IMG/VR virus record: IMGVR_UViG_2663763227_000011
Strand: one strand, 5' to 3'
Length of the DNA: 12,597 nt
From: a virus
Lineage: Duplodnaviria > Heunggongvirae > Uroviricota > Caudoviricetes
In this document: piece after piece, positions 1 through 12,597 of the stretch
Position numbering within the stretch: the stretch's first letter is position 1
How the letters are laid out: each line of letters begins with the position of its first letter
The notes under the pieces: generated by a model
What the model saw: the letters and a program-made list of their open reading frames with translations, nothing else
Told to the model about the DNA's origin: nothing
Database searches by the model: none
Program-made: the position numbers and the translations under genes

Positions 1-1461
1 ATGAAAAAATTACTGCGTCTTTTTTTCCCGCTCTCGCTGCGGGTACGTTTTCTGTTAGCAACGGCAGCAGTAGTATTGGTGCTTTCGCTTGCCTACGGAA
101 TGGTTGCGCTGATCGGTTATAGCGTCAGTTTCGATAAAACCACGTTTCGGCTGTTACGTGGCGAGAGCAATCTGTTCTATACCCTTGCGAAGTGGGAAAA
201 CAATAAGTTGCATGTCGAGTTACCCGAAAATATCGACAAGCAAAGCCCCACCATGACGCTAATTTATGATGAGAACGGGCAGCTTTTATGGGCGCAACGT
301 GACGTGCCCTGGCTGATGAAGATGATCCAGCCTGACTGGCTGAAATCGAATGGTTTTCATGAAATTGAAGCGGATGTTAACGATACCAGCCTCTTGCTGA
401 GTGGAGATCATTCGATACAGCAACAGTTGCAGGAAGTGCGGGAAGATGATGACGACGCGGAGATGACCCACTCGGTAGCGGTAAACGTCTACCCGGCAAC
501 ATCGCGGATGCCAAAGTTAACCATTGTGGTGGTGGATACCATTCCGGTGGAGCTAAAAAGTTCCTATATGGTCTGGAGCTGGTTTATCTATGTGCTCTCA
601 GCCAATCTGCTGTTAGTGATCCCGCTGCTGTGGGTCGCCGCCTGGTGGAGTTTACGCCCCATCGAAGCCCTGGCAAAAGAAGTCCGCGAACTGGAAGAAC
701 ATAACCGCGAATTGCTCAATCCAGCCACAACGCGAGAACTGACCAGTCTGGTACGAAACCTGAACCGATTGTTAAAAAGTGAACGCGAACGTTACGACAA
801 ATATCGTACAACGCTCACCGACCTGACCCATAGTCTGAAAACGCCACTGGCGGTGCTGCAAAGTACGCTGCGTTCTCTGCGTAGTGAGAAGATGAGCGTC
901 AGTGATGCTGAGCCGGTAATGCTGGAGCAAATCAGCCGCATTTCACAGCAAATTGGCTACTACCTGCATCGTGCCAGTATGCGCGGCGGGACATTGCTTA
1001 GCCGCGAGCTGCATCCGGTCGCCCCACTGTTGGACAATCTCACCTCGGCGCTGAACAAAGTGTATCAACGCAAAGGGGTCAATATCTCTCTCGATATTTC
1101 GCCAGAGATCAGCTTTGTTGGTGAGCAGAACGATTTTGTCGAGGTGATGGGCAATGTGCTGGATAATGCCTGTAAATATTGCCTCGAGTTTGTCGAAATT
1201 TCTGCAAGGCAAACCGACGAGCATCTCTATATTGTGGTCGAGGATGATGGCCCCGGTATTCCATTAAGCAAGCGAGAGGTCATTTTCGACCGTGGTCAAC
1301 GGGTTGATACTTTACGCCCTGGGCAAGGTGTAGGGCTGGCGGTAGCCCGCGAAATCACCGAGCAATATGAGGGTAAAATCGTCGCCGGAGAGAGCATGCT
1401 GGGCGGTGCGCGGATGGAGGTGATTTTTGGTCGCCAGCATTCTGCGCCGAAAGATGAATAA
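1..1461 (+). CDS. phoQ: Sensor histidine kinase PhoQ (PhoP/PhoQ two-component system), full length 486 aa
   Basis: Translation matches remembered E. coli PhoQ essentially end to end: N-terminal TM helix, acidic periplasmic patch EDDDDAEM, second TM, HAMP, His-phosphotransfer box ([11 protein letters not shown]) and ATPase G-boxes (DDGPGI, GQGVGL). ATG start at 1, TAA stop at 1459-1461. Confidence 0.97.
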
Positions 1462-1937
1462 ATATGTCCTTTTATCACTACATCAAGGCAAGCCATTGAT
1501 TTAATTAAATGATTTGCACTGCAAAAAGTGCTAAAAATCGCAAATTGACTACACCATTAACTACACCGATCGTTGCACTGTATGAAACAACGTGGAACAA
1601 ATAGACACAAGAAATATACAGGCGGGTCATCTTTCCAGGGGGAAGCGCGCTAATTCATGAGGGGCGTTAATGTTGATATGGGGATCCCCATAACGGGGCT
1701 ACCGGATTTTTTTTCCGGTTAACTGTTAATCAGGCTGGTGGGCTTTACCTGTTTTGTAGGAGTGGTCATTATGACCATTCAGACAATGACCTTAATCAGA
1801 ACTTTTCGCTAAAAAATGACGTTGGCCACGTCGTCCGGAAAGCACAAAATCCCGTCAATTTTTAATTAACGGTTAAACCGTCTTTTGTCACGGCGTGTCA
1901 CTGGTTGTAACTCTCCGTCACGGTATGTCGCTACTCG

Positions 1938-2219
1938 TTAACGCCGTAACCGCTCCGGCTTCTTCCAGTGGTACGTAATTTTCTCCGTTTCCCGATACAG
2001 TGCCACGCGGCGATTGTAGGCCAGCATTTCAAGAACGCGGATCCGTATGTTGCGCATATCCACATCATTAAGCTGGATACCATCACGGCGCATCACCTCA
2101 GCAACCACACGCGCGTAATTTTCGGCGGTCACGCTGTCCGGCTGCGTGGCCTGTTCGTCATGCTGCTGGCTGATTCCGGTAACGCGGCGGATTAATCCCA
2201 GTAGTTCGGCTTCTGTCAT
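1938..2219 (-). CDS. Hypothetical protein, 93 aa, last island gene before the phoQ-proximal end
   Basis: The ORF track gives 1938..2417 with a GTG start that reads through the cos site. The internal ATG at 2219..2217 (MTEAELLGLIRR...) has a GGGGG Shine-Dalgarno 5-6 nt upstream and avoids translating cos DNA. Protein-like composition; no family recognised. Confidence 0.45.
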   Translation of the reverse strand: MTEAELLGLIRRVTGISQQHDEQATQPDSVTAENYARVVAEVMRRDGIQLNDVDMRNIRIRVLEMLAYNRRVALYRETEKITYHWKKPERLRR

Positions 2220-2252
2220 TGTGCCCCCATCGCTCTGATAGTCTGGTGTCGT

Positions 2253-2431
2253 CGGGTCCTTCCTGGAATTATGGCCCGTTACGGGGCGGCGACCTCGCGC
2301 GTTTTCACTATTTATGAAAATTTTTCGGGATCCATGTCCGGTTTCTCTGCAAGTTAACCATATGAAAAATATAAAAACATGCTTTCCATGAACCGGACAT
2401 GCGCAAAAAACAGACACTAAAACCGGACATC
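2253..2431 (+). other. Lambda-type cos site, copy A: cosQ-like flank, cosN, lambda-like I2 stretch, then three island-specific AACCGGACAT repeats (candidate cosB R sites)
   Basis: 2278-2329 reads cgttACGGGGCGGCGACCTCGCGcGTTTTCaCTATTTATGAAAATTTTtCGG, near-identical to the lambda cos region as I recall it, with the 12-nt cohesive-end sequence GGGCGGCGACCT at 2284-2295. Downstream repeats: ATGTCCGGTT (inverted, 2334-2343), AACCGGACATG (2391-2401), AACCGGACATC (2421-2431). Confidence 0.65.
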
Positions 2432-2498
2432 GAACCAGTTAACCGAAAGTGTGCACAAATCACATGCATTGCTGCGAGTGATTAACAAGTTATCGGCT

Positions 2499-2933
2499 TT
2501 ACTGTTCTGTATCGGCTGATTGCTCCATGCTGGCACGGCGAACGCTTACGGCATGACGCCACCCAGCCAGAAAGCCAGCCATTTTATTTCGTGCCTTGCT
2601 CACATCTTCCGGTGAATAGCCGTAAATCTGCAAACCTTCATCAAATCGATGTTCTGTTTCTTCACTGGAGTACTCGTCACGCTCAGATGAAAGCAGCCTG
2701 GCAAACATAATTTTTTCCAGCGCACTGGTTTCTACGTGATATCTGATGGCCTCAAGACGGCTTTTACCTGAAGACCAAAGCAATGTATGCCCGATGTGAT
2801 AACCGCCAGACTTTCCGCGATCCGCATTAAGATACGGCATCCCCTGTTTGGTCCATGCGCGAATAGTGGTTCTGTTAACCTTGAAATGTTCAGCTATTTC
2901 CTGCTGACTTACAAAACAAGCTTTATCAATCAT
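2499..2933 (-). CDS. Terminase small subunit Nu1-like DNA-binding protein, 144 aa (Rpp-like redirecting-packaging protein candidate)
   Basis: N-terminus SQQEIAEHFKVNRTTIRAWTKQGMPYL aligns with the lambda gpNu1 winged-HTH N-terminus (KKQLADIFGASIRTIQNWQEQGMPVL, from memory). It is much shorter than Nu1 (181 aa) and no large terminase gene is adjacent. ATG at 2933, AAGGT Shine-Dalgarno 6 nt upstream, TAA stop at 2499-2501. Confidence 0.75.
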   Translation of the reverse strand: MIDKACFVSQQEIAEHFKVNRTTIRAWTKQGMPYLNADRGKSGGYHIGHTLLWSSGKSRLEAIRYHVETSALEKIMFARLLSSERDEYSSEETEHRFDEGLQIYGYSPEDVSKARNKMAGFLAGWRHAVSVRRASMEQSADTEQ

Positions 2934-3002
2934 AATGTTACCTTAACTGCATGGTTAAATATTAATCAAGTGGTGGTGGTGTCACCTTCACGGAAAAACG
3001 TC

Positions 3003-3066
3003 ATAAATAGCGAAAACCCGCGAGGTCGCCGCCCCGTAACGGGTCCATATGCCGGAAAGGACCCGT
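3003..3066 (-). other. Second cosQ/cosN copy (copy B), inverted relative to copy A, lacking the AACCGGACAT repeats
   Basis: Reverse complement of 3003-3066 is ~90% identical to 2253-2318, including GGGCGGCGACCT (3023-3034 on the - strand) and CGCGGGTTTTCGCTATTTATGA. The sequence then diverges into the leader of the Nu1-like gene (CGTTTTTCCGT...). Confidence 0.55.
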
Positions 3067-3089
3067 AAAAAAAGCCGGATTTCTCCGGC
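3067..3089 (-). terminator. Rho-independent terminator closing the capsid operon
   Basis: On the - strand: hairpin GCCGGA-GAAA-TCCGGC (3074-3089) followed by a 7-U run (3067-3073), 7 nt after the TGA stop of the 137-aa gene. Confidence 0.65.
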
Positions 3090-3095
3090 CTTATG

Positions 3096-3509
3096 TCAGA
3101 TGGTTTTCAGTATGCGATCGACGTCGCCTTCATCGCCCTGGTTTCTGCCGTCGTATGCCATGCCGGGTGATACGGCTTTCGGGCTGTGCATGTCCATAAA
3201 GTTTTCAAAGGCTGCGGTAAGCTCCGGCGCAACCTTTGGGCGCTCCTGCTCTATGGTCATGTTCAGGATTTCACGAGCATTATCGACGCTAATACATGGC
3301 ACGTTTGCCATTGCACGTAACAGCGGCTGATAGTCGTTATGTTCATGAAGCGCCATAATCGCATCAGCGCGCGGCTTGTCCTGCTCTTCCAGTTTGTTGA
3401 GTTGATATACGGCCTCGTAGGTTGATAAACCTCTGTCAGCCATTGCCCGCGCTTCGGCTTTAAATTTACTCGCCAGCGGTAGCGTCATGACGCTTTCATT
3501 CGTTGCCAT
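3096..3509 (-). CDS. Hypothetical protein, 137 aa, last gene of the capsid operon
   Basis: ATG at 3509 with AGGGGGA Shine-Dalgarno 4 nt upstream, immediately after the decoration-gene stop (translationally coupled). No recognisable family. Confidence 0.55.
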   Translation of the reverse strand: MATNESVMTLPLASKFKAEARAMADRGLSTYEAVYQLNKLEEQDKPRADAIMALHEHNDYQPLLRAMANVPCISVDNAREILNMTIEQERPKVAPELTAAFENFMDMHSPKAVSPGMAYDGRNQGDEGDVDRILKTI

Positions 3510-3521
3510 CGTTCCCCCTGC

Positions 3522-3857
3522 TTATCGGGCCAGCGGCTGAACGGATACGCCAGAACCCGCAAAGGCGGCGCATTTTTTCGCATCGGTGTCGACGCTCTCA
3601 GGCCAGTTAACGGCGGCAATATTGAAAATCCCCGTCTTGTAACACTGTGCTGATTTCTGCTTTGACGTGTCCACAGGGTACGAGGTCAGATAAACAGCCT
3701 TGCCAGATTCCTGACCATCCCACGGCTTAAACTCGCCATTGTCTGCCAGCATCAGCGGGGTAAATTCCTGAATAACGCCAGCATCAGCGGCAAAATGTAC
3801 CAGCGTCGTGGCGACCTGCTGACTGCCTGCAAATAACTCAATGTATGGAGTGTCCAT
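3522..3857 (-). CDS. Head decoration protein, lambda gpD-like, 111 aa
   Basis: TPLMLADNGEFKPWDG and YKTGIFNIAAVNWPESVDTDAKKCAAFAGS parallel remembered lambda gpD segments ([47 protein letters not shown]). GGGGGGA Shine-Dalgarno upstream of ATG 3857. Confidence 0.8.
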   Translation of the reverse strand: MDTPYIELFAGSQQVATTLVHFAADAGVIQEFTPLMLADNGEFKPWDGQESGKAVYLTSYPVDTSKQKSAQCYKTGIFNIAAVNWPESVDTDAKKCAAFAGSGVSVQPLAR

Positions 3858-3869
3858 AGAATCCCCCCG

Positions 3870-4925
3870 TTAACCAATTTTGACGGTAACAAATTTGCGA
3901 ATATCTGCCGGTACCGGCTGCGGTGCACTGTGTGTCTGCACGTACTCAATCGCCGGATCGCCGTCCTCAATCCAGTTTTTCGGGTAAAACATGTTTTGTG
4001 TTGCGCCCGTTCTTACCGCTTCCTGATCCATTATCGCACCATAGGCCACCAGCCCTTTATTGTTGGTGTTACCTAGGACCAGCAAATCAGGCTCAAGGAA
4101 ATATTTTTCGGTACCATCGCTGTCAGTGTATTTGCCGGAATAGACGATAAGGGCCAGATCACCAAGATAGCCTTTAAAGCTCACCACTTCGCCCAGGTTT
4201 TTACAGGCCAGTTCGGCGGCGGATTCTGAACCACGGGAAAGATCGTACAGCTCACGGAATTTTTTAAAGCTGCGTAACGTTCGCCATACCTCAGCGCCCA
4301 TAATCATGACGTTTGCGGGGCAACCAGCCTGATCGGCGTATAGTTCGATATCATAGATTGGATCGTGGGTTTCTTTGTCCTGCTCTGACCATTTTTTCCC
4401 GTCGGCCTGCTCTATGATGTTTTTTTCCGGTATCTTCCAGTCGATTTCATAGCGCTCTATGCCTTCGCCCTCAATGATGTTTTTTCCGGTCGTTACCGCA
4501 TTTACCGCCAGCCATTCCACGCGCGCTTTTATGGCGTTTATCTGGCGGCGCATATTGCCAGTAATCAGGCGCATACGGCGATAGGTAGGGTCGTTAAGCT
4601 GTGCCGGATCTTCTCCAGCCATGCGCATGATGGTTTTCGTTGGATCGATTTCGTGCTTTGGCTTCATGTAGCCAGGTTTAATCGTGCTGGTTTCGTACCC
4701 TTTATCGCGCTGAACCTGGCTACCCACCATAGGCGAACAAAACGCCGACATGGTGACTTCTTCAATGTCCAGGGTATCCAGCATGATGTTTTGCGTGCTG
4801 AATGTCGCCACGTTCGGGAAAAACAGCGTAGTAAACAGAGGGCTGAATTTAAAATCCGCAATATCCCCGCGATTCAGGTACATGAAAAGCTGGTTAGTGT
4901 TAAGTGCCGTTGCTTTGCCTGCCAT
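3870..4925 (-). CDS. Major capsid protein, lambda gpE family, 351 aa
   Basis: Several blocks match remembered lambda gpE: KFSPLFTTLFF, PGYMKPKHEIDP, DPTYRRMRLITGNMRR, FKGYLGDLALIVYSGKY...LVLGNTNNKGLVAYGAIMD, YPKNWIEDGDPAIEY. The ATG overlaps the stop of the upstream 68-aa ORF (TAATG). Confidence 0.85.
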   Translation of the reverse strand: MAGKATALNTNQLFMYLNRGDIADFKFSPLFTTLFFPNVATFSTQNIMLDTLDIEEVTMSAFCSPMVGSQVQRDKGYETSTIKPGYMKPKHEIDPTKTIMRMAGEDPAQLNDPTYRRMRLITGNMRRQINAIKARVEWLAVNAVTTGKNIIEGEGIERYEIDWKIPEKNIIEQADGKKWSEQDKETHDPIYDIELYADQAGCPANVMIMGAEVWRTLRSFKKFRELYDLSRGSESAAELACKNLGEVVSFKGYLGDLALIVYSGKYTDSDGTEKYFLEPDLLVLGNTNNKGLVAYGAIMDQEAVRTGATQNMFYPKNWIEDGDPAIEYVQTHSAPQPVPADIRKFVTVKIG

Positions 4926-5131
4926 TATTCACCCCCATAATTTTTATGCATCCCAAGCGCCGCAAGTAAATAAGAGCGTACAAGTGAACCTATCGACGGC
5001 TCCGGCGTCATCAGCGGATCCAGTCCAGCCGCCACGCCAGCCTCATAGTTTTTTTTGTGGCGCTGCTTGAGCACCTCCACGATTTCGGGGCTTATGTACA
5101 CCGAAACACCGCCTTTTTTCTCTTCAGCCAT
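4925..5131 (-). CDS. Hypothetical small protein, 68 aa, first gene of the capsid operon; N-terminus resembles a ribbon-helix-helix fold
   Basis: ATG at 5131 with GAGGAA Shine-Dalgarno. N-terminus KGGVSVYISPEIVEVLKQ has the beta-strand then helix pattern of RHH regulators (tentative). Stop overlaps the capsid start. Confidence 0.5.
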   Translation of the reverse strand: MAEEKKGGVSVYISPEIVEVLKQRHKKNYEAGVAAGLDPLMTPEPSIGSLVRSYLLAALGMHKNYGGE

Positions 5132-5166
5132 AGTAAGAAATTCCTCTTCGACTTAAAAAATCATAA

Positions 5167-5215
5167 CTGGATGTTCATCCAGCTCTGATTATAATCAGGA
5201 TTGCGTTTTGTGCAA
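5167..5215 (-). promoter_or_regulatory. Near-consensus sigma70 promoter for the capsid operon with two adjacent CTG...CAG palindromes
   Basis: On the - strand: -35 TTGCAC (5215-5210), 16-nt spacer, -10 TATAAT (5193-5188). The -10 lies inside the perfect 14-bp palindrome CTGATTATAATCAG (5185-5198); the perfect 16-bp palindrome CTGGATGttCATCCAG (5167-5182) covers roughly +1 to +16. Confidence 0.5.
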
Positions 5216-5296
5216 TGATATTGAGTTGTGTTGCAAATTATGAAATGATGATCCCGCTCATGTGTGTCAGTGCACCAAAAAGCCTCATATGCAAAA

Positions 5297-5333
5297 GCCC
5301 GATAAGCCACCTCTGACCTTATCGGGCTTTTTT
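5297..5333. terminator. Strong hairpin terminator between the replication and capsid operons, probably bidirectional
   Basis: Perfect 10-bp stem GCCCGATAAG / CTTATCGGGC with an 11-nt loop, followed by T6 on the + strand and preceded by A4 (U4 on the - strand). Confidence 0.5.
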
Positions 5334-5507
5334 ATCTGCCTGCAAAGATGTCGAACGAAAATTAACCACAACCATCATCTTTTTTGCATCAAAACAATTA
5401 AAAACAATAAATTACGCTCATGATGATGATGACGATAAAATCACAAAAATGCGCTTTTTTCCGCGCTTCCCGCCCCGTGTTCAGGCCCACCCCGCCAGGA
5501 GGACCCG

Positions 5508-5530
5508 TAAAAAAGCCGGATTGCTCCGGC
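5508..5530 (-). terminator. Rho-independent terminator after SSB
   Basis: On the - strand: hairpin GCCGGA-GCAA-TCCGGC (5515-5530) followed by a U-rich run (5508-5514), 17 nt after the SSB stop. Almost identical in sequence to the terminator at 3067-3089. Confidence 0.65.
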
Positions 5531-5546
5531 TTCTGTCTCTCGTCGC

Positions 5547-5969
5547 TTAAAACGGTATGTTATCCCCGTACGGATCATCATTCCCCGCCTGTTGTTTTGC
5601 CCTGTTCAGCGCGTCAGTAGCCTGGCCCTGTTGACCTTTTTTGCCGCCCAGTCGCGCCGTTCGCGCACTGATTACACTGTCTGCGATAACCTGCCAGCCC
5701 TGCCGCGTTTCTCCGTTCTGCCCAGTCCACTGGCTGATCTGCATGTTACCCGCCACGCTCAGGAGTTCACCCTTGCGGTGCCTTTCCAGTGCTTCGGCCT
5801 GTCTGCCAAATGCCAGGACGGATAACCACATCGTCGCCGTTCCGTCATCTGCCTGGCTGCACGGAAGGGGGACCGCCATACGCGCCAGCGTCATCGGTGT
5901 GCCCTTGCTGGTCTGTTTTACCTGCGGGTCGTCCACCAGCCGCCCGTAAGCTGCTATCTGTGCTGTCAT
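5547..5969 (-). CDS. ssb: Single-stranded DNA-binding protein (SSB), 140 aa
   Basis: OB-fold SSB pattern (GRLVDDP...WLSVLAFGRQAE...KGELLSVAG...WTGQNGETRQ) followed by a Gly/Gln-rich linker and a C-terminal acidic ...DDPYGDNIPF tail resembling the E. coli SSB DDDIPF tip. GGAGAGG Shine-Dalgarno; ATG overlaps the upstream TGA (ATGA). Confidence 0.85.
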   Translation of the reverse strand: MTAQIAAYGRLVDDPQVKQTSKGTPMTLARMAVPLPCSQADDGTATMWLSVLAFGRQAEALERHRKGELLSVAGNMQISQWTGQNGETRQGWQVIADSVISARTARLGGKKGQQGQATDALNRAKQQAGNDDPYGDNIPF

Positions 5970-6244
5970 GATTCCACCTCTCCGGTTTTAACGTTGATGG
6001 TTGTTACCTGTTCCGCTTCGGCAATCTCCCGCTCTGTCAGCGTGGCAAAATTTGCCGCCGTCGTGGTCATGAATGCGCTTATCAGTTCGGGATGTGCTTT
6101 CGCGTATCCTTCCCCCGCGTGGCGGTCTATCGTTCTGATTGCCACCTTTAAAGCGTGCTCTGTCATGTCTAACGCGCGATATTTCGGTTCTGTTCTGTCT
6201 CTGCGTTTTTTGAGTGATTTATTAAATTTCCCTGAAGTGTGCAT
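5966..6244 (-). CDS. Hypothetical protein, 92 aa, between the origin and ssb
   Basis: ATG at 6244 with GAGGGGG about 11 nt upstream; translationally coupled to ssb. No family recognised. Confidence 0.5.
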   Translation of the reverse strand: MHTSGKFNKSLKKRRDRTEPKYRALDMTEHALKVAIRTIDRHAGEGYAKAHPELISAFMTTTAANFATLTEREIAEAEQVTTINVKTGEVES

Positions 6245-6292
6245 ATTTATTTTTACCCCCTCGTTTAAAAAGTTTTGAGTTGTGCCTCCCCT

Positions 6293-6519
6293 TGTCTACC
6301 TTATCTACCTTAGTGGCCCTCATGCCAGTAATGGCGCGGCTTTCAGCGGGGTAGAGTGCTTTTATCCACTATCTACCCCGTGTCTACCTCCCTGTCTGAT
6401 TCAGGTAAAATCAGGTAGAGAGGGTAGATAGTGGGTAGACAGTAAAAAAAGGCTATCTACCTAACTTAATGCACTGAATTAAATGTATTTTTCTTTACTC
6501 AGGTAGACAGGGTAGACAG
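6293..6519. repeat. Iteron-type replication origin: about 11 copies of GGTAGA(C/G)AG / CTnTCTACC in both orientations flanking an AT-rich segment
   Basis: TCTACC at 6295, 6304, 6372, 6383, 6456; GGTAGA at 6350, 6414, 6423, 6434, 6502, 6511; AT-rich stretch 6462-6500. Lies directly 3' of the primase/helicase gene, as in PICI and plasmid origins. Confidence 0.7.
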
Positions 6520-6532
6520 CAATTACAAAAAA

Positions 6533-8287
6533 TTATAAAAACGCGTCGCACTCGTCTGTTGTTATTGCGTTAGTCTGCGTTACCCCCTTAACTTTCCGCG
6601 TAATATATTCATGTCCGTAAACTTTTGCGGCAGGCTTCATAGCCTTTCCAAAGTCATTTACGTTTAGCGGTTTGCTCCTGCCTGCGTATGCCATAAACGC
6701 CAGATAGACGCGGTAAAGGCTGTTCCTGGTCGTGTACTTCACTGAATCGCCACCGCCCCCCATCATCAGGCCGCGCGCTTCCTCCAGAAAATTCAGGAAC
6801 TGGCAAAACTCAATAACCGGATCCGTCTGTTGCTTTATTGCCAGTGCTTCATCACCGTCACGCTGTTCCAGTAGTAAAGCCCGTGCCTTCTCAGGGTCGG
6901 TAAAGTTCGCCAGCAATCGGCGGATAATGACAGGGATTTCAGCCGCGATCTTTTCCGGTAGCTCCCTGTCTTTTTCGGCCTCACTGACGATATTGTCGAA
7001 ACGGAAAATCACGCGACGACGTGCCACACCTCCGGCCCGTTCGGTGAATATCATCGGGTTATTGTTGGTCGCCAGCACCACCGCCCTGATTACAGCCGTG
7101 AAACGCTTTTCGTATTTCGGGTTAATTTCCACGGGGTCACCGCCCGTGATTTTCTTGATGCCCGTTCCTTCGCCTGTATATTTCGGCTGGTCAGCCAGGA
7201 CGATAAGACGACTCCCGACAACCTGCGCACGTCCACCAGCATCATCAAGCGATGTCATTTCAGCGCTTACCGTGTTCTGTTTCCCTGCCAGAAGGCTGGC
7301 TATGTGCGTGAATGTACTTTTACCGCTCCCGCCGTCTCCGGTGGCCTCAATAAACATCTGCCAGTCGTACCGGTTCGCCATAATCATGTACAGCGCGGCA
7401 CATATACGCATCATCTTGCGCGGGTCTTTTCCGGCTGCGTGCTCAAGCCATTTATGAAAGTTTGGCGCGTTATCGCGGATGTTCTCCCCTGGTGCTGGTG
7501 GCGTGTACTCAATGCCGTTGTGCGTGGTGATCCAGTTCTCCGGCGTGTGCGGGGAAAATCCCCCCGTTTTCAGGTCAAGCGCACCATTGGCGAACGGCAG
7601 CAAATCGCCGGACGGCTCGCCCATTGGTTCGGCAATAACTTTTAACGCTTCCACGGCGTTATTGATTACGCGCTTGCTGAAAGTGGCCCTGTGCTCTGAA
7701 TAGATCGCCACCATTTCGCGGCTAAGTTCCATTGTGCTGACCGGACACCATACCCCGCCGCGCCATACGTGAACGATTTCACTTTCAGGATGTACGCAAA
7801 CGCCATCAAAGCGATCGGCAAGCAGCTGCGCGCGCTCACTGTCCGCCATCTGCGAAAGTTGCGCCTTTTGCTTTACCGGAAGCTCAATGACCAGACCATC
7901 AGAAAGATTCTGGCGCTCACGGGCCAGATATTCGCGCCAGTTCTCCACCTTCTGACCGTGCATACCATCAGGGTAAAAATTTGCATCCTGTACGCCTGCC
8001 GCCGCCAGCTTCTGGCCAATCGCCTTTATCATTACTGGCGCAAGATATCCGGCCCTGAATATGCGCACGGATTTTCTGCCTTCCGGCACAATTTGCAGCT
8101 TATCCAGTTCTGATAACTGCTGCTCCCCAAGCCACACAGGAGGCTCATTATCTCCGGCCATACGCGCATCATGTTCCTGCCATTGTTTCGCGTGTGCCCA
8201 GGCATCACTACCCGCAAAAATAATGACTTCTGTTCCTTTGTGTTTTATGCCGCGTGACTGCTGTTTTACGTTCGGTGCCAGTTTCAT
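6533..8287 (-). CDS. Primase / replication initiator with SF3-type P-loop NTPase domain (P4-family primase-helicase; Pri-Rep-like), 584 aa
   Basis: Walker A motif GDGGSGKST and Walker B-like RLIVLAD in the C-terminal half, a long N-terminal primase-like region, adjacent iteron origin. ATG overlaps the upstream stop (ATGA). Confidence 0.9.
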   Translation of the reverse strand: MKLAPNVKQQSRGIKHKGTEVIIFAGSDAWAHAKQWQEHDARMAGDNEPPVWLGEQQLSELDKLQIVPEGRKSVRIFRAGYLAPVMIKAIGQKLAAAGVQDANFYPDGMHGQKVENWREYLARERQNLSDGLVIELPVKQKAQLSQMADSERAQLLADRFDGVCVHPESEIVHVWRGGVWCPVSTMELSREMVAIYSEHRATFSKRVINNAVEALKVIAEPMGEPSGDLLPFANGALDLKTGGFSPHTPENWITTHNGIEYTPPAPGENIRDNAPNFHKWLEHAAGKDPRKMMRICAALYMIMANRYDWQMFIEATGDGGSGKSTFTHIASLLAGKQNTVSAEMTSLDDAGGRAQVVGSRLIVLADQPKYTGEGTGIKKITGGDPVEINPKYEKRFTAVIRAVVLATNNNPMIFTERAGGVARRRVIFRFDNIVSEAEKDRELPEKIAAEIPVIIRRLLANFTDPEKARALLLEQRDGDEALAIKQQTDPVIEFCQFLNFLEEARGLMMGGGGDSVKYTTRNSLYRVYLAFMAYAGRSKPLNVNDFGKAMKPAAKVYGHEYITRKVKGVTQTNAITTDECDAFL

Positions 8288-8583
8288 TTTTTACCCCTGA
8301 ATCCGTTAATCATGGTTTTCAGCTTCTGGATGTTTGCCCGTGCCCTGGCGTTGCTGGTGGGCACGTTATGCGGCGCGGTCTGTACCAGAGAAAAATCACG
8401 CCGGAACTGATAAACAGGCATCACGCAATCATATTCGTAACCTTCACGGCGGTAGGTTACACGCCGTTCTTCCACGCCCTTAATCATTACCGTGCCGCCG
8501 TACTGGTCGCGGTAAATATCACCGCGCGTAAATTTAGGGTGAGTGTTGCCACTGGCAGTTAAGCCAGAATATTTAAGTTTCAT
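8284..8583 (-). CDS. Hypothetical protein, 99 aa, immediately upstream of and coupled to the primase
   Basis: ATG at 8583; stop overlaps the primase start. Protein-like composition; no family recognised. Confidence 0.55.
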   Translation of the reverse strand: MKLKYSGLTASGNTHPKFTRGDIYRDQYGGTVMIKGVEERRVTYRREGYEYDCVMPVYQFRRDFSLVQTAPHNVPTSNARARANIQKLKTMINGFRGKK

Positions 8584-8588
8584 TATTT

Positions 8589-8822
8589 TTATTCTCCGGT
8601 GTGCTGTTCTTTATATCTGTCGTGCAATAGATCTATTTCTTGCAGTTCCATTATTACAGGCTCAAGAAGCGTTATTAATGCCGTGGCAATTCTTGATTTT
8701 TGTTTGTCGCGTTCATTATCGCCAAGTGTTTCAAGCCATATGCGCAATATTTCCAGCATGTTTTCACTGTGAGAAAGTGCAAGAAATGCGCGGTCTATTG
8801 TTTCGTGGTAAATATCACGCAT
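8589..8822 (-). CDS. Hypothetical protein, 77 aa
   Basis: ATG at 8822, placed 1 nt after the upstream TAA (TAATATG); TAA stop at 8589-8591. Confidence 0.5.
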   Translation of the reverse strand: MRDIYHETIDRAFLALSHSENMLEILRIWLETLGDNERDKQKSRIATALITLLEPVIMELQEIDLLHDRYKEQHTGE

Positions 8823-8823
8823 A

Positions 8824-9258
8824 TTAATCCCCGTCCGTCGTTTTTCTTAAAATAACCTCTGTCACGAAATCAGCATAATCGGCGGCGATATTCAGTACAT
8901 CAAGCCCCGTTGATTTATATTCTCTCGTGGAAAGTAAGAAAAAAGCCGCTCTAATAAGTTCTGGCATTGACGAAAGCGCATCAGCCGCATCATCAGGAAC
9001 GCCGGAAAATTCCTGTTTCAGGGAATTAAAACGATCATCACGCATAACCCCCCCATTTTCACAATCGGCAACAAGAATATTTTTAGCGTCATTCAGTGAC
9101 CGCGTTGCGATGTATCGGATACATTCCAGGGCGAACGTTGTCCGGTCTTTCTGTTCTTCTCCCTGTGCAAGCTCTGCCGTGCATTCAATATCAATAAGCG
9201 CGTGCATCAGCGTAGTGAGCGCGGCGGCGGCTGCGTCCGGTGTGGTTTTATTGCACAT
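8824..9258 (-). CDS. Hypothetical acidic protein, 144 aa
   Basis: Preferred start is ATG 9258, which has a GGAGGGG Shine-Dalgarno 5 nt upstream and overlaps the end of the 76-aa ORF by 11 nt. The longer 9312 start in the ORF track would overlap that ORF by 65 nt. Confidence 0.5.
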   Translation of the reverse strand: MCNKTTPDAAAAALTTLMHALIDIECTAELAQGEEQKDRTTFALECIRYIATRSLNDAKNILVADCENGGVMRDDRFNSLKQEFSGVPDDAADALSSMPELIRAAFFLLSTREYKSTGLDVLNIAADYADFVTEVILRKTTDGD

Positions 9259-9478
9259 GTACCCCTCCGCATTTTTTTTCGTTAGAAATAAGCGTTCTTC
9301 TTTCCTGTTCATCGCTCAGGAATACGCAGACCTCACCGCTAAGGCGTTTAAGTAAGCCGATGATTGCCCCTGATTCGCTGTCGGTCATCATGCTAGGGTA
9401 ATCCTCTGCCAGTGCGCAAATAACTTCGATTTGGTGGGCGCGTTCTGCTGCCTGTTGTAGTGTGATTTCCTGGCTCAT
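9248..9478 (-). CDS. Hypothetical protein, 76 aa
   Basis: ATG at 9478 overlaps the TGA of the upstream 66-aa ORF (ATGA); its 3' end contains the Shine-Dalgarno and start of the next gene. Confidence 0.5.
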   Translation of the reverse strand: MSQEITLQQAAERAHQIEVICALAEDYPSMMTDSESGAIIGLLKRLSGEVCVFLSDEQERRTLISNEKKCGGVHVQ

Positions 9479-9675
9479 AAGCCTACCCCCTGACGAATAC
9501 GGGCAGCAAATACCATCACGCAGCCAGCCGGAGATTGCTGGCGTGCTTCCTGTTCGCTGGTGGCCTCAATGGTAATCACGCGCGGTTGTGCCGTGCTCAG
9601 GGCGATAAAACGCCAGATGTATTTATTCAGGTTGTGCGAGTCCCGCCCTTTCGGGTGTGTGGTATGATTTCTCAT
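9475..9675 (-). CDS. Hypothetical small protein, 66 aa, first gene of the replication operon; tentatively Icd-like
   Basis: ATG at 9675 with GAGGT Shine-Dalgarno 4 nt upstream. This is the in-frame tail of the 428-aa ORF in the track, here treated as an independent gene. The YIWRFIAL motif reminds me of proteins annotated as host cell division inhibitor Icd-like in P4-like prophages (memory only). Confidence 0.5.
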   Translation of the reverse strand: MRNHTTHPKGRDSHNLNKYIWRFIALSTAQPRVITIEATSEQEARQQSPAGCVMVFAARIRQGVGL

Positions 9676-9771
9676 AGCTACCTCGATACTGTTGCTATCG
9701 TTGGTGGTTAGAAGCCCCGTTACTGCTCCTACAGTGCGGGGTTTCGTCGTTTCTGTGCCTTTCATCAATAA

Positions 9772-9854
9772 GGTGTAAGACACAATGTAAAACAATGGTG
9801 TCTTACACGTCAACCCTTCAAAATATTTTTTTTTCGTGTATATTGTCTTACACC
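9772..9854. promoter_or_regulatory. Divergent back-to-back promoters with three copies of an 11-bp operator half-site GTGTAAGACAC
   Basis: Perfect inverted repeat GTGTAAGACAC (9773-9783) / GTGTCTTACAC (9798-9808) with a 14-bp spacer, plus a third half-site TGTCTTACACC (9844-9854). Leftward promoter: -35 TTGACG (rc of 9809-9814) and -10 TACATT, with the inverted repeat spanning its core. Rightward promoter: -35 TTCAAA (9817-9822), 16-nt spacer, -10 TATATT (9839-9844), overlapped by the third half-site. Confidence 0.55.
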
Positions 9855-9874
9855 AAAAACATGAGGGGTTAAAC

Positions 9875-10054
9875 ATGGCAACGGGTCCAAAGAATGCAAA
9901 ATCACAATCTGTAACTGCACGTATTGCCCATGAAATTATTGAAGGCATGGAGAACGTGAAAGAAGAAGGCGAAAGCACGGGACAGTTTATAAACGCAGCC
10001 ATGCGCGGCGAAATCAAACGCCGCCAGCGCCGCAAGGCCAAAGAGCAGGAGTAA
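9875..10054 (+). CDS. Small ribbon-helix-helix-like DNA-binding protein, 59 aa (candidate repressor of the divergent promoters)
   Basis: ATG 9875 with GAGGGG Shine-Dalgarno 6 nt upstream. SVTARIAHEIIEGMENVKEEGESTGQFINAAMRGEIKRRQ fits an RHH beta-strand plus two helices; good E. coli codon usage. Opposite in orientation to every other island gene. The ORF track's 9836 GTG start is rejected. Confidence 0.6.
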   Translation: MATGPKNAKSQSVTARIAHEIIEGMENVKEEGESTGQFINAAMRGEIKRRQRRKAKEQE

Positions 10055-10111
10055 CCATCACCAGCGCCGTGGTGTGAGTAACTACGGCGCATTGCTATGC
10101 AGGACAACACA

Positions 10112-10285
10112 ATGACCGATAAAGAATTGACCAAAACATTATCACCGGCACGGAAAAGACGGCGCAGAAAGATAGAGCATGAATCAGAAAGATTCGCGCC
10201 ATGTGCTTTTGCCCTTGAGCAATTCCTTAAAGAGTACAGGGAAAAGCGCTCATTGCAGGTATGGCAACGAACTGAACCAGACTGA
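10112..10285 (+). CDS. Small, highly basic protein, 57 aa, co-transcribed with the RHH gene
   Basis: ATG 10112 with AGGA 7 nt upstream (the ORF track starts at 10097). Contains RKRRRRK; rare codons suggest horizontal origin; followed by + strand terminators. No family recognised. Confidence 0.45.
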   Translation: MTDKELTKTLSPARKRRRRKIEHESERFAPCAFALEQFLKEYREKRSLQVWQRTEPD

Positions 10286-10364
10286 TTGCATTGCCCACCA
10301 GCCGCAAATGTGGCATTGTTGGCAATGCTCATGCGTTGGGGATAACGTGTAGCTTGTGTCGAGG

Positions 10365-10393
10365 GGCCACCGTAGCGGGTGGCCTTTGTTTTG
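10365..10393 (+). terminator. Rho-independent terminator of the + strand cassette
   Basis: GGCCACC-gtagcg-GGTGGCC hairpin followed by TTTGTTTTG. A second + strand hairpin with a GCAA loop and T-run at 10488-10520 may act as a backup. Confidence 0.55.
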
Positions 10394-10761
10394 CCCGTTA
10401 TTCGGCAATTGTGGCGCTTCTCCACATGGTTGATATAATCCCACTGCTCAGATTCATTTTTTGCGCAGTAGGTTAATTGTTCACAAAGGCGCTCCGGCAA
10501 CGGGGCGCTTTTTGTTTTTATTAGTTTGTAGAAACCTGACTCAGAGATAATGCTCATATTCTGATTGCCGTCAGGGGTGTAAGTTAAATTTACTCCCTTT
10601 TTATCATCAAACATCTGCAACGCTCTGGCGTTAACAATATTGGTTTCACTCCCGCCAGTAAGGCCGGAAATAACCGGAATAATTTCGGCAAAATTTTGCA
10701 GATTCTGTTTTTCAGGACGAACGAAGCCCCGCCCTTGTTCGGGAGAATATCCAGTATTCAT
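10380..10761 (-). pseudogene. KilA-N/Bro-N-like (antirepressor-like) N-terminal coding region with no in-frame stop; probably a truncated or disrupted gene
   Basis: The first ~125 aa are protein-like and contain TYTPDGNQNMSIISESGFYKLI, resembling the Bro-N/KilA-N core (P22 Ant-like SVINESGLYSLI, from memory). Beyond about 10380 the same frame continues for ~230 codons of Cys/Ser/Arg/Trp-rich junk, antisense to the + strand genes, until it joins the 66-aa ORF. The lower coordinate is approximate. Confidence 0.4.
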
Positions 10762-10813
10762 GGTTAGATCTCTGTATTAGTGGATGGGTGGCGGCTGTGT
10801 GCCGCCAGCCTGA

Positions 10814-11002
10814 TTAGTGAACTGCCTCGCAGCTGTCCTTCCATGCCAGAACTTCGGATAAAGACCAGCCAACGGAACGACCGCCCAGCTTACGCCGTGA
10901 TGGGAATTGTCCGGCTTTTTCCAGGCGGTACCGACATGAGCGGCTCAGGCCTGTAAGTTGCTGACATTCTTTTTCACGTATAAAGCGATCTGTGCTTAAC
11001 AC
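10814..11002 (-). CDS. alpA: AlpA-family phage regulatory protein (Xis-like winged-helix activator), 62 aa
   Basis: LTGLSRSCRYRLEKAGQFPSRRKLGGRSVGWSLSEVLAW matches the AlpA/Vis family signature (TG-SR-T-Y...FP...LG-RSVGW...EV--W). GTG start at 11002 with GGGGGA Shine-Dalgarno; TAA stop at 10814-10816. Confidence 0.85.
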   Translation of the reverse strand: MLSTDRFIREKECQQLTGLSRSCRYRLEKAGQFPSRRKLGGRSVGWSLSEVLAWKDSCEAVH

Positions 11003-11280
11003 AATTCCCCCTTTGTTGTTTCTTAAAGAGTCATTGGGTGGATTATTGGGTTGGGTTGTGTCGGATTGTGTCAGGGTGTTTGTGGAATGGCAAACACTGG
11101 CTGCGGTCGTTTTACAGAAGCAGGGGGAATGAGAATAAAAACTCTTTTAATTCATTATGATGCAAAGGCATAAAATTTTACTTTTACGCCTTTTTTACAT
11201 ATTTTTAAGAGTGATTCGCCAGTGTATAAAAAAACAGTACACCTATAAAAATCAAATGGTTATTACGATGGCTGATTTTT

Positions 11281-11340
11281 AACCCGTTGTTCCATTTTGT
11301 TCCTTGTTGTTCGTCGTTGTGTCTCGTTGTTTCACGTTGT
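11281..11340. repeat. Six tandem 10-bp-phased repeats (consensus about TCnTCGTTGT) just downstream of the integrase stop
   Basis: aacccgttgt / tccattttgt / tccttgttgt / tcgtcgttgt / gtctcgttgt / ttcacgttgt: each 10-mer ends in TTGT, giving exact helical phasing. A second GT-rich repeat cluster (GATTGTGTC, GGGTTGTGTC) lies at 11038-11090 in the alpA leader. Confidence 0.6.
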
Positions 11341-11367
11341 CCGCATCCTGAAAAATCGCAAAAAAAA

Positions 11368-12597
11368 TTATATTTCTCTGGCTATTGGCAATGTGGTTAC
11401 GTTTTCATGTGTTCCCGCCAGTATCCCTAACCGCTCCGTCCACATATCCAGCGCGTCACGTTTCGCATCCAGATAACGGGAATGGTTATAGACTCGTTGC
11501 ATCCCTGGCATCTGATGACCTGTAAGCTGCTCCACGACGTGAGGATCCACGCCTAAATCGTTCAGCATCGTTGTAAAGGTGCGCCGGATGTCATGCAGTG
11601 ACCAGTGAGGGTGTTTTAGCCTCCTGTGCGCTAATCTGCCGTACTGCGACACGCTTGTTTCCTGTTTCACTTCCCCCAGCAATAAGCCCGTGTGCCTGTT
11701 CTGCTCCACCAGCTGCGTGACGAACGGCAGTATTGCTTCCGGTATGGGCCGGAATATTGCCACCTTCGTTTTGCTGTGTTCTTTCGGCACGGTCCAGAGC
11801 ATTTCGGTAAAATCCCACTCGCTGATCTCCGATAACCTCAGTTCTACCGTCCGGCATCCGAAAACAATCAGGAGGCGGATTAGTGCGACGTAGTAAGGGG
11901 AAAATATTTTTTTGTCCAGTGCCTGCAATAATTCGCCAAGTTCTTTGGTGCTTAAGACACGCTCGCTTATATCCGGTTTTTTCCCAACGTCCGCCACACT
12001 CATATCATCAAGAACGTTGCTGATTGCATAGCGCCGCCTCCGGCAGAACTTAAGCGCCTGTTTGCACGTCTGTAGCAAGAATCCGGCAGTAACAGGCGTT
12101 CGCTTTGCCACCTGGTCAAAACAGGCCAGCCAGTGCCGTAGCTCGCATTTATCCAGCGGCATAGCACCAATGTGCTGTATTACGTGATTATTAAGGCGCT
12201 TTTTCAGGGCGGCATAATCCACGCGGTTTTCCTTTACGTAAGACTCAAGCCAGTAGGTAAGCGCATCGCCAACCGTTACGGGCTTTAACGCTTTCTGTAC
12301 GGTGTAATTCATCTCATGACGTGGATTTTTCCCCTCAGCAAGCCAAGCGCGACACTGTGCCGCTTTTTCCCTGGCAGCTTTCAGACTCAGATCAGGATAA
12401 TTTCCCAGCTTAATCCGTTCCGGTCGTGCTCCCCTTCCCGTTCCGGCCCTGTAGGTGAAATACCAGGTTAAAAGGCCGCTGGTTGAATGCCTGACGCTCA
12501 GGTTTCCACCGTCATTAAGAAAGGCTGTTTTTTGGGCGGGTGTGCCGTTGATTTTCCTTAGCTGTGTATCACTCAGTTTGTTAAGTGCTCTGCGCAT
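11368..12597 (-). CDS. int: Tyrosine-type site-specific integrase, P4/CP4-57 family, 409 aa
   Basis: N-terminus LSDTQLRKINGTP...GGNLSVRHSTSGLLTWYFTYR matches the P4-type integrase arm-binding domain. The C-terminal catalytic region has RTVELRLSEISEWDF, HDIRRTF and the HxxxRxxY-type tail (GHQMPGMQRVYNHSRY). The start codon sits exactly at the window edge, so the true start and the adjacent att site cannot be verified. Confidence 0.9.
   Translation of the reverse strand: MRRALNKLSDTQLRKINGTPAQKTAFLNDGGNLSVRHSTSGLLTWYFTYRAGTGRGARPERIKLGNYPDLSLKAAREKAAQCRAWLAEGKNPRHEMNYTVQKALKPVTVGDALTYWLESYVKENRVDYAALKKRLNNHVIQHIGAMPLDKCELRHWLACFDQVAKRTPVTAGFLLQTCKQALKFCRRRRYAISNVLDDMSVADVGKKPDISERVLSTKELGELLQALDKKIFSPYYVALIRLLIVFGCRTVELRLSEISEWDFTEMLWTVPKEHSKTKVAIFRPIPEAILPFVTQLVEQNRHTGLLLGEVKQETSVSQYGRLAHRRLKHPHWSLHDIRRTFTTMLNDLGVDPHVVEQLTGHQMPGMQRVYNHSRYLDAKRDALDMWTERLGILAGTHENVTTLPIAREI

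Follow-up and report, generated by a model that had tools for sequence, protein, structure and literature searches.

In the window that we analysed, meaning the whole stretch of 12,597 nucleotides, phoQ is followed directly by an island that continues to the far edge (Table 1). The first-pass annotation had described a PICI-like satellite at this position, comprising an integrase, AlpA, a primase/helicase with iterons, an SSB, a Nu1-like redirecting gene with cos and capsid genes, and we identified each of these components where it had placed them. The overlaps between stops and starts that it described are real (e.g., 9475/9478, 8284/8287, 5966/5969, and 4925). The listed components are all encoded on the minus strand; the statement that everything lies on one strand fails for the plus-strand unit at 9875-10512.

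Table 1. Features of phoQ and the adjoining island, in window coordinates.
Feature	Position	Strand	Match or remark
phoQ	1-1461		PhoQ_Sensor E=2.7e-87
attR core AAATATGTCC	1460-1469		phoQ-side island boundary; overlaps last two bases of phoQ TAA stop
Tandem ACTACACC repeats (ACTACACCATTAACTACACCGATCGTTGCAC)	1548-1578	+	Candidate arm-type integrase binding sites
Variable non-coding segment downstream of orf93	1749-1936		Minus-strand terminator-like hairpins 1872-1852, 1832-1818
orf93, conserved hypothetical	1938-2219	-	Last island gene; phrog_1561 E=5.9e-56
Second cos site	2253-2430	+	cosN GGGCGGCGACCT 2284-2295; lambda-like left end
Three CCGGACAT repeats	2334, 2393, 2423		Candidate cosB elements of second cos site
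rppA, redirecting phage packaging protein	2499-2933	-	144 aa; Nu1/terS-like, N-terminal HTH
cos site directly upstream of rppA	2990-3066	-	cosQ-like ACGGGTCCTTTCCGG 3066-3052; cosN 3034-3023
Intrinsic terminator closing capsid operon	3067-3090	-	GGCCGGAGAAATCCGGCTTTTTTT; repeat family D2
orf137, all-helical, capsid operon	3096-3509	-	phrog_1999 E=1.4e-61
Head decoration protein homologue, lambda gpD-like	3522-3857	-	c1500 in CFT073; PF02924 E=1.3e-17
Major capsid protein homologue, lambda gpE-like	3870-4925	-	c1499 in CFT073; PF03864 E=5.9e-52
orf68, small conserved protein	4925-5131	-	First capsid-operon gene; phrog_3255; annotated in CFT073, HM670
Intrinsic terminator after ssb	5509-5530	-	Second copy of GCCGGAG..CCGGCTTTTTT hairpin
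SSB	5547-5969	-	PF00436 E=4.9e-15; phrog_44 E=3.3e-37
orf92, conserved hypothetical	5966-6244	-	phrog_1231; stop overlaps ssb start
Replication origin	6245-6532		9 exact GGTAGAYA iterons, both orientations, at 6293-6518
Pri-Rep, P4-alpha-like primase/helicase	6533-8287	-	D5_N, DUF5906, Pox_D5; phrog_864 E=3.4e-175
DUF4222 protein	8284-8583	-	PF13973 E=1.6e-24
orf77, small conserved hypothetical	8589-8822	-	phrog_2196
orf162, conserved hypothetical	8824-9312	-	phrog_2512; annotated as 144 aa in HM670
orf76, small conserved hypothetical	9248-9478	-	phrog_1478
"Bro zone", candidate gene	9475-10761	-	428-codon stop-free frame
Plus-strand unit	9875-10512	+	Antisense to 428-codon frame; annotated in CFT073, HM670
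YlcI/YnfO-family gene	9875-10054	+	NF041551 E=5.2e-18
57-aa ORF	10112-10285	+	
Two terminator hairpins of plus-strand unit	10359-10390, 10485-10512	+	
alpA, island activator	10814-11002	-	PF05930 E=3e-18
P4-type tyrosine integrase	11368-12597	-	PF13356 Arm-DNA-bind_3 + PF00589 Phage_integrase

The island occupies the spacer between phoQ and roxA, which is not a tRNA site. In K-12, as the first-pass annotation had stated, phoQ is closely followed by the next gene, with roxA starting after 75 bp, and the K-12 attB reads AAATATGCCC. Homology to genomes with an empty site stops at window position 1469, which marks the left boundary, and the direct repeats that the annotation had proposed to look for are represented by the 10-bp AAATATGTCC core at the phoQ stop and a second copy 11.2-11.5 kb away, directly before roxA, in CFT073, HM670, L006, and L007. 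The unit length measured between these cores in relatives is accordingly 11.2-11.5 kb. Among 5426 complete E. coli genomes, 4822 show the empty phoQ-roxA arrangement and 600 the phoQ-island junction seen here, which supports an accessory insertion and not a conserved flank. Of the bounds initially given (1462-12597), the left one stands, adjusted to the att core, whereas the right one is only the window edge: position 12597 is the integrase ATG, and in near-identical relatives the integrase-side att lies ~172 bp further out. The island therefore measures ~11.3 kb in total, of which ~11.1 kb (1460-12597) are in the window. With attL and roxA outside the window, the present copy is probably complete, judging from these relatives. 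The ~31-nt block at 1548-1578 also recurs ~25 bp beyond the integrase ATG, outside the window, in L006, CFT073, and HM670; given the Arm-DNA-bind_3 domain of the integrase, the ACTACACC repeats would represent its arm-type binding sites.

The integration and regulation genes are highly similar to those of CFT073, with 99.8% identity for the integrase, 98.4% for AlpA and 99.5% for the alpA-int intergenic region that contains the alpA promoter. Next to alpA, the last 66 codons of the Bro-zone frame (9475-9675) correspond to an Icd-like protein (NF033153, E=2.9e-18, residues 381-424), and its initial ~120 codons look like a truncated BRO-N/Ant domain, with weak Ant/BRO matches at residues 49-84. 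CFT073 and HM670 likewise have no stop in this frame, and it is called as a gene of 428-430 aa in L005, L008, L010, and L011; PGAP annotates only pieces of it.

Pri-Rep is 99.0% identical to the CFT073 protein, and the adjacent origin region shares 95.1% identity with the EcCICFT073 ori, which has been proven functional with rep (PMC6092414). The nine GGTAGAYA iterons compare with 0.25 expected per whole window, and none of 200 shuffles reached nine. The block containing orf77, orf162, and orf76 (8589-9478) differs among alleles. The terminator after ssb and the copy at 3068-3089 form repeat family D2, with 95% identity between them.

The Nu1-like redirecting gene of the first-pass annotation is rppA, whose product is 100% identical to CFT073 c1503 (PMC6739421). 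RppA is homologous to RppC (PDB 6HLK, E=5.3e-31) and 30% identical to the N-terminus of lambda Nu1, and residues R21-T22 can be read directly off the sequence. The exact lambda cosN 12-mer occurs twice, at 3023-3034 on the minus strand and at 2284-2295 on the plus strand, each time with likeness to the lambda left end for ~34-43 nt. In the site upstream of rppA, 34 nt are identical to the lambda left end, followed by a divergent cosB; a 65-bp inverted repeat joins this site to the second one. The two regions are 97.5% and 99.6% identical to CFT073, respectively, and two functional cos sites have been described in EcCICFT073 (PMC6092414); which physical site is "cos1" is not stated in the text of the EcCICFT073 papers. 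The product of orf93 is an annotated 93-aa CDS in CFT073 and HM670, with dN/dS of 0.08-0.5 between alleles. The non-coding segment downstream of it could not be aligned with CFT073 or HM670 and is common to L003, an island at the tqsA site.

A separate operon contains orf137 together with the genes for the E-like capsid and D-like decoration proteins. The capsid protein is 44% identical to lambda gpE and at most 48% identical to any of 50,697 phage records, and the decoration protein is 36% identical to lambda gpD; dN/dS values are 0.10-0.22 and 0-0.23, respectively. The orf137 product, named "head-tail connector" in some NCBI records, has a second PHROG match, to the C-terminus of phrog_53, a head-maturation protease family (E=2.3e-9), and gave a weak hhalign match to lambda Nu3 (probability 5%); its AF2 model (pLDDT 49.6) was too low in confidence for use. 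It may represent a Nu3-like scaffold-domain protein. Capsid genes had been regarded as extra content for a PICI, but they belong to the recognised core of E. coli "Type A" PICIs: capsid is one of five core components in the SatelliteFinder PICI model (PMC10085698), and 21 of 29 reference Gram-negative PICIs carry such a gene (PMC10111431). In EcCICFT073, deletions of c1499 and c1500 left interference and transfer unaffected (PMC6092414).

Over 96-99% of the window, nucleotide identity to the corresponding locus of CFT073 and HM670 is 96.0-97.2%, which bears out a satellite directly 3' of phoQ. EcCICFT073 is the PICI of E. coli CFT073, "O-island 51" (Fillol-Salom et al, 2018 ISME J, 2019 Mol Cell). 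The DNA 3' of phoQ is very probably a mosaic allele of this prototype Gram-negative PICI, intact and dependent on lambdoid cos helpers, and we found nothing within positions 1-12597 that contradicts this assignment. Judged by its sequence, the element is already known, not new, as an allele of the experimentally studied EcCICFT073 (PMC6092414). Because the DNA adjoining phoQ would be such a well-studied PICI, the element is ordinary, although its first reading was correct.

The copy could instead be a decayed, immobile remnant that is no longer inducible or packageable, and its mosaic makeup without the CFT073 PerC-family gene, the diverged regulatory Bro-zone segment at 9718-10012 and the lack of a visible attL within the window would fit such decay. 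We consider this very improbable. The int, alpA, and pri-rep genes, which are essential in EcCICFT073, and rppA are full length, with products 98.4-100% identical; identity to the validated sites is 95-99.6% across the cos, ori, and alpA-promoter regions; int, pri, and the capsid and decoration genes have dN/dS values well below 1; and both att cores are kept in relatives with an identical integrase.

Lambda-type cos sites, E-like and D-like head genes and a window that ends inside the element might also be expected if a full-size lambdoid prophage ran past the window and only one end of it were seen; the first-pass annotation had named a full-size prophage as an alternative. However, roxA, pepT, and potA come directly after the integrase in CFT073, HM670, NCTC86, and 8/8 inspected contigs with an identical integrase, a protein indexed in 901 blocks of the collection, with roxA adjoining in the 8 places shown. 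The integrase-roxA gap is ~250 bp in CFT073, HM670, and all eight contigs. The island is therefore not the end of such a prophage, which is ruled out for all relatives examined and is extremely improbable here; Pfam and PHROG searches found no portal, large terminase, tail, or lysis genes in any ORF, and no phage record covers at least 80% of the island, the best matches listed covering 2% each. Equally hard to credit is a cf-PICI that makes its own small capsids and takes only tails from its helper: capsid and decoration proteins and the possibly scaffold-like or connector-named orf137 are encoded, and the true cf-PICI L012 shares an identical integrase and att site, but no portal, prohead protease, head-tail adaptor/connector, large terminase, or HNH gene was detected with Pfam or PHROG, and EcCICFT073 packages phage-sized DNA and can be transferred without its capsid gene (PMC6092414).

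For an EcCICFT073 allele, the near-identity of genes and cis-acting sites suggests the life cycle shown for that 96%-identical element. The P4-type integrase would insert the island at the 10-bp core overlapping the phoQ stop, where it would lie silent. Once a lambdoid cos helper (lambda, phi80, or CFT073 prophage 4) has been induced, a helper factor is expected to switch on alpA, and AlpA in turn to activate both the rightward operon and the promoter of alpA itself. Int would excise the island, and Pri-Rep would fire the GGTAGAYA iteron origin, generating concatemers. RppA is predicted to bind the helper small terminase (Nu1/TerS), yielding a heterocomplex that would no longer recognise the phage cosB and would recognise the island's own, blocking phage packaging and sending the helper terminase to the island cos. 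Island DNA would be packaged as phage-length multimers in full-size helper capsids, presumably as four copies of the 11.3-kb unit, or about 45 kb.

With EcCICFT073, the present allele shares the phoQ-roxA site, att core, gene order, two cos sites, and iteron ori, and the Int, AlpA, Pri, capsid, and decoration proteins are near-identical. In EcCICFT073, experiments have addressed Int, alpA, pri-rep, ori, cos1/cos2, helper dependence, and phage-sized packaged DNA (PMC6092414), and the RppA mechanism was established separately (PMC6739421). Besides the PerC-family gene and the segments at 9718-10012 and 1749-1936, the two alleles differ in SSB/orf92 (72% amino acid identity) and in a single 162-aa (or 144-aa) ORF here versus two ~73-aa ORFs in CFT073. 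Window positions 1494-9045, covering the late and replication zones, are 99.2% identical to an island within tqsA of strain CFSAN067215. Assigned by hand from Pfam and PHROG matches, the island contains all five core components of the SatelliteFinder "PICI Type A" (de Sousa et al, 2023; PMC10085698), i.e., integrase, AlpA regulator, primase-replicase, capsid-morphogenesis, and small-terminase-like components, and none of the forbidden ones (tail, holin, portal, connectors). The cf-PICIs (e.g., EcCIEDL933; Alqurainy et al) have the same integration and replication modules, but they encode HK97-type capsid, protease, portal, connectors, and terminase, whereas the present island has only the lambda E-like capsid protein, the D-like decoration protein, and RppA. 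Satellite phage P4 likewise combines a P4-family integrase carrying an arm-binding domain, an AlpA/Vis-like regulator, an alpha-like primase-helicase, a Bro/Icd-type zone after alpA, and helper-driven cos packaging. In contrast to P4, the island has no psu, delta, sid, or epsilon (Pfam/PHROG) and no detectable CI/C4-type RNA of the P4 kind; its helper would be lambdoid, not P2-like, and it is expected to redirect packaging through RppA instead of reducing capsid size.

When the window was compared by megablast with 5426 complete E. coli genomes, 41 of them contained at least 80% of it at one place. The matching segments of CFT073 (96% identical) and HM670 (97.2% identical) both directly follow phoQ; on the far side of the island comes roxA in each strain, and beyond it pepT and potA. 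The copy in CFT073 is known as EcCICFT073, the prototype Gram-negative PICI (PMC6092414, PMC6739421). The 144-residue protein encoded in the window is identical to c1503 of CFT073, the redirecting packaging protein RppA; it is homologous to RppC (PDB 6HLK, E=5e-31) and contains R21 and T22, the residues mutated in published work. The cis regions that we compared between the two elements are those experimentally validated in EcCICFT073. The element downstream of phoQ is already known, being one allele of a satellite that has been well characterised and that is known from this site. The first-pass annotation had listed an integrase, AlpA, a primase with an iteron origin, SSB, a Nu1-like gene with cos and capsid genes in this segment; this observation is confirmed, as all of these components were recovered by Pfam/PHROG, iteron and cosN analysis. 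Its interpretation as a PICI-type satellite is supported by the identity of RppA (100%) and Int (99.8%) and by the locus shared with EcCICFT073.

According to Pfam and PHROG scans, nearly all coding downstream of phoQ is on the minus strand. The proposed one-strand layout is correct for nearly all genes, the exception being a small plus-strand unit with a YlcI-family gene.

Features of the window, with identity to CFT073 where compared
Feature	Position	Strand	Evidence or description	Identity to CFT073
phoQ	1-1461		intact; PhoQ_Sensor, E=2.7e-87	99.8% (protein)
att direct repeat AAATATGTCC	1460-1469		10 bp; covers last two bases of phoQ TAA	
Tandem ACTACACC repeats	1548-1578		31-nt block; putative arm-type integrase sites	
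orf93	1938-2219	-		
Second cos region	2284-2295	+	exact lambda cosN 12-mer	99.6%
CCGGACAT, three copies	2334-2430		candidate recognition elements	
RppA	2499-2933	-	HTH/small-terminase-like protein, 144 aa	100%
cos region upstream of rppA	3023-3034	-	exact lambda cosN 12-mer	97.5%
Terminator hairpin	3067-3090		closes capsid operon	
orf137	3096-3509	-	last gene of capsid operon	
D-like decoration protein	3522-3857	-	HDPD, E=1.3e-17	99.1%
Lambda E-like capsid protein	3870-4925	-	Phage_cap_E, E=5.9e-52	98.0%
Capsid operon		-	order orf68, capsid, decoration, orf137; Pfam/PHROG scans	
Terminator hairpin	5509-5530		closes replication operon	
orf92 and SSB	5547-5969 (SSB)	-	Pfam/PHROG scans	
GGTAGAYA iterons (ori)	6293-6518		9 exact copies	95.1%
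Primase-replicase	6533-8287	-	D5_N/DUF5906; phrog_864	99.0% (Pri)
DUF4222 protein	8284-8583	-	Pfam scan	
Several small conserved ORFs	between 428-codon frame and DUF4222 gene	-	Pfam/PHROG scans	
428-codon frame	9475-10761	-	C-terminus Icd-like	
YlcI/YnfO-family unit	9875-10512	+	E=5e-18	
AlpA regulator	10814-11002	-	PF05930, E=3e-18; adjoins int	98.4%
alpA-int intergenic region				99.5%
P4-type tyrosine integrase	11368-12597	-	PF13356 Arm-DNA-bind_3 and PF00589 Phage_integrase	99.8%

The iterons are intergenic and lie immediately 3' of the primase gene; their chance expectation is 0.25 for the whole window, and nine copies were reached in none of 200 shuffles. The two cosN sequences are inverted and flank the RppA gene. 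Both cos sites resemble the left end of lambda for ~34-43 nt and then diverge where a different cosB would lie, and the cos site upstream of rppA is preceded by a cosQ-like ACGGGTCCTTTCCGG. All three window copies of CCGGACAT, one of them inverted, cluster on the cosB side of the second cos in a stretch of no more than 100 bp, and may serve as recognition elements for terminase or Rpp. The two terminator hairpins (GCCGGA..TCCGGCTTTTTT) are near identical (95%). Because one ends the replication operon and the other the capsid operon, the late zone represents a separate transcription unit. An Rfam search of the whole window at the gathering threshold gave no match, and a permissive scan of 9300-11400 for immunity RNAs of the P4 CI/C4/isrK type returned just two terminator-like hairpins (E>1). 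Ten unassigned ORFs were without a PADLOC profile match that would indicate defence cargo.

The empty site in K-12 consists of phoQ, 75 bp and then roxA. When K-12 and the window were compared with the int-side flank of relatives, the 10-bp repeat AAATATGTCC was identified at the phoQ stop codon, with a second copy just before roxA, 11.2-11.5 kb away, in CFT073, HM670 and two further related loci (L006 and L007); the K-12 attB, AAATATGCCC, differs from it by one base. The left boundary of the proposed element (1462-12597) agrees with this repeat. In the relatives the int-side copy is found ~172 bp beyond the integrase ATG, that is outside the window, so the right coordinate corresponds to the window edge and not to the island end. 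Based on the att cores of relatives, we estimate the island unit at ~11.3 kb. The ACTACACC block recurs in relatives ~25 bp beyond the integrase ATG; its sequence and position fit putative arm-type sites, in line with the arm-binding domain of the integrase.

A 200-bp probe spanning the phoQ-island junction matched in full in 600 of the 5426 complete E. coli genomes (~11%), and an empty-site probe matched in 4822. With so many empty and occupied sites, the segment is accessory and the site frequently used; this bears out the earlier proposal of an accessory insertion, as the segment is not a conserved core flank of phoQ. The same annotation had held that the target is not a tRNA gene, and this also proved correct: an ARAGORN scan of the window detected neither tRNA nor tmRNA genes. 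We rejected a tRNA as the integration target, the att core sitting at the phoQ stop codon instead. In an assembly collection, 901 blocks are indexed with the identical integrase protein. In the eight places that we inspected, roxA adjoins this integrase in every case and phoQ is visible at the other end in six; the resident elements were PICIs or cf-PICIs in all eight, with no prophages.

Gram-negative PICIs are recognised by a terminal tyrosine integrase in an island of 10-20 kb, AlpA beside int with unidirectional transcription away from it, a primase-replicase followed by an iteron origin, a TerS homologue or Rpp together with a cos or pac site of the helper type, a capsid-morphogenesis component and an att site of their own that is present or absent between strains. 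The window's island has each of these: the integrase is terminal, the assigned genes other than the YlcI unit are on the int strand, RppA is accompanied by two exact lambda cosN, the Phage_cap_E and HDPD proteins represent capsid morphogenesis, and the phoQ site is empty or occupied depending on the strain. One alternative class is the capsid-forming PICI (cf-PICI), which carries a portal, prohead protease, head-tail adaptor or connector and large terminase; Pfam and PHROG searches found none of these in the window. A P4-like satellite would have a psu-delta-sid operon and epsilon, which general Pfam/PHROG profiles did not match in any ORF. A lambdoid prophage would have complete morphogenesis, lysis and immunity functions within 40-60 kb; the unit measures 11.2-11.5 kb, has phoQ and roxA as its neighbours in relatives, and shows no tail, lysis, portal, connector or large-terminase genes among window ORFs of at least 50 aa (Pfam and PHROG). 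No phage record holds at least 80% of the island and, among the matches listed, the best each cover 2%. That the island is the tip of a full-size prophage was ruled out for every relative examined, roxA lying beside the integrase in 8/8 places.

The mechanism published for EcCICFT073 is expected to apply to the window's island, given their near-identity. EcCICFT073 alone is not SOS-inducible, and lambda, phi80 or CFT073 prophage 4 acts as the helper that switches on alpA (PMC6092414). AlpA activates its own promoter, and its over-expression alone leads to excision and runaway replication, for which int and pri are required; deletion of int or alpA abolishes transfer and deletion of pri-rep greatly reduces it, and rep with ori suffices for autonomous replication (PMC6092414). 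Both EcCICFT073 cos sites are functional, and cos1 is needed for efficient transfer; helper TerS is essential and the packaged island DNA is phage-sized (PMC6092414). RppA heterodimerises with helper TerS, blocks recognition of the phage cos and steers the complex to the island cosB (PMC6739421). By analogy, a helper phage would switch on alpA in the window's island and AlpA would then drive its own promoter; Int, Pri-Rep and the iteron origin would bring about excision and replication; and RppA with helper TerS would block the phage cos and turn packaging to the island cosB. From the unit length we infer that four 11.3-kb copies (~45 kb) would fit a lambda head. Judging from sequence, helper-dependent induction, replication, packaging and interference are thus all predicted for this island.

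The region after alpA corresponds to the "Bro zone" of Gram-negative PICIs, described by analogy with P4 eta. Its 428-codon frame contains no stop codon in the window, in CFT073 or in HM670, and several assemblies call it as a gene of 428-430 aa; PGAP annotates pieces of it and not the whole. Protein-family matches are confined to its ends, a weak BRO-N/Ant match near the N-terminus and an Icd-like one at residues 381-424. The middle of the frame is antisense to the plus-strand unit, in which the YlcI/YnfO gene is followed by a 57-aa ORF and two terminators. Since the two reading frames share third positions, a codon-position test cannot separate the frame from its antisense partner. By analogy with P4, the frame may encode a putative full-length Eta-like protein.

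The first-pass annotation had treated the capsid genes as extra content. This does not hold: their counterparts c1499 and c1500 are present in EcCICFT073, and a capsid gene occurs in 21/29 reference Gram-negative PICIs (PMC10111431). "Capsid morphogenesis" is one of five core components of the SatelliteFinder PICI model, and 97% of the "Type A" elements that have all five are in E. coli (PMC10085698). Conservation of the operon extends across island alleles. With lambda gpE the capsid protein shares 44% identity, and the decoration protein shares 36% with gpD; since identity to any capsid among 50,697 phage records is at most 48%, the capsid belongs to a satellite-specific lineage. Comparison of island alleles gave dN/dS values of 0.10-0.22 (capsid gene) and 0-0.23 (decoration gene). 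These low ratios (~0.1-0.2) indicate purifying selection on both genes, although no deletion phenotype has been reported from the laboratory: deletion of c1499/c1500 in EcCICFT073 left lambda interference and transfer unchanged (PMC6092414). The literature that we searched assigns no function to PICI capsid and decoration genes. In PHROG searches the product of orf137 aligned with a head-maturation protease family, at the C-terminal, scaffold-side end of that family (E=2.3e-9). Its match to lambda Nu3 in hhalign was very weak (39 columns, 5% probability); hhalign against FI gave nothing, and BLASTP against lambda head proteins was negative. An AlphaFold2 model from an 11-sequence alignment (pLDDT 49.6, pTM 0.27) was too poor to use. 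All database homologues of orf137 are from E. coli, and in some NCBI records it is called "phage head-tail connector protein", a name supported by no profile tested. We tentatively suggest, as a possibility we would not favour, that capsid, decoration and orf137 have a selected function missed by the published deletion tests. Their products could co-assemble into helper capsids and alter stability or host range, or could poison capsid assembly of non-helper lambdoid phages in a defence role.

As a discovery the island matters little, as the element, integration site, AlpA regulation, replicon, two cos sites and RppA redirection are already known from experiments on a copy that is 96% identical and occupies this locus as well. 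For annotation, the phoQ 3' flank of the window does not belong to the PhoPQ regulon neighbourhood and is best described as a mobile satellite predicted to block lambda-like phages and to transfer at high frequency. The remaining point of interest is the role played by the operon of conserved capsid, decoration and orf137 genes.

Modular exchange among such islands has already been described in the literature; a search for PICI together with phoQ and roxA yielded no relevant papers. The window's island is a recombinant. Its replication and late zones (1494-9045) are 99.2% identical to an island inside tqsA of CFSAN067215 (L003, 3001-14203), and 9230-12597 shares 99.9% identity with L006, which occupies the phoQ site. 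The tqsA island has an integrase 91.6% identical to that of the window and the att core TGCTGTTAT. There are also small differences in its arm repeats (GTGACTACACC x2). The two islands form a natural pair for studying a core-specificity switch between close integrases. Compared with EcCICFT073, the window lacks the PerC-family gene found between ssb and orf68 in CFT073. Its SSB and orf92 also differ (72% amino-acid identity), a single longer ORF takes the place of two in CFT073, the sequence at 9718-10012 has diverged, and the 188-bp non-coding tail (1749-1936) is not the same. The segment replacing the PerC-family gene lies in 5132-5546, and part of it (5344-5513) matches Stx2-converting phages at 90% identity, in unannotated DNA between their endopeptidase and small-terminase genes. 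The identical integrase and att site carry very different cargo in four other genomes. In L009 the D5-type primase is kept alongside a 180-aa Phage_Nu1 protein and a capsid allele 56% identical to that of the window, whereas L008 and L010 have an AAA_25 replicase instead of the D5-type primase and, instead of RppA, a Phage_Nu1 protein of 180 aa. L012 is a true capsid-forming PICI, in which the same integrase accompanies Phage_capsid (HK97-type), Peptidase_S78, Phage_portal, Phage_HCP and Phage_connect_1 proteins.

Follow-up and report, generated by a model that had tools for sequence, protein, structure and literature searches.

The closest described system is the same element, the cos1/cos2/rppA region of EcCICFT073 (Fillol-Salom et al. 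2018 ISME J, PMC6092414; 2019 Mol Cell, PMC6739421). In that island, cos1 is stimulated by RppA and needed for lambda and phi80 transfer (PMC6092414, PMC6739421). RppA acts as a heterodimer with the helper TerS, and Rpp-TerS recognition, nicking by TerL, and packaging were established in published experiments with lambda and phi80 (PMC6739421). Deletion of cos2 leads to higher lambda- and phi80-mediated island transfer, deletion of both cos sites abolishes transfer, and a plasmid carrying either site alone becomes transferable by both phages (PMC6092414). Both island cosB regions were called “completely divergent” from phage cosB, the reason for two different cos sites was left open by the authors, and the word “inverted” is absent from the 2019 main text (PMC6739421). 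In the searchable open literature, we found no answer to the question of why there are two cos sites.

The lambda cos site is arranged as cosQ-cosN-I2-R3-I1-R2-R1-Nu1, with R3 at bp 50-65. Across the packaging-specificity classes (lambda/phi80/434, 21, and N15), cosQ and cosN are common, TerS-cosB recognition is class-specific, and lambda termination uses cosQ-cosN-I2 in the right polarity, independently of cosB (Feiss et al. 2015, PMC4669245); the same principle would apply to the island sites. For Rpp islands, Murialdo and Feiss (2022, PMC9026076) proposed R3-PICI, at bp 48-65 with bp 55-63 invariant, as the Rpp-binding site, in a review that deals with one cos per island, in contrast to the two discussed here. 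Staphylococcal SaPIbov5 and SaPIbov4 are also satellites, with a helper cos in place of their own small terminase, and SaPIbov4 has two putative cos sites too (cited in PMC6092414); they differ in having no Rpp and in belonging to an unrelated phage family with an unrelated cos sequence.

Judged by its sequence, the window (the whole stretch of 12,597 nucleotides that was analysed) is an EcCICFT073-type phage-inducible chromosomal island (PICI) adjoining phoQ, and its cos pair is already known, being the published cos1 and cos2 with rppA between them. What appears to be new is that cos2 looks like a near-exact copy of the packaging site of another lambda-like phage group, and that the DNA between the sites lies flipped in about one-fifth of natural islands; we found no mention of a match between cos2 and a phage class, or of natural cassette inversion, in PMC6092414 or PMC6739421. 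Our best explanation, to which we assign a probability of about 0.6, is that cos1 hijacks lambda-type TerS via Rpp, that cos2 serves another helper class directly, and that the inversion avoids cross-termination.

Layout of the packaging module

The region and the CFT073 island adjoining phoQ share 99.5-99.9% identity; phoQ occupies positions 1-1461, and CFT073 has the same phoQ locus and the same layout. Besides an integrase and a primase, the window encodes SSB and homologues of capsid E and D, and no terminase family match was found among its scanned ORFs. A terminal integrase, a primase, a lack of terminase and tail genes, and a fixed chromosomal site make up the context of a PICI. Rfam gave no matches within the window. 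With 99.5% identity, the same phoQ locus, and sequences that match Fig. S1A, nothing in the window sets it apart from EcCICFT073, for which helper-dependent packaging and transfer and RppA stimulation of cos1 have been published (PMC6739421, PMC6092414).

As part of our best explanation, positions 2253-3066 probably form a DNA-packaging module, in which rppA lies between two convergent cos sites, here called copy A and copy B. The features are as follows (bp counted from the nick).

1938-2219, minus strand: 93-aa gene, phrog_1561 of unknown function, start facing the cosQ side of copy A
2253-2442, plus strand: copy A (cos2), with cosQ core 2253-2261, cosN 2284-2295, and I2-like stretch 2296-2330, followed by cosB
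2284-3034, no strand: cos-bounded cassette (copy A cosB, rppA, copy B cosB), 739 bp between the cosN 12-mers
2334-2343, plus strand: R3-equivalent ATGTCCGGTT of copy A, bp 51-60
2391-2400, inverted: R2-equivalent AACCGGACAT of copy A, the complement of ATGTCCGGTT, bp 108-117
2421-2430, inverted: additional AACCGGACAT of copy A, bp 138
2499-2933, minus strand: rppA (c1503), redirecting-phage-packaging protein of 144 aa with a Nu1-like winged-HTH N-terminus
2934-3065, minus strand: copy B (cos1), Rpp-type cos, with cosQ core 3065 to 3057, cosN 3034 to 3023, and an I2-like stretch matching lambda to bp 34
2987 to 2970, minus strand: proposed R3-PICI of copy B, bp 48-65, holding the invariant box
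2981 to 2970, minus strand: invariant box CACCACCACCAC of copy B, bp 54-65
3067-3092, minus strand: intrinsic-terminator-like hairpin, stem 3092-3084/3079-3071, loop GAAA, U-tract 3070-3067
6533-8287: D5-type primase (family match)
11368-12597: integrase at one island end (family match among scanned ORFs)

As the original prediction had it, GGGCGGCGACCT with its flanks occurs twice in inverted orientation. The window holds exactly two matches, at 2284-2295 (+) and 3023-3034 (-), with a chance expectation of 0.04, and two or more matches occurred in none of 200 shuffles. A repeat finder returned inverted arms of 78 nt (2253-2330 and 2988-3065) that are 82% complementary and 657 nt apart. The repeat had been put at about 65 bp with about 90% identity; the repeat itself stands, and the identity is slightly lower, since the best 65-nt segment of the aligned arms matches at 56 positions (86%). 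The longest perfect run between the copies is 25 nt, with cosN at its centre. Alignment to the real lambda sequence bore out the lambda-type assignment: the cosQ core CGGGTCCTT is found in both copies and in lambda, cosN of both copies is identical to that of lambda (12/12), and identity to lambda over +1 to +34 is 34/34 for copy B and 32/34 for copy A (22/22 and 20/22, respectively, in the I2 stretch, +13 to +34). In the cosN-to-cosB sense, the two copies face each other with rppA between them, as had been described, in contrast to the single cos of lambda, and the lambda R sequence CGTTTCC is in neither island copy.

Copy B, labelled cos1 in Fig. S1A (PMC6739421), is probably the ancestral Rpp-type cos, with the cosQ-cosN-cosB-terS layout kept; this forms part of the same best explanation. 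It shares with lambda the order of a cos followed by a terS-like gene, and it differs from lambda in having a single R3-type box and a gene start at bp 102 rather than 191, an N15-like simplification. Downstream of R3-PICI, the leader runs up to the rppA ATG (2933, bp 102), in agreement with the claim that copy B leads into the Nu1-like gene. That gene name holds for the DNA-binding domain only: the match to phrog_57 (terminase small subunit) covers residues 7-47, and the protein is RppA, which matches the RppC structure 6HLK/6HN7 over residues 2-125 (E = 5e-31) and has 144 aa vs 181 aa for lambda Nu1. Rpp proteins have a winged HTH resembling that of the TerS DNA-binding domain and lack a tail for TerL binding. 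The locus has an Rpp gene directly downstream of cos, a helper-type cosQ and cosN, and an R3-type element at bp 48-65, as in an Rpp module. The box CACCACCACCAC had been considered as a new element, which we rejected, because it was proposed earlier as R3-PICI (PMC9026076); the copy B box coincides with that proposed Rpp-binding site. Together with cosQ, it is invariant in six islands from four genera, in which cosN varies; the islands of Klebsiella, Phytobacter, and Salmonella have a single cos upstream of rpp, with a cosN that tracks the phages of the host. The published phi80 cosB chimera carried the copy B cosB, with primers beginning CCGTGAAGGTGACACC, and the chimeras covered about bp 41-175 of cosB (PMC6739421).

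Copy B was also described as fused to a terminator hairpin, and folding agrees: a hairpin with a U-tract runs from 3092 to 3067 on the minus strand (dG -16 kcal/mol, z = -2.8), ending the upstream capsid-gene operon and directly abutting the copy B cosQ. A simple consensus terminator scan did not report it. At the other site, the 93-aa gene (1938-2219, minus strand) faces copy A, as expected; it is a conserved neighbour of the module, with a homologue at the equivalent place in CFT073, RppB-type islands, and the ST130 island.

Copy A and its match to a prophage cosB class

Copy A is labelled cos2 in Fig. S1A (PMC6739421). Its conspicuous repeats had made it a candidate for the RppA-dependent essential site, an assignment that is ruled out by the supplement of PMC6739421, in which cos1 is copy B; Fig. 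S1A and the primer table identify copy A as the dispensable cos2 and copy B as the essential, RppA-stimulated site.

The decamer repeats are confined to copy A, as had been noted, at 2334 (+) and, as the complement, at 2391 and 2421. The first two stand at the expected R3 and R2 positions and oppose each other as in a lambda-like cosB, where R2 is inverted, and the cosQ core at -31 to -23 completes a lambda-type cosQ/I2 arrangement. The R1-equivalent of the phage, ATGACCGGTT, is broken in the island copy, where 2 nt are inserted and a G is replaced by A, and between the repeats there is no good IHF consensus, each candidate having two mismatches. Copy A cosB is not followed by a cognate terS; it meets the 3' end of the antisense rppA.

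The copy A cosB matches that of phage PhiR12_1 at 96 of 97 positions and that of an EDL933 prophage at 85 of 97. Over 2296-2430, the window is 97% identical to PhiR12_1, _2, _2_star, _4, and _5 and 88.6% identical to the EDL933 prophage, and homology to the phage cos fades at about 2431-2442. In these phages and in the prophage, about 50 nt separate the match from a downstream 169-aa TerS, after which come TerL, W, and the portal gene. On this evidence, and as part of the best explanation, copy A is probably a straight copy of a complete PhiR12/EDL933-type lambda-like cos. The helpers used in the papers that we found (lambda, phi80, and CFT073 phage 4) have cosB classes other than that of copy A.

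The copy A cosB is matched in 1,185 of 5,426 complete E. coli genomes, and among the matches listed, a 115-nt stretch of it is 100% identical in about 50 genomes from varied hosts. In CFT073, it matches one place only, the island, at the sensitivity of megablast. Among the roughly 50 listed genomes that match at 100%, and that we took as island-bearing, only about 10 have a second cosB place; this weak signal ignores relatedness, and no conclusion is drawn from it.

Related islands were sampled from contigs encoding related proteins and from the E. coli genome collection; scans of genome contigs with a single protein or an alignment returned no Rpp relatives. The inverted layout recurs in RppB-type islands, whose distal position is taken by the cos of a different phage class; this site aligns, through its cosB, to the cos that precedes TerS in an E. 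coli A19 prophage. Deposited phages were rejected as the full source of this site, as their match is limited to cosQ-cosN and the full match is the prophage. The ST130 island lacks rpp and carries a third prophage cosB class, GGTTGTTGT, which had no match in the phage collection and was found in prophages only; a small rearrangement is also present there at the rppA 3' remnant. The recognition helix of TerS changes together with the repeat type (SLTDRQLRRLQKL with ATGTCCGGTT, GITERWLRDLQKH with TTCCGGTTTT, and GASIRTIQNWQEQ with lambda CGTTTCC). These comparisons suggest that prophages have at least three cosB/TerS types, with the cosB upstream of TerS (ATGTCCGGTT, TTCCGGTTTT, and GGTTGTTGT) that would lie beyond the three documented specificities.

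The foremost alternative is that copy A is a functionless by-product: the left end of a phage (cosN-cosB) would have been joined once, through recombination within the conserved core of cosN or the annealing of cohesive ends, and would have remained, mildly harming transfer. Homology to the phage indeed begins at cosN, given that the cosQ spacer matches at only 18 of 26 positions vs 96 of 97 in cosB. The damaged R1-equivalent, the increase of lambda- and phi80-mediated transfer upon cos2 deletion, and the Rpp islands of three other genera that lack a second site are all in line with such an origin. However, copy A retains an intact cosQ and cosN as well as intact R3- and R2-equivalents, the 115-nt stretch is perfectly conserved in the genomes listed above, and the cloned site works as a packaging site. 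In addition, RppB-type islands, and again the ST130 island, have the cos of a different phage class placed and oriented in the same way, which argues for repeated replacement rather than decay. We consider this alternative unlikely. The original prediction, which had offered a remnant of recombination as one of its three options, holds in part for the origin of copy A, and it does not account for the different-class cos that a second island family carries there, likewise inverted. A second initiation site, another of these options, fits best, since each cloned site makes a plasmid transferable and the double deletion gives no transfer (PMC6092414).

Orientation of the cassette in natural islands

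We scored the cassette as flipped when an in silico flipped junction was matched in one piece at 100% coverage. By this measure, 15 of 83 complete E. coli genomes have the 739-bp cassette in the flipped state and 68 in the canonical one. Strain 23AR0303 carries this locus with this gene set but encodes rppA on the other strand, under the accession of the CFT073 gene at the rppA position (WP_000565609.1); when its sequence is un-flipped at cosN, no mismatches to window 2234-3043 remain, and there are canonical genomes identical to it at both junctions. All 12 flipped genomes listed belong to one sequence type, and in the sub-lineage with the flip, the perfect repeat is enlarged from 25 to 47 nt. 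ST130 presents a second rearrangement with its breakpoint at cosN.

The locus thus has the bounding inverted repeats and the two orientations of an invertible segment of the Hin/Gin/Fim type, the latter between strains only. No serine or tyrosine invertase was found in or near 2253-3066, and the sole recombinase match among the ten largest ORFs is the integrase, 8 kb away. Altogether, these results show that the inverted cos sites are unstable enough for natural flipping, and the alignments indicate that the cos sites have a mosaic structure, with cosN as the breakpoint.

A proposed role for the second site

In our best explanation, the two sites have the cosQ and cosN of lambda-like helpers in common and would differ in the specificity determinants of cosB. 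The copy B cosB is reduced to a single R3-type element, CACCACCACCAC at bp 54-65. An RppA-helper TerS heterodimer recognises this cosB, upon which the helper TerL nicks cosN and packages leftwards through rppA, as published experiments show for lambda and phi80; the box itself as the point of contact is the proposal of Murialdo and Feiss (PMC9026076). The PhiR12/EDL933-type TerS has a different recognition helix, and cos2 most likely would let helpers of this type package the island with their own unmodified terminase. The helper range would then reach beyond phages with a TerS that Rpp can capture.

The orientation of the sites would follow from the polarity of the lambda termination signal. 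Because termination is independent of cosB, two sites in direct repeat would both terminate, and the cyclised products would lose or duplicate rppA. Given the asymmetry of the signal, a motor started at one site should not perceive the other, inverted cos as a terminator. This layout would come at a cost, since a single unit can be cut at both sites, which would be why cos2 deletion raises lambda-mediated transfer. In addition, the sites would recombine because the perfect core around cosN is common to both, and the products would include gene conversion of the cosQ spacer, cassette inversion, and exchange of cosB halves with phages.

Several observations count against this explanation. Copy A is a liability with lambda, its R1-equivalent is damaged, and it has no good IHF consensus; CFT073 is without a resident phage of the close type, at the sensitivity of megablast; and islands of other genera manage with one cos.

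In a further reading, the cos sites would serve as recombination joints and terminase would double as a site-specific recombinase, acting through the cohesive ends of cosN and re-tuning helper range, with cos2 as its current product and as an Rpp-independent entry for PhiR12/EDL933-type phages. Terminase cuts at cosN would leave identical cohesive ends on island and phage, so that cosB halves could be swapped, and the rppA cassette, bearing the same overhang at its ends, could be re-ligated either way. We regard this reading as distinctly unlikely.

We give little credence to a mainly interfering role, which recalls the decoy of the original prediction and in which the cos sites of island concatemers would soak up or misdirect the terminase of PhiR12/EDL933-type (or any) helpers, packaging being secondary. 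Copy A is a near-perfect mimic of the cos of that phage class, PICIs are known to interfere with helper packaging (PMC6739421, PMC6092414), and, from the geometry of the sequence, cutting at both convergent sites would produce a 751-nt fragment and two abortive starts. However, a unit-length replicon that carries a functional cos is packaged, sequence alone cannot separate decoy from piracy, and Rpp already interferes with lambda and phi80 (PMC6739421).

Finally, a programmed invertible switch, in which the inverted repeats would flip the rppA cassette appreciably and so alter rppA expression or packaging direction, is very improbable: both orientations are natural, flipped islands show no other difference from canonical ones at either junction, the ST130 breakpoint is again at cosN, and both ends of a doubly cut cassette would carry a 5'-GGGCGGCGACCT overhang ligatable either way, but the module neither contains nor adjoins an invertase gene, the single sequence type of the 12 listed flipped genomes fits one inherited event, and a flip in the sub-lineage with the 47-nt repeat is expected of ordinary homologous recombination.

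The cos pair itself is textbook material in the PICI field and not a discovery; the sequence comparisons turn the question of why there are two cos sites into a simple experimental one. One of the prophage cosB/TerS types described here is matched in more than a thousand of the complete E. coli genomes, as given above. If cos2 is an Rpp-independent entry, as our best explanation proposes, the helper range of these virulence-associated islands would be wider than lambda and phi80 assays suggest, would be readable from the cosB type, and would be changeable by the swap of a cassette of about 150 bp.

Identity of the island and anatomy of its cos sites

The window is a phage-inducible chromosomal island (PICI) of the EcCICFT073 type, integrated beside phoQ, with a region identity of 99.5% to CFT073 and 99.9% to strain JNE120442, and with the same gene order. 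The 12-mer GGGCGGCGACCT occurs exactly twice in the window (0.04 occurrences expected by chance), at 2284-2295 on the + strand (copy A, a cos site running from 2253) and at 3023-3034 on the - strand (copy B, running from 3065). Both 12-mers lie inside an inverted repeat (arms 2253-2330 and 2988-3065; 78 nt, 82% identical), whose longest uninterrupted match spans 25 nt around cosN as its centre. Alignment to the real lambda ends places the cosQ core CGGGTCCTT and a lambda-identical cosN in both copies. Over bp 1-34 (counted from the cosN nick of each copy, in the cosB direction), lambda is matched at 34/34 positions by copy B and at 32/34 by copy A. Past ~bp 40, both are unlike lambda cosB and also unlike one another. 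The surrounding features are as follows:

Copy A, bp 51: repeat ATGTCCGGTT
Copy A, bp 108 and bp 138: inverted decamer AACCGGACAT
Faced by copy A: start of the 93-aa gene
Downstream of copy B, - strand: leader of a 144-aa gene, ATG at bp 102
Adjoining copy B outside the repeat, - strand: terminator-like hairpin
3096-3509, - strand: 137-aa protein resembling head maturation protease/scaffold proteins in their C-terminal part (phrog_53)
3522-3857, - strand: gpD-type decoration protein
3870-4925, - strand: lambda gpE-type major capsid protein
9475-10761, - strand: 428-aa ORF whose C-terminus resembles repressors (phrog_6196) and whose N-terminus has a short stretch like anti-repressors

The original prediction of two inverted lambda-type cosN sites, with repeats beside copy A, a leader and hairpin at copy B, and the 93-aa gene, was borne out throughout. 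The similarity over ~65 bp also held, with an identity of 86% in the best 65-nt stretch instead of ~90%.

Between the sites lies a gene whose product matches the solved RppC structure (E = 5e-31); it is rppA, alias c1503. Since cos1 and cos2 have been published (PMC6092414, PMC6739421), the feature as described is already known as cos1/cos2/rppA. Cloned singly, either site allows lambda and phi80 to transfer a plasmid; deletion of cos1 strongly lowers island transfer, deletion of cos2 raises it, and the double deletion abolishes it (PMC6092414). Transfer of cos1 plasmids is raised by RppA, an effect conferred only by the cosB of cos1; terminase is brought to cos1 by a complex of RppA with TerS, and the island depends on the TerS of its helper (PMC6092414, PMC6739421). 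Fig. S1A and the primer table of PMC6739421 identify copy B, which leads into rppA, as cos1 and copy A, with the repeats, as cos2. Contrary to what its repeats suggest, copy A is therefore not the RppA-dependent cos1. We found no later paper in the open-access literature on why there are two cos sites.

Elsewhere in the island, the 428-aa ORF has no Pfam match, and from the primase block to int CFT073 is annotated with short genes only. To judge from this annotation, the island may depart from the prototype in its accessory or regulatory region. From phoQ to the 93-aa gene, the window (1462-1937) is 78 bp shorter than the CFT073 island (9185-9738), the offset between the two being 7723 at phoQ but 7801 at the cos region. 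Islands that are otherwise nearly identical thus vary in their junction with the chromosome.

An Rpp-type and a phage-class cos

Rpp islands were sampled through RppA homologues. Those of Klebsiella, Phytobacter, and Salmonella carry one cos only, directly upstream of rpp. When six islands spanning four genera are aligned, cosQ shows no variation, the cosN sequence changes with the phages of the host, and ACACCACCACCAC at ~bp 53-65 is invariant though non-coding. This box is the R3-PICI site proposed earlier by Murialdo and Feiss (PMC9026076). The single-cos islands and the conservation of the box across genera mark copy B as the ancestral cos of the Rpp type; its single-R layout is like that of N15. 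The Salmonella enterica islands (loci L014/L015, 2576-3429) have two tandem 142-aa rpp-like genes behind the single cos, which combines a Salmonella-type cosN, GGGCGACGCGCT, with the same CACCACCACCAC box as copy B; the gene nearest the cos begins MSDDNIMNQQQVAQAFRVDRT and is unlike the RppA-like second gene.

Copy A has its relatives among phages. Over window positions 2296-2430 it shares 97% identity with phages PhiR12_1, _2, _2_star, _4, and _5, and over 2326-2430 it shares 88.6% with a lambda-like EDL933 prophage. In the phages as in the prophage, ~50 nt separate the match from a downstream 169-aa TerS, after which come TerL, W, and portal, and a copy A cosB match is present in 1185/5426 complete E. 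coli genomes. The copy A repeats occupy the positions of lambda's R3, R2, and roughly R1, the first two being opposed as in lambda-like cosB. The PhiR12/EDL933-type TerS is 34% identical to lambda Nu1, and among prophages the TerS recognition-helix region covaries with repeat type (SLTDRQLRRLQKL with ATGTCCGGTT, GITERWLRDLQKH with TTCCGGTTTT). The repeat positions, TerS divergence, and helix covariation support the copy A decamers as putative R elements of the PhiR12/EDL933 class.

Identity of copy A to phage PhiR12_1 by segment
Beyond cosQ: 10/29
cosQ plus spacer: 18/26
bp 18-50: 31/33
cosB (bp 51-147): 96/97

Given this sharp asymmetry, the phage-derived part of copy A begins at cosN. The island's R1-equivalent is broken, and homology fades at ~2431-2442. 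The class of copy A includes none of the helpers tested in the published papers, and CFT073 phage 4, the native helper named there, has a phage-21-type cosB. Among lambda-like E. coli prophages (L004, L005, L017, L018, L022, L023), cosN types and cosB/TerS types are combined modularly, as in the STEC711 prophage (GGGGCGGCAGACG-type cosN with ATGTCCGGTT-type cosB), and at least three cosB repeat types fall outside the lambda, 21, and N15 specificities documented in PMC4669245.

Mosaic cos sites and natural inversion

Islands of E. coli that encode an RppB-like protein (83% identical) share the window's layout, i.e., terminator, cos, box, rpp, inverted cos, and 93-aa homologue, with a different cosN type. 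Their distal cosB (TTCCGGTTTT / AAAACCGGAAGT) aligns through the repeats to a cos that precedes TerS/TerL in a prophage of E. coli A19. In this family (L006/L007; 2871-2960, 3480-3655), the two cosN differ (GGGTACGTGTAC vs GGGTAGCCATAC), so that their cohesive ends would not match, and neither is of the related prophage type, which in A19 reads GGGGACGGCAGACG. The ST130 island (NZ_CP043478.1, 3150500-3151200), located at thiM without an intact rpp, has two convergent phage-type cos of different cosB classes. In its left cos, the outer half is that of copy A (26/26) and is fused to a third cosB type, GGTTGTTGT / ACAACAACC / GGTTGTTGT, which also occurs upstream of TerS in prophages; in its right cos, the outer half is that of copy B (26/26) and is fused to a copy A-class cosB (95/97). 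The RppB-type and ST130 islands thus indicate that the cos sites are mosaics with breakpoints at cosN.

The cassette between the two cosN also occurs inverted. An in-silico flipped junction (window 2130-2295 plus the reverse complement of 2850-3022) was found in one piece at 100% coverage in 15 complete genomes; with canonical junctions in 68 genomes, 15/83 islands (18%) are flipped. In strain 23AR0303, the island lies at phoQ with the same genes, and rppA, whose protein accession is identical to that of CFT073, is on the strand opposite to its neighbours. Un-flipped at cosN, this island has 0 mismatches to window 2234-3043, and the canonical genomes HM670, CU568-3, KE51, and SFAD3 are identical to it at both junctions. 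In the flipped sub-lineage, the terminator-side cos has a copy A-type cosQ spacer, and the perfect repeat grows from 25 to 47 nt. Since all listed flipped genomes belong to one sequence type, a single RecA-type event in the lineage with the longer repeat would be the simplest account. The ST130 hybrid adds at least one further exchange at cosN. Were both sites cut by terminase, the two cassette ends would share a 5'-GGGCGGCGACCT overhang, making religation either way possible, so that cutting and religation could also be a source of inversion. Of rppA, the ST130 island retains a 3' remnant, which has the canonical orientation although the flank joined to it is flipped; strains B771, CEA601S, and NCTC9112 have the same 70-nt rppA 3' match together with the copy A cosB match.

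In the canonical arrangement a terminator precedes rppA, and in the flipped one the gene faces its neighbours, so it probably needs a promoter of its own here. A sigma-70-like promoter, called by consensus match alone (2958-2985, - strand; -35 GTGACA, 16-nt spacer, -10 AATATT), overlaps the conserved CACCACCACCAC box of copy B, and Rpp binding to this box could also regulate rppA from this candidate promoter.

How the two sites may work

Initiation needs cosN and a cognate cosB; termination needs cosQ, cosN, and I2, independently of cosB (PMC4669245). Two sites in direct repeat would therefore both terminate, and the cyclised products would lose or duplicate rppA. Inverted sites, to judge from signal polarity, would each be silent as a terminator to a motor started at the other. 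The second site, cos2, would most likely be a ready-made cos for PhiR12/EDL933-type helpers, whose own terminase could then package the island without Rpp. If both convergent sites were cut on one unit, a 751-nt fragment would be released and both starts aborted, which fits the published gain of lambda-mediated transfer on cos2 deletion.

That copy A is a neutral recombination remnant, as the original prediction allowed, is unlikely; from the sequence comparisons, the inverted two-cos arrangement does not appear to be an accident, and the distal position appears to have been refilled with different phage cos types. The suggestion that copy A is a decoy titrating terminase is more doubtful still, and we give very little credence to the inverted repeats being a programmed switch. 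What these sequence-based comparisons appear to add is the phage-class identity of cos2, an inverted layout kept with a different distal cos, the mosaic breakpoints at cosN, and the natural flip. Altogether, they offer a directly testable answer to the question left open by the original authors, namely why the island has two cos sites.

Follow-up and report, generated by a model that had tools for sequence, protein, structure and literature searches.

In phage lambda, gpNu1 binds a cosB of the layout R3-I1-R2-R1, in which R3, R2 and R1 are located at 49-64, 109-124 and 151-166 from cosN, respectively. The cosB of phage N15 comprises R3 plus a remote rR2 that lies inside the terS gene. SaPIbov5-type islands carry a copy of the helper-phage cos and are packaged by the unmodified terminase of that phage (cited in PMC6092414). 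The E. coli island EcCICFT073 has two cos sites. Deletion of cos1 lowered its transfer by lambda and phage 80, deletion of cos2 raised transfer by the same two phages, and deletion of both sites abolished transfer (PMC6092414, an earlier ISME J paper). Published data also document that cos2, when placed on a plasmid, is functional as a cos site; it was presented as a functional second cos site without explanation, and the authors reported being unable to identify any phage cosB in the island. According to Fillol-Salom et al. 2019 (PMC6739421), RppA raised the transfer of cos1 plasmids, only plasmids bearing the cos1 cosB were transferred in cosB swaps with RppA present, and phage 80 given the cos1 cosB turned RppA-dependent. 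For the island cos, Murialdo and Feiss 2022 (PMC9026076) put forward one R3-PICI, located at bp 48-65; cos2 goes unmentioned in that paper.

We analysed a 12,597-nucleotide stretch of DNA (hereafter the window; IMG/VR record IMGVR_UViG_2663763227_000011) that contains both cos sites, and focused on three short repeats downstream of one of them. We consider it probable that these repeats are the R3', R2' and R1' sites of a lambda-style cosB, belonging to a distinct and common lambdoid class whose members include the PhiR12 phages, O157:H7 prophages and the potB prophage of CFT073, and that the island carries this module as cos2. On this reading, cos2 would hold an ordinary and complete phage cosB of another TerS specificity class, one that is widespread among E. 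coli genomes. A full-text literature search found no paper on this motif, on PhiR12 phages or on this cosB class, and none explaining cos2.

Two inverted cos sites around rppA

The window represents a phage-inducible island of the EcCICFT073 type. Sequence identity of the region is 99.7% to E. coli 042 and 98.6% to CFT073, where the counterpart adjoins phoQ inside EcCICFT073. Its 144-aa open reading frame is RppA, as judged by length, the published N-terminal sequence and residues R21, T22, R25, W27 and K29 (Table 1). The two cosN copies start at 2284 and 3034, 750 bp apart, and cos1 and cos2 flank rppA in inverted orientation. In Fig. S1A of Fillol-Salom et al. 2019 (PMC6739421), the sequence labelled cos2 has GGGATCCATGTCCGGTTTCTCTGCAAG...AACCGGACATGCGC...AACCGGACATCGAAC, and the one labelled cos1 extends into the rppA start codon. 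The primers for 'cosB of cos1' in the phage 80 chimera map to 2993-2972 (-) and 2853-2874 (+). The published Rpp-responsive cosB therefore runs from 2993 to 2853 (-), on the opposite side of rppA from the repeats. On the basis of this figure and these primers, the repeats belong to cos2.

Table 1. Features of the two cos sites and of related loci. Positions refer to the window unless another locus is named.
Feature	Position	Strand	Sequence or remark
cosQ of cos2	2254-2260	+	GGGTCCT, 30 bp upstream of cosN; left limit of phage cos homology in alignments
cosN of cos2 (copy A of the earlier note)	2284-2295	+	GGGCGGCGACCT, identical to lambda
cosN-proximal conserved segment	2296-2332	+	CTATTTATGAAAATTTT..., common to lambda and phage 21
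R3'	2333-2343; exact AACCGGACAT core 2334-2343	-	reads AACCGGACATG; bp 50-60 from cosN, the lambda R3 position
I1-like element	2355-2378	+	TAACCATATGAAA (2355-2367), then A-tracts; between the inverted R3'/R2' pair
R2'	2391-2401; AACCGGACAT core 2391-2400	+	reads AACCGGACATG; bp 108-118 from cosN, the lambda R2 position
R1'	2421-2431; AACCGGACAT core 2421-2430	+	reads AACCGGACATC; direct with R2'
rppA (c1503 homologue, 144 aa)	2499-2933	-	between the two inverted cos sites
Rpp-responsive cosB of cos1	2853-2993	-	limits from the phage 80 chimera primers (PMC6739421)
R3-PICI of cos1	2970-2987	-	AGGTGACACCACCACCAC
cosN of cos1 (copy B of the earlier note)	3023-3034	-	second exact GGGCGGCGACCT; inverted relative to cos2
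cos1 element ACACCACCACCAC(T), window	2970-2987	-	
cos1 element ACACCACCACCAC(T), locus L088	~2445-2465		
cos1 element ACACCACCACCAC(T), locus L090	~2440-2460		
cos1 element ACACCACCACCAC(T), locus L086	~2445-2465		
cos of the CFT073 potB prophage	~20530-20700 of L179		L179 is CFT073 NC_004431.1, 1328000-1377500
terS of the CFT073 potB prophage	20729-21238 of L179		

The two sites share the island, cosQ and cosN, and each has a non-lambda cosB that directs, or in the case of cos2 would direct, helper terminase to island DNA. The cosB of cos1 consists of a single proposed R3 (ACACCACCACCAC, bp 48-65) with no R2, R1 or I1 and is Rpp-dependent, whereas cos2 has three repeats plus an I1-like site and matches phage cos. 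Bp 48-65 of cos2 read TCCATGTCCGGTTTCTCT, and the conserved R3-PICI sequence ACCACCACC (bp 55-63) is not present there. The cos2 module has no terS downstream; it borders the 3' end of rppA, whose transcription runs toward the module. We also observed that the cos1 element ACACCACCACCAC(T) upstream of rpp is kept in E. coli RppA and RppB islands as well as in Klebsiella and Phytobacter, even where cosN differs. This conservation supports the R3-PICI proposal of Murialdo and Feiss.

Elsewhere in the window, the reading frames at 3522-3857 (-) and 3870-4925 (-) encode homologues of the lambda-type major capsid protein (Pfam Phage_cap_E) and of a head decoration protein (HDPD), which are kept in the Rpp islands of E. 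coli, Klebsiella, Phytobacter and Salmonella. A 2018 paper described EcCICFT073 as being without capsid morphogenesis genes.

A lambda-like array of three repeats in cos2

Downstream of cosN of cos2 lie three exact copies of AACCGGACAT, one on the minus strand and two on the plus strand. With the flanking base they are CATGTCCGGTT, AACCGGACATG and AACCGGACATC, and all fit AACCGGACAT(G/C). Their exact cores occupy bp 51-60, 108-117 and 138-147 from cosN, with start-to-start spacings of 57 bp (R3'-R2') and 30 bp (R2'-R1'), and R2' is inverted relative to R3'. An earlier note made from the sequence had described three repeats, one of them inverted, at spacings of roughly 60 and 30 bp, in a cosB-like array laid out as in lambda with a different sequence. 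That description is confirmed: its coordinates are correct within 1-2 nt, and the distances from cosN are close to those of the lambda R sites. Across the 12.6-kb window, AACCGGACAT has these three exact copies and one further match with 1 mismatch, against a chance expectation of 0.79 matches. When the 279-bp intergenic stretch that holds the repeats was simulated under a first-order Markov model, any 10-mer reached three copies in 35 of 20,000 simulations. The 1-mismatch copy, AACCGGATAT at 11969-11978 (-), is located inside a 409-aa ORF at the right end of the window, presumably the integrase gene; standing alone, this copy probably arose by chance.

The array resembles lambda cosB in that it directly follows cosN, has an inverted first pair around an A/T-rich, putatively IHF-type element and ends in a seemingly accessory third site. 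Distances of the first and second sites from cosN are 51 and 108 in the window, compared with 49 and 109 in lambda. The repeats themselves are unrelated in sequence, with AACCGGACAT in the window and a CGTTTCC core in lambda. Orientation differs as well: the odd-oriented site is R2 in lambda and the first site in the window, although the R3/R2 pair is inverted in both. R1' has the same orientation as R2' at a distance of 30 bp; lambda R1 lies 42 bp from R2 and points the opposite way.

Between R3' and R2', TAACCATATGAAA has 2 mismatches to the IHF consensus YAANNNNTTGATW, a loose consensus. In every lineage, the start of this IHF-like element is at position 22 counted from the first repeat. 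Its match to YAANNNNTTGATW is perfect in PapRG-type phage, a sister lineage, and in cos2 of the RppB island, and has 1 mismatch in locus L107; at the corresponding offset, lambda has TAACTTAATGTTT in its spacer. With the inverted R3'/R2' pair flanking an IHF-like element of conserved register, the cosB of cos2 appears to have the layout R3'-I1-like-R2'-R1', as in lambda. All phage lineages examined share the register of the first R site (R3', bp 50-60 from cosN). The segment between cosN and R3' overlaps a feature that phage 21 records annotate as an IHF site. The three repeats are very probably R elements bound by TerS.

Phage counterparts of the module and their small terminase subunits

The cosQ-cosN-repeat module and the cos of lambdoid phages and prophages share 85-98.5% identity. 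Positions 2302-2430 of the window are 98.5% identical to five PhiR12 phages, and the matching prophage regions are mostly 85-91% identical. Such matches are found in 1185 of 5426 complete E. coli genomes (~22%), including CFT073. In PhiR12_1 and an O157:H7 prophage, the matching stretch follows the lysis genes and is placed between cosN and terS, after which come TerL, W and portal. The phage repeats start at +51, +108 and +138 from cosN and terS at +196, compared with +191 for lambda nu1. The module is directly upstream of a Nu1-family terS in PhiR12_1, O157 F7386, the CFT073 potB prophage and ~160 IMG/VR loci, and the same repeats occur in hundreds of phages that have their own TerS and no Rpp. 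The repeats are thus not specific to the island, as the earlier note had supposed. Island and phage sequences are homologous from cosQ (2254) up to the third repeat (2431), directly after which the homology ends. Since these limits coincide with cosQ and R1', the island captured exactly one complete cos module of 178 bp. The island cos2 is kept at 91-100% identity in ~63 genomes.

For a DNA footprint, we compared 40 unique cos alleles from 78 viral contigs, a set in which TerS is 99% identical throughout. R3' is invariant in 40/40 alleles, R2' varies in 4 of the 40, and R1' varies only at its second base; the adjoining spacers exist in at least 5 different versions. Within 2375-2431, a common variant is present in 1/20 repeat columns versus 13/37 spacer columns (Fisher p=0.012). 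Over the whole of 2296-2431 the contrast between repeats and spacers is marginal (p about 0.08), since conservation extends to the cosN-proximal and I1-like segments; only the distal half shows it clearly. R1' looks accessory: the sister phage lineage has no such site, and in one phage it is joined to R2'. In the latter (L081, IMGVR_UViG_2675903621_000013, cos near 1036), an exact 30-bp deletion has merged the two sites into one, which is consistent with recombination between direct repeats and with a dispensable third site.

The phage TerS encoded next to the repeats belongs to the Nu1 family. Its C-terminus matches Pfam Phage_Nu1 (E=1e-18), and hhalign aligned residues 4-167 with residues 5-180 of lambda Nu1 at 99.3% probability, including the winged helix-turn-helix. 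Recognition helix residues 17-24 of lambda correspond to TerS residues 16-23; the helix is RQLRRLQK in R12-type TerS and RTIQNWQE in lambda. A TerS sequence search against solved structures returned no meaningful match.

TerS and repeat motif covary, in a comparison that comprises three DNA-binding-domain classes and three motif variants only. R12-type TerS (TDRQLRRLQK) is found with three copies of AACCGGACAT (ACAT) and a cosN of the lambda type or of two other types. PapRG-type TerS (TERWLRDLQK) goes with two copies of AACCGGAAGT (AAGT) in the same register, at 57-bp spacing, and with cosN type 2. The Enterobacter mori TerS (SDRRLRDLSK) is accompanied by AACCGGAAAT and related copies and by a cosN close to type 2. 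TDRQLRRLQK DNA-binding domains are always paired with three AACCGGACAT repeats, across three cosN types. In the natural chimera L102, the DNA-binding domain is 94% R12-type and the C-terminus 94% PapRG-type; its cosN is type 2 and its motif ACAT. Because this chimera separates the two, the motif follows the DNA-binding domain of TerS and cosN follows the C-terminal, TerL-side part. Natural covariation of this kind suggests that motif specificity would be set by the N-terminal DNA-binding domain of TerS independently of cosN and TerL, and it names a recognition-helix/DNA-motif pair for studies of terminase specificity. Lambda/21 hybrid genetics follows the same logic. Five IMG/VR contigs (L102-L106, terS at 501-1007) encode chimeric TerS and combine a PapRG-type cosN with R12-type repeats, and thereby act as a natural domain-swap experiment.

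A TerS-relative scan of species-representative genomes yielded 4 loci, one of them useful. This is a prophage of Enterobacter mori LMG 25706 (L095, NZ_GL890776.1, 590-890) with a compact cosB, whose proximal motif is located just before terS. Copies AACCGGAAAT and AACCGGAACC lie ~20 bp before the terS start codon, and two further copies, AACCGGAAAG and AACCGGAAGC, lie inside terS at +155 and +183. A proximal motif with copies inside terS resembles the N15 cosB. Unlike both, the window has the full three-site lambda-like layout, and the E. mori prophage represents a different lineage.

Possible functions of cos2

In the mechanism that we propose, a dimer of the cognate Nu1-family TerS would bind the inverted R3'/R2' pair through its N-terminal winged helix-turn-helix, with RQLRRLQK as the recognition helix. 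The DNA would bend at the A/T-rich I1-like element between the two sites, a step in which IHF may take part, and R1' would contribute extra affinity. Bound TerS would anchor TerL, leading to nicking of cosN 51 bp away, and packaging would proceed rightward through rppA. A helper with a lambda-, 80- or 21-type TerS would have cos1 read by an Rpp-TerS heterocomplex, and phages of the R12-type TerS class would read cos2 directly and could package the island from it. Such a mechanism would give the island two packaging signals of different specificity. Unlike in SaPIbov5-type islands, the candidate mimic cos is accompanied by a second, reprogrammed cos in inverted orientation.

A phage-type cos2 offers a concrete reason for the presence of two cos sites and predicts that phages of this TerS class would mobilise these virulence-associated islands without Rpp. 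A candidate cognate helper is close at hand in CFT073, where a complete lambdoid (potB) prophage at 1,328,014-1,372,820 is located only a few kb away. The prophage TerS shows 100% identity to that of PhiR12 (WP_000235436.1), and its cos is of the same class. R2' and R1' of this prophage carry one substitution each (AACCGGGCAT and AGCCGGACAT), so the island copy of cosB is 'better' than that of the resident prophage. Among the island-bearing genomes listed, 44 of 60 have at least a second match to the cosB probe, against a genome background of ~21%; this co-occurrence is only suggestive because the sampling is clonal, which inflates the figure, and because the second match was verified in CFT073 alone. 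The experimentally defined helper, CFT073 phage 4, has a 21-type TerS, and lambda and phage 80 likewise have other TerS types, so that the helpers tested all fall outside the cognate class.

The E65K substitution in lambda TerS abolishes RppA binding. Residue 52 of the TerS of L002 and L093, which is aligned with E65 of lambda Nu1 in a low-confidence region of the hhalign alignment, is S in the R12 type or K in the PapRG type. With S or K at the E65 equivalent, this TerS class may be naturally Rpp-insensitive, which hints that phages of the R12/PapRG class might escape hijacking through Rpp.

The recurrence of the two-cos layout in an RppB-type island with a different cosN and the sister motif supports a phage-type cos2, as does the finding that the cosB of cos2 in EcCICFT073 gave no RppA-dependent transfer in the published swaps. 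Counting against a benefit from cos2, transfer by lambda and 80 rose rather than fell on its deletion. That the island deliberately carries two cos sites for two helper classes, with cos2 as a mimic of common and perhaps Rpp-insensitive phages, is a reading that we hold only tentatively. The increase in transfer upon cos2 deletion would also fit a neutral or mildly harmful relic, that is, a phage cos fragment acquired by recombination, or one that gene conversion between inverted cosN repeats has kept similar, with real R sites of no use to the island. The island allele falls inside the phage allele pool at 98.5% identity, suggesting recent exchange; strain B771 shows that recombination and inversion between the two cos sites do occur; and Rpp islands of other genera are without cos2 in the flanks fetched. 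Several observations make a relic rather unlikely: the two-cos layout is present in both RppA- and RppB-type islands, in each case with cosN and cosB matched by phage lineage; the three island repeats are perfect, whereas two are degraded in the resident CFT073 prophage; the captured segment is exactly a complete cos; and ~63 genomes retain it.

The earlier note had proposed that Rpp, the Nu1-like protein, retargets helper terminase to these repeats, which would then form a cosB recognised by Rpp alone or together with helper TerS. The idea is attractive, since Rpp does retarget TerS to an island cosB and some influence of RppA on the transfer of a cos2 plasmid has been reported (p=0.04, with no direction given in the accessible text; both from PMC6739421), and the repeats sit at R-site positions. 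Published genetics nevertheless contradict it, because the repeats lie in cos2 whereas the swaps and the chimera map RppA dependence to the cos1 cosB (2993->2853). When the published experiments are mapped onto the window, RppA-dependent packaging is not conferred by the repeats. The occurrence of the same repeats in hundreds of Rpp-less phages with their own TerS argues in the same direction, as do the Klebsiella and Phytobacter islands, in which a near-invariant Rpp DNA-binding domain and a retained ACACCACCACCAC are found with no repeats in the 2.5-kb flanks. The published swaps thus largely refute the idea, which we regard as wrong and highly improbable. Promoter elements, operators, a small ORF or an RNA serving the c1504 homologue (1938-2219, -) are scarcely credible as an explanation of the repeats. 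The repeats do lie in the 279 bp that separate rppA from the following same-strand gene, and a 53-aa ORF at 2308-2469 (-) overlaps them and has an annotated 40-aa counterpart in PhiR12_1. However, no sigma-70-like promoter was found in 2220-2500, a single weak terminator-like match in that interval is within chance expectation, and there is no Rfam match. Variable columns are spread 7:6:5 over the three codon positions, so the minus-strand ORF gives no sign of coding constraint, and its start ATG is formed by a repeat read in reverse complement. Phage copies of the module also have no adjacent c1504. The promoter/operator, small-ORF and RNA readings were rejected on the lack of a promoter and of an Rfam match and on the codon-position spread. 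A lambda-style phage cosB carried as cos2 remains our preferred reading of the repeats.

Other islands were compared using contigs of individual Rpp homologues. In L086, an E. coli island of the RppB type, two inverted cos sites likewise flank rpp, each of them having cosN type 2. The element ACACCACCACCAC is retained in its cos1. Its cos2 has an inverted AACCGGAAAT and a direct AACCGGAAGT and shares 84.5% identity with the PapRG-04-4 prophage cos. In the Klebsiella and Phytobacter Rpp islands, neither a second cos nor such repeats were found within 2.5 kb on each side of rpp; the cos1 element is present there, and the Rpp DNA-binding domain is nearly invariant. The earlier note had named absence of the repeats from homologous, efficiently packaged islands as evidence against its own proposal; the Klebsiella and Phytobacter flanks bear this out in part. 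The Salmonella Rpp loci (L091 and L092) have no cos next to rpp, and an Rpp-relative scan of species-representative genomes found none.

E. coli B771 has a relative of the island (L085, NZ_CP120557.1, 1620413-1623611) with a flipped segment between its two inverted cos sites (~1455-2060 of the locus). A cos1-type cosQ flank is joined to the repeat-bearing cosB, and rpp is a 3' remnant. An identical G-to-T change is present in both cosN copies (GGGCGTCGACCT). This arrangement points to recombination or gene conversion between inverted cos copies.

Follow-up and report, generated by a model that had tools for sequence, protein, structure and literature searches.

The stretch of DNA analyzed here, 12,597 nucleotides in length (the window), almost certainly harbours a phage-inducible chromosomal island (PICI) of the EcCICFT073 type, a phage satellite of E. 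coli, and the region considered here is its late module. Four genes make up this module as a single operon, orf68-E'-D'-Nu3'; they are the orthologues of c1498-c1501 and are followed by a terminator, cos1 and rppA. Its features, in the direction of transcription, are:

5188-5215, minus strand: predicted sigma-70-like promoter, TTGCAC-16-TATAAT, conserved in an alignment of 7 satellites
5155-5184, minus strand: leader hairpin and T-run in the interval from the promoter-like element to the orf68 RBS, found by scan (dG -13.5, z -3.0)
4925-5131, minus strand: orf68 (probable c1498), a small conserved protein (phrog_3255, 8.5e-46)
3870-4925, minus strand: E' (c1499 orthologue), 351 aa, major capsid protein (MCP) of the lambda gpE family with HK97 fold (Pfam, BLAST and PDB)
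3522-3857, minus strand: D' (c1500 orthologue), 111 aa, gpD/SHP-family head decoration protein (Pfam, PHROG and PDB)
3096-3509, minus strand: Nu3' (c1501 orthologue), 137 aa, putative scaffold protein, homologous to lambda Nu3/gpC in the C-terminal region (PHROG and BLASTP)
3066-3091, minus strand: intrinsic-terminator-like hairpin and U-run at the end of the four-gene operon (fold dG -16 kcal/mol, z -2.5, then UUUUUUU)

The remainder of the island comprises the following:

1543-1578, no strand: left attachment-site core copy (AATTGACTACACCATTAACTACACCGATCGTTGCAC), the phoQ-side island boundary, read in the window
1938-2219, minus strand: orf93 (phrog_1561, PHROG match 5.9e-56), the last gene of the island
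2284-2295, plus strand: cosN of cos2, in inverted orientation, an exact GGGCGGCGACCT that aligns with cos1
2499-2933, minus strand: rppA (c1503 orthologue), encoding the redirecting-phage-packaging protein, 100% identical to CFT073 RppA
3023-3034, minus strand: cosN of cos1, an exact 12-mer, with a cosQ-like TTTACGGGTCC just upstream at about 3050-3066
5445-5545, minus strand: cos relic just after ssb, with a terminator hairpin, a cosQ-like motif and a degenerate cosN (GGGCGGGAAGCG), from alignment with cos1 and cos2
5547-8287, minus strand: replication block of ssb (5547-5969), orf92 (5966-6244) and a D5_N/DUF5906 primase (6533-8287), by Pfam and PHROG
10814-12597, minus strand: integration block of alpA (10814-11002) and a tyrosine integrase (11368-12597), by Pfam

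The island is ~11.1 kb in size, is of the cos packaging type and lies between phoQ and roxA. It shares ~95.5% nucleotide identity with EcCICFT073 across 95-96% of the island, and gene order, two cosN sites and the phoQ/roxA insertion site are common to both. At the protein level, identity to CFT073 is 98% for E', 99% for D', 100% for RppA and 90% for Nu3', with an orf68 allele at 68%. The two islands differ in a PerC-family gene that EcCICFT073 has between ssb and orf68 and the window lacks, and in the interval between the primase gene and alpA. Helper-dependent induction, packaging and high-frequency transfer of EcCICFT073 have been shown experimentally (PMC6739421, PMC6092414). In CFT073 the att direct repeat (positions 4144-4218 and 15363-15437 of our record L001, 11,219 bp apart) has its second copy just past int; the right copy of the present island falls about 22 bp past the end of the window and so outside it. 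Size, att repeats and specific site are those of a PICI (about 10-15 kb). The window opens with phoQ and closes at the integrase start codon; in two close relatives phoQ and roxA flank the island and the integrase gives way directly to the core gene roxA. Genes for a portal, protease or large terminase therefore cannot lie beyond the window, the circumstance that the preliminary description had named as fatal to its reading, and the element ends between phoQ and roxA.

Other parts of the island are equally typical of a PICI: a tyrosine integrase (Arm-DNA-bind_3 and Phage_integrase) at one end, followed by AlpA (Pfam Phage_AlpA, 3e-18); a primase of its own (D5_N, DUF5906 and Pox_D5 domains at 6533-8287, minus strand); and helper cosN (GGGCGGCGACCT twice, exact) combined with an Rpp protein that substitutes for a terminase of the island's own. 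Att boundaries, two exact lambda cosN 12-mers, integrase, AlpA and primase bear out the earlier view of the element as an ~11 kb cos satellite. The rppA product matches the RppC structure 6HLK at 5e-31, and its N-terminal HTH resembles that of lambda Nu1; RppA functions in redirecting phage packaging (PMC6739421). Transfer of EcCICFT073 needs cos1 (PMC6739421, PMC6092414), and cos2 has been described for the same island (PMC6092414). The hairpin of the cos relic comes from fold prediction, and the relic belongs to repeat family D7 in CFT073; relic and cos1 bracket the capsid module. Annotations of CFT073 and of the related locus L013 list the orf93 product as a hypothetical protein of 93 aa, and the gene is also present in L007. 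Family scans of the main ORFs of at least 62 aa detected no portal, protease or large terminase, in agreement with the preliminary description, and no head-tail connectors of the kind carried by cf-PICIs. Nor did any scanned island protein match Sid, Psu or Delta of P4-like satellites in Pfam or PHROG, a P4-alpha-like primase being the only P4-like trait. The only island products longer than 200 aa are the primase, the integrase, E' and one unmatched 428-aa ORF. An Rfam scan of the window gave no match at E <= 0.1.

The assignment of E' to the lambda gpE family of major capsid proteins, made in the preliminary description, was upheld by profile and PDB comparison. E' matches nearly the whole of the Pfam Phage_cap_E profile (PF03864, 5.9e-52; 177 bits vs a cut-off of 22.9) and aligns colinearly with lambda gpE over 327 residues with only two gaps (44% identity, E 4e-94). 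It also matches the lambda gpE structure 7VI9 (1e-82) and, at 8e-236, PDB entry 3BQW, the crystal structure of a near-identical 351-aa orthologue that serves as an HK97-type representative in published work. Given that the alignment with gpE is almost gap-free, the sequence gives no hint of a different geometry. D' was likewise correctly described as D-like: it matches Pfam HDPD (PF02924, lambda D) at 1.3e-17 (64.5 bits vs a cut-off of 29.1), phrog_49 at 2.6e-27, the phage 21 SHP structure 1TD0 at 1.5e-13 and the lambda gpD structure 1C5E at 3.5e-9.

The statement that the element has no scaffold gene did not survive, because the adjoining gene at 3096-3509 (minus strand) encodes a homologue of the C-terminal part of lambda Nu3, with a putative scaffold role. 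In PHROG, Nu3' hits phrog_1999 (1.4e-61) and the C-terminal stretch of phrog_53 (2.3e-9); residues 117-200 of lambda Nu3 in turn match phrog_1999, the family of the 137-aa protein, at 2.7e-26. By BLASTP, Nu3' finds the C-termini of S49 protease/scaffold (gpC) proteins of helper prophages (1e-8 to 1.6e-10), and a bridge protein (P0136) connects the two. The alignment is colinear up to the C-terminus. The C-terminal scaffold region is conserved and the N-terminal 45 residues are divergent. The homology emerged only by way of the PHROG profiles, the helper gpC C-termini and the bridge protein: direct BLASTP of the 137-aa protein against lambda Nu3 was not significant, phmmer with the protein alone against 1.84 billion representatives returned 8 matches only, a word-index search went no further than close relatives from E. 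coli, listed at NCBI as 'head-tail connector', and there was no match in the PDB. The length of c1501 is stated in the supplement of PMC6092414.

The same three protein families are thus found in the module and among the lambda head genes C/Nu3, D and E. The preliminary description noted that the order of E and D is swapped (E then D here, D then E in lambda), and with the third gene included the order is fully reversed, lambda having Nu3-D-E and the satellite E-D-Nu3. Identity to the lambda protein is 36% for D', compared with the 44% of E', and the likeness of Nu3' is confined to the profile level and to the C-terminal ~85 residues. In lambda, Nu3 is nested in the protease gene C; Nu3', in contrast, is free-standing downstream of D', in an island without an S49 protease and without portal, terminase or connector genes.

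The four genes are considered one operon because the fourth gene, the c1501 orthologue, adjoins D' with no terminator between them (the 12 nt gap contains an RBS) and the hairpin appears only after it. A dedicated operon with a terminator had been proposed before; the operon and the terminator-like hairpin stand, but the span given was too short, as the fourth gene belongs to it. The strong promoter of the same description was overstated, since a generic promoter and terminator scan performed at chance level (6 promoter-like sites found vs 6.2 expected); what holds is the conserved TTGCAC-16-TATAAT element upstream of orf68. We infer from its conservation in 7 satellites from E. coli, Salmonella and Edwardsiella that this element probably functions as a promoter. 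It is overlapped by an inverted repeat, ATTGC-N7-GCAAT (consensus ATTGCA-N5-TGCAAT). In the leader, the T-run and RBS are conserved, and the hairpin is common only to the closest relatives and the Salmonella satellite L004. Mimicry of the lambda late promoter PR' or its Q-binding site was considered and dismissed, there being no real similarity beyond a 12-nt coincidence in the PR' leader.

The first gene, orf68, presumably corresponds to c1498 by numbering and is translationally coupled to E' through a TAATG overlap. Its product carries a motif, GGVSVYISPDI...GLDPL, that is conserved across satellites, and its AF2 model is a beta-alpha-alpha arrangement (pLDDT 73.5) with no Foldseek match below E = 3. 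We speculated that orf68 could be a ribbon-helix-helix regulator binding the upstream palindrome; this found no support, as there was no Pfam, NCBIfam or PDB sequence match and no fold match. Similarity to lambda gpW was absent, and tblastn against phages gave no match. NCBIfam offers no name for any module protein.

The module is widespread and conserved. It is present at full length in 590 of the 5,426 complete E. coli genomes (~1 in nine), with O157:H7, ATCC 25922 and a Nissle-derived strain among the carriers. Estimates of dN/dS lie near 0.10 (E') and 0.12 (D') at a dS of about 0.8, and under 0.4 for orf68 and Nu3'. Satellite MCPs are 50-98% identical among themselves, but only 39-46% identical to the lambda MCP and to the MCPs of their own enclosing prophages; among 50,697 phage records no MCP exceeded 48% identity to E' and no decoration protein exceeded 45.3% to D'. 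By these comparisons, E' and D' form a satellite-specific lineage. Genomic contexts were obtained through protein-identity look-ups, a scan of the genome collection with the MCP having given nothing. E precedes D in all eight satellite contexts fetched, in the window and in its two close relatives, whereas D precedes E in all five phage or helper loci examined. The three-protein set is not universal, because several relatives have no Nu3-like gene: the third gene is absent in satellites L004 and L005, and an AlpA-like gene takes its place in L007, L011 and L012. Satellite L011 lies in a P2-like prophage region; the head genes of that prophage were not seen.

The preliminary description called its size-redirection strategy possibly undescribed. 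The architecture was already known: Fillol-Salom et al. described the EcCICFT073 orthologues, c1499 and c1500, in 2018 (PMC6092414); they have been discussed again (PMC6893505, PMC10111431), and a capsid gene is present in 21 of 29 reference Gram-negative PICIs (PMC10111431). Deletion of c1499 or c1500, or replacement of c1499 by cat (c1499::cat), affected neither transfer nor interference with lambda, and c1499::cat islands reached transfer titres from 1e3 per ml with lambda to 1e6 per ml with phi80 (PMC6092414). In later work, islands with c1498-c1501 replaced by cas9 or melA cargo were still packaged and transferred. With lambda, only phage-sized packaged DNA was detected, without an island-monomer band (PMC6092414). 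Among cloned genes downstream of ori, only c1503 (rppA) blocked lambda on expression, and its deletion restored lambda plaquing almost fully (PMC6739421). The markers in PMC6092414 were c1499::cat or c1501::tetA, inside the module in every island tested, and the sole island-carrying lambda lysogen listed in its Table S7 is c1499::cat. Because of these markers, the negative result of 2018 on size redirection carries less weight than its wording suggests. One study (PMC10460865) worked with an island whose module was intact (c1504-c1507::cat) and makes no mention of small particles; our literature searches found no later functional study of module genes. A deletion without phenotype would equally fit a non-capsid function of E', D' and Nu3'.

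We give slightly better than an even chance to the reading that, in this EcCICFT073-type late module, E', D' and Nu3' are an accessory, co-adapted shell set that uses the low-copy parts of the helper. The three proteins would belong to the satellite lineage and would have been kept in it for long. After helper induction they would most likely build head shells of the lambda type, alone or jointly with proteins of the helper, which would supply the portal, protease, RppA-redirected terminase, connectors and tails. In the tested helpers the set is accessory and duplicates E, D and Nu3 of the helper; without the module, full-size helper heads can take up the island as concatemers of about four units. 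Co-assembly of E' with the helper MCP is uncertain given that the two are only 44% identical. The P2-like surroundings of L011 and the relatives without a Nu3-like gene also count against this reading.

An obligatory satellite-specific small shell, as first proposed, is unsupported, in view of the transfer of islands lacking c1499 or all of c1498-c1501 and of the phage-sized DNA packaged with lambda. A milder form, in which intact E' and an alternative scaffold, Nu3', would build smaller satellite-only shells on the helper portal, holding one or two ~11 kb units and excluding the helper genome, seems to us unlikely. It has precedents in SaPIbov5 Ccm and PmCI172, where a capsid-protein homologue goes with small capsids (PMC6092414, PMC6893505), and the negative size tests used islands damaged inside the module (c1501::tetA, c1499::cat). 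Nu3' also has a suitable layout, with its conserved scaffold C-terminal region and divergent N-terminal 45 residues. A layout of the same kind is seen in CpmB of SaPI1, an alternative internal scaffold that competes with the 80alpha scaffold. Both are small satellite proteins with a capsid-binding end in common with the helper scaffold, although CpmB and Nu3' have no sequence relationship. That c1501 encodes a satellite-specific, CpmB-like alternative scaffold, which with E' and D' would build satellite-only, possibly lower-T shells, is by this analogy conceivable and on balance doubtful; if so, the effect would have been missed because every marked EcCICFT073 island assayed for transfer or capsid size in 2018-2020 had either its marker within c1499 or c1501 or a replacement of the entire block. 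Against size redirection stand the report of its authors that all packaged DNA was phage-sized with the island-monomer band absent, island transfer at 1e5-1e6 per ml without E' (both PMC6092414), the almost gap-free alignment of E' with gpE, and the silence on small particles where the intact-module c1504-c1507::cat island was used (PMC10460865).

Shells can form from E and Nu3 alone, as in the 'petit' particles of lambda. It could be argued that E', D' and Nu3' disrupt the assembly of helper heads, or build shells without a portal in which helper components are lost, so that helper yield would fall for some phages; interference is a general satellite trait, and a diverged MCP might form defective mixed capsomers. 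We consider this improbable, since lambda interference persisted after deletion of c1499 or c1500 and plaquing was nearly restored by deletion of rppA, and since cloned genes downstream of ori other than rppA did not reduce lambda plaques when expressed (PMC6739421). A similarly slim chance attaches to the idea, already raised in PMC10111431, that the module replaces helper late genes interrupted by the integration of related satellites, close relatives of which lie in the helper portal gene (L005), in gene E (L008) and in the head region (L009). The present island, however, is at phoQ/roxA and not in a prophage, satellites integrated in the chromosome conserve the module just as well, L005 carries E'-D' and not a portal gene although it sits in one, and excision restores the helper genes (PMC10111431). 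Least probable of all, we believe, is a functionless remnant of a captured phage head cluster. The lack of a phenotype (PMC6092414) and the dynamic late zones of such satellites, which capture helper genes, are consistent with it, but strong purifying selection, reading frames intact in 590 genomes, a lineage distinct from all deposited phages and from cognate helpers, and gene order and upstream regulatory sequence conserved across genera all argue against it.

Like SaPIbov5 Ccm and PmCI172, the accessory shell set favoured here includes a satellite-borne, diverged homologue of the helper HK97-fold capsid protein; unlike them, E' is accompanied by its own decoration and scaffold-like partners, and whereas Ccm and PmCI172 make small capsids, EcCICFT073 has been reported only with phage-sized packaging, in module-marked strains. 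The island has in common with cf-PICIs (EcCIEDL933 type) an int-alpA-rep type of backbone and a satellite-encoded capsid protein. What sets cf-PICIs apart is a further set of genes, for portal, protease, head-tail connectors, HNH and both terminase subunits, and this island lacks all of them. In the field, c1498-c1501 is regarded as a block that can be spared and filled with cargo in engineering. That so distinct a satellite lineage has been strongly conserved argues that the module has a function, and the scaffold-homologue third gene, together with the recognition that the test islands were damaged in the module, could make the question of that function directly testable. The outcome would be either a new satellite route to exploit helper head assembly or another selected role for a set of capsid, decoration and scaffold proteins.

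phoQ lies at the beginning of the window, and the far end coincides exactly with the start codon of a tyrosine integrase gene. The rest of the window is a minus-strand satellite, whose genes are transcribed in the order int, alpA, small ORFs, a D5_N/DUF5906 primase, ssb, the capsid module, rppA and orf93. The island occupying the same site in E. coli CFT073 (EcCICFT073) is ∼95.5% identical over 95 to 96% of its length. Because roxA comes directly after the integrase both in CFT073 and in the complete genome closest to the window, and because the CFT073 island is bounded by att repeats 11,219 bp apart, only about 60 bp of att lies outside the window. No portal, protease or large terminase was recognized in family scans of the main ORFs in the window, and the only ORFs large enough to encode them are the primase, the integrase, the capsid gene E′ and an unmatched 428-aa ORF; the absence of these genes noted in the preliminary description therefore stands, with roxA, and not further head genes, beyond the integrase in relatives. 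The 428-aa ORF (9475-10761, minus), which has no family match, spans a divergent regulatory region in which relatives carry several small annotated genes, some on either strand (Icd-like, YlcI/YnfO); as read, it is unlikely to be a genuine gene. The features discussed below are:

1543-1578, no strand: left att core, island boundary
2284-2295, plus: cosN, exact lambda 12-mer (published cos2)
3023-3034, minus: cosN, exact lambda 12-mer (published cos1)
3066-3091, minus: terminator-like hairpin and U-run, directly before cos1
3096-3509, minus: Nu3′ (c1501 in EcCICFT073), 137 aa, immediately after D′
3522-3857, minus: D′ (c1500), 111 aa, gpD/SHP-type (Pfam HDPD)
3870-4925, minus: E′ (c1499), 351 aa, lambda gpE-family major capsid protein (MCP; Pfam Phage_cap_E)
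4925-5131, minus: orf68 (presumably c1498, by numbering), 68-aa ORF overlapping the E′ start codon (TAATG)
5155-5184, minus: leader hairpin and T-run, the T-run present in 7/7 aligned satellites
5188-5215, minus: promoter-like element TTGCAC-16-TATAAT, conserved in the seven-satellite alignment
5445-5545, minus: cos relic directly after ssb, with a terminator hairpin and cosQ-like TTTACGGGTCC as in cos1

E′ matches Pfam Phage_cap_E (5.9e-52, profile positions 16-328 of 329) and PHROG 'major head protein' families (best 3e-108), and shares 44% identity with lambda gpE in a 327-residue alignment that contains two gaps (E 4e-94). Its top solved-structure match is PDB 3BQW, a 351-aa chain described as a putative capsid protein of prophage (E 8e-236) that serves in the literature as an HK97-type representative, followed by lambda gpE (7VI9, 1e-82). 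D′ matches HDPD (1.3e-17), phage 21 SHP (1TD0, 1.5e-13) and lambda gpD (1C5E, 3.5e-9). Profile searches and matches to solved-structure sequences thus bear out the E-like capsid and D-like decoration proteins originally proposed, as well as their order, E then D here and D then E in lambda. A 3,243-bp Logan contig encodes a 463-aa protein with both Phage_cap_E and HDPD domains, 56% identical to the window MCP; this apparent E′-D′ fusion, seen in a single contig, may reflect stop-codon loss or assembly error.

The third gene, Nu3′, belongs to phrog_1999 (1.4e-61); a second match (2.3e-9) is to the C-terminal end of phrog_53, a 'head maturation protease' family. Lambda Nu3 matches phrog_1999 through residues 117-200 of 201 (2.7e-26), as does the same stretch of gpC (1.5e-25), and pairwise comparisons of Nu3′ with the C-termini of lambdoid-prophage S49 protease/scaffold proteins gave 1e-8 to 1.6e-10. 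Among 1.84 billion representatives, a 195-aa bridge protein matches lambda Nu3 (2e-16) as well as Nu3′ (library-wide 1e-4). Colinearity in the multiple alignment extends to the last residues, and the alignment displays a pair of IMAL-x-EA...PGMTV-type repeats, an FxxFM-x-HSP motif, a patch of acidic residues and, at the very end, a hydrophobic tail. Direct BLASTP of the 137-aa protein against lambda Nu3 was not significant, so the two are linked at the level of profiles. Contrary to the preliminary description, then, the satellite has a scaffold-like gene. The 2018 supplement (PMC6092414) lists c1501 as 137 aa without a function, and the literature searched yielded no link between c1501 and Nu3. 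NCBI names the related proteins 'phage head-tail connector protein', which, judged by homology to the Nu3 scaffold C-terminus, does not fit.

D′ and Nu3′ are separated by 12 nt containing an RBS and no terminator, and orf68 is kept across satellites. Of the dedicated operon with a strong promoter and terminator first described, the terminator-like hairpin is present, after Nu3′ rather than D′; the strong promoter is not established, since a generic promoter scan performed at chance level. Aligning the upstream regions of seven satellites from three genera revealed, besides the promoter-like element, a conserved inverted repeat overlapping it (consensus ATTGCA-N5-TGCAAT) and a strong RBS; the hairpin at 5155-5184 is common to the closest relatives and Salmonella L004 only. 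A regulated promoter upstream of orf68 is likely. The conserved operator-like sequence there (5200-5216, minus; consensus CAAAATGCAATC) recurs in the lambda PR′ leader (6S RNA region; L014 914-925, lambda ∼44713-44724), possibly by chance. In CFT073 a PerC-family regulator gene lies between ssb and orf68 (L001 8064-8312); this interval contains none in the window (5131-5547) or in its closest relative, L013.

The 144-aa product of 2499-2933 (minus) is 100% identical to RppA, which has been shown to bind the helper small terminase and redirect it to island cos1, the basis of cos packaging in the near-identical EcCICFT073; among cloned and expressed genes downstream of ori, c1503 (rppA) alone blocks lambda (PMC6739421). 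The cos relic ends in a degenerate cosN (GGGCGGGAAGCG), so that, with cos1, cos-like direct repeats bracket the module c1498-c1501. These repeats might explain movement of the module between satellite backbones: of 5,426 complete E. coli genomes, 590 contain the four-gene block at full length (nucleotide identity about 90% or higher), and only 45 of the 590 have 80% or more of the island seen here.

E. coli, Salmonella, Edwardsiella and Serratia have MCP homologues that are 52 to 86% identical. Each of the eight contexts fetched is a satellite with one common layout (int, (alpA), replication gene, (ssb), (orf68), E′, D′, then a variable gene), and several of these satellites lie within helper prophage late genes. 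The E-then-D order is invariant in satellites, and D-then-E is found in lambda, phage 204576 and three helper prophages. Satellite MCPs are 50 to 98% identical to one another and only 39 to 46% identical to those of lambda and of the prophages in which they sit; among 50,697 phage genome records, none had an MCP above 48% or a decoration protein above 45.3% identity. E′ and D′ have dN/dS values of about 0.10 and 0.12, respectively, at dS of about 0.8; for orf68, Nu3′ and rppA the values are 0.2 to 0.4. The module is old, vertically maintained and under purifying selection, not a recent capture. The orf68 alleles of the window and CFT073 (L001 7603-7809) are only 68% identical (dS 0.53) and the neighbouring E′, D′ and rppA 98 to 100% (dS 0-0.05), which points to a recombination mosaic at the operon 5′ end.

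The Nu3-like gene is limited to the EcCICFT073 subclade (window, CFT073, L009 and L010); in other subclades D′ is followed by an AlpA-family gene or nothing. The AlpA-family HTH genes (114-145 aa; L007 11402-11746, L011 11375-11812, L012 11403-11756) are in some cases followed by a full-length Nu1-type small terminase. The satellite L011 (3526-15183; Salmonella enterica GCA_005980655.1) lies in the tail-sheath gene of a P2-like prophage, with an N-terminal sheath fragment before int and tube, TAC, gpU and gpD genes after; this helper-embedded satellite in a myovirus tail gene carries a lambda-type E′-D′ pair (MCP 52% identical), and no Nu1 or Rpp homologue was detected in it.

Fillol-Salom et al. 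reported in 2018 that EcCICFT073 has genes for a capsid protein (c1499) and a decoration protein (c1500) (PMC6092414), so the architecture, first thought possibly undescribed, was already published. Deleting either gene left lambda interference and transfer unchanged, and the authors substituted cat for c1499 on the ground that it had 'no phenotype'; transfer of the c1499::cat island still reached about 1e5 per ml with the native helper, against 1e3 for lambda and 1e6 for phi80 (PMC6092414). Islands in which c1498-c1501 were later swapped for cas9 or melA still transferred, and these deletions and replacements place the dispensability of the module on record too.

We infer that shell assembly is the most likely selected activity, because purifying selection has kept a scaffold homologue together with a capsid protein and the decoration protein that goes with it. 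Lambda head assembly uses E, D and Nu3 in high copy number and portal and protease in low. The satellite would contribute the bulk head parts, whereas portal, protease, terminase, connectors and tails would come from the helper. We lean towards E′-D′-Nu3′ being an accessory structural shell set that is redundant in the helpers tested. Interference or decoy shells carry less weight than the size redirection discussed next, the deletions having left interference unchanged, as do a back-up for helper-embedded relatives such as those in prophage late genes, and a remnant, to be set beside the selection on the module.

The size redirection originally proposed seems unlikely even for an intact module. 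Packaged DNA was stated to be all phage-sized (PMC6092414), and Dokland's review and Tommasini et al. (PMC6893505, PMC10111431) describe an island with a capsid homologue yet full-size heads, the capsid gene being the commonest late gene of such satellites (21/29 reference elements; PMC10111431). About four units of ∼11.1 kb would fill a lambda head (about 44 kb, 91% of 48.5 kb), in agreement with published concatemer packaging. The position of the markers bears on these tests: tetA of the standard island sits in the Nu3-like c1501, the alternative marker replaces c1499, and the c1499 and c1500 deletions were made in a c1501::tetA background (PMC6092414). The sole island-carrying lambda lysogen in the 2018 strain table is c1499::cat, suggesting that the phage-sized DNA was obtained without the satellite capsid gene; in that case an intact E′-D′-Nu3′ set was absent from every published test. 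An island marked at c1504-c1507 exists, for which the literature searched yielded no capsid-size data.

Every sequence-level defining feature tested for EcCICFT073-type cos PICIs (phage-inducible chromosomal islands) is present, and on these features the region is a member of that family; it belongs neither to the cf-PICIs nor to the P4-like satellites. It resembles SaPIbov5 (Ccm) and PmCI172 in having a capsid-protein homologue, but those two systems make small capsids, and the packaging published for EcCICFT073 is phage-sized; Nu3′ and SaPI1 CpmB are alike in concept only. The finding as first written is already known. What appears to be added is the Nu3 homology of c1501, a satellite-specific E′-D′ lineage with its selection statistics, the conserved regulatory region upstream of orf68 and the caveat on marker positions. 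The architecture is ordinary for the EcCICFT073-type satellite family, and the real question, that of the module's role, is now better posed.

Follow-up and report, generated by a model that had tools for sequence, protein, structure and literature searches.

Genomic context and promoter of the capsid operon

The window, i.e. the whole stretch of 12,597 nt that was analysed, begins inside phoQ (partial gene, 1-1461, plus strand) and carries, adjoining this gene, an EcCICFT073-type PICI, a Gram-negative phage satellite of E. coli. All island genes are co-directional and encoded on the minus strand. Genes for an integrase (int, 11368-12597), AlpA (10814-11002), a D5-type primase (6533-8287) and SSB (5547-5969) were assigned by Pfam. 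The island combines int, alpA and a primase/replication module with co-directional late genes that include lambda E/D-like capsid genes, within ~10-15 kb, and agrees with the published description of this PICI type (PMC6092414, PMC10111431). Two open reading frames of the island deserve a comment on their extent. The ORF at 1938-2417 matches PHROG 1561 with residues 67-159 only, and related islands annotate a 93-94-aa gene there; it is probably over-called at its 5' end. The ORF at 9475-10761 (428 aa), the longest in its stretch, has a Cys/Ser/Arg-rich, low-complexity translation from about residue 130 onwards that resembles non-coding read-through, and the real gene is probably much shorter.

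The late operon starts with the gene of a 68-aa protein (4925-5131, minus strand; PHROG 3255, function not known). It is followed on the same strand by the genes for the major capsid protein (3870-4925; Phage_cap_E, lambda E-like, homologue of c1499), the head decoration protein (3522-3857; HDPD, lambda D-like, homologue of c1500), a 137-aa scaffold-like protein (3096-3509; PHROG 1999) and a 144-aa protein with an N-terminal HTH (2499-2933). The 137-aa protein shows weak similarity to head maturation proteases, in their C-terminal scaffold part; of phrog_53, which stands for head-maturation protease/scaffold fusions, it matches the C-terminal portion (E 2e-9). A scaffold-like protein, without protease or portal, may thus be encoded beside the capsid and decoration genes of the island. 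The weak terminase small subunit similarity of the 144-aa protein is confined to residues 7-47. At the position of this gene, related islands have a gene annotated as 'terminase small subunit', and it corresponds to the position of Rpp (c1503) in EcCICFT073. The RefSeq gene order is the same as the published EcCICFT073 order (c1499 capsid, c1500 decoration, c1503 Rpp).

Island DNA with the same gene order and 92-99% identity is found in CFT073-lineage, Nissle and O157 genomes. DNA matching the stretch 4900-5560 is present in 932 of 5426 complete E. coli genomes (~17%), and a single match covers at least 80% of this stretch in 168 of those 932, including CFT073-lineage genomes, Nissle 1917 and ATCC 25922. 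In O157:H7 genomes, the match comprises only the first two thirds of the stretch (4900-5333), the promoter included; these genomes carry an island of the same type at the identical phoQ-roxA site. For comparison, 108 loci with the small-orf/capsid arrangement were compiled from IMG/VR, NCBI and Logan assemblies. The first 91 of them, E. coli and Salmonella relatives, provide 52 distinct promoter regions. Genome-contig scans with the capsid protein and its alignment yielded no confirmed relative. A PerC-family gene is encoded upstream of the promoter in many related islands (L002-L007, L110) and is absent from the window. Downstream of the small-orf, capsid and decoration genes, two Edwardsiella loci (L098, L099) and Lelliottia (L102) have genes for a portal and/or an S49 protease. 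These islands look more like capsid-forming PICIs, yet they have the promoter architecture in common with the window.

The original prediction had placed a promoter of a satellite island's capsid operon on the minus strand upstream of the 68-aa gene, and its coordinates and strand are correct. The promoter consists of the -35 hexamer TTGCAC (5215-5210), a 16-nt spacer and the -10 hexamer TATAAT (5193-5188). Its description as near-consensus is justified for the -10 hexamer, which agrees with the consensus at 6/6 positions, but not for the -35 hexamer, which shares only TTG with TTGACA (3/6). Accordingly, a consensus promoter scan that required at least 4/6 matches per hexamer did not list the late promoter. 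Among the 52 distinct relatives, TTGC of the -35 hexamer is invariant while its positions 5-6 vary, and TATAAT is unchanged in 51; hexamers and spacing are thus conserved as for a sigma-70 promoter. From the hexamers, transcription is predicted to start at 5180-5184, 5-9 nt downstream of the -10. Upstream of the start codon (ATG, 5131-5129), the conserved AAGAGGAA contains the Shine-Dalgarno sequence GAGG (5143-5146, minus strand). In the 52 distinct regions, the conserved promoter block extends from ATTTCATAATTTGCAAC through to the ATG. This block contains two symmetric elements in positions suited to repression, in line with the original prediction; the first covers the -10 and the second the predicted start site.

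A bidirectional-looking intrinsic terminator (5286-5338; 21-nt arms, 86% complementary, flanked by an A-run and a T-run) is found between the replication/SSB module and the late-operon promoter and is kept in related islands. On the plus strand, i.e. antisense to the island genes, the T-run is the longer one (6 T). A plus-strand promoter that makes use of the palindromic TATAAT and yields a short RNA ending at this terminator was considered and is unlikely: its -35 matches at 2/6 positions only, and the intervening sequence is unconserved between lineages.

The 16-mer at the predicted transcription start and its fit to LexA

The element over the predicted start site, CTGGATGTTCATCCAG (5167-5182), has the CTG-N10-CAG spacing of a LexA box with an AT-rich centre and is located at the expected transcription start. 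It had been described as a perfect 16-bp palindrome but is composed of 7-bp arms around a central TT (positions 8 and 9) that is not self-complementary. The site was scored as heterology index (HI) with a matrix built in the Berg-von Hippel/Lewis manner from 18 published E. coli LexA boxes (PMC3009722, Table 4), i.e. our own 18-site version and not Lewis's original. The candidate LexA (SOS) box AACTGGATGTTCATCCAGCT (5165-5184, with the 16-bp core at 5167-5182) has an HI of 8.09. For the 18 known boxes, HI ranges from 0.3 to 9.3 when they are part of the matrix and from 0.6 to 12.6 when each is left out. The score of the window's site is thus within the range of validated boxes and comparable to the leave-one-out values of ruvA (8.5), cho (7.9) and uvrD (7.8), which counts against the earlier view that LexA is unlikely.

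That view had been based on G4 and C13, which deviate from the LexA consensus. The ruvA box CTGGATATCTATCCAG, however, has exactly the same arms, the cho box shares G4 and the uvrB box shares C13. The box centre, GAAC, is one base apart from that of the recA box (GAGC). Five CTG-N10-CAG strings including the candidate occur in the window, and the candidate is one of only two sites in it with an HI of at most 8.1. No site at or below this value was found in 3 Mb of Markov sequence, and the exact i.i.d. expectation is 0.011-0.039 such sites per 12.6 kb, or 1e-4 to 3e-4 per 100 bp. The box starts 5 nt past the -10 hexamer and covers the predicted +1, a location typical for repressing LexA boxes (PMC8072944). 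By these measures, the 16-mer on the late promoter scores as a genuine LexA binding site and is a probable LexA box.

A second LexA-like 20-mer, CAGTGTATAAAAAAACAGTA (11220-11239; minus strand TACTGTTTTTTTATACACTG, much like the uvrB box), is found between int and alpA with an HI of 5.66. CAC takes the place of CAG in its right half, and the corresponding sequence of the CFT073-lineage island is TACTGGCTTTTTGTACATTG; this 20-mer is probably not a conserved, functional LexA box.

A box with an HI of at most 9.2 and at most 130 nt from the ATG is present in 102 of the 108 loci. At the lineage level, it occupies the orthologous position in five of the seven lineages that have the small-orf arrangement. 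It is absent from two lineages with the same operon, namely E. coli lineage 2 (L091, L100, L101) and Edwardsiella (L098, L099). The consensus in the 52 distinct regions is CTGGAT[G/A][AA/TT][C/A]AT[C/A]CAG, in which the outer CTG and CAG are never altered. All eleven full-length box variants have an HI between 5.2 and 9.2. Box and -10 palindrome are separated by 3 hypervariable nt, which are flanked by invariant blocks. Most loci are 85-99% identical; the E. coli and Salmonella loci are closely related overall, so that conservation within them has limited power.

Two changes are recurrent, C13 to A (ATCCAG to ATACAG) and G7 to A, and both lower the HI and bring the site nearer to the LexA consensus. 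More distant islands provide the stronger test. In Lelliottia, whose capsid protein is 59% identical, the box CACTGTTTTTTCATACAGTT (HI 5.8) is found at the same place with changed inner bases and the consensus arms CTGT/ACAG. Such shifts towards the LexA consensus in related islands (ATACAG; CTGTTTTTTCATACAG in Lelliottia) speak against the minor role that the original prediction assigned to LexA. In Pluralibacter and in an enterobacterial assembly (L109), the boxes AACTGGATGTTTGTCCAGTT (HI 7.56) and TGCTGGATGTTTATCCAGTT (HI 4.79) are located 13 bp farther downstream of the -10. Among the relatives overall, HI values span 4.8-9.2. G4 and C13, sub-optimal for LexA, are kept in most lineages; this could point to another protein as the object of selection, or to a box that is kept weak on purpose.

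Taken together, the finding is best described as the sigma-70 promoter of a late operon for capsid, decoration, scaffold-like and Rpp-like proteins, with the 16-mer as a moderate-affinity LexA (SOS) box. We assign a probability of roughly 0.6 to this reading. LexA is preferred as the reader of the 16-mer mainly because the site holds to or nears the LexA motif among relatives; a private operator should change along with the protein that reads it.

The -10 palindrome, the upstream dyads and the 68-aa protein

The -10 hexamer is contained in CTGATTATAATCAG (5185-5198), a perfect 14-bp palindrome as originally noted. The 14-bp form is found in the window only and was rejected as the functional unit: in the 52 distinct regions, just the inner 12 bp are invariant, and the outer pair occurs as C-G, A-G, A-T, C-T and A-C without covariation. 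The inner 12-bp perfect palindrome, TGATTATAATCA (5186-5197), is centred on the -10 and occurs once in the window. E. coli, Salmonella, Pluralibacter and L109 have it in identical form. E. coli lineage 2 has lost the LexA box but keeps the -10 palindrome as TGATTAAAATCA. Lelliottia shows the reverse, as the box is present and the -10 palindrome absent. Since the distance between palindrome and box differs by 13 bp between lineages and either element is found without the other, they are best regarded as independent modules with probably different readers. We regard the 12-bp palindrome as a candidate for a second operator, separate from the LexA box.

Two further dyads of the TTGCA-N5-TGCAA type, 30 bp apart, are located upstream on the minus strand. 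The proximal dyad TTGCACAAAACGCAA (5201-5215) overlaps the -35 and is the most widely conserved motif across lineages. The distal dyad TTTCATAATTTGCAA (5231-5245; 1 mismatch) is centred near -57 and opens the conserved promoter block. The dyads are kept in every lineage with this promoter; Edwardsiella has two good copies, and the arms in L101 extend to 7 bp. They probably bind a further factor. The pattern TGAT-N4-ATCA recalls the FNR core and the TTGCA half-sites recall CytR octamers, which we take to be a likeness only and do not put forward as a claim.

Other repeats are found in the int-alpA intergenic region, with two sets of iteron-like repeats of 10-bp period upstream of alpA: read on the minus strand, ACAACGNGNN recurs about 5-6 times at 11286-11340 and GACACAAnCC about three times at 11045-11072. 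Both are candidate AlpA sites or integrase arm-type sites. An ACAAC-type motif common to the repeats upstream of alpA and the late promoter was rejected, as the relevant positions vary among relatives.

The most economical candidate for the binder of the 12-bp palindrome is the operon's own first product, the 68-aa protein, acting as an autoregulator. Its family is narrow and enterobacterial (PHROG 3255) and is always encoded by the first gene of the operon. Conserved parts are the N-terminal GVxVYISP-DIV segment and the second helix, xSxGWxVRxxLR. The original prediction had described the N-terminus as RHH-like. A strand-like GVxVYISP followed by two helices is indeed found, but a significant match to an RHH profile is not. 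The Pfam search with the window's 68-aa protein gave no match, and a single allele (P0006) has sub-threshold Pfam signals, to RHH_1 (E 0.15; 12.5 bits at a cutoff of 20.5) and BrnA (E 0.12). PDB contains no sequence match to the 68-aa protein. AlphaFold monomers consist of two helices with a free N-terminus (pLDDT 71-74), and the top Foldseek match in PDB is TraM with an E-value of 0.84, below threshold. With F TraM, whose sequence was confirmed against PDB 4qpo, hhalign aligned 16 columns (GVSVYISPEIVEVLKQ with KVNLYISNDAYEKINA) at 15% probability. A ribbon-helix-helix (RHH) fold of the 68-aa protein is suggested at most.

The stop codon of the 68-aa gene overlaps the capsid start (TAATG). 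Given this translational coupling of the two genes, the 68-aa protein could just as well have a structural or assembly role. Alleles that share the same operators are only 49-68% identical to that of the window (about 51-54% in Pluralibacter and L109); because the N-terminal GVxVYIS strand is conserved, this is an argument neither for nor against autoregulation. Several database proteins (P0023, P0024, P0025, P0013) correspond to the 68-aa gene after frameshift or fusion; in P0023, a PerC-family N-terminus is joined to the C-terminal half of the 68-aa protein.

The protein resembles known RHH autoregulators (Arc/Mnt/CopG and the N-terminal domain of TraM) in its GVSVYIS segment (cf. KVNLYIS in TraM) followed by two helices, and in being encoded by the first gene behind a promoter with a short palindrome over the -10. 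It differs from them by a 13-residue insertion between the helices and by the lack of a significant sequence or fold match.

Alternative readers of the two symmetric elements

The original prediction had preferred an island or helper repressor to LexA, with the 68-aa protein as a possible autoregulator. In the island version, both palindromes would be operators of an island repressor, most likely the 68-aa RHH-like autoregulator, without involvement of LexA. The constant first position of the gene, the conserved GVxVYISP terminus and the weak RHH signals are in line with this, as are the G4/C13 arms kept in most lineages. Similarly, Lelliottia, which is without the -10 palindrome, has a small protein with a divergent N-terminus (RSVYIDGD). 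However, the half-sites TGATTA/TAATCA and CTGGAT/ATCCAG are unrelated, so that one protein is unlikely to read both. The 13-bp shift in spacing between lineages and the occurrence of each element alone also argue against a common reader. Moreover, the drift of the 16-mer goes to the LexA consensus and is not in step with the protein, the motif is found nowhere else in the island, and the RHH assignment stays under every threshold. A repressor of the island acting on both elements in place of LexA is thus improbable.

Helper-phage proteins, or another host factor, have to be weighed in the same manner. Bound to the box, to the -10 palindrome or to both, such a factor would let expression follow the lytic cycle of the helper instead of the SOS response. 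PICI induction in Gram-negatives is helper-dependent, with alpA of EcCIMP1 answering the helper and not mitomycin alone, and neither the TTGCA-N5-TGCAA dyads nor the 12-mer have an assigned binder. A helper-phage origin of the promoter or its operators was rejected, as no DNA similar to the promoter region was found among 50,697 phage records. In addition, a helper or other host factor leaves both the fit to the LexA matrix and the drift towards the LexA consensus as an unexplained coincidence, and we consider it quite improbable as the reader of these elements.

At the RNA level, the 16-mer might form a 5'-leader hairpin followed by a U-run, i.e. an attenuator or terminator that is read through with the help of an antiterminator (AlpA or a helper-phage factor). 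A terminator scan does list AGCTGGATGAACATCCAGTT and ATGATTTTTT, folding z-scores range from -1.8 to -3.0, TTTTTT follows directly after the hairpin in Pluralibacter and L109, and the co-directional island genes make read-through control conceivable. In the window, however, the U-run follows the stem only after 4 nt, and transcription is predicted to start within the left arm. Pairing is not restored by compensatory change either: the ATACAG variants (10 loci in four promoter backgrounds: L002, L051, L053, L070) have a broken, uncompensated G4-C13 pair, and Lelliottia retains only the 4 outer pairs (-4.7 kcal/mol, z -1.2). The T-run is still kept in lineages without the palindrome, and Rfam gave no match. 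Control by such a leader structure is very improbable, and the reading of the 16-mer as an intrinsic terminator or attenuator was rejected.

Least credible of all is symmetry without regulatory function, with a -10 palindrome derived from the near-palindromic TATAAT (which alone gives 2/6 palindrome pairs) and a 16-mer that arose by chance or hitch-hikes in a young, little-diverged element (loci mostly 85-99% identical, so that invariance is partly shared ancestry): it is contradicted by the hypervariable 3-nt spacer between two invariant blocks, by the box being kept despite new inner bases or a new position in Pluralibacter and L109 (small protein ~51-54% identical) and in Lelliottia (capsid 59%), and by a chance expectation of ~1e-4 per promoter.

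If the 16-mer is indeed a LexA box, LexA dimers on CTGGATGAACATCCAG (about +1 to +16) would prevent initiation or promoter escape in an undamaged cell. Upon DNA damage, RecA-stimulated self-cleavage of LexA would follow; the same signal induces most lambdoid helper prophages. The cleavage would free the promoter, so that the satellite would switch on its late genes as the helper is induced. An HI in this moderate range is shared with ruvAB and the uvr genes and points to early, leaky derepression. AlpA overexpression has been used to drive reproduction of the related cf-PICI EcCIEDL933, and Rpp interference has been observed on plain lambda infection; for these reasons LexA cannot be the sole control. 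A leaky promoter with several inputs, of which LexA would be one, fits both observations. The 12-bp operator and the dyads would then be the likely carriers of island-specific or helper-specific inputs. A more detailed version is a three-input gate, in which LexA would transmit the SOS signal, the 68-aa RHH-like protein would read the 12-bp operator (copy number/autoregulation) and the dyads would serve an activator (helper/AlpA). As a complete scheme this is tentative, and its chances are appreciable but well short of even.

The closest parallel is operon I of the SaPIs in Staphylococcus aureus, for which LexA control is experimentally established (Ubeda et al. 2007, Mol Microbiol 65:41). In both cases, a late capsid/packaging/interference module of a satellite has its own promoter with a host LexA box, predicted for the island studied here, and the SOS response, which induces the helper prophage, would control morphogenesis genes of the satellite as well. 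The differences are considerable: the SaPI box is of the Firmicutes type and the host belongs to another phylum, whereas the box predicted here is a gammaproteobacterial CTG-N10-CAG. The genes are unrelated, as the operon here encodes a lambda E/D-like capsid and decoration protein and an Rpp-like protein. The promoter in the window additionally carries the -10 palindrome and the upstream dyads, and LexA control is demonstrated in SaPIs but predicted here.

On the side of the host, the E. coli ruvAB SOS box CGCTGGATATCTATCCAGCA has the same CTGGAT...ATCCAG arms in CTG-N10-CAG spacing and a similar score (HI 8.5 leave-one-out vs. 8.1 here), with ATCT instead of GAAC as the central four bases. 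It belongs to a chromosomal repair operon with proven LexA regulation, whereas the box in the window is predicted. LexA-regulated genes of mobile elements include tum of coliphage 186, the colicin operons, rstA of CTXphi, integron intI and P1 of GIL01. In some of these elements a second, element-encoded regulator acts beside LexA, such as RstR in CTXphi and gp7 in GIL01. They share with the island a host LexA box over the promoter of the element (predicted here) but differ from it in kind (phages, plasmids or integrons) and in the genes under control.

For this operon, neither a LexA box nor a promoter analysis was found in the searchable literature on Gram-negative PICIs and cf-PICIs, and the exact promoter motifs do not occur in the searchable literature. 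In that on Gram-negative PICIs, AlpA alone is established, as an activator of early genes, and the timing of late genes is unexplained. The 68-aa protein and the two further conserved DNA motifs are candidates for the missing regulators. A link to LexA is plausible and would be a convergent connection in a satellite family different from the SaPIs. If true, the SaPI logic would have a second, independent example, and the SOS response induced by damage or antibiotics would be tied to satellite packaging and interference, including an Rpp-type protein that hijacks helper packaging. With islands carrying this promoter in O157:H7, Nissle 1917 and CFT073-lineage genomes, the site would be relevant to SOS-driven gene transfer.

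What the first reader, a model, noticed from the sequence alone, without database searches (positions are those of the whole stretch)
8284..9675. Five translationally coupled small ORFs (66, 76, 144, 77, 99 aa) leading into the primase
These genes have overlapping or abutting stop/start junctions (ATGA, TAATATG, an 11-nt overlap) and sit behind the operator-controlled leftward promoter. None has a family I can assign confidently; the first may be Icd-like. In satellites, small early proteins at this position often carry out helper interference or derepression, so these are candidates for uncharacterised functions.
Basis: inference. Interest (0 to 1): 0.45.

Follow-up and report, generated by a model that had tools for sequence, protein, structure and literature searches.

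The report
Early operon of a known PICI
The five small genes are real and tightly coupled, but they are the already catalogued early operon of the model E. coli phage satellite EcCICFT073: the first is a homologue of the P1 Icd / P4 Kil cell-division inhibitor, the last is the published regulator RgdR, and the three in between remain of unknown function.

Summary
Observation confirmed. Five minus-strand ORFs (66, 76, 144, 77, 99 aa) run into the primase with 4-nt, 11-nt, 1-nt-gap, 5-nt-gap and 4-nt junctions.

The window is the EcCICFT073-type PICI between phoQ and roxA, 96.6% identical to CFT073 over the query.

- **ORF1** is a true Icd homologue, in the same NCBIfam family as P1 Icd and the Kil end of P4 Eta. 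It is also the last 66 codons of a 428-codon, Eta-like frame kept open from alpA in 20 of 24 related intervals.
- **ORF5** is RgdR (DUF4222), 98/99 identical to the O157:H7 protein. It has an SH3/Tudor-like predicted core. It overlaps the replication gene by ATGA in 51 of 53 islands, whichever replication protein follows.
- **ORF2-4** are helical proteins known only as PHROG families. ORF3 evolves fast and is fused or split by a G7/G8 tract. ORF2 occurs in under 5% of E. coli genomes.

Across 53 distinct operons, 258 of 260 junctions are overlaps or gaps of 6 nt or less, while gene content varies (33 architectures).

Published data assign lambda interference to RppA and saw no helper induction by these islands. 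The helper-interference reading is therefore unsupported. Ordinary, with some new detail.

The parts
10814..11002 (-). alpA (62 aa), the activator gene upstream of the block
   Evidence: Pfam Phage_AlpA E 3e-18. Shown to activate EcCICFT073 genes in PMC6092414.
9475..10761 (-). Eta-like long ORF (428 codons). It has a Bro-N-like remnant at the N-terminus, runs antisense through the ylcI/ynfO-family gene and the 62-aa ORF, and ends as ORF1.
   Evidence: Listed. The frame is open (0-1 stops) from the alpA stop to ORF1 in 20 of 24 distinct related intervals, against medians of 21 and 18.5 stops in the other two same-strand frames. P4 eta has the same layout (PMC10111431). Bro-N match is weak (E 0.067), but there is 59% identity to an intact Bro-N protein in L011.
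9784..9813 (-). Sigma-70-like promoter for the short transcript: -35 TTGACG, 18-nt spacer, -10 TACATT
   Evidence: Consensus scan. The TTGACG is conserved in related islands. Not shown experimentally.
9772..9854 (.). Three copies of an island-specific operator-like site (GTGTAAGACAC) at 9773-9786, 9795-9808 and 9844-9854
   Evidence: the repeat finder. The site sequence changes together with the allele of the divergent ylcI/ynfO-family gene across islands.
9710..9745 (-). Conserved hairpin in the ORF1 leader, followed by the nearly invariant CTTCTAACCACCAACG
   Evidence: MFE z-score -2.4 for the whole leader. 12 predicted pairs, 4 with compensatory changes among 6 sequences including Serratia. 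No Rfam family, and in particular not C4.
9475..9675 (-). ORF1, 66 aa: Icd/Kil-family protein, the short form of the long ORF
   Evidence: NF033153, 69.9 bits. P1 Icd and the P4 Eta/Kil C-terminus hit the same model. BLASTP against P1 Icd E 2e-6. Median dN/dS 0.27. PGAP-68-aa versions in most islands.
9248..9478 (-). ORF2, 76 aa: accessory helical protein of unknown function
   Evidence: phrog_1478 E 3e-28. Found in only 261 of 5426 complete E. coli genomes, nearly all at 95% identity or more. Fused to ORF3 in some records (217-221 aa).
8824..9258 (-). ORF3, 144 aa: two-module helical protein of unknown function
   Evidence: phrog_2512 for the full length, phrog_5146 for the N half and phrog_24341 for the C half. 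404 homologues; the best 120 are nearly all E. coli, at 66-99% identity. Median dN/dS 0.48, range 0.18-1.03. AF2 model has low confidence (pLDDT 54) and is all-helical. No PDB relative.
9048..9054 (-). G7 tract at the boundary between the two ORF3 modules. G7 gives the fused 144-aa protein. G8 gives two 73-aa ORFs with an 8-nt overlap, as in CFT073.
   Evidence: In the loci held, 27 copies are G7 and 37 are G8. Both states occur on identical 506-nt flanks and are interleaved among nearest neighbours.
8589..8822 (-). ORF4, 77 aa: helical protein of unknown function, nearly always the gene just before DUF4222
   Evidence: phrog_2196 E 8e-42. Only 9 representatives among 1.84 billion 50%-identity clusters. 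Distant relatives sit at the same position in other islands and in cf-PICI vB_KppS-Ant. Median dN/dS 0.25.
8284..8583 (-). ORF5, 99 aa: RgdR (DUF4222)
6533..8287 (-). pri-rep (584 aa), the P4-type primase/helicase that the block leads into
   Evidence: D5_N, DUF5906 and Pox_D5. TIGR01613 scores 106.5 bits, just under its 108.7 cut-off. 99% identical to the CFT073 protein.
9875..10054 (+). Divergent ylcI/ynfO-family gene (59 aa from the ATG; 72 aa from the GTG at 9836), a candidate repressor of the block
   Evidence: NF041551 E 8.8e-18. Only 68% identical to the CFT073 allele although ORF1 is 97% identical. Co-varies with the operator-like sites. Its codon position 2 is the most conserved.

Best explanation
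The five ORFs are the early operon of an EcCICFT073-type phage-inducible chromosomal island. In layout it is the counterpart of the P4 left operon (vis - eta/kil - epsilon - orf151 - orf106 - alpha).

**Expression (inferred).** The block is read as one polycistron in which ribosomes pass from gene to gene across 4-11-nt overlaps. Two routes seem possible:
1. A short route from an internal sigma-70-type promoter. That promoter is overlapped by three island-specific operator-like sites, probably bound by the divergent YlcI/YnfO-family protein.
2. A long route from the AlpA-activated transcript. Translation would continue from alpA through a 428-codon Eta-like frame that ends as ORF1.

**Products.**
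- ORF1 is an Icd/Kil-family protein. On induction it most likely arrests host division or growth. As the first translated frame after the control point, it also gates expression of everything downstream, as icd does for ant in P1.
- ORF2, ORF3 and ORF4 are island-specific, exchangeable small helical proteins of unknown function.
- ORF5 is RgdR, a small SH3/Tudor-like, non-specifically DNA-binding protein made in fixed stoichiometric coupling with the replication initiator. I infer that its native role is in the island's own replication or transcription. On that view its published effects on LEE and motility are side effects of that activity.

**Shown:** the anatomy, the homologies, the conservation, and the published phenotypes of orthologues.
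**Inferred:** promoter use, repressor identity, read-through translation, toxicity of ORF1 in this island, and the native role of RgdR.
For: **Identity of the island.** Same locus and 96.6-97.7% identity to CFT073 and Nissle.

**Coupling.** Junctions. In 53 distinct operons, 258 of 260 junctions are overlaps or gaps of 6 nt or less, and the DUF4222-to-replication-gene junction is ATGA in 51 of 53.

**ORF1 as Icd/Kil.**. P1 icd also overlaps ant1 by 4 nt and is annotated as required for ant expression. [quoted passage not shown]

**Long open frame.** Conserved across related islands.

**Promoter and operator-like sites.**. The sites co-vary with ylcI alleles.

**AlpA.** It activates downstream EcCICFT073 genes, and its overexpression drives pri-dependent replication and loss of viability (PMC6092414).

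**Icd-like genes in related satellites.** In ECOR61, transposon insertions in the Icd-like gene and two small ORFs suppress phage-gene-triggered growth arrest (the ECOR15 P4 hits were in the integrase, AlpA, Icd-like, a hypothetical and the primase). Six linked genes including a primase reconstitute the effect (bioRxiv 10.1101/2023.04.06.535777).

**RgdR.** Orthologue experiments in PMC3378721. DUF4222 sits directly upstream of four unrelated replication proteins: P4-type primase, RepA helicase, DUF927 and lambda O-like. Fold evidence.

**Purifying selection.**
Against: - No experiment on this island's ORF1-ORF4 exists in the papers I could search.
- The promoter is only a 9/12 consensus match, in a region where as many matches are expected by chance (5 found, 4.2 expected).
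- The co-variation of operator-like sites with ylcI cannot tell whether the binder is YlcI or something encoded on the other strand of the same DNA.
- The window's Eta-like ATG lies 52 nt after the alpA stop and has a weak SD, so coupling to alpA is less direct than in most relatives.
- Unlike P1 and P4 there is no C4/CI RNA here, so the gate logic is by analogy only.
- Fillol-Salom 2018 treat RgdR as an accessory virulence gene, not a life-cycle gene.
Confidence: 0.6

Rival explanations
1. ORF2-ORF4, and perhaps ORF1, act on the helper phage. They would be interference proteins or helper derepressors, like P4 epsilon, which sits at the same place in the P4 operon.
For: - The position is the same as P4 epsilon/orf151/orf106, which also have 8-nt overlaps.
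- ORF3 evolves fast (dN/dS up to about 1).
- Cassette content varies widely, with 33 architectures in 53 operons, as expected in an arms race.
- Only genes located after the ori were screened for lambda interference (PMC6739421), so these ORFs were never tested.
Against: - There is no match to the epsilon family PF25738 or to any P4 protein.
- Deleting rppA alone restores lambda plaquing to near island-free levels (PMC6739421).
- No helper induction by an incoming Gram-negative PICI was seen (PMC6092414).
- There are no PADLOC hits.
Confidence: 0.15
2. The block works as an abortive-infection or programmed-cell-death module. A phage accessory protein triggers expression, and the Icd-like protein, helped by the small ORFs and runaway replication, stops growth of the infected cell.
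For: - In ECOR61, suppressors of orf24-triggered death map to an Icd-like gene and the two small ORFs after it. Six linked genes including a primase are needed. Removing the Icd-like gene abolishes the effect.
- In an ECOR15 P4 satellite, suppressors hit int, alpA, Icd-like, a hypothetical gene and the primase.
- AlpA overexpression reduces viability of cells carrying EcCICFT073 (PMC6092414).
Against: - The ECOR61 small ORFs differ in size (about 61 and 63 aa), and their homology to the window's ORFs could not be tested.
- Growth arrest may simply be the by-product of satellite induction, which is the best explanation above and not a separate function.
- There are no PADLOC hits.
Confidence: 0.15
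3. RgdR (ORF5) is accessory cargo, a host virulence and motility regulator, with no role in the island's life cycle. ORF2-4 are dispensable or decaying filler.
For: - RgdR and c1493 change LEE1 expression and motility (PMC3378721), and RgdR is classed as accessory in PMC6092414.
- ORF2 is in under 5% of genomes.
- ORF3 is split in many islands.
- The ORF4 family is tiny.
Against: - DUF4222 keeps an ATGA overlap with the replication gene in 51 of 53 operons, whichever of several unrelated replication proteins follows.
- It also directly precedes gene O in lambdoid phages.
- It is present in strains without LEE, such as CFT073 and Nissle.
- ORF3, ORF4 and ORF5 all show dN/dS below 1, and both states of the ORF3 G-tract keep intact frames.
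Confidence: 0.1

Closest known systems
EcCICFT073, the model Gram-negative PICI of E. coli CFT073 (Fillol-Salom et al. 2018, 2019)
   Same: - Same chromosomal site (phoQ / roxA), same gene order, and 96.6% nucleotide identity over the query.
- int, alpA, pri-rep, SSB, capsid and decoration homologues and RppA are all present.
- Per-ORF identities: ORF1 97%, ORF2 99%, ORF4 90%, ORF5 94%.
   Different: - ORF3 is one 144-aa gene here (G7) but two 73-aa genes in CFT073 (G8).
- The ylcI/ynfO-family allele and its operator-like sites differ: 68% aa identity, GTGTAAGACAC here against GTGGGCCACAC in CFT073.
Left operon of satellite phage P4 (vis - eta/kil with CI RNA - epsilon - orf151 - orf106 - alpha)
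   Same: - An alpA/vis homologue is followed by a long frame whose C-terminus is an Icd-like domain. In P4 the match is 73.9 bits to NF033153.
- A run of small ORFs with 8-nt overlaps follows, then a P4-type primase.
- The long frame is open from the alpA homologue.
   Different: - There is no CI/C4 RNA or isrK-like leader here, whereas both are found in P4.
- A divergent protein gene with operator-like sites is present instead.
- The small ORFs are unrelated to epsilon, orf151 and orf106.
- RgdR/DUF4222 is absent from P4.
- The primase is shorter (584 aa against 777 aa).
immI operon of phage P1 (c4 RNA - icd - ant1/ant2)
   Same: - ORF1 and P1 Icd belong to one NCBIfam family and align at 35% identity over 43 aa.
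- In both, the Icd gene is the first frame after the immunity control point and overlaps the next gene by ATGA.
   Different: - There is no C4 antisense RNA or a/b target sites here.
- The downstream genes are small ORFs and a primase, not an antirepressor.
- Division inhibition is shown for P1 Icd only.
RgdR (ECs1581) of EHEC O157:H7 O-island 51 / CP-933C (Flockhart et al. 2012)
   Same: - ORF5 is 98/99 identical to the O157:H7 protein encoded at the same phoQ-roxA locus.
- It has the same length, and the RGD motif is at residues 20-22.
- DUF4222 match.
   Different: - The O157 island carries a RepA-type helicase (frameshifted in the strain examined) instead of the primase, and a different set of middle ORFs.
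- The host of this window is unknown; its closest relatives, CFT073 and Nissle, have no LEE for RgdR to regulate.

Membership tests
Icd family (NCBIfam NF033153, phage_ICD_like; type member P1 Icd) | Match to the family model above its curated cut-off | tested here: met
   ORF1 scores 69.9 bits (cut-off 25), E 1.4e-19, residues 19-62.
Icd family (NCBIfam NF033153, phage_ICD_like; type member P1 Icd) | Detectable similarity to the characterised member itself | tested here: met
   P1 Icd (L015:3471-3692) hits the same model at 52.6 bits. BLASTP of ORF1 against P1 Icd gives 35% identity over 43 aa, pairwise E 2e-6. A database-wide tblastn did not reach P1.
Icd family (NCBIfam NF033153, phage_ICD_like; type member P1 Icd) | First ORF after the immunity control element, translationally coupled to the next gene | tested here: met
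   ATGA overlap with ORF2. P1 icd/ant1 has the same 4-nt overlap.
Icd family (NCBIfam NF033153, phage_ICD_like; type member P1 Icd) | C4/CI antisense RNA immediately upstream | tested here: not met
   No RF01695 match in the window, even at E up to 10. The same model finds P1, P4, a Morganella element and L007.
Icd family (NCBIfam NF033153, phage_ICD_like; type member P1 Icd) | Inhibition of host cell division when expressed | not testable with these tools
   Needs induced expression and microscopy.
P4-type left operon (eta/kil design) | Long ORF running from the alpA/vis homologue, in frame with the Kil (Icd-like) end | tested here: met
   The 428-codon ORF at 9475-10761. 0-1 stops in that frame in 20 of 24 related intervals, against about 20 in the other frames. 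The P4 frame is open from inside vis.
P4-type left operon (eta/kil design) | Promoter internal to the long ORF | tested here: inconclusive
   Consensus-level match TTGACG-18-TACATT, conserved in relatives. No transcript data.
P4-type left operon (eta/kil design) | Epsilon (helper derepression) homologue | tested here: not met
   PF25738 matches P4 epsilon at E 9e-51 but none of the window ORFs. BLASTP gives E above 0.02 against all P4 proteins.
P4-type left operon (eta/kil design) | P4-family primase at the end of the operon | tested here: inconclusive
   TIGR01613 scores 106.5 bits, just under its 108.7 cut-off. D5_N, DUF5906 and Pox_D5 pass their Pfam cut-offs. phrog_864 DNA primase E 3e-175.
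RgdR / DUF4222 (Pfam PF13973) | Match to PF13973 above the gathering score | tested here: met
   85.7 bits (cut-off 27), E 1.6e-24, covering the full 53-position model.
RgdR / DUF4222 (Pfam PF13973) | Orthology with the characterised protein: 99 aa, RGD at residues 20-22, same island locus | tested here: met
   98/99 identical to the O157:H7 protein next to roxA. 94% identical to CFT073 c1493. R20-G21-D22 present (PMC3378721).
RgdR / DUF4222 (Pfam PF13973) | Activates LEE1 / type III secretion, represses motility, binds DNA non-specifically | not testable with these tools
   Shown for ECs1581 and c1493 in PMC3378721, not for this allele.
Gram-negative PICI (EcCICFT073 type) | Co-oriented int and alpA, pri-rep, about 10-15 kb, no lysis or tail genes, specific att site | tested here: met
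   int at 11368-12597 (cut by the window end), alpA, pri-rep, SSB, capsid and decoration homologues and RppA, all between phoQ and the window end. Same locus as CFT073.
Known anti-phage defence systems (PADLOC-DB 2.0) | Match of any of the five proteins to a defence-system model | tested here: not met
   No family at E up to 0.1.

The most novel reading that the evidence does not exclude
The variable middle of the operon (ORF2-ORF4 and their many alternatives) is a fast-evolving, exchangeable set of helper- or host-directed effectors. The ORF3 G7/G8 tract would be a reversible switch between a fused protein and two separate proteins. At the same time, DUF4222/RgdR would be a general Tudor-like cofactor that temperate phages and satellites place directly in front of whatever replication initiator they use. 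It might bind RNA polymerase or the initiator, which would explain its pleiotropic effects on host transcription.
Probability: 0.2. Interest if true: 0.55.

Novelty: already known. Interest (0 to 1): 0.3.

Why it matters
EcCICFT073 is the reference Gram-negative PICI, yet the segment between alpA and pri-rep has never been dissected.

Placing ORF1 in the Icd/Kil family and recognising the Eta-like long frame ties PICI induction to the well-studied P4 and P1 immunity designs. It also points to a concrete candidate for the 'missing' PICI repressor: the divergent YlcI/YnfO-family protein and its co-varying sites.

The strict linkage of RgdR/DUF4222 to replication genes suggests that a protein known only as a virulence regulator has a primary role in element replication or transcription. 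If so, this would change how its effects on LEE and motility in EHEC are read.

None of this makes the five ORFs a new kind of system. It gives testable hypotheses for an existing model.

Tried and rejected
1. **C4/CI-type RNA immunity upstream of ORF1.** Rejected. There is no Rfam hit in the window at gathering score or at E up to 10. The model does find P1, P4, a Morganella element and L007.
2. **ORF2, ORF3-N, ORF3-C and ORF4 as tandem paralogues.** Rejected. BLASTP shows nothing significant, and hhalign probabilities are 2.5% or less.
3. **The 428-aa ORF as a mere shadow of the ylcI gene.** Codon-position counts favour ylcI as the constrained protein frame. But the frame is kept open over 480-1180 nt in 20 of 24 divergent intervals. 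I now read it as an Eta-like frame maintained for being open, not for its sequence.
4. **Structure of ORF3.** The AF2 model is too poor (pLDDT 54) for a fold search. A profile search of PDB sequences found nothing.
5. **PDB sequence searches** for ORF1, ORF5 and YlcI found nothing useful.
6. **AFDB50 fold search.** The library was unavailable. The BFVD search returned only uncharacterised small phage proteins and DUF1653.
7. **DNA search of phage records with the block.** No match.
8. **Genome-contig scan with the primase.** Only 3 loci were returned. The Serratia and Morganella elements have Icd-like genes but no homologues of ORF2-5.
9. **YmfM as a DUF4222 protein.** Rejected. The match is to an unannotated ORF in another frame.
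10. **P4 orf151 as a distant DUF4222 protein.** BLASTP gave E 0.025 in a five-sequence database. Pfam does not support it.
11. **Defence-system models.** No hits.

Full report
**What the window is**

Bases 1-1461 encode the C-terminal 486 residues of PhoQ. The rest is an island read on the minus strand. In order it carries an integrase (cut by the window end), alpA, the block in question, a 584-aa primase/helicase, SSB, lambda E- and D-like capsid genes, and a 144-aa protein at 2499-2933.

A megablast of 8284-9800 against complete E. coli genomes finds the block in 1804 of 5426 genomes. It is 97.7% identical in Nissle 1917 and 96.6% in CFT073. The CFT073 hit lies between phoQ and roxA, with the same gene order.

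This is EcCICFT073, the model Gram-negative phage-inducible chromosomal island (PMC6092414). Its lambda-interference and packaging-redirection protein RppA is c1503, the 144-aa gene after the ori (PMC6739421).

**The observation**

The five ORFs and their junctions are exactly as described:

| Junction | Type |
|---|---|
| ORF1 / ORF2 | ATGA, 4-nt overlap |
| ORF2 / ORF3 | 11-nt overlap |
| ORF3 / ORF4 | TAATATG, 1-nt gap |
| ORF4 / ORF5 | 5-nt gap |
| ORF5 / primase | ATGA, 4-nt overlap |

Each start has a purine-rich motif upstream.

All five proteins match families:
- ORF1: NCBIfam Icd-like
- ORF5: Pfam DUF4222
- ORF2, ORF3 and ORF4: PHROGs of unknown function

I collected 75 related loci from RefSeq E. 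coli, IMG/VR and three other genera. Median dN/dS against the window alleles is 0.27 (ORF1), 0.48 (ORF3), 0.25 (ORF4) and 0.28 (ORF5), compared with 0.10 for the primase. ORF2 is too invariant to test.

I chained ORFs from the Icd-like gene to the replication gene in 53 distinct operons. Of 260 junctions, 258 are 4-, 8-, 11- or 14-nt overlaps or gaps of 6 nt or less. The last junction is ATGA in 51 of 53. Tight coupling is therefore a conserved property, not an accident of this copy.

Gene content is not conserved. There are 33 different small-ORF architectures, with two to six ORFs after the Icd-like gene. Per-gene identities vary independently of one another between islands. These islands also differ in integrase, attachment site and replication protein.

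**ORF1**

ORF1 scores 69.9 bits against NF033153. P1 Icd itself scores 52.6 bits against the same model, and the two align at 35% identity over 43 residues.

In P1, icd follows the C4 RNA, overlaps ant1 by 4 nt, and is annotated as needed for ant expression.

The P4 ORF annotated 'cI gene product' carries the same domain at its C-terminus (73.9 bits). According to PMC10111431 this is eta. [quoted passage not shown] That old P4 annotation also plausibly accounts for the 'transcriptional repressor' label on the PHROG families that ORF1 hits.

ORF1 is also the last 66 codons of a 428-codon frame that starts 52 nt after alpA. At first I took this for a shadow ORF, because it runs antisense through a ylcI/ynfO-family gene. 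Codon-position counts do favour ylcI as the constrained protein frame.

The frame is nevertheless open, with 0-1 stops, from the alpA stop to ORF1 in 20 of 24 distinct intervals of 480-1180 nt. The other two same-strand frames carry medians of 21 and 18.5 stops. P4 eta behaves the same way. ORF1 therefore most likely exists in two forms:
- a short, Kil-like product from an internal start
- the C-terminus of an Eta-like product translated from alpA read-through

Unlike P1 and P4, the window has no C4/CI RNA. The Rfam model does find one in P4, P1, a Morganella element and an E. coli island that carries a second Icd cassette.

**Control region**

A sigma-70-like promoter (TTGACG-18-TACATT, 9813-9784) is flanked by three copies of GTGTAAGACAC. 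In other islands the three sites keep their positions but change sequence. They change together with the allele of the divergent ylcI/ynfO-family gene. That gene is only 68% identical between this window and CFT073, although ORF1 is 97% identical.

It also makes the YlcI/YnfO-family protein a candidate for the repressor that Fillol-Salom et al. could not identify. I found no functional work on this family.

The leader carries a hairpin with compensatory changes, and it is conserved as far as Serratia.

**ORF5**

ORF5 is RgdR. It is 98/99 identical to the protein of O157:H7 O-island 51 at the same locus and 94% identical to CFT073 c1493. RGD is at residues 20-22.

Flockhart et al. showed that ECs1581 and c1493 activate LEE1 and type III secretion, repress motility, and bind DNA non-specifically (PMC3378721). 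[quoted passage not shown]

Three things are added here.
- **Position.** DUF4222 sits immediately upstream of the replication gene whatever that gene is: P4-type primase, RepA helicase or DUF927.
- **Lambdoid phages.** An unannotated 73-aa DUF4222 ORF overlaps the CDS annotated 'YmfM' in another frame and overlaps gene O by 11 nt.

At these scores the fold class is credible. The specific partner is only a lead.

**ORF2-4**

- **ORF2** occurs in 261 of 5426 genomes, almost without variation.
- **ORF3** has 404 detectable relatives, and the best 120 are nearly all E. coli. It evolves fastest and is built of two modules that exist as separate PHROG families.
- **The ORF3 G-tract.** A G7 tract at the module boundary (9048-9054) gives the fused protein here. 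G8 gives two 73-aa ORFs with an 8-nt overlap in CFT073. Among the loci held, 27 copies are G7 and 37 are G8. Both states occur on identical flanks and are interleaved among nearest neighbours, which points to repeated slippage. Some homopolymer sequencing errors cannot be excluded.
- **ORF4** has only nine representatives among 1.84 billion protein clusters. Distant relatives hold the same position in other islands and in a capsid-forming PICI.

No structure, PDB relative, defence model or P4 homologue was found for any of the three. They are not paralogues of one another.

**Function**

- Deleting rppA restores plaquing (PMC6739421).
- No helper induction by the island was seen (PMC6092414).

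These ORFs were never tested directly, however.

Work on related satellites supports a growth-arrest role for the Icd-like gene. In ECOR61, transposon insertions in the Icd-like gene and the two ORFs after it suppress growth arrest triggered by a phage accessory gene. In an ECOR15 P4 element the hits were in the integrase, AlpA, the Icd-like gene, a hypothetical gene and the primase. Six linked genes including a primase reconstitute the effect in ECOR61 (bioRxiv 10.1101/2023.04.06.535777).

I could not obtain the ECOR61 contig, so homology of its small ORFs to ORF2-4 is untested.

**Verdict**

But the block is the known early operon of a model satellite, with two of its five genes already assignable.

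The useful new points are:
- the Eta/Kil reading of ORF1
- the co-varying operator and ylcI pair
- the strict linkage of DUF4222 to replication genes, and its Tudor-like fold
- the G7/G8 fusion/fission of ORF3

These are refinements and hypotheses within a known kind of system.

Noticed in passing
window 9772-10054 (operator-like sites at 9773-9786, 9795-9808 and 9844-9854; ylcI/ynfO-family gene at 9875-10054, + strand): Each related island has three copies of its own ~11-bp site at fixed positions around the ORF1 promoter. The site sequence changes together with the allele of the divergent YlcI/YnfO-family gene. This makes the gene a candidate for the so far unidentified repressor of Gram-negative PICIs. 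No functional literature on this family was found.
   Followed up: partly
window 9475-10761, minus strand: A 428-codon frame runs from just after alpA to the end of ORF1, antisense to ylcI and a 62-aa ORF. It is kept open in 20 of 24 related intervals, like P4 eta. Its N-terminus is a remnant of a Bro-N domain that is intact in another island (L011:4434-5012).
   Followed up: yes
window 9710-9745, minus strand: The ORF1 leader carries a hairpin with compensatory base changes, conserved in E. coli islands and in a Serratia element, followed by the nearly invariant CTTCTAACCACCAACG. It has no Rfam family. Its role is unknown.
   Followed up: partly
window 9048-9054 (G7); L001:9751-9778 (G8): A homopolymeric G tract in ORF3 toggles between a fused 144-aa gene and two overlapping 73-aa genes. 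Both states are common (27 against 37 copies) and are interleaved among near-identical sequences.
   Followed up: yes
L016:2438-2659 (phage vB_EcoM-720R4); same place in L017 (mEp460): An unannotated 73-aa DUF4222 ORF (Pfam E 3e-19) lies in a different frame inside the CDS annotated 'YmfM' and overlaps replication gene O by 11 nt. Published filamentation phenotypes assigned to ymfM regions might need checking against this ORF.
   Followed up: partly
L007:3898-3986 and L005:3699-4160: Some E. coli PICIs carry a second, longer Icd-like gene, and in L007 it contains a C4-type antisense RNA (74 bits). It is inserted right after the first Icd-like gene. These islands would thus combine protein-operator control with P4/P1-type RNA immunity.
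   Followed up: no
proteins P0001, P0003, P0017, P0029 (217-221 aa): Database proteins of 217-221 aa cover all of ORF3. Their length fits a fusion of ORF2 and ORF3 across the 11-nt overlap, and one was seen on 52 contigs. O111 strains have a 230-bp ORF2 region with one annotated gene fewer.
   Followed up: no
window 10359-10390 and 10477-10515, + strand: Two terminator-like hairpins end the short plus-strand ylcI + 62-aa-ORF unit. They lie inside the Eta-like frame on the other strand, so transcription from alpA has to pass them in reverse.
   Followed up: no
window 5000-5550 compared with L001:6038-6286: CFT073 has a PerC-family regulator gene between the SSB gene and the capsid module. No ORF of comparable size is listed at the corresponding place in the window. 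It may be missing or degraded here.
   Followed up: no

Follow-up and report, generated by a model that had tools for sequence, protein, structure and literature searches.

Why does a frame of 428 codons stay open when only its two ends resemble protein? The question is raised by a stretch of viral DNA of 12,597 nucleotides (the window, meaning the whole stretch analysed), in which an earlier sequence-only reading had pointed out an open frame of 1287 nt. The frame exists as described (long ORF, eta-like, 428 aa; 9475..10761, minus strand), begins with an ATG and ends at the stop of an Icd-like gene. The window is a phage-inducible chromosomal island (PICI) of the EcCICFT073 type, adjoining phoQ. 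Its Pfam matches are primase, SSB, capsid E, decoration D, AlpA and the flanking phoQ, and it has the order of Gram-negative PICIs, with int-alpA, a Bro zone, the primase, captured late genes and a fixed chromosomal site; the integrase annotated in relatives has its counterpart in the ORF at 11368-12597. Directly upstream of the long ORF lies alpA (10814..11002, minus strand; Phage_AlpA, E=3e-18), the counterpart of P4 vis. In EcCICFT073, AlpA switches on its own promoter and the downstream genes (PMC6092414). The ATG of the long ORF sits 52 nt past the alpA stop, with a weak Shine-Dalgarno-like sequence only (AGAGA), and the frame is open from there to 9475. Readthrough of the alpA stop was considered and set aside: this stop shares the frame of the long ORF in 17 clusters out of 39, where 13 would be expected, an excess judged not significant. 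Elsewhere in the window, a weak Rfam match to mir-135 at 6365-6446 arises from an iteron array, and an antisense ORF of 241 aa lies inside the primase gene.

Anatomy of the long ORF

The 428 codons fall into an antirepressor remnant (codons 1-81), a middle (82-362) and the Icd-like gene (363-428). Family matches are limited to the two ends (aa 49-91 and aa 381-424), and searches of the 281 middle codons with Pfam, NCBIfam and PHROG profiles gave no protein-family match. The description of the frame as a composite stands: it joins a remnant of an antirepressor gene, a stretch antisense to the ribbon-helix-helix cassette including promoter and terminators, and a separate 66-aa gene. The proposal that only the ends are protein-like also stands, but not the extent of about 125 codons given to the first of them: homology to real antirepressor genes ends at codon 81 (window 10519), codons 82-125 already read the terminator region antisense, and the middle measures 281 codons instead of about 230. 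This middle had been called rich in Cys, Ser, Arg and Trp. Compared with three long genes of the window, Cys (5.3% vs 1.0%) and Ser (10.7% vs 4.2%) are clearly raised and Arg slightly (7.8% vs 6.5%), whereas Trp is not (1.4% vs 1.6%); acidic residues are depleted. A codon-usage scan, as suggested earlier, pointed to the plus strand at YlcI and to the minus strand at the Icd-like gene; elsewhere its signal was weak, and the missing stops biased it. As anticipated, automated annotation has called the frame as one protein: the exact 428-aa sequence is found in NCBI on 64 contigs under the name 'host cell division inhibitor Icd-like protein', and entries of 428-430 aa exist, whereas in RefSeq complete genomes (PGAP) the 66-aa gene is called and the long ORF is not.

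Codons 1-81 are a chimeric, deletion-truncated AntA/Bro-N remnant, made of an AntA-type leader and 35 Bro-N residues; the real KilA-N/Bro-N-like N-terminus proposed earlier is not an intact domain. The leader (codons 1-~47, beginning MNTGYSPEQGRGFVRP; 10616..10761, minus strand) is common to an intact 196-aa AntA antirepressor (P0051, from locus L006) and also occurs in loci without Bro/AntA genes. In P0051 the AntA domain occupies aa 43-117 and the window shares the pre-domain leader only (aa 1-~47); the AntA domain (PF08346), looked for in the window ORF, gave no match. The Bro-N gene fragment (codons ~47-81; 10519..10623, minus strand) corresponds to residues ~73-107 of an intact 192-aa relative (P0072), which scores 72 bits against Bro-N (PF02498). 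The match of the window ORF to this profile at aa 49-91 (Pfam E=0.067) covers positions 37-85 of 96 and reaches 14.2 bits against a gathering cut-off of 25.6, and the PHROG anti-repressor match to the same residues has an E-value of about 1e-4 to 1e-5.

The antirepressor gene has indeed no stop of its own, as the sequence-only reading had noticed. The stop was lost in a deletion of 445 bp relative to a related locus (L007), with its junction at 10518..10519, 1-2 bp of microhomology, and a position within a few bases of the T-tract end of the plus-strand terminator T2. The missing segment comprises the 3' 285 bp of the Bro-N gene including its stop, a spacer of ~157 bp and the TAA at the boundary of the open frame downstream. 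The recommended comparison with homologous islands thus yielded both the junction and, in L007, an intact 192-aa Bro-N gene beside the same cassette. Since relatives have an intact Bro-N gene together with the same cassette, the gene was truncated by deletion, and not by replacement of its 3' part through insertion of the cassette as first proposed. The same junction is present in 136 of 5426 complete E. coli genomes. The 'Bro zone' of PICIs has Bro-N and AntA/AntB antirepressors (PMC10111431). The remnant resembles these genes in its place directly after alpA and in sequence (codons 1-47 as the P0051 leader, 47-81 as part of P0072), and a chimera with a complete C-terminus exists (P0012, 175 aa); it differs in retaining 35 Bro-N residues, the C-terminal 94 residues of the 175-aa form being deleted.

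The third part is a separate gene, as had been claimed (Icd-like gene, 66 aa; 9475..9675, minus strand). It occupies the 3' end of the long ORF in the same frame and has its own GAGG Shine-Dalgarno sequence and predicted promoter, and its stop overlaps the next ATG (ATGA). The NCBIfam profile phage_ICD_like (NF033153) matches aa 381-424 of the window ORF (E=2.9e-18) and aa 146-193 of P4 Eta (E=1.2e-20), and pairwise BLASTP against P4 Kil gives 28% identity (E=0.005); the Icd-like gene is of the same family as P4 Kil. A profile search of genome contigs with an alignment including P4 Kil returned no matches. The 5'-leader of the gene (9680..9745, minus strand) is predicted to form two hairpins, the one at 9711-9745 with compensatory changes in 8 pairs and the one at 9680-9705 pairing with part of the Shine-Dalgarno sequence.

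The cassette on the opposite strand

The middle of the long ORF is antisense to two terminators, a 57-aa gene, the YlcI/YnfO gene and a divergent promoter/operator region. The candidate immunity repressor is a YlcI/YnfO-family ribbon-helix-helix protein of 59 aa (9875..10054, plus strand), identified by its profile match (NF041551) as well as its ribbon-helix-helix topology. The second cassette gene, orf57 (10112..10285, plus strand), encodes a basic protein of 57 aa (phrog_21027, E=1.6e-15) that PGAP annotates in relatives as a hypothetical protein; its variable third positions are in excess. Downstream follow the predicted intrinsic terminators T1 (10362..10396, plus strand), with a 10-bp GC-rich stem of -18.5 kcal/mol and then UUUGUUUUG, and T2 (10483..10521, plus strand), with a hairpin of -20.5 kcal/mol (z -4.8) and then UUUUUGUUUUUAUU. 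Read antisense, T2 forms codons 82-93 of the long ORF (KTKSAPLPERLC).

Two promoter-like sites, both consensus matches of a kind found at the frequency expected by chance, lie between the cassette and the Icd-like gene: TTCAAA-16-TATATT for the cassette (9817..9844, plus strand) and, inside the long ORF, TTGACG-18-TACATT for the Icd-like/replication operon (9784..9813, minus strand). Among 12 alleles the -35 of the latter is conserved and surrounded by operators. An operator-like inverted repeat (GTGTAAGACAC / GTGTCTTACAC; 9773..9808) overlaps the minus-strand site, and a third half-site (TGTCTTACACC; 9844..9854) follows directly after the -10 of the site for the cassette. Each repressor allele comes with a repeat of its own, always in this place over the conserved -35. 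This arrangement suggests that the ribbon-helix-helix protein represses the Icd-like/replication promoter. In the literature, whether Gram-negative PICIs possess a global repressor is unclear and none has been identified; our literature search for YlcI/YnfO and for a repressor of PICIs gave no relevant work.

Openness of the frame and its conservation

Within the window, the middle has no stop in 281 codons while the other five frames have 9-15 stops each; none of 20000 dinucleotide-preserving shuffles left it open, and base composition gives an estimate of about 1e-6 for such an event. Given the plus-strand proteins and random synonymous codons, antisense openness has P=0.37 over YlcI and 0.80 over orf57, and allowing for these two genes the estimated chance of an open middle is about 1e-4. 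For the roughly 165 of the 281 codons that have no plus-strand gene opposite them, the chance of openness was estimated at about 3.5e-4.

Relatives were taken from viral contigs (IMG/VR) and from exact-protein look-ups. Among the 75 IMG/VR loci in which the upstream end of the frame lies within the contig, at least 300 codons are open in 52, 200-299 in 9, and frameshifts break the frame in 14, these loci being related to one another so that their counts overstate independence. The frame is also broken in L005 and L036, two loci whose cassette holds extra cargo genes, and because of these broken copies the open frame must be dispensable for persistence of the element. The alpA-to-icd interval is stop-free in frame over 398-1020 nt in 21 of 39 clusters; six further clusters have one stop, located upstream of the ORF's ATG in the representatives checked, and the other frames have 2-28 stops each. 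Over the ~195 nt from the YlcI start to the icd start, where there is no opposite-strand gene, 9 of the 10 sequence clusters lack stops in this frame, while 3-8 stops occur in the other two frames. The phase of YlcI and orf57 relative to the icd frame is constant over 9 distinct spacer lengths, which vary in multiples of three, and the exceptions are exactly the broken-frame loci. Relatives 56-86% identical to the window in the 843-nt middle are still open, although random substitutions at the observed numbers keep this frame open 0.02-1% of the time. Six observed variants would make a stop in the window background; a second change accompanies all of them and none is a stop in its own locus. 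A single-substitution depletion test in the window background (6 observed vs 9.1 expected, P=0.19) was not significant, and such a test is informative only after the actual codons are checked in each locus.

Openness extends over more than 10 diverged repressor/operator alleles and to Edwardsiella (257 codons), Serratia (239) and Yersinia (281). The long ORFs of Pectobacterium (389 aa) and Dickeya (282 aa) run from alpA through the Icd-like gene, which they pass in another frame, and end in the frame of the gene after it. In these five genera the frame usually has an ATG close behind alpA. Loci without Bro/AntA genes have a Shine-Dalgarno-like sequence and an ATG 8-57 nt past the alpA stop, in four alpA-allele contexts, and in Dickeya the start ATG overlaps the alpA stop. 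In L007 the frame is already open for 356 codons while Bro-N has its own stop, and for this reason the open frame is older than the deletion. The intact-Bro-N loci have no obvious start codon near the downstream open frame, which there is either a recent relic or translated in an unexplained way. The sequence-only reading had named conservation over the whole length as evidence for a real protein; what is conserved is the open frame, and not the amino-acid sequence of the middle, which is entirely different between alleles. Variable sites are distributed over the three codon positions as 30/29/24, 6/7/3 and 23/16/20 in three segments without a plus-strand gene, and as 13/14/27 in the Icd-like gene. 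Judged from this variation, the middle peptide is not selected as a protein.

How, then, should the open middle be explained? One answer is that the deletion removed the antirepressor stop and created a functionless open run into the Icd-like gene, an annotation artefact much like the accidental 'antisense junk' of the sequence-only reading. This would agree with the truncated, chimeric N-terminal part, with a middle that has neither a family match nor an excess of variable third positions, with the omission of the long ORF by PGAP in RefSeq complete genomes and with the broken frame of some relatives. It does not agree with the shuffles, with the 356 codons open in L007 before the deletion, with openness in more than 10 diverged alleles and five other genera, with the consistent compensation of potential stop-creating variants or with spacer lengths that change only in multiples of three. 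On these comparative data an accident already appears disfavoured, and we consider it improbable. Openness might alternatively be imposed from the opposite strand, if the plus-strand genes, terminators, promoter and operators excluded TTA, CTA and TCA in phase, with no selection for translation. The sense and antisense frames do share their third codon positions, the YlcI and orf57 proteins alone often leave the antisense open, and the primase gene likewise has its 241-aa antisense ORF. Yet the low estimate for the ~165 codons outside the plus-strand genes argues against such a by-product, as do the operators and promoters, wholly different between alleles and yet stop-free in this frame only, the ATG and Shine-Dalgarno-like sequences at the alpA end, and the frames of Pectobacterium and Dickeya, retained with an end in a different downstream gene; it too receives little credence from us.

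Least probable of all, and by our estimate very improbable, is a genuine 428-aa protein in which the middle is a functional, perhaps disordered or fast-evolving domain joined to a Kil/Icd-like C-terminus. The conserved frame, the 428-430-aa entries in NCBI and the production of full-length P4 Eta, as summarised in PMC10111431, are in its favour. Against it stand the middle peptide, wholly different between alleles and without family match, the even spread of variable sites over codon positions outside the plus-strand genes, the enrichment in Cys and Ser with depletion of acidic residues, the preference of codon usage for the plus strand over YlcI, and a long ORF that in Pectobacterium and Dickeya is not fused to the Icd-like domain. 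A frame open across diverged alleles and several genera, which mirrors P4 eta/kil, is hardly junk by accident; most likely the supposed junk is translated, the act of translation mattering rather than the product.

Proposed role and comparison with known systems

We hypothesize, and think it rather probable, that the 428-aa ORF is the PICI version of P4 eta/kil, translated for anti-termination through a protein-repressor cassette. The long frame begins just after alpA, runs through the immunity region and ends in the nested Kil/Icd-like gene; according to this proposal, the immunity determinant would be the convergent YlcI/YnfO repressor with the 57-aa gene and two terminators instead of a CI RNA. 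In the quiescent island the ribbon-helix-helix protein would repress the internal promoter, its allele-specific operators overlapping the Icd-like/replication promoter. Upon helper-dependent activation of alpA, transcripts from the alpA promoter would be translated along the whole long frame; ribosomes would unfold the hairpins derived from the terminators and shield the RNA from Rho, and transcription would thereby reach the Icd-like gene and the replication genes. Selection would act on the uninterrupted frame and not on the peptide. In this copy the 445-bp deletion fused an already chimeric AntA/Bro-N gene in frame to a pre-existing stop-free frame, giving the 428-aa ORF. What the sequences establish is the anatomy with its deletion, the families to which the parts belong and an open frame conserved beyond chance; that the long frame is translated, that this prevents termination and that the ribbon-helix-helix protein acts as repressor are inferred.

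A broader reading is offered more tentatively, as a real possibility and not as the expected outcome: a widespread group of enterobacterial satellites may keep a frame of 230-480 codons stop-free only so that ribosomes escort RNA polymerase from the alpA promoter across the convergent cassette to the replication operon, the cassette being the PICI repressor, diversified into at least 10 repressor/operator specificities under a rule of no antisense stop. If true, translation-dependent anti-termination as in P4 eta/kil would extend to PICIs with a protein repressor instead of RNA, and the long-sought Gram-negative PICI repressor would be identified; the locus also points to allele-specific ribbon-helix-helix repressor/operator pairs in these islands. 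In evolutionary terms, selection would act on frame openness, not coding content, in DNA carrying opposite-strand genes and signals. For annotation, the labels 'one 428-aa Icd-like protein' and 'only a 66-aa gene' both fail to describe the locus, and fragments of the frame are now in protein databases, seeding pseudogene calls. The proposal is directly testable in the existing EcCICFT073 system. The window is 94% identical to the CFT073 locus over 9300-11100, the same 428-aa ORF is present in CFT073, and both have int, alpA, a D5-type primase, a lambda E-like capsid protein and a D-like decoration protein. They are also alike in chromosomal flank, the window ending in phoQ and the CFT073 island abutting roxA/pepT. 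They differ in the YlcI/operator segment, which is another allele (73% amino-acid identity, different operator repeat).

The immunity regions of phages P1 and P22 offer partial parallels. In P1 immI (c4 RNA-icd-ant) an Icd-family gene heads an operon under immunity control, and in P22 immI (mnt/arc-ant) the small ribbon-helix-helix repressors Arc and Mnt lie beside the antirepressor gene, with face-to-face or divergent promoters, as in the window locus. An Icd-family operon head and small ribbon-helix-helix repressors near an antirepressor are thus shared, whereas the window has no C4 RNA and differs in gene order and orientation; to our knowledge, no long bridging ORF has been described in either phage.

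The closest parallel is P4 itself. In P4, eta (199 aa, 8168-8767) starts at the stop of vis and has the nested gene kil (65 aa) as its end, an arrangement that PMC10111431 summarises from Forti et al. (1999). According to the same summary, Eta is translated as a full-length product, and translation of upstream transcripts was proposed to prevent premature termination. In both elements a long ORF starts at the end of alpA or vis, ends in a nested Kil/Icd-like gene of 65-66 aa, and spans an internal promoter (predicted in the window, P_LE in P4) together with the immunity determinant; the anti-termination role, as that summary gives it for P4, is proposed for the window by analogy. Rfam models C4, isrK and c4-a1b1 match P4, whereas scans for C4/CI-type RNA and isrK found none in the window (E<=1) or in 14 related loci, which rules out P4-style RNA immunity here. 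Pfam Phage_ASH covers aa 22-146 of P4 Eta and has no match in the window ORF, which is twice as long and carries in addition an antirepressor-gene remnant. Whereas P4 immunity is a sense-strand CI RNA with its seqA target, the frame in the window crosses a cassette that encodes a protein repressor on the opposite strand and has two terminators and a promoter of its own.

Composition of the long reading frame

The 428-aa ORF on the minus strand (9475..10761) runs from ATG to stop, and its profile matches in Pfam, PHROG and NCBIfam searches were limited to its two ends: a sub-threshold Bro-N match at aa 52-91 (Pfam, E=0.067) and weak anti-repressor matches at aa 49-88 (PHROG) near the start, and phage_ICD_like at aa 381-424 (NCBIfam, E=2.9e-18) and phrog_6196 at aa 339-426 (PHROG) near the end. 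With plus-strand genes lying opposite the middle, the composite structure proposed in the sequence-only reading was borne out with small corrections. Of the Cys, Ser, Arg and Trp richness ascribed to the middle, the enrichment in Cys and Ser was found, that in Arg was slight and that in Trp was absent. The expectation that pipelines would call one 428-aa protein was right for GenBank, where the exact sequence is on 64 contigs as 'host cell division inhibitor Icd-like protein', and wrong for RefSeq, where near-identical loci carry calls for the Icd-like gene (66-94 aa), the YlcI/YnfO gene and the 57-aa gene, and none for the N-terminal part. Pieces of the stop-free frame have also been deposited as hypothetical proteins (L007 3059-3509, L008 2837-3209; P0005, P0029, P0036, P0037), one cluster of such fragments being on 95 contigs, and PGAP labels matching stretches as 'incomplete' pseudogenes.

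The window is a phage-inducible chromosomal island (PICI) of the EcCICFT073 type, which has been described before (PMC6092414). It has phoQ at its left end, followed on the minus strand by genes for a lambda E-like capsid protein, a D-like decoration protein, SSB, a D5-type primase and DUF4222, several small genes, the region studied here, alpA and the integrase. Positions 9300-11100 are 94% identical to the CFT073 island, and 9485-11100 are 99.8% identical to an O25:H4 strain. Downstream of the primase gene, an iteron array of T(A/G)TCTACC in both orientations (6288-6522) is probably the replication origin of the island, and accounts for a weak Rfam mir-135 match at 6365-6446.

The N-terminal part of the long ORF is a gene remnant that was rearranged twice. 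Homologues of aa 1-136 show a mosaic pattern: aa 1-47 are common to an intact 196-aa AntA antirepressor (P0051), aa ~47-81 to an intact 192-aa Bro-N antirepressor (P0072), and a 175-aa chimera (P0012) combines window aa 1-81, apart from one residue difference, with a complete Bro-type C-terminus. In nucleotide comparisons, an AntA-type locus matches 11100-10616 and Bro-N loci match 10623-10519, and no antirepressor-gene similarity was found past 10519; codons 82-125, taken earlier as protein-like, are the terminator region reversed. In the related locus L007, an intact Bro-N gene is followed by ~160 bp and then by the same terminator and cassette, with 90.5% identity to window 10519-10025. A 445-bp segment of this locus (2596-3040), with the 3'-terminal 285 bp of Bro-N, the spacer and a TAA codon, is absent from the window, with 1-2 bp of microhomology. 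Therefore, the gene end was lost by deletion and was not replaced by an inserted ribbon-helix-helix cassette, as had been suggested, since the cassette already adjoins the gene in L007. Among 5426 complete E. coli genomes, 136 carry the deletion junction. Another related island (L006 4001-4784) has an intact AntA gene with neither the ribbon-helix-helix cassette nor the Icd-like gene, in place of which an unrelated 66-aa ORF overlaps the AntA stop.

The Icd-like gene and the convergent cassette

The C-terminal 66-aa gene is real and separate, as had been proposed: it has its own GAGG Shine-Dalgarno sequence and, 110 nt upstream, a promoter-like site, it overlaps the next gene by ATGA, and its variable sites are in excess at third positions (13/14/27 by codon position). 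Together with the Kil part of P4 Eta, it belongs to one NCBIfam family. In its leader (9680-9745, minus strand), one hairpin shows compensatory changes in 8 pairs among the 12 alleles compared. After it come an invariant CTAACCACCAACGATAG and another hairpin, which pairs with part of the Shine-Dalgarno sequence; the hairpins may restrict translation of the toxic Icd-like gene on its own.

The plus-strand cassette comprises a YlcI/YnfO-family ribbon-helix-helix gene (9875-10054; NF041551, 64 bits), the 57-aa gene orf57 (10112-10285; phrog_21027) and the terminators T1 and T2, each a hairpin with a U-tract (10362-10396 and 10483-10521), and promoter-like sites in both directions lie at 9784-9844. 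An inverted repeat of the window, GTGTAAGACAC/GTGTCTTACAC, overlaps the -35/-10 of the predicted Icd-like promoter, and a third half-site is located just downstream of the -10 of the predicted cassette promoter. Among 12 allele representatives the -35 position is constant and each has its own 10-13-nt repeat pair there, at 9773-9854 in the window and at -145..-95 relative to the icd ATG in other loci (L002, L003, L013, L023, L035, L038, L042, L045, L046, L065, L071). Some cassette alleles are Arc-, HicB- or DUF3950-like. The repeat pattern appears to be that of repressor/operator specificity types, and we infer that the cassette is an immunity module, whose ribbon-helix-helix alleles look like at least ten immunity specificities. 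In two loci extra cargo follows the ribbon-helix-helix gene within the cassette, a 118-aa gene with a SWIM zinc-finger match (L005) and a 176-aa protein with a hydrophobic stretch at its N-terminus (L036); the long frame is broken there (112 and 214 codons, respectively).

Openness of the long frame

Our findings suggest that the long frame is open for a reason, and we hold the eta-like explanation as a whole to be rather probable. Long antisense ORFs inside coding DNA can arise by chance, as exemplified by a plus-strand 241-aa ORF inside the primase gene (6732-7457). Nevertheless, pure accident is an unlikely origin for the long frame, which has no stop in codons 82-362 against 9-15 in each of the other five frames, was left open in 0 of 20000 dinucleotide-preserving shuffles, and is open across alleles and genera. 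It extends for 430-435 codons in three different YlcI alleles, and for 356 codons in L007 and 318 in L008, both of which retain the Bro-N stop; therefore, the open frame is older than the deletion, which only joined the remnant in phase to it. Constraint from the opposite strand explains part of the openness, since the two plus-strand proteins leave the antisense phase open with P=0.37 and 0.80, but this constraint alone is an improbable cause, as ~165 middle codons lie outside these genes. A functional full-length protein is very improbable: outside the plus-strand genes the variable sites are evenly spread over codon positions (30/29/24, 6/7/3, 23/16/20), so that the peptide itself is not selected, and in Pectobacterium and Dickeya the long ORF crosses the whole Icd-like gene in a frame other than that of the gene.

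Relatives were sampled as 80 further loci from viral contigs, 75 of them with the frame start inside the contig; among these mutually related loci the frame is open for at least 300 codons in 52, for 200-299 in 9, and broken in 14. When the sequences between the alpA stop and the icd start were grouped into 39 clusters, 21 had no stop in the long-frame phase over 398-1020 nt (2-28 in other frames), and six more had one, located before the ATG of the ORF in the representatives checked. Within the ~195-nt promoter/operator/leader segment the long frame is the only gene-like frame on either strand, and it is stop-free in 9 of 10 sequence clusters. Sequences just 56-86% identical to the window still keep the frame open; random substitution in the observed numbers left the frame open in 0.02-1% of the trials made for each pair, and all six observed variants that would create a stop in the window codon context were accompanied by a second change avoiding it. 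The distances of YlcI and orf57 to the icd stop take nine values in one phase, and every locus outside this phase, and no other, has a broken frame. In natural frameshift variants (L056, L062, L063, L064, L068, L069, L077; also L016, L043, L089) the cassette genes are 1-2 nt out of phase with the icd frame and 97-152 codons are open; these loci could act as naturally occurring long-ORF knock-outs.

Other genera were reached via YlcI homologues, with 257 open codons in Edwardsiella, 239 in Serratia and 281 in Yersinia. In Pectobacterium (L092 2442-3611, minus strand) and Dickeya (L095 2430-3278, minus strand) the long ORF has 389 and 282 aa, respectively. Beginning at the alpA stop, it traverses the cassette and terminates in the frame of the gene after the Icd-like gene (60-63 aa), which argues that continuous translation, and not a particular fusion protein, would be what is kept. 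In loci without Bro/AntA, an ATG with a Shine-Dalgarno-like sequence is found 8-57 nt past the alpA stop in four alpA contexts, often directly before a terminator hairpin. The ATG of the window has a weak Shine-Dalgarno-like sequence, and a clear start was not found in loci with an intact Bro-N gene. The alpA stop bounds the long frame upstream, in the same phase, in many loci (L013, L020, L038, L050, L081, L085), and in P0067 AlpA continues stop-free into the long frame before ending; such phasing occurs in 17 of 39 clusters, which we consider not significant. In the spacer that separates alpA from the ORF (10762-10813, minus strand), direct CACTAAT repeats flank a GC hairpin (GGCGGC-acaca-GCCGCC) that has no U-tract.

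Proposed mechanism and comparison with P4

By analogy with P4 eta, we lean towards the explanation that the frame is kept open for translation through the cassette into the Icd-like and replication genes. In the quiescent state the internal promoter would be repressed by the ribbon-helix-helix protein, and upon induction transcripts from the alpA promoter would be translated from the post-alpA ATG across the whole frame. This translation would disrupt the hairpins that the cassette terminators form on the minus strand (-13.7 kcal/mol computed for T2) and deny access to Rho, so that the Icd-like and replication genes would be reached. AlpA activates its own promoter and downstream island genes (PMC6092414).

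The eta/kil design itself is already known. In P4 (NC_001609), a 199-aa frame (8168-8767) opens at the vis stop with ATGATGATG, and the 65-aa Kil forms its end. According to Forti et al. (1999), as summarised in PMC10111431, eta contains a constitutive promoter and Kil is the truncated form of Eta, translation of full-length Eta occurs only from the upstream late promoter and is coupled to the alpA homologue, and this translation prevents termination; PMC10111431 also links PICI Bro zones with eta and immunity RNAs. The literature searched yielded no description of a frame kept free of stops through a protein-repressor cassette on the opposite strand, including the terminators and allele-specific operators of that cassette, nor a candidate repressor for Gram-negative PICIs, whose global repressor is said, in the literature consulted, not to have been identified. 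Rfam detects the CI RNA (C4) and its targets in P4, and found no C4-type RNA or targets in the window or in 14 related loci. The arrangement in the window agrees with the eta/kil design except in one main respect: the immunity region holds the CI RNA and its targets in P4 and the convergent ribbon-helix-helix cassette in the window.

What the first reader, a model, noticed from the sequence alone, without database searches (positions are those of the whole stretch)
9675..10520. Opposite-strand two-gene cassette (RHH-like protein plus basic 57-aa protein) with a palindromic operator switch, embedded between alpA and the replication operon
This is the only + strand transcription unit in the island. 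It has its own promoter, Shine-Dalgarno sites and two terminators. The 11-bp half-site GTGTAAGACAC occurs three times: a perfect inverted pair sits inside the core of the leftward promoter that drives the replication operon, and a third copy overlaps the -10 and start of the RHH gene's own promoter. That is the layout of a compact repressor/operator switch, which would give this island a dedicated repressor in addition to AlpA. Alternatively the pair could be a small toxin-antitoxin or defence-type cassette, since RHH proteins are typical antitoxins and the partner is a short, strongly basic protein of unknown family.
Basis: partly seen in the sequence, partly recalled or inferred. Interest (0 to 1): 0.74.

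Follow-up and report, generated by a model that had tools for sequence, protein, structure and literature searches.

The report
Hidden repressor switch in phage satellite
A small DNA-binding protein gene with three matching binding sites sits on the promoter of the replication genes of an E. coli phage satellite (a CFT073-type PICI) and is probably the repressor that this class of satellites was thought to lack.

Summary
The window is an EcCICFT073-type Gram-negative PICI. ORF1 (9875-10054, +) is a YlcI/YnfO-family protein with a confidently modelled ribbon-helix-helix (RHH) fold.

Three GTG-N5-CAC sites (9773, 9798, 9843) cover the core and start of the leftward promoter and the -10 of ORF1's own promoter. 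This layout recurs in 43 distinct loci from at least 15 enterobacterial genera. The 5-bp site core co-varies with beta-strand residues 12 and 14, giving about 15 specificity classes. That is strong comparative evidence for a repressor/operator switch.

The toxin-antitoxin or defence alternative is not supported. ORF2 (57 aa) is confined to E. coli/Shigella, has no family or fold, and is dispensable for the layout.

That ORF runs from just after alpA into the Icd-like gene, which belongs to the same family as P4 Kil. This matches the vis-eta/kil scaffold of satellite P4, with a protein repressor where P4 has the CI RNA.

A conserved plus-strand RNA structure opposite the icd/kil leader suggests an additional antisense sRNA.

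Verdict: new variant of a known kind; all function is inferred, none measured.

The parts
9875..10054 (+). ORF1: 59-aa YlcI/YnfO-family ribbon-helix-helix protein, the predicted repressor. SD GAGGGG at 9863-9868.
9773..9783 (.). Operator O1 (GTG-TAAGA-CAC), immediately downstream of the -10 of the leftward promoter, over the expected start site.
   Evidence: Sits at a fixed position (-100 to -113 from the ORF1 ATG) in 43 loci.
9798..9808 (.). Operator O2 (GTG-TCTTA-CAC), filling the spacer of the leftward promoter and abutting its -35.
   Evidence: At -77 (-76 to -78) in the 43 loci; core identity is 0.98 among pairs with the same beta-strand residues.
9843..9853 (.). Operator O3 (tTG-TCTTA-CAC, 10/11), overlapping the -10 and start of ORF1's own promoter.
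   Evidence: At -32 in most of the 43 loci (the TVA-class loci have no match there and carry an extra site at about -61); core identity is 0.93 within a class.
9784..9813 (-). P_L: predicted leftward promoter (-35 TTGACG, 18 nt, -10 TACATT) for the icd/kil-to-primase operon. It is the positional counterpart of P4 P_LE.
   Evidence: The -35 TTGA(C/A)G is conserved next to O2 in nearly all of the 43 loci. Not tested experimentally.
9817..9844 (+). P_R: predicted promoter of ORF1 (-35 TTCAAA, 16 nt, -10 TATATT; a T-tract lies upstream).
   Evidence: A -10 of the form TAnnnT (mostly TATACT or TATATT) is conserved at the same place in all loci.
10112..10285 (+). ORF2: 57-aa basic protein, probably real but accessory, function unknown.
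   Evidence: phrog_21027 only. 36 clusters, all E. coli/Shigella. Conserved core ERFAPCAFALExFLKEY. AF2 pLDDT 72, one helix. Coding tests lean weakly to the + frame.
10362..10393 (+). T1: plus-strand intrinsic-terminator-like hairpin with a U tail, closing the ORF1-ORF2 unit.
   Evidence: -18.5 kcal/mol on +, no U tail on -. Weak Rfam match to a terminator hairpin. A similar GCCTTTGTTTTAT motif occurs in other genera.
10485..10520 (+). T2: second plus-strand terminator-like hairpin, inside the Bro-N remnant.
   Evidence: z -5.3. Homologous to the terminator just beyond the 3' end of full-length antirepressor genes in L009 and L018.
9475..10761 (-). Eta-like long ORF (428 codons from ATG 10761). 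It is antisense to ORF2, ORF1 and the operator region, and in frame with the Icd-like gene.
   Evidence: Stops in this frame against the other two minus frames: 28 vs 229 and 200 in the 190 nt upstream of ORF1, and 0 vs 146 and 102 inside ORF1. P4 eta has the same layout.
9475..9675 (-). Icd-like gene (66 aa), in the same NCBIfam family as P4 Kil. It is nested at the 3' end of the Eta-like ORF and is the first gene of the replication operon.
   Evidence: NF033153: 1.4e-19 for the window protein and 1.6e-21 for P4 Kil.
9675..9766 (+). Candidate cis-antisense sRNA opposite the icd/kil SD and leader. It comprises two conserved hairpins (9675-9710 and 9711-9745), a U-rich tail, and an upstream -10-like TGgTATGAT at 9660-9668.
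   Evidence: 97.8% of cells paired; 14 of 22 pairs have compensatory changes; about 87 G.U cells on the + strand. Folding energy is -35.9 kcal/mol (+) against -23.1 (-). A transcript has not been shown.
10814..11002 (-). alpA (P4 vis homolog), upstream of the Eta-like ORF.
   Evidence: Pfam PF05930 3e-18.

Best explanation
ORF1 encodes a small ribbon-helix-helix DNA-binding protein of the YlcI/YnfO family. Its N-terminal beta-strand, with residues 12 and 14 as specificity determinants, recognises three 11-bp GTG-N5-CAC sites.

O2 lies in the spacer, and O1 over the start site, of the leftward promoter P_L. P_L drives icd/kil, the small ORFs, the DUF4222 gene and the primase gene. Occupancy of these sites should block initiation and keep the island's Kil-like and replication functions silent. 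O3 overlaps the -10 and start of ORF1's own promoter and should give negative autoregulation.

The module sits where satellite P4 keeps its immunity determinant. It lies inside, and antisense to, an Eta-like ORF that begins next to alpA (the vis homolog) and ends as the nested Icd/Kil-like gene. By analogy with P4, helper-induced transcription from the alpA promoter would be translated along this stop-free frame. That would protect it from premature termination, carry it across the repressed internal promoter into the replication operon, and collide with ORF1 transcription.

Shown: gene family, fold, site layout, co-variation, the open frame, and the homology to Kil. Inferred: binding, repression, autoregulation and the read-through bypass.
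For: Family: NF041551 at 64.8 bits.

Sites: 3 matches against 0.12 expected, with no further credible site in the window.

Conservation: the operators sit at about -100 to -113, -77 and -32 from the ATG in 43 distinct loci of at least 15 genera.

Co-variation: about 15 classes. SVT/SLT pairs with TCTTA, ALK/SLK with TGGCC, QLN with AATCG (in E. coli, Citrobacter and Pectobacterium), MTT with AAATA (many genera), and KxQ with GAyTC. Same-class pairs show core identity 0.98 and 0.93, against spacer 0.78 and UTR 0.67. Different-class pairs on similar backgrounds show core identity 0.32 and 0.33, against UTR 0.67. No permutation of 2000 reached the observed value.

The + frame is the selected frame in ORF1: substitution rates pos2 0.22 < pos1 0.32 < pos3 0.55.

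Eta-like frame. An ATG with a strong SD sits at the stop codon of alpA or of the antirepressor gene in most loci.

P4 parallel: the eta frame opens at the vis stop, and Kil belongs to the Icd-like family. The P4 mechanism is summarised in PMC10111431.

No C4 or isrK RNA is present here.

Literature: AlpA activates the island, and a repressor in Gram-negative PICIs is called 'unclear' (PMC6092414).
Against: There is no experimental evidence of binding, repression, transcripts or translation.

The promoter calls are consensus matches that are not above chance on their own.

The operators lie about 30-110 bp from the beta-strand codons, so part of the co-variation could reflect co-inheritance of one recombination block. 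The contrast with equally linked spacers argues against this being the whole story.

AlpA over-expression alone induces replication (PMC6092414). ORF1 is therefore not an absolute block and might act as a homeostat rather than as the maintenance repressor.

In the window the Eta-like start is 53 nt after the alpA stop and has only a weak SD. It is not directly coupled as in many related loci.

Four Pectobacterium loci keep ORF1 and its operators but have stops in the Eta-like frame.
Confidence: 0.7

Rival explanations
1. ORF1 binds the same operators but acts as a late shut-off or copy-number homeostat, like Arc of P22 or CopG of pMV158, rather than as the repressor that keeps the integrated island silent. 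It would limit Kil toxicity and runaway replication after induction, possibly together with the candidate antisense RNA.
Against: ORF1 has its own autoregulated promoter facing away from the operon it controls. It would therefore be expressed while the operon is off, which suits a maintenance repressor. Nothing here distinguishes the timing.
Confidence: 0.2
2. ORF1/ORF2 is a type II toxin-antitoxin or small defence cassette, with ORF1 as RHH antitoxin and ORF2 as toxin.
Against: ORF1 is only an RHH domain plus a short basic tail, with no toxin-binding domain. ORF2 has no Pfam, NCBIfam or PADLOC hit and no globular fold. ORF2 is confined to E. coli/Shigella and absent from 31 loci in other genera that keep ORF1 and its operators. 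Two of the three operators lie in the divergent promoter.
Confidence: 0.03
3. The plus-strand ORFs are not the functional products. The real gene is the long minus-strand Eta-like/Bro-network ORF, and the repeats serve another factor such as AlpA, or serve RNA structure.
For: The minus frame is stop-free and has its own SD and ATG. PGAP reports Bro-N pseudogene fragments opposite ORF2 in some genomes.
Against: Substitution rates by codon position and BLOSUM conservation favour the + frame for ORF1 (0.55 vs 0.41). The family also exists outside this context: ylcI of DLP12 lies next to cos. The fold model is confident. The site cores track ORF1 residues, not AlpA, which is identical in loci with different cores. 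Both strands can be functional at once.
Confidence: 0.05

Closest known systems
Satellite phage P4 immunity region (vis - eta/kil, promoters P_LL and P_LE, CI RNA)
   Same: An alpA/vis homolog is followed by a long ORF that starts at or near its stop codon. That ORF contains an internal promoter and ends as a nested Icd-like/Kil gene ahead of the primase operon. The Icd-like protein and P4 Kil both match NF033153.
   Different: P4 immunity is an RNA (CI, Rfam C4/isrK) acting by premature termination. No such RNA is detectable here even at E <= 5. Instead a protein RHH repressor gene lies on the opposite strand inside the Eta-like ORF, with operators on the internal promoter.
P22 immI region (Arc and Mnt RHH repressors, sar antisense RNA); from my own knowledge
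   Same: Small RHH repressors whose operators overlap divergent promoters, negative autoregulation, and an antisense RNA against the ribosome-binding site of the controlled gene.
   Different: There is no detectable sequence homology. The controlled genes are icd/kil and replication genes rather than ant. The antisense RNA here is only predicted.
[not shown]
   Same: An RHH fold repressing a replication-gene promoter through short repeated sites, together with a counter-transcript.
   Different: copG is co-transcribed with rep, whereas ORF1 is divergent. Sequence identity is 12-19% only.
Stl/Rpr master repressors of Gram-positive PICIs (SaPIs)
   Same: A divergently transcribed regulator facing the replication operon, and the proposed role of keeping the island quiescent (PMC6092414).
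   Different: Stl proteins are larger helix-turn-helix proteins (my own knowledge) that are relieved by binding a helper-phage protein (PMC6092414). Here the fold is RHH, and relief is proposed to come from AlpA-driven read-through.
YlcI (DLP12) and YnfO (Qin) of E. coli K-12
   Same: Same NCBIfam family. YlcI has the same beta-alpha-alpha sequence pattern.
   Different: ylcI lies next to cos, divergent from nohD, without GTG-N5-CAC sites upstream and without an extended antisense open frame. Its function is uncharacterised.

Membership tests
YlcI/YnfO family (NCBIfam NF041551; DUF3950) | Score above the curated cut-off of the family HMM | tested here: met
   64.8 bits against a cut-off of 30, E 5e-18, residues 9-50 covering the whole 42-position model. 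Pfam-A gave no hit at E <= 1.
Ribbon-helix-helix (Arc/MetJ/CopG) superfamily | Beta-alpha-alpha topology of about 45 residues | tested here: met
   [not shown]
Ribbon-helix-helix (Arc/MetJ/CopG) superfamily | G-x-S/T/N turn before helix 2, and alternating polar/hydrophobic residues in the strand | tested here: met
   G32-E33-S34 is present, with E33 and S34 invariant. Positions 13, 15 and 17 are hydrophobic or small. Positions 12 and 14 are polar and variable. K9, S10 and R16 are conserved.
Ribbon-helix-helix (Arc/MetJ/CopG) superfamily | Dimer whose paired strands read repeated DNA sites | tested here: inconclusive
Site recognition is supported only by co-variation of residues 12 and 14 with the site core.
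Type II toxin-antitoxin system | A toxin partner of a recognisable family or fold, obligatorily linked to the antitoxin | tested here: not met
   ORF2 has no Pfam, NCBIfam or PADLOC hit. It models as one helix plus a disordered tail. It is absent from all 31 non-E. coli loci.
Type II toxin-antitoxin system | An antitoxin with a toxin-neutralising domain besides the DNA-binding domain | tested here: not met
   ORF1 is 59 aa: an RHH domain plus the basic tail RRQRRKAKEQE.
P4-type vis-eta/kil immunity scaffold | An alpA/vis homolog followed by a long ORF that ends as a nested Kil (Icd-like) gene in the same frame | tested here: met
   In the window: alpA 10814-11002, ORF 10761-9475, Icd-like 9675-9475. 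In P4: the eta frame opens at the vis stop, and Kil matches NF033153 at 1.6e-21. The frame is conserved in most of the 43 loci.
P4-type vis-eta/kil immunity scaffold | CI/C4-type immunity RNA and its seqA target within the ORF | tested here: not met
   No C4 or isrK match at gathering score in the window, nor at E <= 5 in 9300-11200.
P4-type vis-eta/kil immunity scaffold | Translation of eta from the upstream promoter prevents termination | not testable with these tools
   Inferred from stop-codon depletion and SD/ATG placement only.
Known anti-phage defence systems (PADLOC) | A match to any defence-protein model | tested here: not met
   Only a 12-bit, E 0.028 match for ORF1, and nothing for ORF2.

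The most novel reading that the evidence does not exclude
Gram-negative PICIs do have a master immunity module. It would have three layers packed into about 1.1 kb:
- an RHH repressor gene written antisense inside a translated Eta-like ORF;
- operators that have diversified into at least 15 specificity classes, implying immunity or incompatibility groups among co-resident satellites;
- a cis-antisense sRNA against the icd/kil leader.

Helper induction would bypass all three layers by AlpA-driven, translation-protected read-through.
Probability: 0.4. Interest if true: 0.8.

Novelty: new variant of a known kind. Interest (0 to 1): 0.68.

Why it matters
The founding paper on Gram-negative PICIs states that a global repressor is 'unclear' and that AlpA is an activator (PMC6092414). 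I found no later paper in the searchable library that links these islands to an RHH repressor.

A sequence matching at least part of this cassette is present in about a third of complete E. coli genomes, 1842 of 5426. The ORF1-operator module occurs across Enterobacterales.

If ORF1 is the repressor, several things follow:
- How these satellites stay silent becomes directly testable.
- How AlpA-driven induction overrides that silence becomes directly testable.
- The allelic operator classes predict immunity groups among satellites.
- The antisense nesting within an Eta-like ORF would show the P4 scaffold re-used with a protein effector in place of an RNA.
- The module could offer orthogonal repressor/operator pairs for engineering PICI-based delivery vehicles.

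Tried and rejected
**Searches that found nothing useful**
- Pfam gave nothing for ORF1 or ORF2.
- A PDB sequence profile search gave only chance hits, E >= 0.3.
- tblastn of ORF1 against 50,697 phage records found nothing. The Icd-like protein found one record.
- Rfam at gathering score, and at E <= 5, found only terminator-like hairpins.
- PADLOC found nothing meaningful.
- Literature searches for YlcI/YnfO/DUF3950, and for PICI plus ribbon-helix-helix, found nothing relevant.

**ORF2: still unresolved**
- A codon-periodicity test to decide which strand codes in the ORF2 region cannot discriminate. The + frame and the Eta-like - frame share their wobble position.
- The pos1-versus-pos2 contrast and BLOSUM scores lean only slightly to the + frame.
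- The ORF2 structure model was too simple for a fold search, so none was run.

**Ideas considered and dropped**
- The long minus-strand ORF as a chance by-product of ORF1's composition. ylcI also has a locally open antisense frame. I rejected this because the depletion of stops extends through about 190 nt of promoter DNA in most loci.
- GTGTTAAGCAC at the alpA start codon (10992-11002) as a fourth operator. GTG-N5-CAC occurs at chance frequency in the window, and its core differs from the operator core.
Full report
**Context**

The window runs from phoQ (1-1461) to a tyrosine integrase (11368-12597, -). Region 9400-11100 is 99.8% identical to E. coli ST131 strain CU568-3 and 93.7% identical to CFT073 at the phoQ/roxA site. 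That makes it an EcCICFT073-type Gram-negative phage-inducible chromosomal island, or PICI.

The genes around the finding are alpA (10814-11002, -; Pfam Phage_AlpA 3e-18) and an Icd-like gene (9475-9675, -; NF033153 1.4e-19). Several small ORFs, a DUF4222 gene and a primase gene (6533-8287, -) follow.

**The observation**

GTGTAAGACAC is present exactly at 9773 (+) and 9798 (-), and with one mismatch at 9843 (-). That is 3 matches against 0.12 expected. No other credible copy exists in the window.

- O2 fills the 18-nt spacer of a leftward promoter-like site (TTGACG ... TACATT).
- O1 follows that site's -10.
- O3 overlaps the end of the rightward -10, TATATT.
- ORF1 (9875-10054), ORF2 (10112-10285), their Shine-Dalgarno sequences and two plus-strand terminator-shaped hairpins are as described.

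Each 'half-site' is better described as a complete small site, GTG-N5-CAC.

**What ORF1 is**

ORF1 matches the YlcI/YnfO family model at 64.8 bits against a cut-off of 30. PGAP annotates it that way in CFT073 and many other genomes.

The alignment shows a G-E-S turn before helix 2. It also shows a strand with conserved K9, S10 and R16, hydrophobic positions 13, 15 and 17, and variable polar positions 12 and 14.

Substitution rates by codon position (pos2 0.22 < pos1 0.32 < pos3 0.55 over 42 sequences) show that the plus frame is the one under protein-level selection.

**Comparative evidence for the switch**

I collected 13 E. coli loci and 31 loci from other genera. These include Serratia, Yersinia, Pectobacterium, Citrobacter, Enterobacter, Raoultella, Kluyvera, Limnobaculum, Samsonia and Dryocola.

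In all 43 distinct sequences, ORF1 is divergent from an Icd-like gene about 190-200 bp away. The three sites lie at essentially fixed positions: about -100 to -113, -77 and -32 from the ATG. The GTG and CAC flanks, the -35 TTGA(C/A)G abutting O2, and a -10 of the form TAnnnT (mostly TATACT or TATATT) overlapping O3 are nearly constant.

The 5-bp core changes in concert at all three sites, and it tracks residues 12 and 14 of the protein:

| Strand residues 12-14 | Site core | Where seen |
|---|---|---|
| SVT / SLT | TCTTA | window, Superficieibacter |
| ALK / SLK | TGGCC | CFT073, Dryocola |
| TVA | TTGAA | E. coli |
| QLN | AATCG | E. coli, Citrobacter, Pectobacterium |
| MTT | AAATA | many genera |
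| KxQ | GAyTC | several genera |
| RFD | TCGGA | two loci |

There are about 15 classes in all.

The numbers support this:
- Pairs with the same strand triplet have core identity 0.98 (O2) and 0.93 (O3). The adjacent spacer scores 0.78 and the 5' UTR 0.67.
- In the 21 such pairs on divergent backgrounds, the cores stay at 0.94 and 0.93 while the UTR falls to 0.43.
- Pairs of different class on similar backgrounds have cores at 0.32 and 0.33, near random, with UTR identity 0.67.
- No permutation of 2000 reached the observed association.

Linkage alone cannot produce this contrast. I therefore regard sequence-specific recognition of these sites by ORF1 as well supported, though still not measured.

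**ORF2 and the toxin-antitoxin alternative**

ORF2 matches only an uncharacterised PHROG family. Its 36 homologue clusters are all from E. coli or Shigella. None of the 31 loci from other genera has a counterpart.

Its conserved core is ERFAPCAFALExFLKEY, and an FALExFL motif survives in two very divergent variants. The model is a disordered basic N-terminus plus one helix, pLDDT 72.

Tests of which strand is coding are weak. The plus frame and the opposing frame share wobble positions, and both indices lean only slightly to the plus strand. There is no defence or toxin family match. ORF1 has no domain beyond the RHH.

I therefore treat ORF2 as a probable but accessory small protein of unknown function, and I reject the toxin-antitoxin reading.

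The minus-strand frame that contains the Icd-like gene has no stop codon from 10776 down to 9475. From ATG 10761 that is 428 codons, running antisense through ORF2, ORF1 and the whole operator region.

The same frame is open in nearly all loci. Summed over 43 loci, the stop counts are:

| Region | This frame | Other two minus frames |
|---|---|---|
| 190 nt upstream of ORF1 | 28 | 229 and 200 |
| Inside ORF1 | 0 | 146 and 102 |

The exceptions are four Pectobacterium loci. There, plus-strand cargo genes (an RES-like gene and a kinase) follow ORF1 instead of a convergent alpA.

This is the architecture of satellite P4. [quoted passage not shown] It contains the constitutive internal promoter and the CI immunity RNA, and it ends as the nested kil gene. 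Its translation from the upstream promoter prevents termination.

I confirmed this on the P4 sequence. The frame opens at the vis stop, with ATGs at 8767-8761 behind GGGGG. The 65-aa Kil matches the same Icd-like family model (1.6e-21) as the window's protein.

The window has no C4 or isrK-type RNA, even at E <= 5. So the scaffold is P4-like, but the immunity effector appears to be the RHH protein, encoded on the opposite strand.

**Proposed mechanism**

Shown: the family, fold, site layout, co-variation, open frame and Kil homology.

Inferred:
- ORF1 dimers occupy O2 and O1 and prevent initiation at P_L. This keeps the Kil-like division inhibitor and the replication genes off.
- O3 gives negative autoregulation.
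- On helper induction, AlpA-dependent transcription (PMC6092414) enters the Eta-like ORF. Ribosomes following the polymerase protect the transcript from premature termination. The transcript crosses the repressed promoter into icd and the primase operon, and it opposes ORF1 expression by convergent transcription.
- T1 and T2 are shaped as terminators only on the plus strand, which fits one-way traffic.

**A further element**

The 9675-9745 stretch forms two hairpins that are conserved in 27 aligned loci. On the plus strand, 97.8% of cells are paired and 14 of 22 pairs show compensatory changes. No shuffle of 500 matched this, and the slid controls gave 35-50%.

About 87 cells are G.U pairs on the plus strand and would be A.C mismatches on the minus strand. 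Plus-strand RNA also folds far better:

| Locus | Plus strand (kcal/mol) | Minus strand (kcal/mol) |
|---|---|---|
| window | -35.9 | -23.1 |
| L014 | -36.6 | -23.9 |
| L024 | -41.1 | -25.8 |

A -10-like element, TGgTATGAT at 9660-9668 (TAGACT or TATGCT in other genera), sits at a fixed distance upstream. A U-rich tail follows hairpin B.

This suggests a cis-antisense RNA of about 75-90 nt covering the icd/kil Shine-Dalgarno sequence and leader. It is reminiscent of sar in P22 immI or RNA II of pMV158 (my own knowledge). No transcript has been shown, so I rate this a hypothesis.

**Comparison and novelty**

The switch works like Arc/Mnt or CopG-type RHH repression, placed on a P4-type vis-eta/kil scaffold. 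It plays the role that Stl plays in Gram-positive PICIs.

It is a member of the YlcI/YnfO family and of the RHH superfamily. It is not a toxin-antitoxin system and not a P4-type RNA immunity system.

The founding paper on Gram-negative PICIs says a global repressor is 'unclear' (PMC6092414). A later survey describes this zone as Bro-network genes plus immunity RNAs and does not mention this gene (PMC10111431). My searches found nothing linking PICIs to an RHH repressor.

I classify it as a new variant of a known kind. It is of clear interest to satellite biology, with every functional step still to be tested.

Noticed in passing
window 9475-10776 (-): A stop-free minus-strand frame of 428 codons links the region just after alpA to the Icd-like gene. 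It runs antisense through ORF2, ORF1 and the promoter/operator region. It is conserved in most of 43 loci and matches the P4 eta/kil nested-gene layout.
   Followed up: yes
window 9660-9766 (+): Two covarying hairpins fold on the plus strand only (many G.U pairs). They are preceded by a conserved -10-like TGgTATGAT and followed by a U-rich tail. This is a candidate cis-antisense sRNA against the icd/kil SD and leader.
   Followed up: partly
window 10432-10520 (+): A perfect extended -10 (TGaTATAAT, 10432-10440) lies about 45 nt upstream of terminator T2. Both are kept in an 84%-identical relative (L008), with a compensated hairpin. It could be a second small plus-strand RNA antisense to the Bro-N remnant, or a relic.
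   Followed up: partly
window 10390-10761 (-): The N-terminal part of the Eta-like ORF is a weak Bro-N/antirepressor remnant (Pfam 17 bits, below cut-off). It aligns to the first ~50 residues of a full-length AntA/AntB antirepressor, and to DNA just beyond that gene's end, in L009 and L018. It therefore looks like an internal deletion derivative.
   Followed up: partly
L010 1697-2941 (E. coli O111:H8): This locus has an expanded plus-strand cassette. It holds a 101-aa YlcI/YnfO variant, a 75-aa ORF2-like gene, an extra 57-aa Arc-like RHH protein (YQMRLPEEFRAQLEEAAK...) and another ORF2 relative. The minus-strand frame stays open for 1.8 kb.
   Followed up: no
L031, L040-L042 (Pectobacterium), about +300 to +1100 after ORF1: Plus-strand cargo genes follow ORF1 here: an RES-domain-like protein, a Ser/Thr kinase-like protein and others. 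Only in these loci is the Eta-like frame interrupted. The slot downstream of ORF1 may be an accessory or defence hotspot.
   Followed up: no
L045 4752-5334 (E. coli K-12 DLP12): ylcI, which gives the family its name, lies next to the prophage cos site and is divergent from nohD. It has no GTG-N5-CAC sites upstream, so the family is also used in a different context in lambdoid prophages.
   Followed up: partly
window 10992-11002: GTGTTAAGCAC, which fits the GTG-N5-CAC pattern, overlaps the GTG start codon of alpA. The core differs from the operator core and the pattern occurs at chance frequency, so this is probably coincidence.
   Followed up: partly
window 1900-6300 (-): The island carries lambda-E-like major capsid (3870-4925) and decoration-like (3522-3857) ORFs, and an SSB (5547-5969). 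These calls rest on reading the translations only.
   Followed up: no

Follow-up and report, generated by a model that had tools for sequence, protein, structure and literature searches.

The window analysed here is a 12,597-nucleotide stretch of DNA that carries phoQ and an 11-kb island lying between phoQ and roxA. Among the genes of the island are those for a primase, a lambda-E-type capsid protein and a decoration protein, together with the integrase gene int and the regulator gene alpA (Table 1). CFT073 has the same island at the same site. The int–alpA intergenic region of the window differs from that of EcCICFT073 at 2 of 365 nucleotides, none of which falls in the repeat array between the two genes, and the two integrases differ by one amino acid. 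Because the site is the same and both the intergenic region and Int are nearly identical, the element belongs to the EcCICFT073 family of phage-inducible chromosomal islands (PICIs). Similar int–alpA junctions are present in 878 of 5426 complete E. coli genomes. The primase gene occupies 6533-8287 on the minus strand, and a cluster of short tandem repeats (CCTTATCTA, TCTACCTCCCTG, GGGTAGACAGT, GGTAGACAG) directly downstream of it, at 6290-6541, is probably the replication origin of the island. A 428-aa ORF just downstream of alpA (9475-10761) has no Pfam match, and its counterpart in NCTC86 is annotated as a truncated BRO-N domain pseudogene.

Table 1. Features of the attP arms and of the int–alpA region, with window coordinates
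Feature	Coordinates	Strand	Basis
attL crossover region, ~ATAAA(A)TATG, overlapping the phoQ stop codon	1456..1466	.	attL and attR set against the empty K-12 site
P' arm 12-mer tandem pair ATTGACTACACC ATTAACTACACC, proposed Int arm-type sites	1544..1567	+	P4 layout, covariation
P' arm 10-mers, three phased units GAAACAACGT GGAACAAATA GACACAAGAA, inverted relative to the array	1584..1613	+	sequence; conserved in L002-L004
alpA, 62 aa, excisionase-fold winged-helix regulator, proposed binder of the 10-bp repeats	10814..11002	-	Pfam PF05930; AF2 model
Two more phased units GACACAATCC GACACAACCC, overlapping the P2 -10 and start region	11053..11072	-	sequence; conserved in relatives
P2, sigma-70-like match TTGCCA-17 bp-CACAAT, candidate alpA promoter	11065..11093	-	promoter scan
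Hairpin with 12-bp stem, terminator-like, between the array and P2	11164..11193	-	fold dG -16.6 kcal/mol, z -6.4
P1 block TTGATTTTTA...ACTG-T-run-TACAYT-GGCGAATCACTC	11215..11255	-	column conservation, spacing to the array
Array of six 10-bp direct repeats, proposed AlpA operator	11281..11343	-	sequence, shuffle test, conservation in relatives
int, P4-type tyrosine integrase, 409 aa, with Arm-DNA-bind_3 N-terminal domain	11368..12597	-	Pfam PF13356 and PF00589

Positions 11281-11340 of the plus strand read AACCCGTTGT TCCATTTTGT TCCTTGTTGT TCGTCGTTGT GTCTCGTTGT TTCACGTTGT, six back-to-back 10-mers that each end in TTGT. In the sense orientation of int and alpA (minus strand), the array reads ACAACGTGAA ACAACGAGAC ACAACGACGA ACAACAAGGA ACAAAATGGA ACAACGGGTT; TTGT appears there as ACAAC, and the unit consensus is G-R-A-ACAA-C/T-G-N. 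A sequence-only reading of this DNA had pointed to six consecutive 10-mers ending in TTGT, and both the sequence and a shuffle test bear it out. The run, in which one 4-mer occurs six times with a period of exactly 10 bp, is the longest of its kind in the window and unique in it, and among 1000 dinucleotide-preserving shuffles the longest phased run is 2 in 787, 3 in 212 and 4 in one, with a run of at least five in none. Tandem Repeats Finder likewise assigns a period of 10 to the array. The position that had been read off, just 3' of int and about 280 bp upstream of alpA, also holds: the array begins 28 bp downstream of the int stop codon (11368-11370) and lies 279-338 bp upstream of the alpA start (11002). 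The RNA of the array is unstructured on both strands (folding z-scores of +1.1 and +0.5) and an Rfam search of the array gives no matches, which together rule out a structured RNA. Replication-origin iterons were rejected as well: they are expected beside the initiator gene or in the ori region, but the array is 3 kb away from the primase gene, and other repeat clusters, at 6290-6520, adjoin that gene on its downstream side.

The GT-rich cluster at 11038-11090, which had been noticed in the alpA leader, includes the two additional phased units, with TTGT at 11056 and 11066 and hence a 10-bp spacing. P2 is the best sigma-70 match; its hexamers are conserved in L002-L004 and TG-extended in most lineages, and the array lies about 215-275 bp upstream of it. 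The hairpin between the array and P2 is conserved; relatives have A-U in place of a G-U pair. A weak U-tract, just UUUG, follows it on the sense strand, and on the plus strand it is preceded by an A-run and followed by a T6 run. It may serve as the int terminator, as a bidirectional terminator or as an attenuator. The promoter-like P1 block is the best-conserved stretch between int and alpA, and GGCGAATCACTCTT stands after its TACAYT hexamer. A good -35 at normal spacing from this hexamer is absent, and the block may be a candidate activator-dependent promoter. P1 lies downstream of the array at a spacing of 36 bp in most lineages and 38 bp in one, a difference that does not support a strict helical alignment between the array and P1.

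The array is present in 25 distinct versions in about 70 relatives drawn from E. coli genomes, IMG/VR and metagenomes. Each version has 5-6 clear units, and one has an additional 10-bp unit; over this range of 5-7 units, only ACAA and the 10-bp phase are conserved. The information content of the unit is centred on ACAA; positions 1 and 3 favour G and A, respectively, and C/T-G is preferred after ACAA, whereas the spacers vary. Between the window and the O157:H7 lineage ACAA is identical in all units while the remaining unit positions are only about half identical, which argues for selection on a phased short motif and not on the whole sequence. The sole relative that lacks the array is a degenerate island with a truncated int. 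An IMG/VR relative (L053) has one exact extra unit, a duplicated GCAACAATGA, and thus the length of the array changes in 10-bp steps with the phase kept. MAFFT column conservation and fixed-offset register analysis are confounded by 2-bp and 20-bp offsets between lineages. A scan of genome contigs with AlpA as the query gives five loci, of which the distant ones (Geobacter, Shewanella and MAGs) are uninformative. In the related fis-type PICIs the array is absent upstream of alpA. Four of these islands (L162, L163, L157 and L159) have an additional gene between int and alpA and a GC-rich hairpin with a T-run directly before the alpA ATG, within 40 bp upstream. The hairpin of L162 holds two CGTTCG repeats 10 bp apart, and L085 and L157 have two copies of the palindrome AGTGATATCACT upstream. 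The K-12 CP4-57 AlpA was set aside as a comparator; it is of another subtype, without such repeats.

The insertion point of the island coincides exactly with the stop codon of phoQ, and the corresponding coordinates in L001 are 16062-16077. The same integrase family is also found in tqsA and near tRNA-Asp. These different loci and the short crossover region suggest that the core is short and permissive. Two other cores, the 35-bp repeat ATTAACTACACCATTAACTACACCGATCGTTGCAC and ATTGAT, the latter prompted by the tqsA island, are refuted by comparison with the empty K-12 site. A reconstructed attB query has no full-length match because it was built on a wrong core. The tqsA island, which is of the same family, shares the 150 bp that precede int, and this stretch is therefore island DNA.

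Both attP arms contain a module of about 65 bp in direct orientation, which consists of a 12-mer pair (ATTAACTACACC), GATCGTTGCAC, 8 bp and 3-4 ACAA units with a 10-bp period (window 1544-1613 in the P' arm and L001 15925-15990 in the P arm). The spacer GATCGTTGCAC/GTTCGGTGCAC within the module is conserved. The second 12-mer pair falls just past the end of the window and precedes the int ATG by 25 bp, and the P arm has four 10-bp ACAA units (L001 15954-15990) adjoining its 12-mer pair. In the P' arm, the conservation among L002-L004 stops right after the third 10-mer unit. Phased ACAA runs of at least three units in the window and the attR flank occur only in the array, the P' arm (three units) and the P arm (four units), and the repeat sets of both arms are inverted relative to the array. 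In a metagenomic relative (L225), a P-arm deletion has removed most of the 10-bp repeats and the 12-mer pair is kept.

The arrangement of the two repeat types bears on which protein reads which. Arm-type sites of Int are expected within about 200 bp of the core, whereas about 1.3 kb, the int gene included, separate the array from the crossover region. In the P4 GenBank record, the attP core is flanked on each side by annotated arm repeats in the form of a tandem 12-mer pair, one of which stands 16-39 bp before the int ATG; the GGTGTAGTTAAT pairs share this layout, but the 10-bp array does not. In relatives whose AlpA is 56-70% identical, the P arm has the order core, 10-bp TGTTC or TGTTTC repeats, two 11-12-bp repeats and int ATG. 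Between PICI lineages the 12-mers vary in step with the N-terminal domain of Int: GGTGTAGTTAAT is paired with the segment SVRHSTSGL and GGTGTAGTCACT with SVKYLTSGK, although the islands with GGTGTAGTCACT share AlpA and the array with the GGTGTAGTTAAT islands. Other lineages have GTGCAGTCAG, GTGTATCACTC or GTGTGGTCAGT in the place of the 12-mer, and L083, whose Int is only 22% identical, has TGGTCCAAA there and keeps the TGTTTC 10-mers. The 10-mer motif and the AlpA helix-turn-helix are constant throughout the lineages compared, at an AlpA identity of 56-65%, and a switch of the Int N-domain and the 12-mers leaves the array unaltered; this comparison covers about eight lineages and is also compatible with another conserved binder.

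The model of AlpA by AF2 has a pLDDT of 88, and its top structural matches are the GIsul2 excisionase (8C3T, TM 0.84-0.91) and RdfS; the solved excisionases matched are PDB entries 8C3T and 8DGL. The next matches are BldC, Pukovnik Xis and TorI. On the evidence of this model, AlpA is an excisionase-fold protein. The literature searched contains no paper for 8C3T, and it does not describe AlpA binding sites in PICIs, the array or the organisation of the arms. Published genetics show that AlpA of EcCICFT073 activates the alpA promoter and leaves Pint unaffected, that AlpA without any phage activates a PalpA reporter, and that over-expression of AlpA alone leads to int-dependent excision and replication (PMC6092414). 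By its primers, the PalpA-lacZ reporter (pJP2038-type) maps to window 10945-11400, and therefore the AlpA-responsive fragment contains the whole array. The Pint reporter that is unaffected by AlpA includes the P-arm repeats. Binding of AlpA at the P arm, if it occurs, is transcriptionally silent.

From the P4 layout, the covariation, the AlpA fold and the published EcCICFT073 genetics, we infer that the 12-mers are probable sites of the Int arm-binding domain and that the 10-mers, those of the array included, are predicted AlpA sites. The earlier suggestion of an arm-type or Xis-type array thus keeps its Xis-type half, given the shared att-arm motif and the fold of AlpA, and its arm-type half is disfavoured, as it is the 12-mers that fit the P4 layout. 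Of the two binders proposed with it, AlpA is the more probable, its helix-turn-helix and the motif both being constant, and integrase is disfavoured because the motif does not covary with the Int N-domain.

Recombination directionality factors (RDFs) bind tandem repeats one helical turn apart, and Apl, Cox and Vis regulate promoters as well (PMC7498355; PMC11963761). An RDF operator array is expected to have at least three direct repeats in the same orientation at a spacing of one helical turn, and the array has six at 10 bp. The element encodes a cognate excisionase-fold protein, AlpA, and the same motif is found in both att arms beside the probable Int arm-type sites. In a limited sample of about eight lineages, the motif tracks the RDF and not the integrase.

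Several well-studied systems resemble this arrangement in part. Apl of phage 186 is an RDF that occupies direct repeats 10-11 bp apart in both att and a promoter region, as is proposed for AlpA in the island, and its seven operators at pR-pL outnumber the five at attP, so that the promoter array is the longer one, as here (PMC7498355). Apl binding is cooperative and bends DNA (PMC7498355), and the same is proposed for AlpA on the array. However, Apl is not a PF05930 protein, and it represses face-to-face promoters that its sites overlap, whereas the array lies upstream and the effect of AlpA is activation. In the P2 Cox/P4 system a tandem 10-bp array also stands upstream of a vis/alpA-type gene and an RDF activates the operon. 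The cox boxes of P4 (9176-9205, CCACTTAAAG x3, upstream of PLL and vis) are three units of a different motif with a helper-encoded binder, whereas the array has six units of the island's own att-arm motif. The binder at P4 PLL is Cox of the helper P2, but the island's own AlpA is sufficient for activation. P4 Vis is a PF05930 protein, as is AlpA, and has a dual role in excision and transcription, and each arm of the P4 attP holds a tandem pair of 12-bp Int arm repeats, one pair lying shortly before the int ATG, a layout shared by the 12-mers of the island. However, Vis is only distantly related to PICI AlpA (PMC6092414), and int and vis of P4 are not adjacent. In P4 (L249, 4100-4160), attP also has TGTTGTGTTTTA between the distal arm-repeat pair and the core, and this 12-mer recurs in the X1 site of lambda Xis, which hints at similar Vis-type and Xis-type recognition.

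Winged-helix protomers of lambda Xis (on X1-X1.5-X2), RdfS, BldC and Pukovnik Xis are arranged head-to-tail with one per helical turn, and the AlpA model superposes on folds of this type. These proteins have three or four sites in an att arm or in developmental promoters, whereas the array has six.

The array is best explained as an operator for AlpA, the excisionase-family winged-helix protein of the island, and we put the probability of this reading at about 0.6. AlpA monomers would bind head-to-tail, one per 10-bp unit and all on one face of the helix, forming a cooperative filament that bends the DNA. Filling of the array by AlpA would stimulate transcription of alpA and the following operon, and the resulting positive feedback would commit the satellite to its induced cycle. 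On the shorter arrays of the attP arms, AlpA would act with Int as a recombination directionality factor and direct excision. These arm arrays would fill at higher AlpA levels than the array does. A six-unit array is expected to fill before arrays of three to four units, so that transcription would be switched on before excision. We infer AlpA as the binder, its cooperativity, activation as the outcome, and P1 or P2 as the target promoter. Points against this reading are that P2 lies far from the array with the terminator-like hairpin in between, that P1 has no good -35 and stands at a variable distance from the array, that AlpA leaves the Pint reporter unchanged, that fis-type PICIs have no array before alpA, and that P. 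aeruginosa AlpA works as an antiterminator through another kind of site. Speculatively, the inversion of the array relative to the P arm could make a polar filament the explanation of why AlpA activates alpA and not int. Where the sequence-only reading left the choice between control of excision and control of alpA, the array more likely controls mainly alpA expression, and a direct role in excision passes to the att-arm arrays.

Several other explanations have to be weighed against an AlpA operator. AlpA may instead drive its own expression by processive antitermination through the hairpin, with the array being architectural (AlpA filaments on the P arm and on the array might bracket int, for instance) or a sink for AlpA. 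This is unlikely, although a stable and conserved hairpin does stand between the array and P1 block on one side and alpA on the other, and the fis-type PICIs have a terminator-like hairpin right before the alpA ATG. P. aeruginosa AlpA, which bears the same family name, is an antiterminator with a terminator downstream of the regulated promoter, and its element, the ABE, is a single GGGACGN5GGTA between -35 and -10 (PMC7969949). A downstream intrinsic terminator belongs to such a system, and the island has the conserved hairpin in this place, but with the poor sense-strand U-tract. The ABE differs in motif and position from the phased upstream array and is absent here, and PICI AlpA is distant from the Pseudomonas protein. 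Antitermination would also leave six phased units, conserved at the array position, without explanation. Less probable is occupation of the array by the N-terminal arm-binding domain of Int, either as a remote cluster of arm-type sites or as an Int operator for alpA or int. Int possesses an Arm-DNA-bind_3 domain, the array motif also occurs in the att arms, and arm-type sites can be tandem, as in lambda P'1-3. However, the P4 arm-repeat layout is matched by the 12-mer pairs and not by the 10-mers, and it is these pairs that vary together with the N-domain of Int. The array stays the same in islands with another Int N-domain and other 12-mers, the 10-mers of L083 survive beside a highly divergent Int, and the core is about 1.3 kb away.

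Slightly less probable again is that an inducer protein of the helper phage, such as an excisionase, docks on the array and nucleates or replaces AlpA, as P2 Cox does on P4; if true, this would explain how phage triggers alpA transcription of EcCICFT073. Lambda and phi80 induce alpA transcription, and their inducer is reported as unknown (PMC6092414); there is also a report of crosstalk between excisionases and AlpA (PMC11773190). The three tandem cox-box repeats upstream of P4 vis are a precedent, and lambda X1 contains GTTGTG. However, the array units agree only weakly with lambda X1 and X2, at 8 of 13 positions, and the phi80 attP has no GTTGT/ACAAC repeats, yet phi80 induces. Activation of the reporter by AlpA in cells without phage also speaks against this route. 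A lower probability still goes to a host protein that binds tandem 10-bp repeats, such as an OmpR/PhoB-family regulator or a nucleoid protein, or to an intrinsically bent upstream element. Six contiguous 10-bp half-sites presumably resemble OmpR F1-F2-F3, and units like GAAACA presumably resemble OmpR half-sites; the motif is conserved whichever Int a lineage carries. Against a host binder, the same motif recurs in the att arms, which are expected to hold an RDF site, and the conserved excisionase-fold protein of the element has no other assigned site. Least probable of all, the array would be a relic without function that arose by inverted duplication of the att-arm repeats or through replication slippage. 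The array motif equals the arm motif, and steps of 10 bp in unit number are typical of slippage. However, every unit retains ACAA and the phase in lineages whose spacers and flanks have diverged by about 20%, and the array is missing only from the degenerate island with truncated int. A neutral relic is unlikely given this pattern of conservation.

RDF operator arrays are already well known as a kind of site, and the array described here is therefore familiar in kind; its main importance is that it names a candidate cis-element for AlpA. EcCICFT073 is the prototype of Gram-negative phage-inducible chromosomal islands, and auto-activation of AlpA is its master switch. The analysis supplies a 60-bp candidate operator and the motif G-R-A-ACAA-Y-G at a 10-bp period as the predicted AlpA site, together with a full map of attP in which probable Int arm sites (12-mer pairs) are distinguished from probable AlpA sites (10-mer runs). 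The candidate sites make testable how the feedback switch is constructed, why AlpA activates alpA and not int, in which order transcription and excision occur, and where a signal of the helper phage could enter. The attP map may also aid the annotation of att sites and regulatory regions in many related islands.
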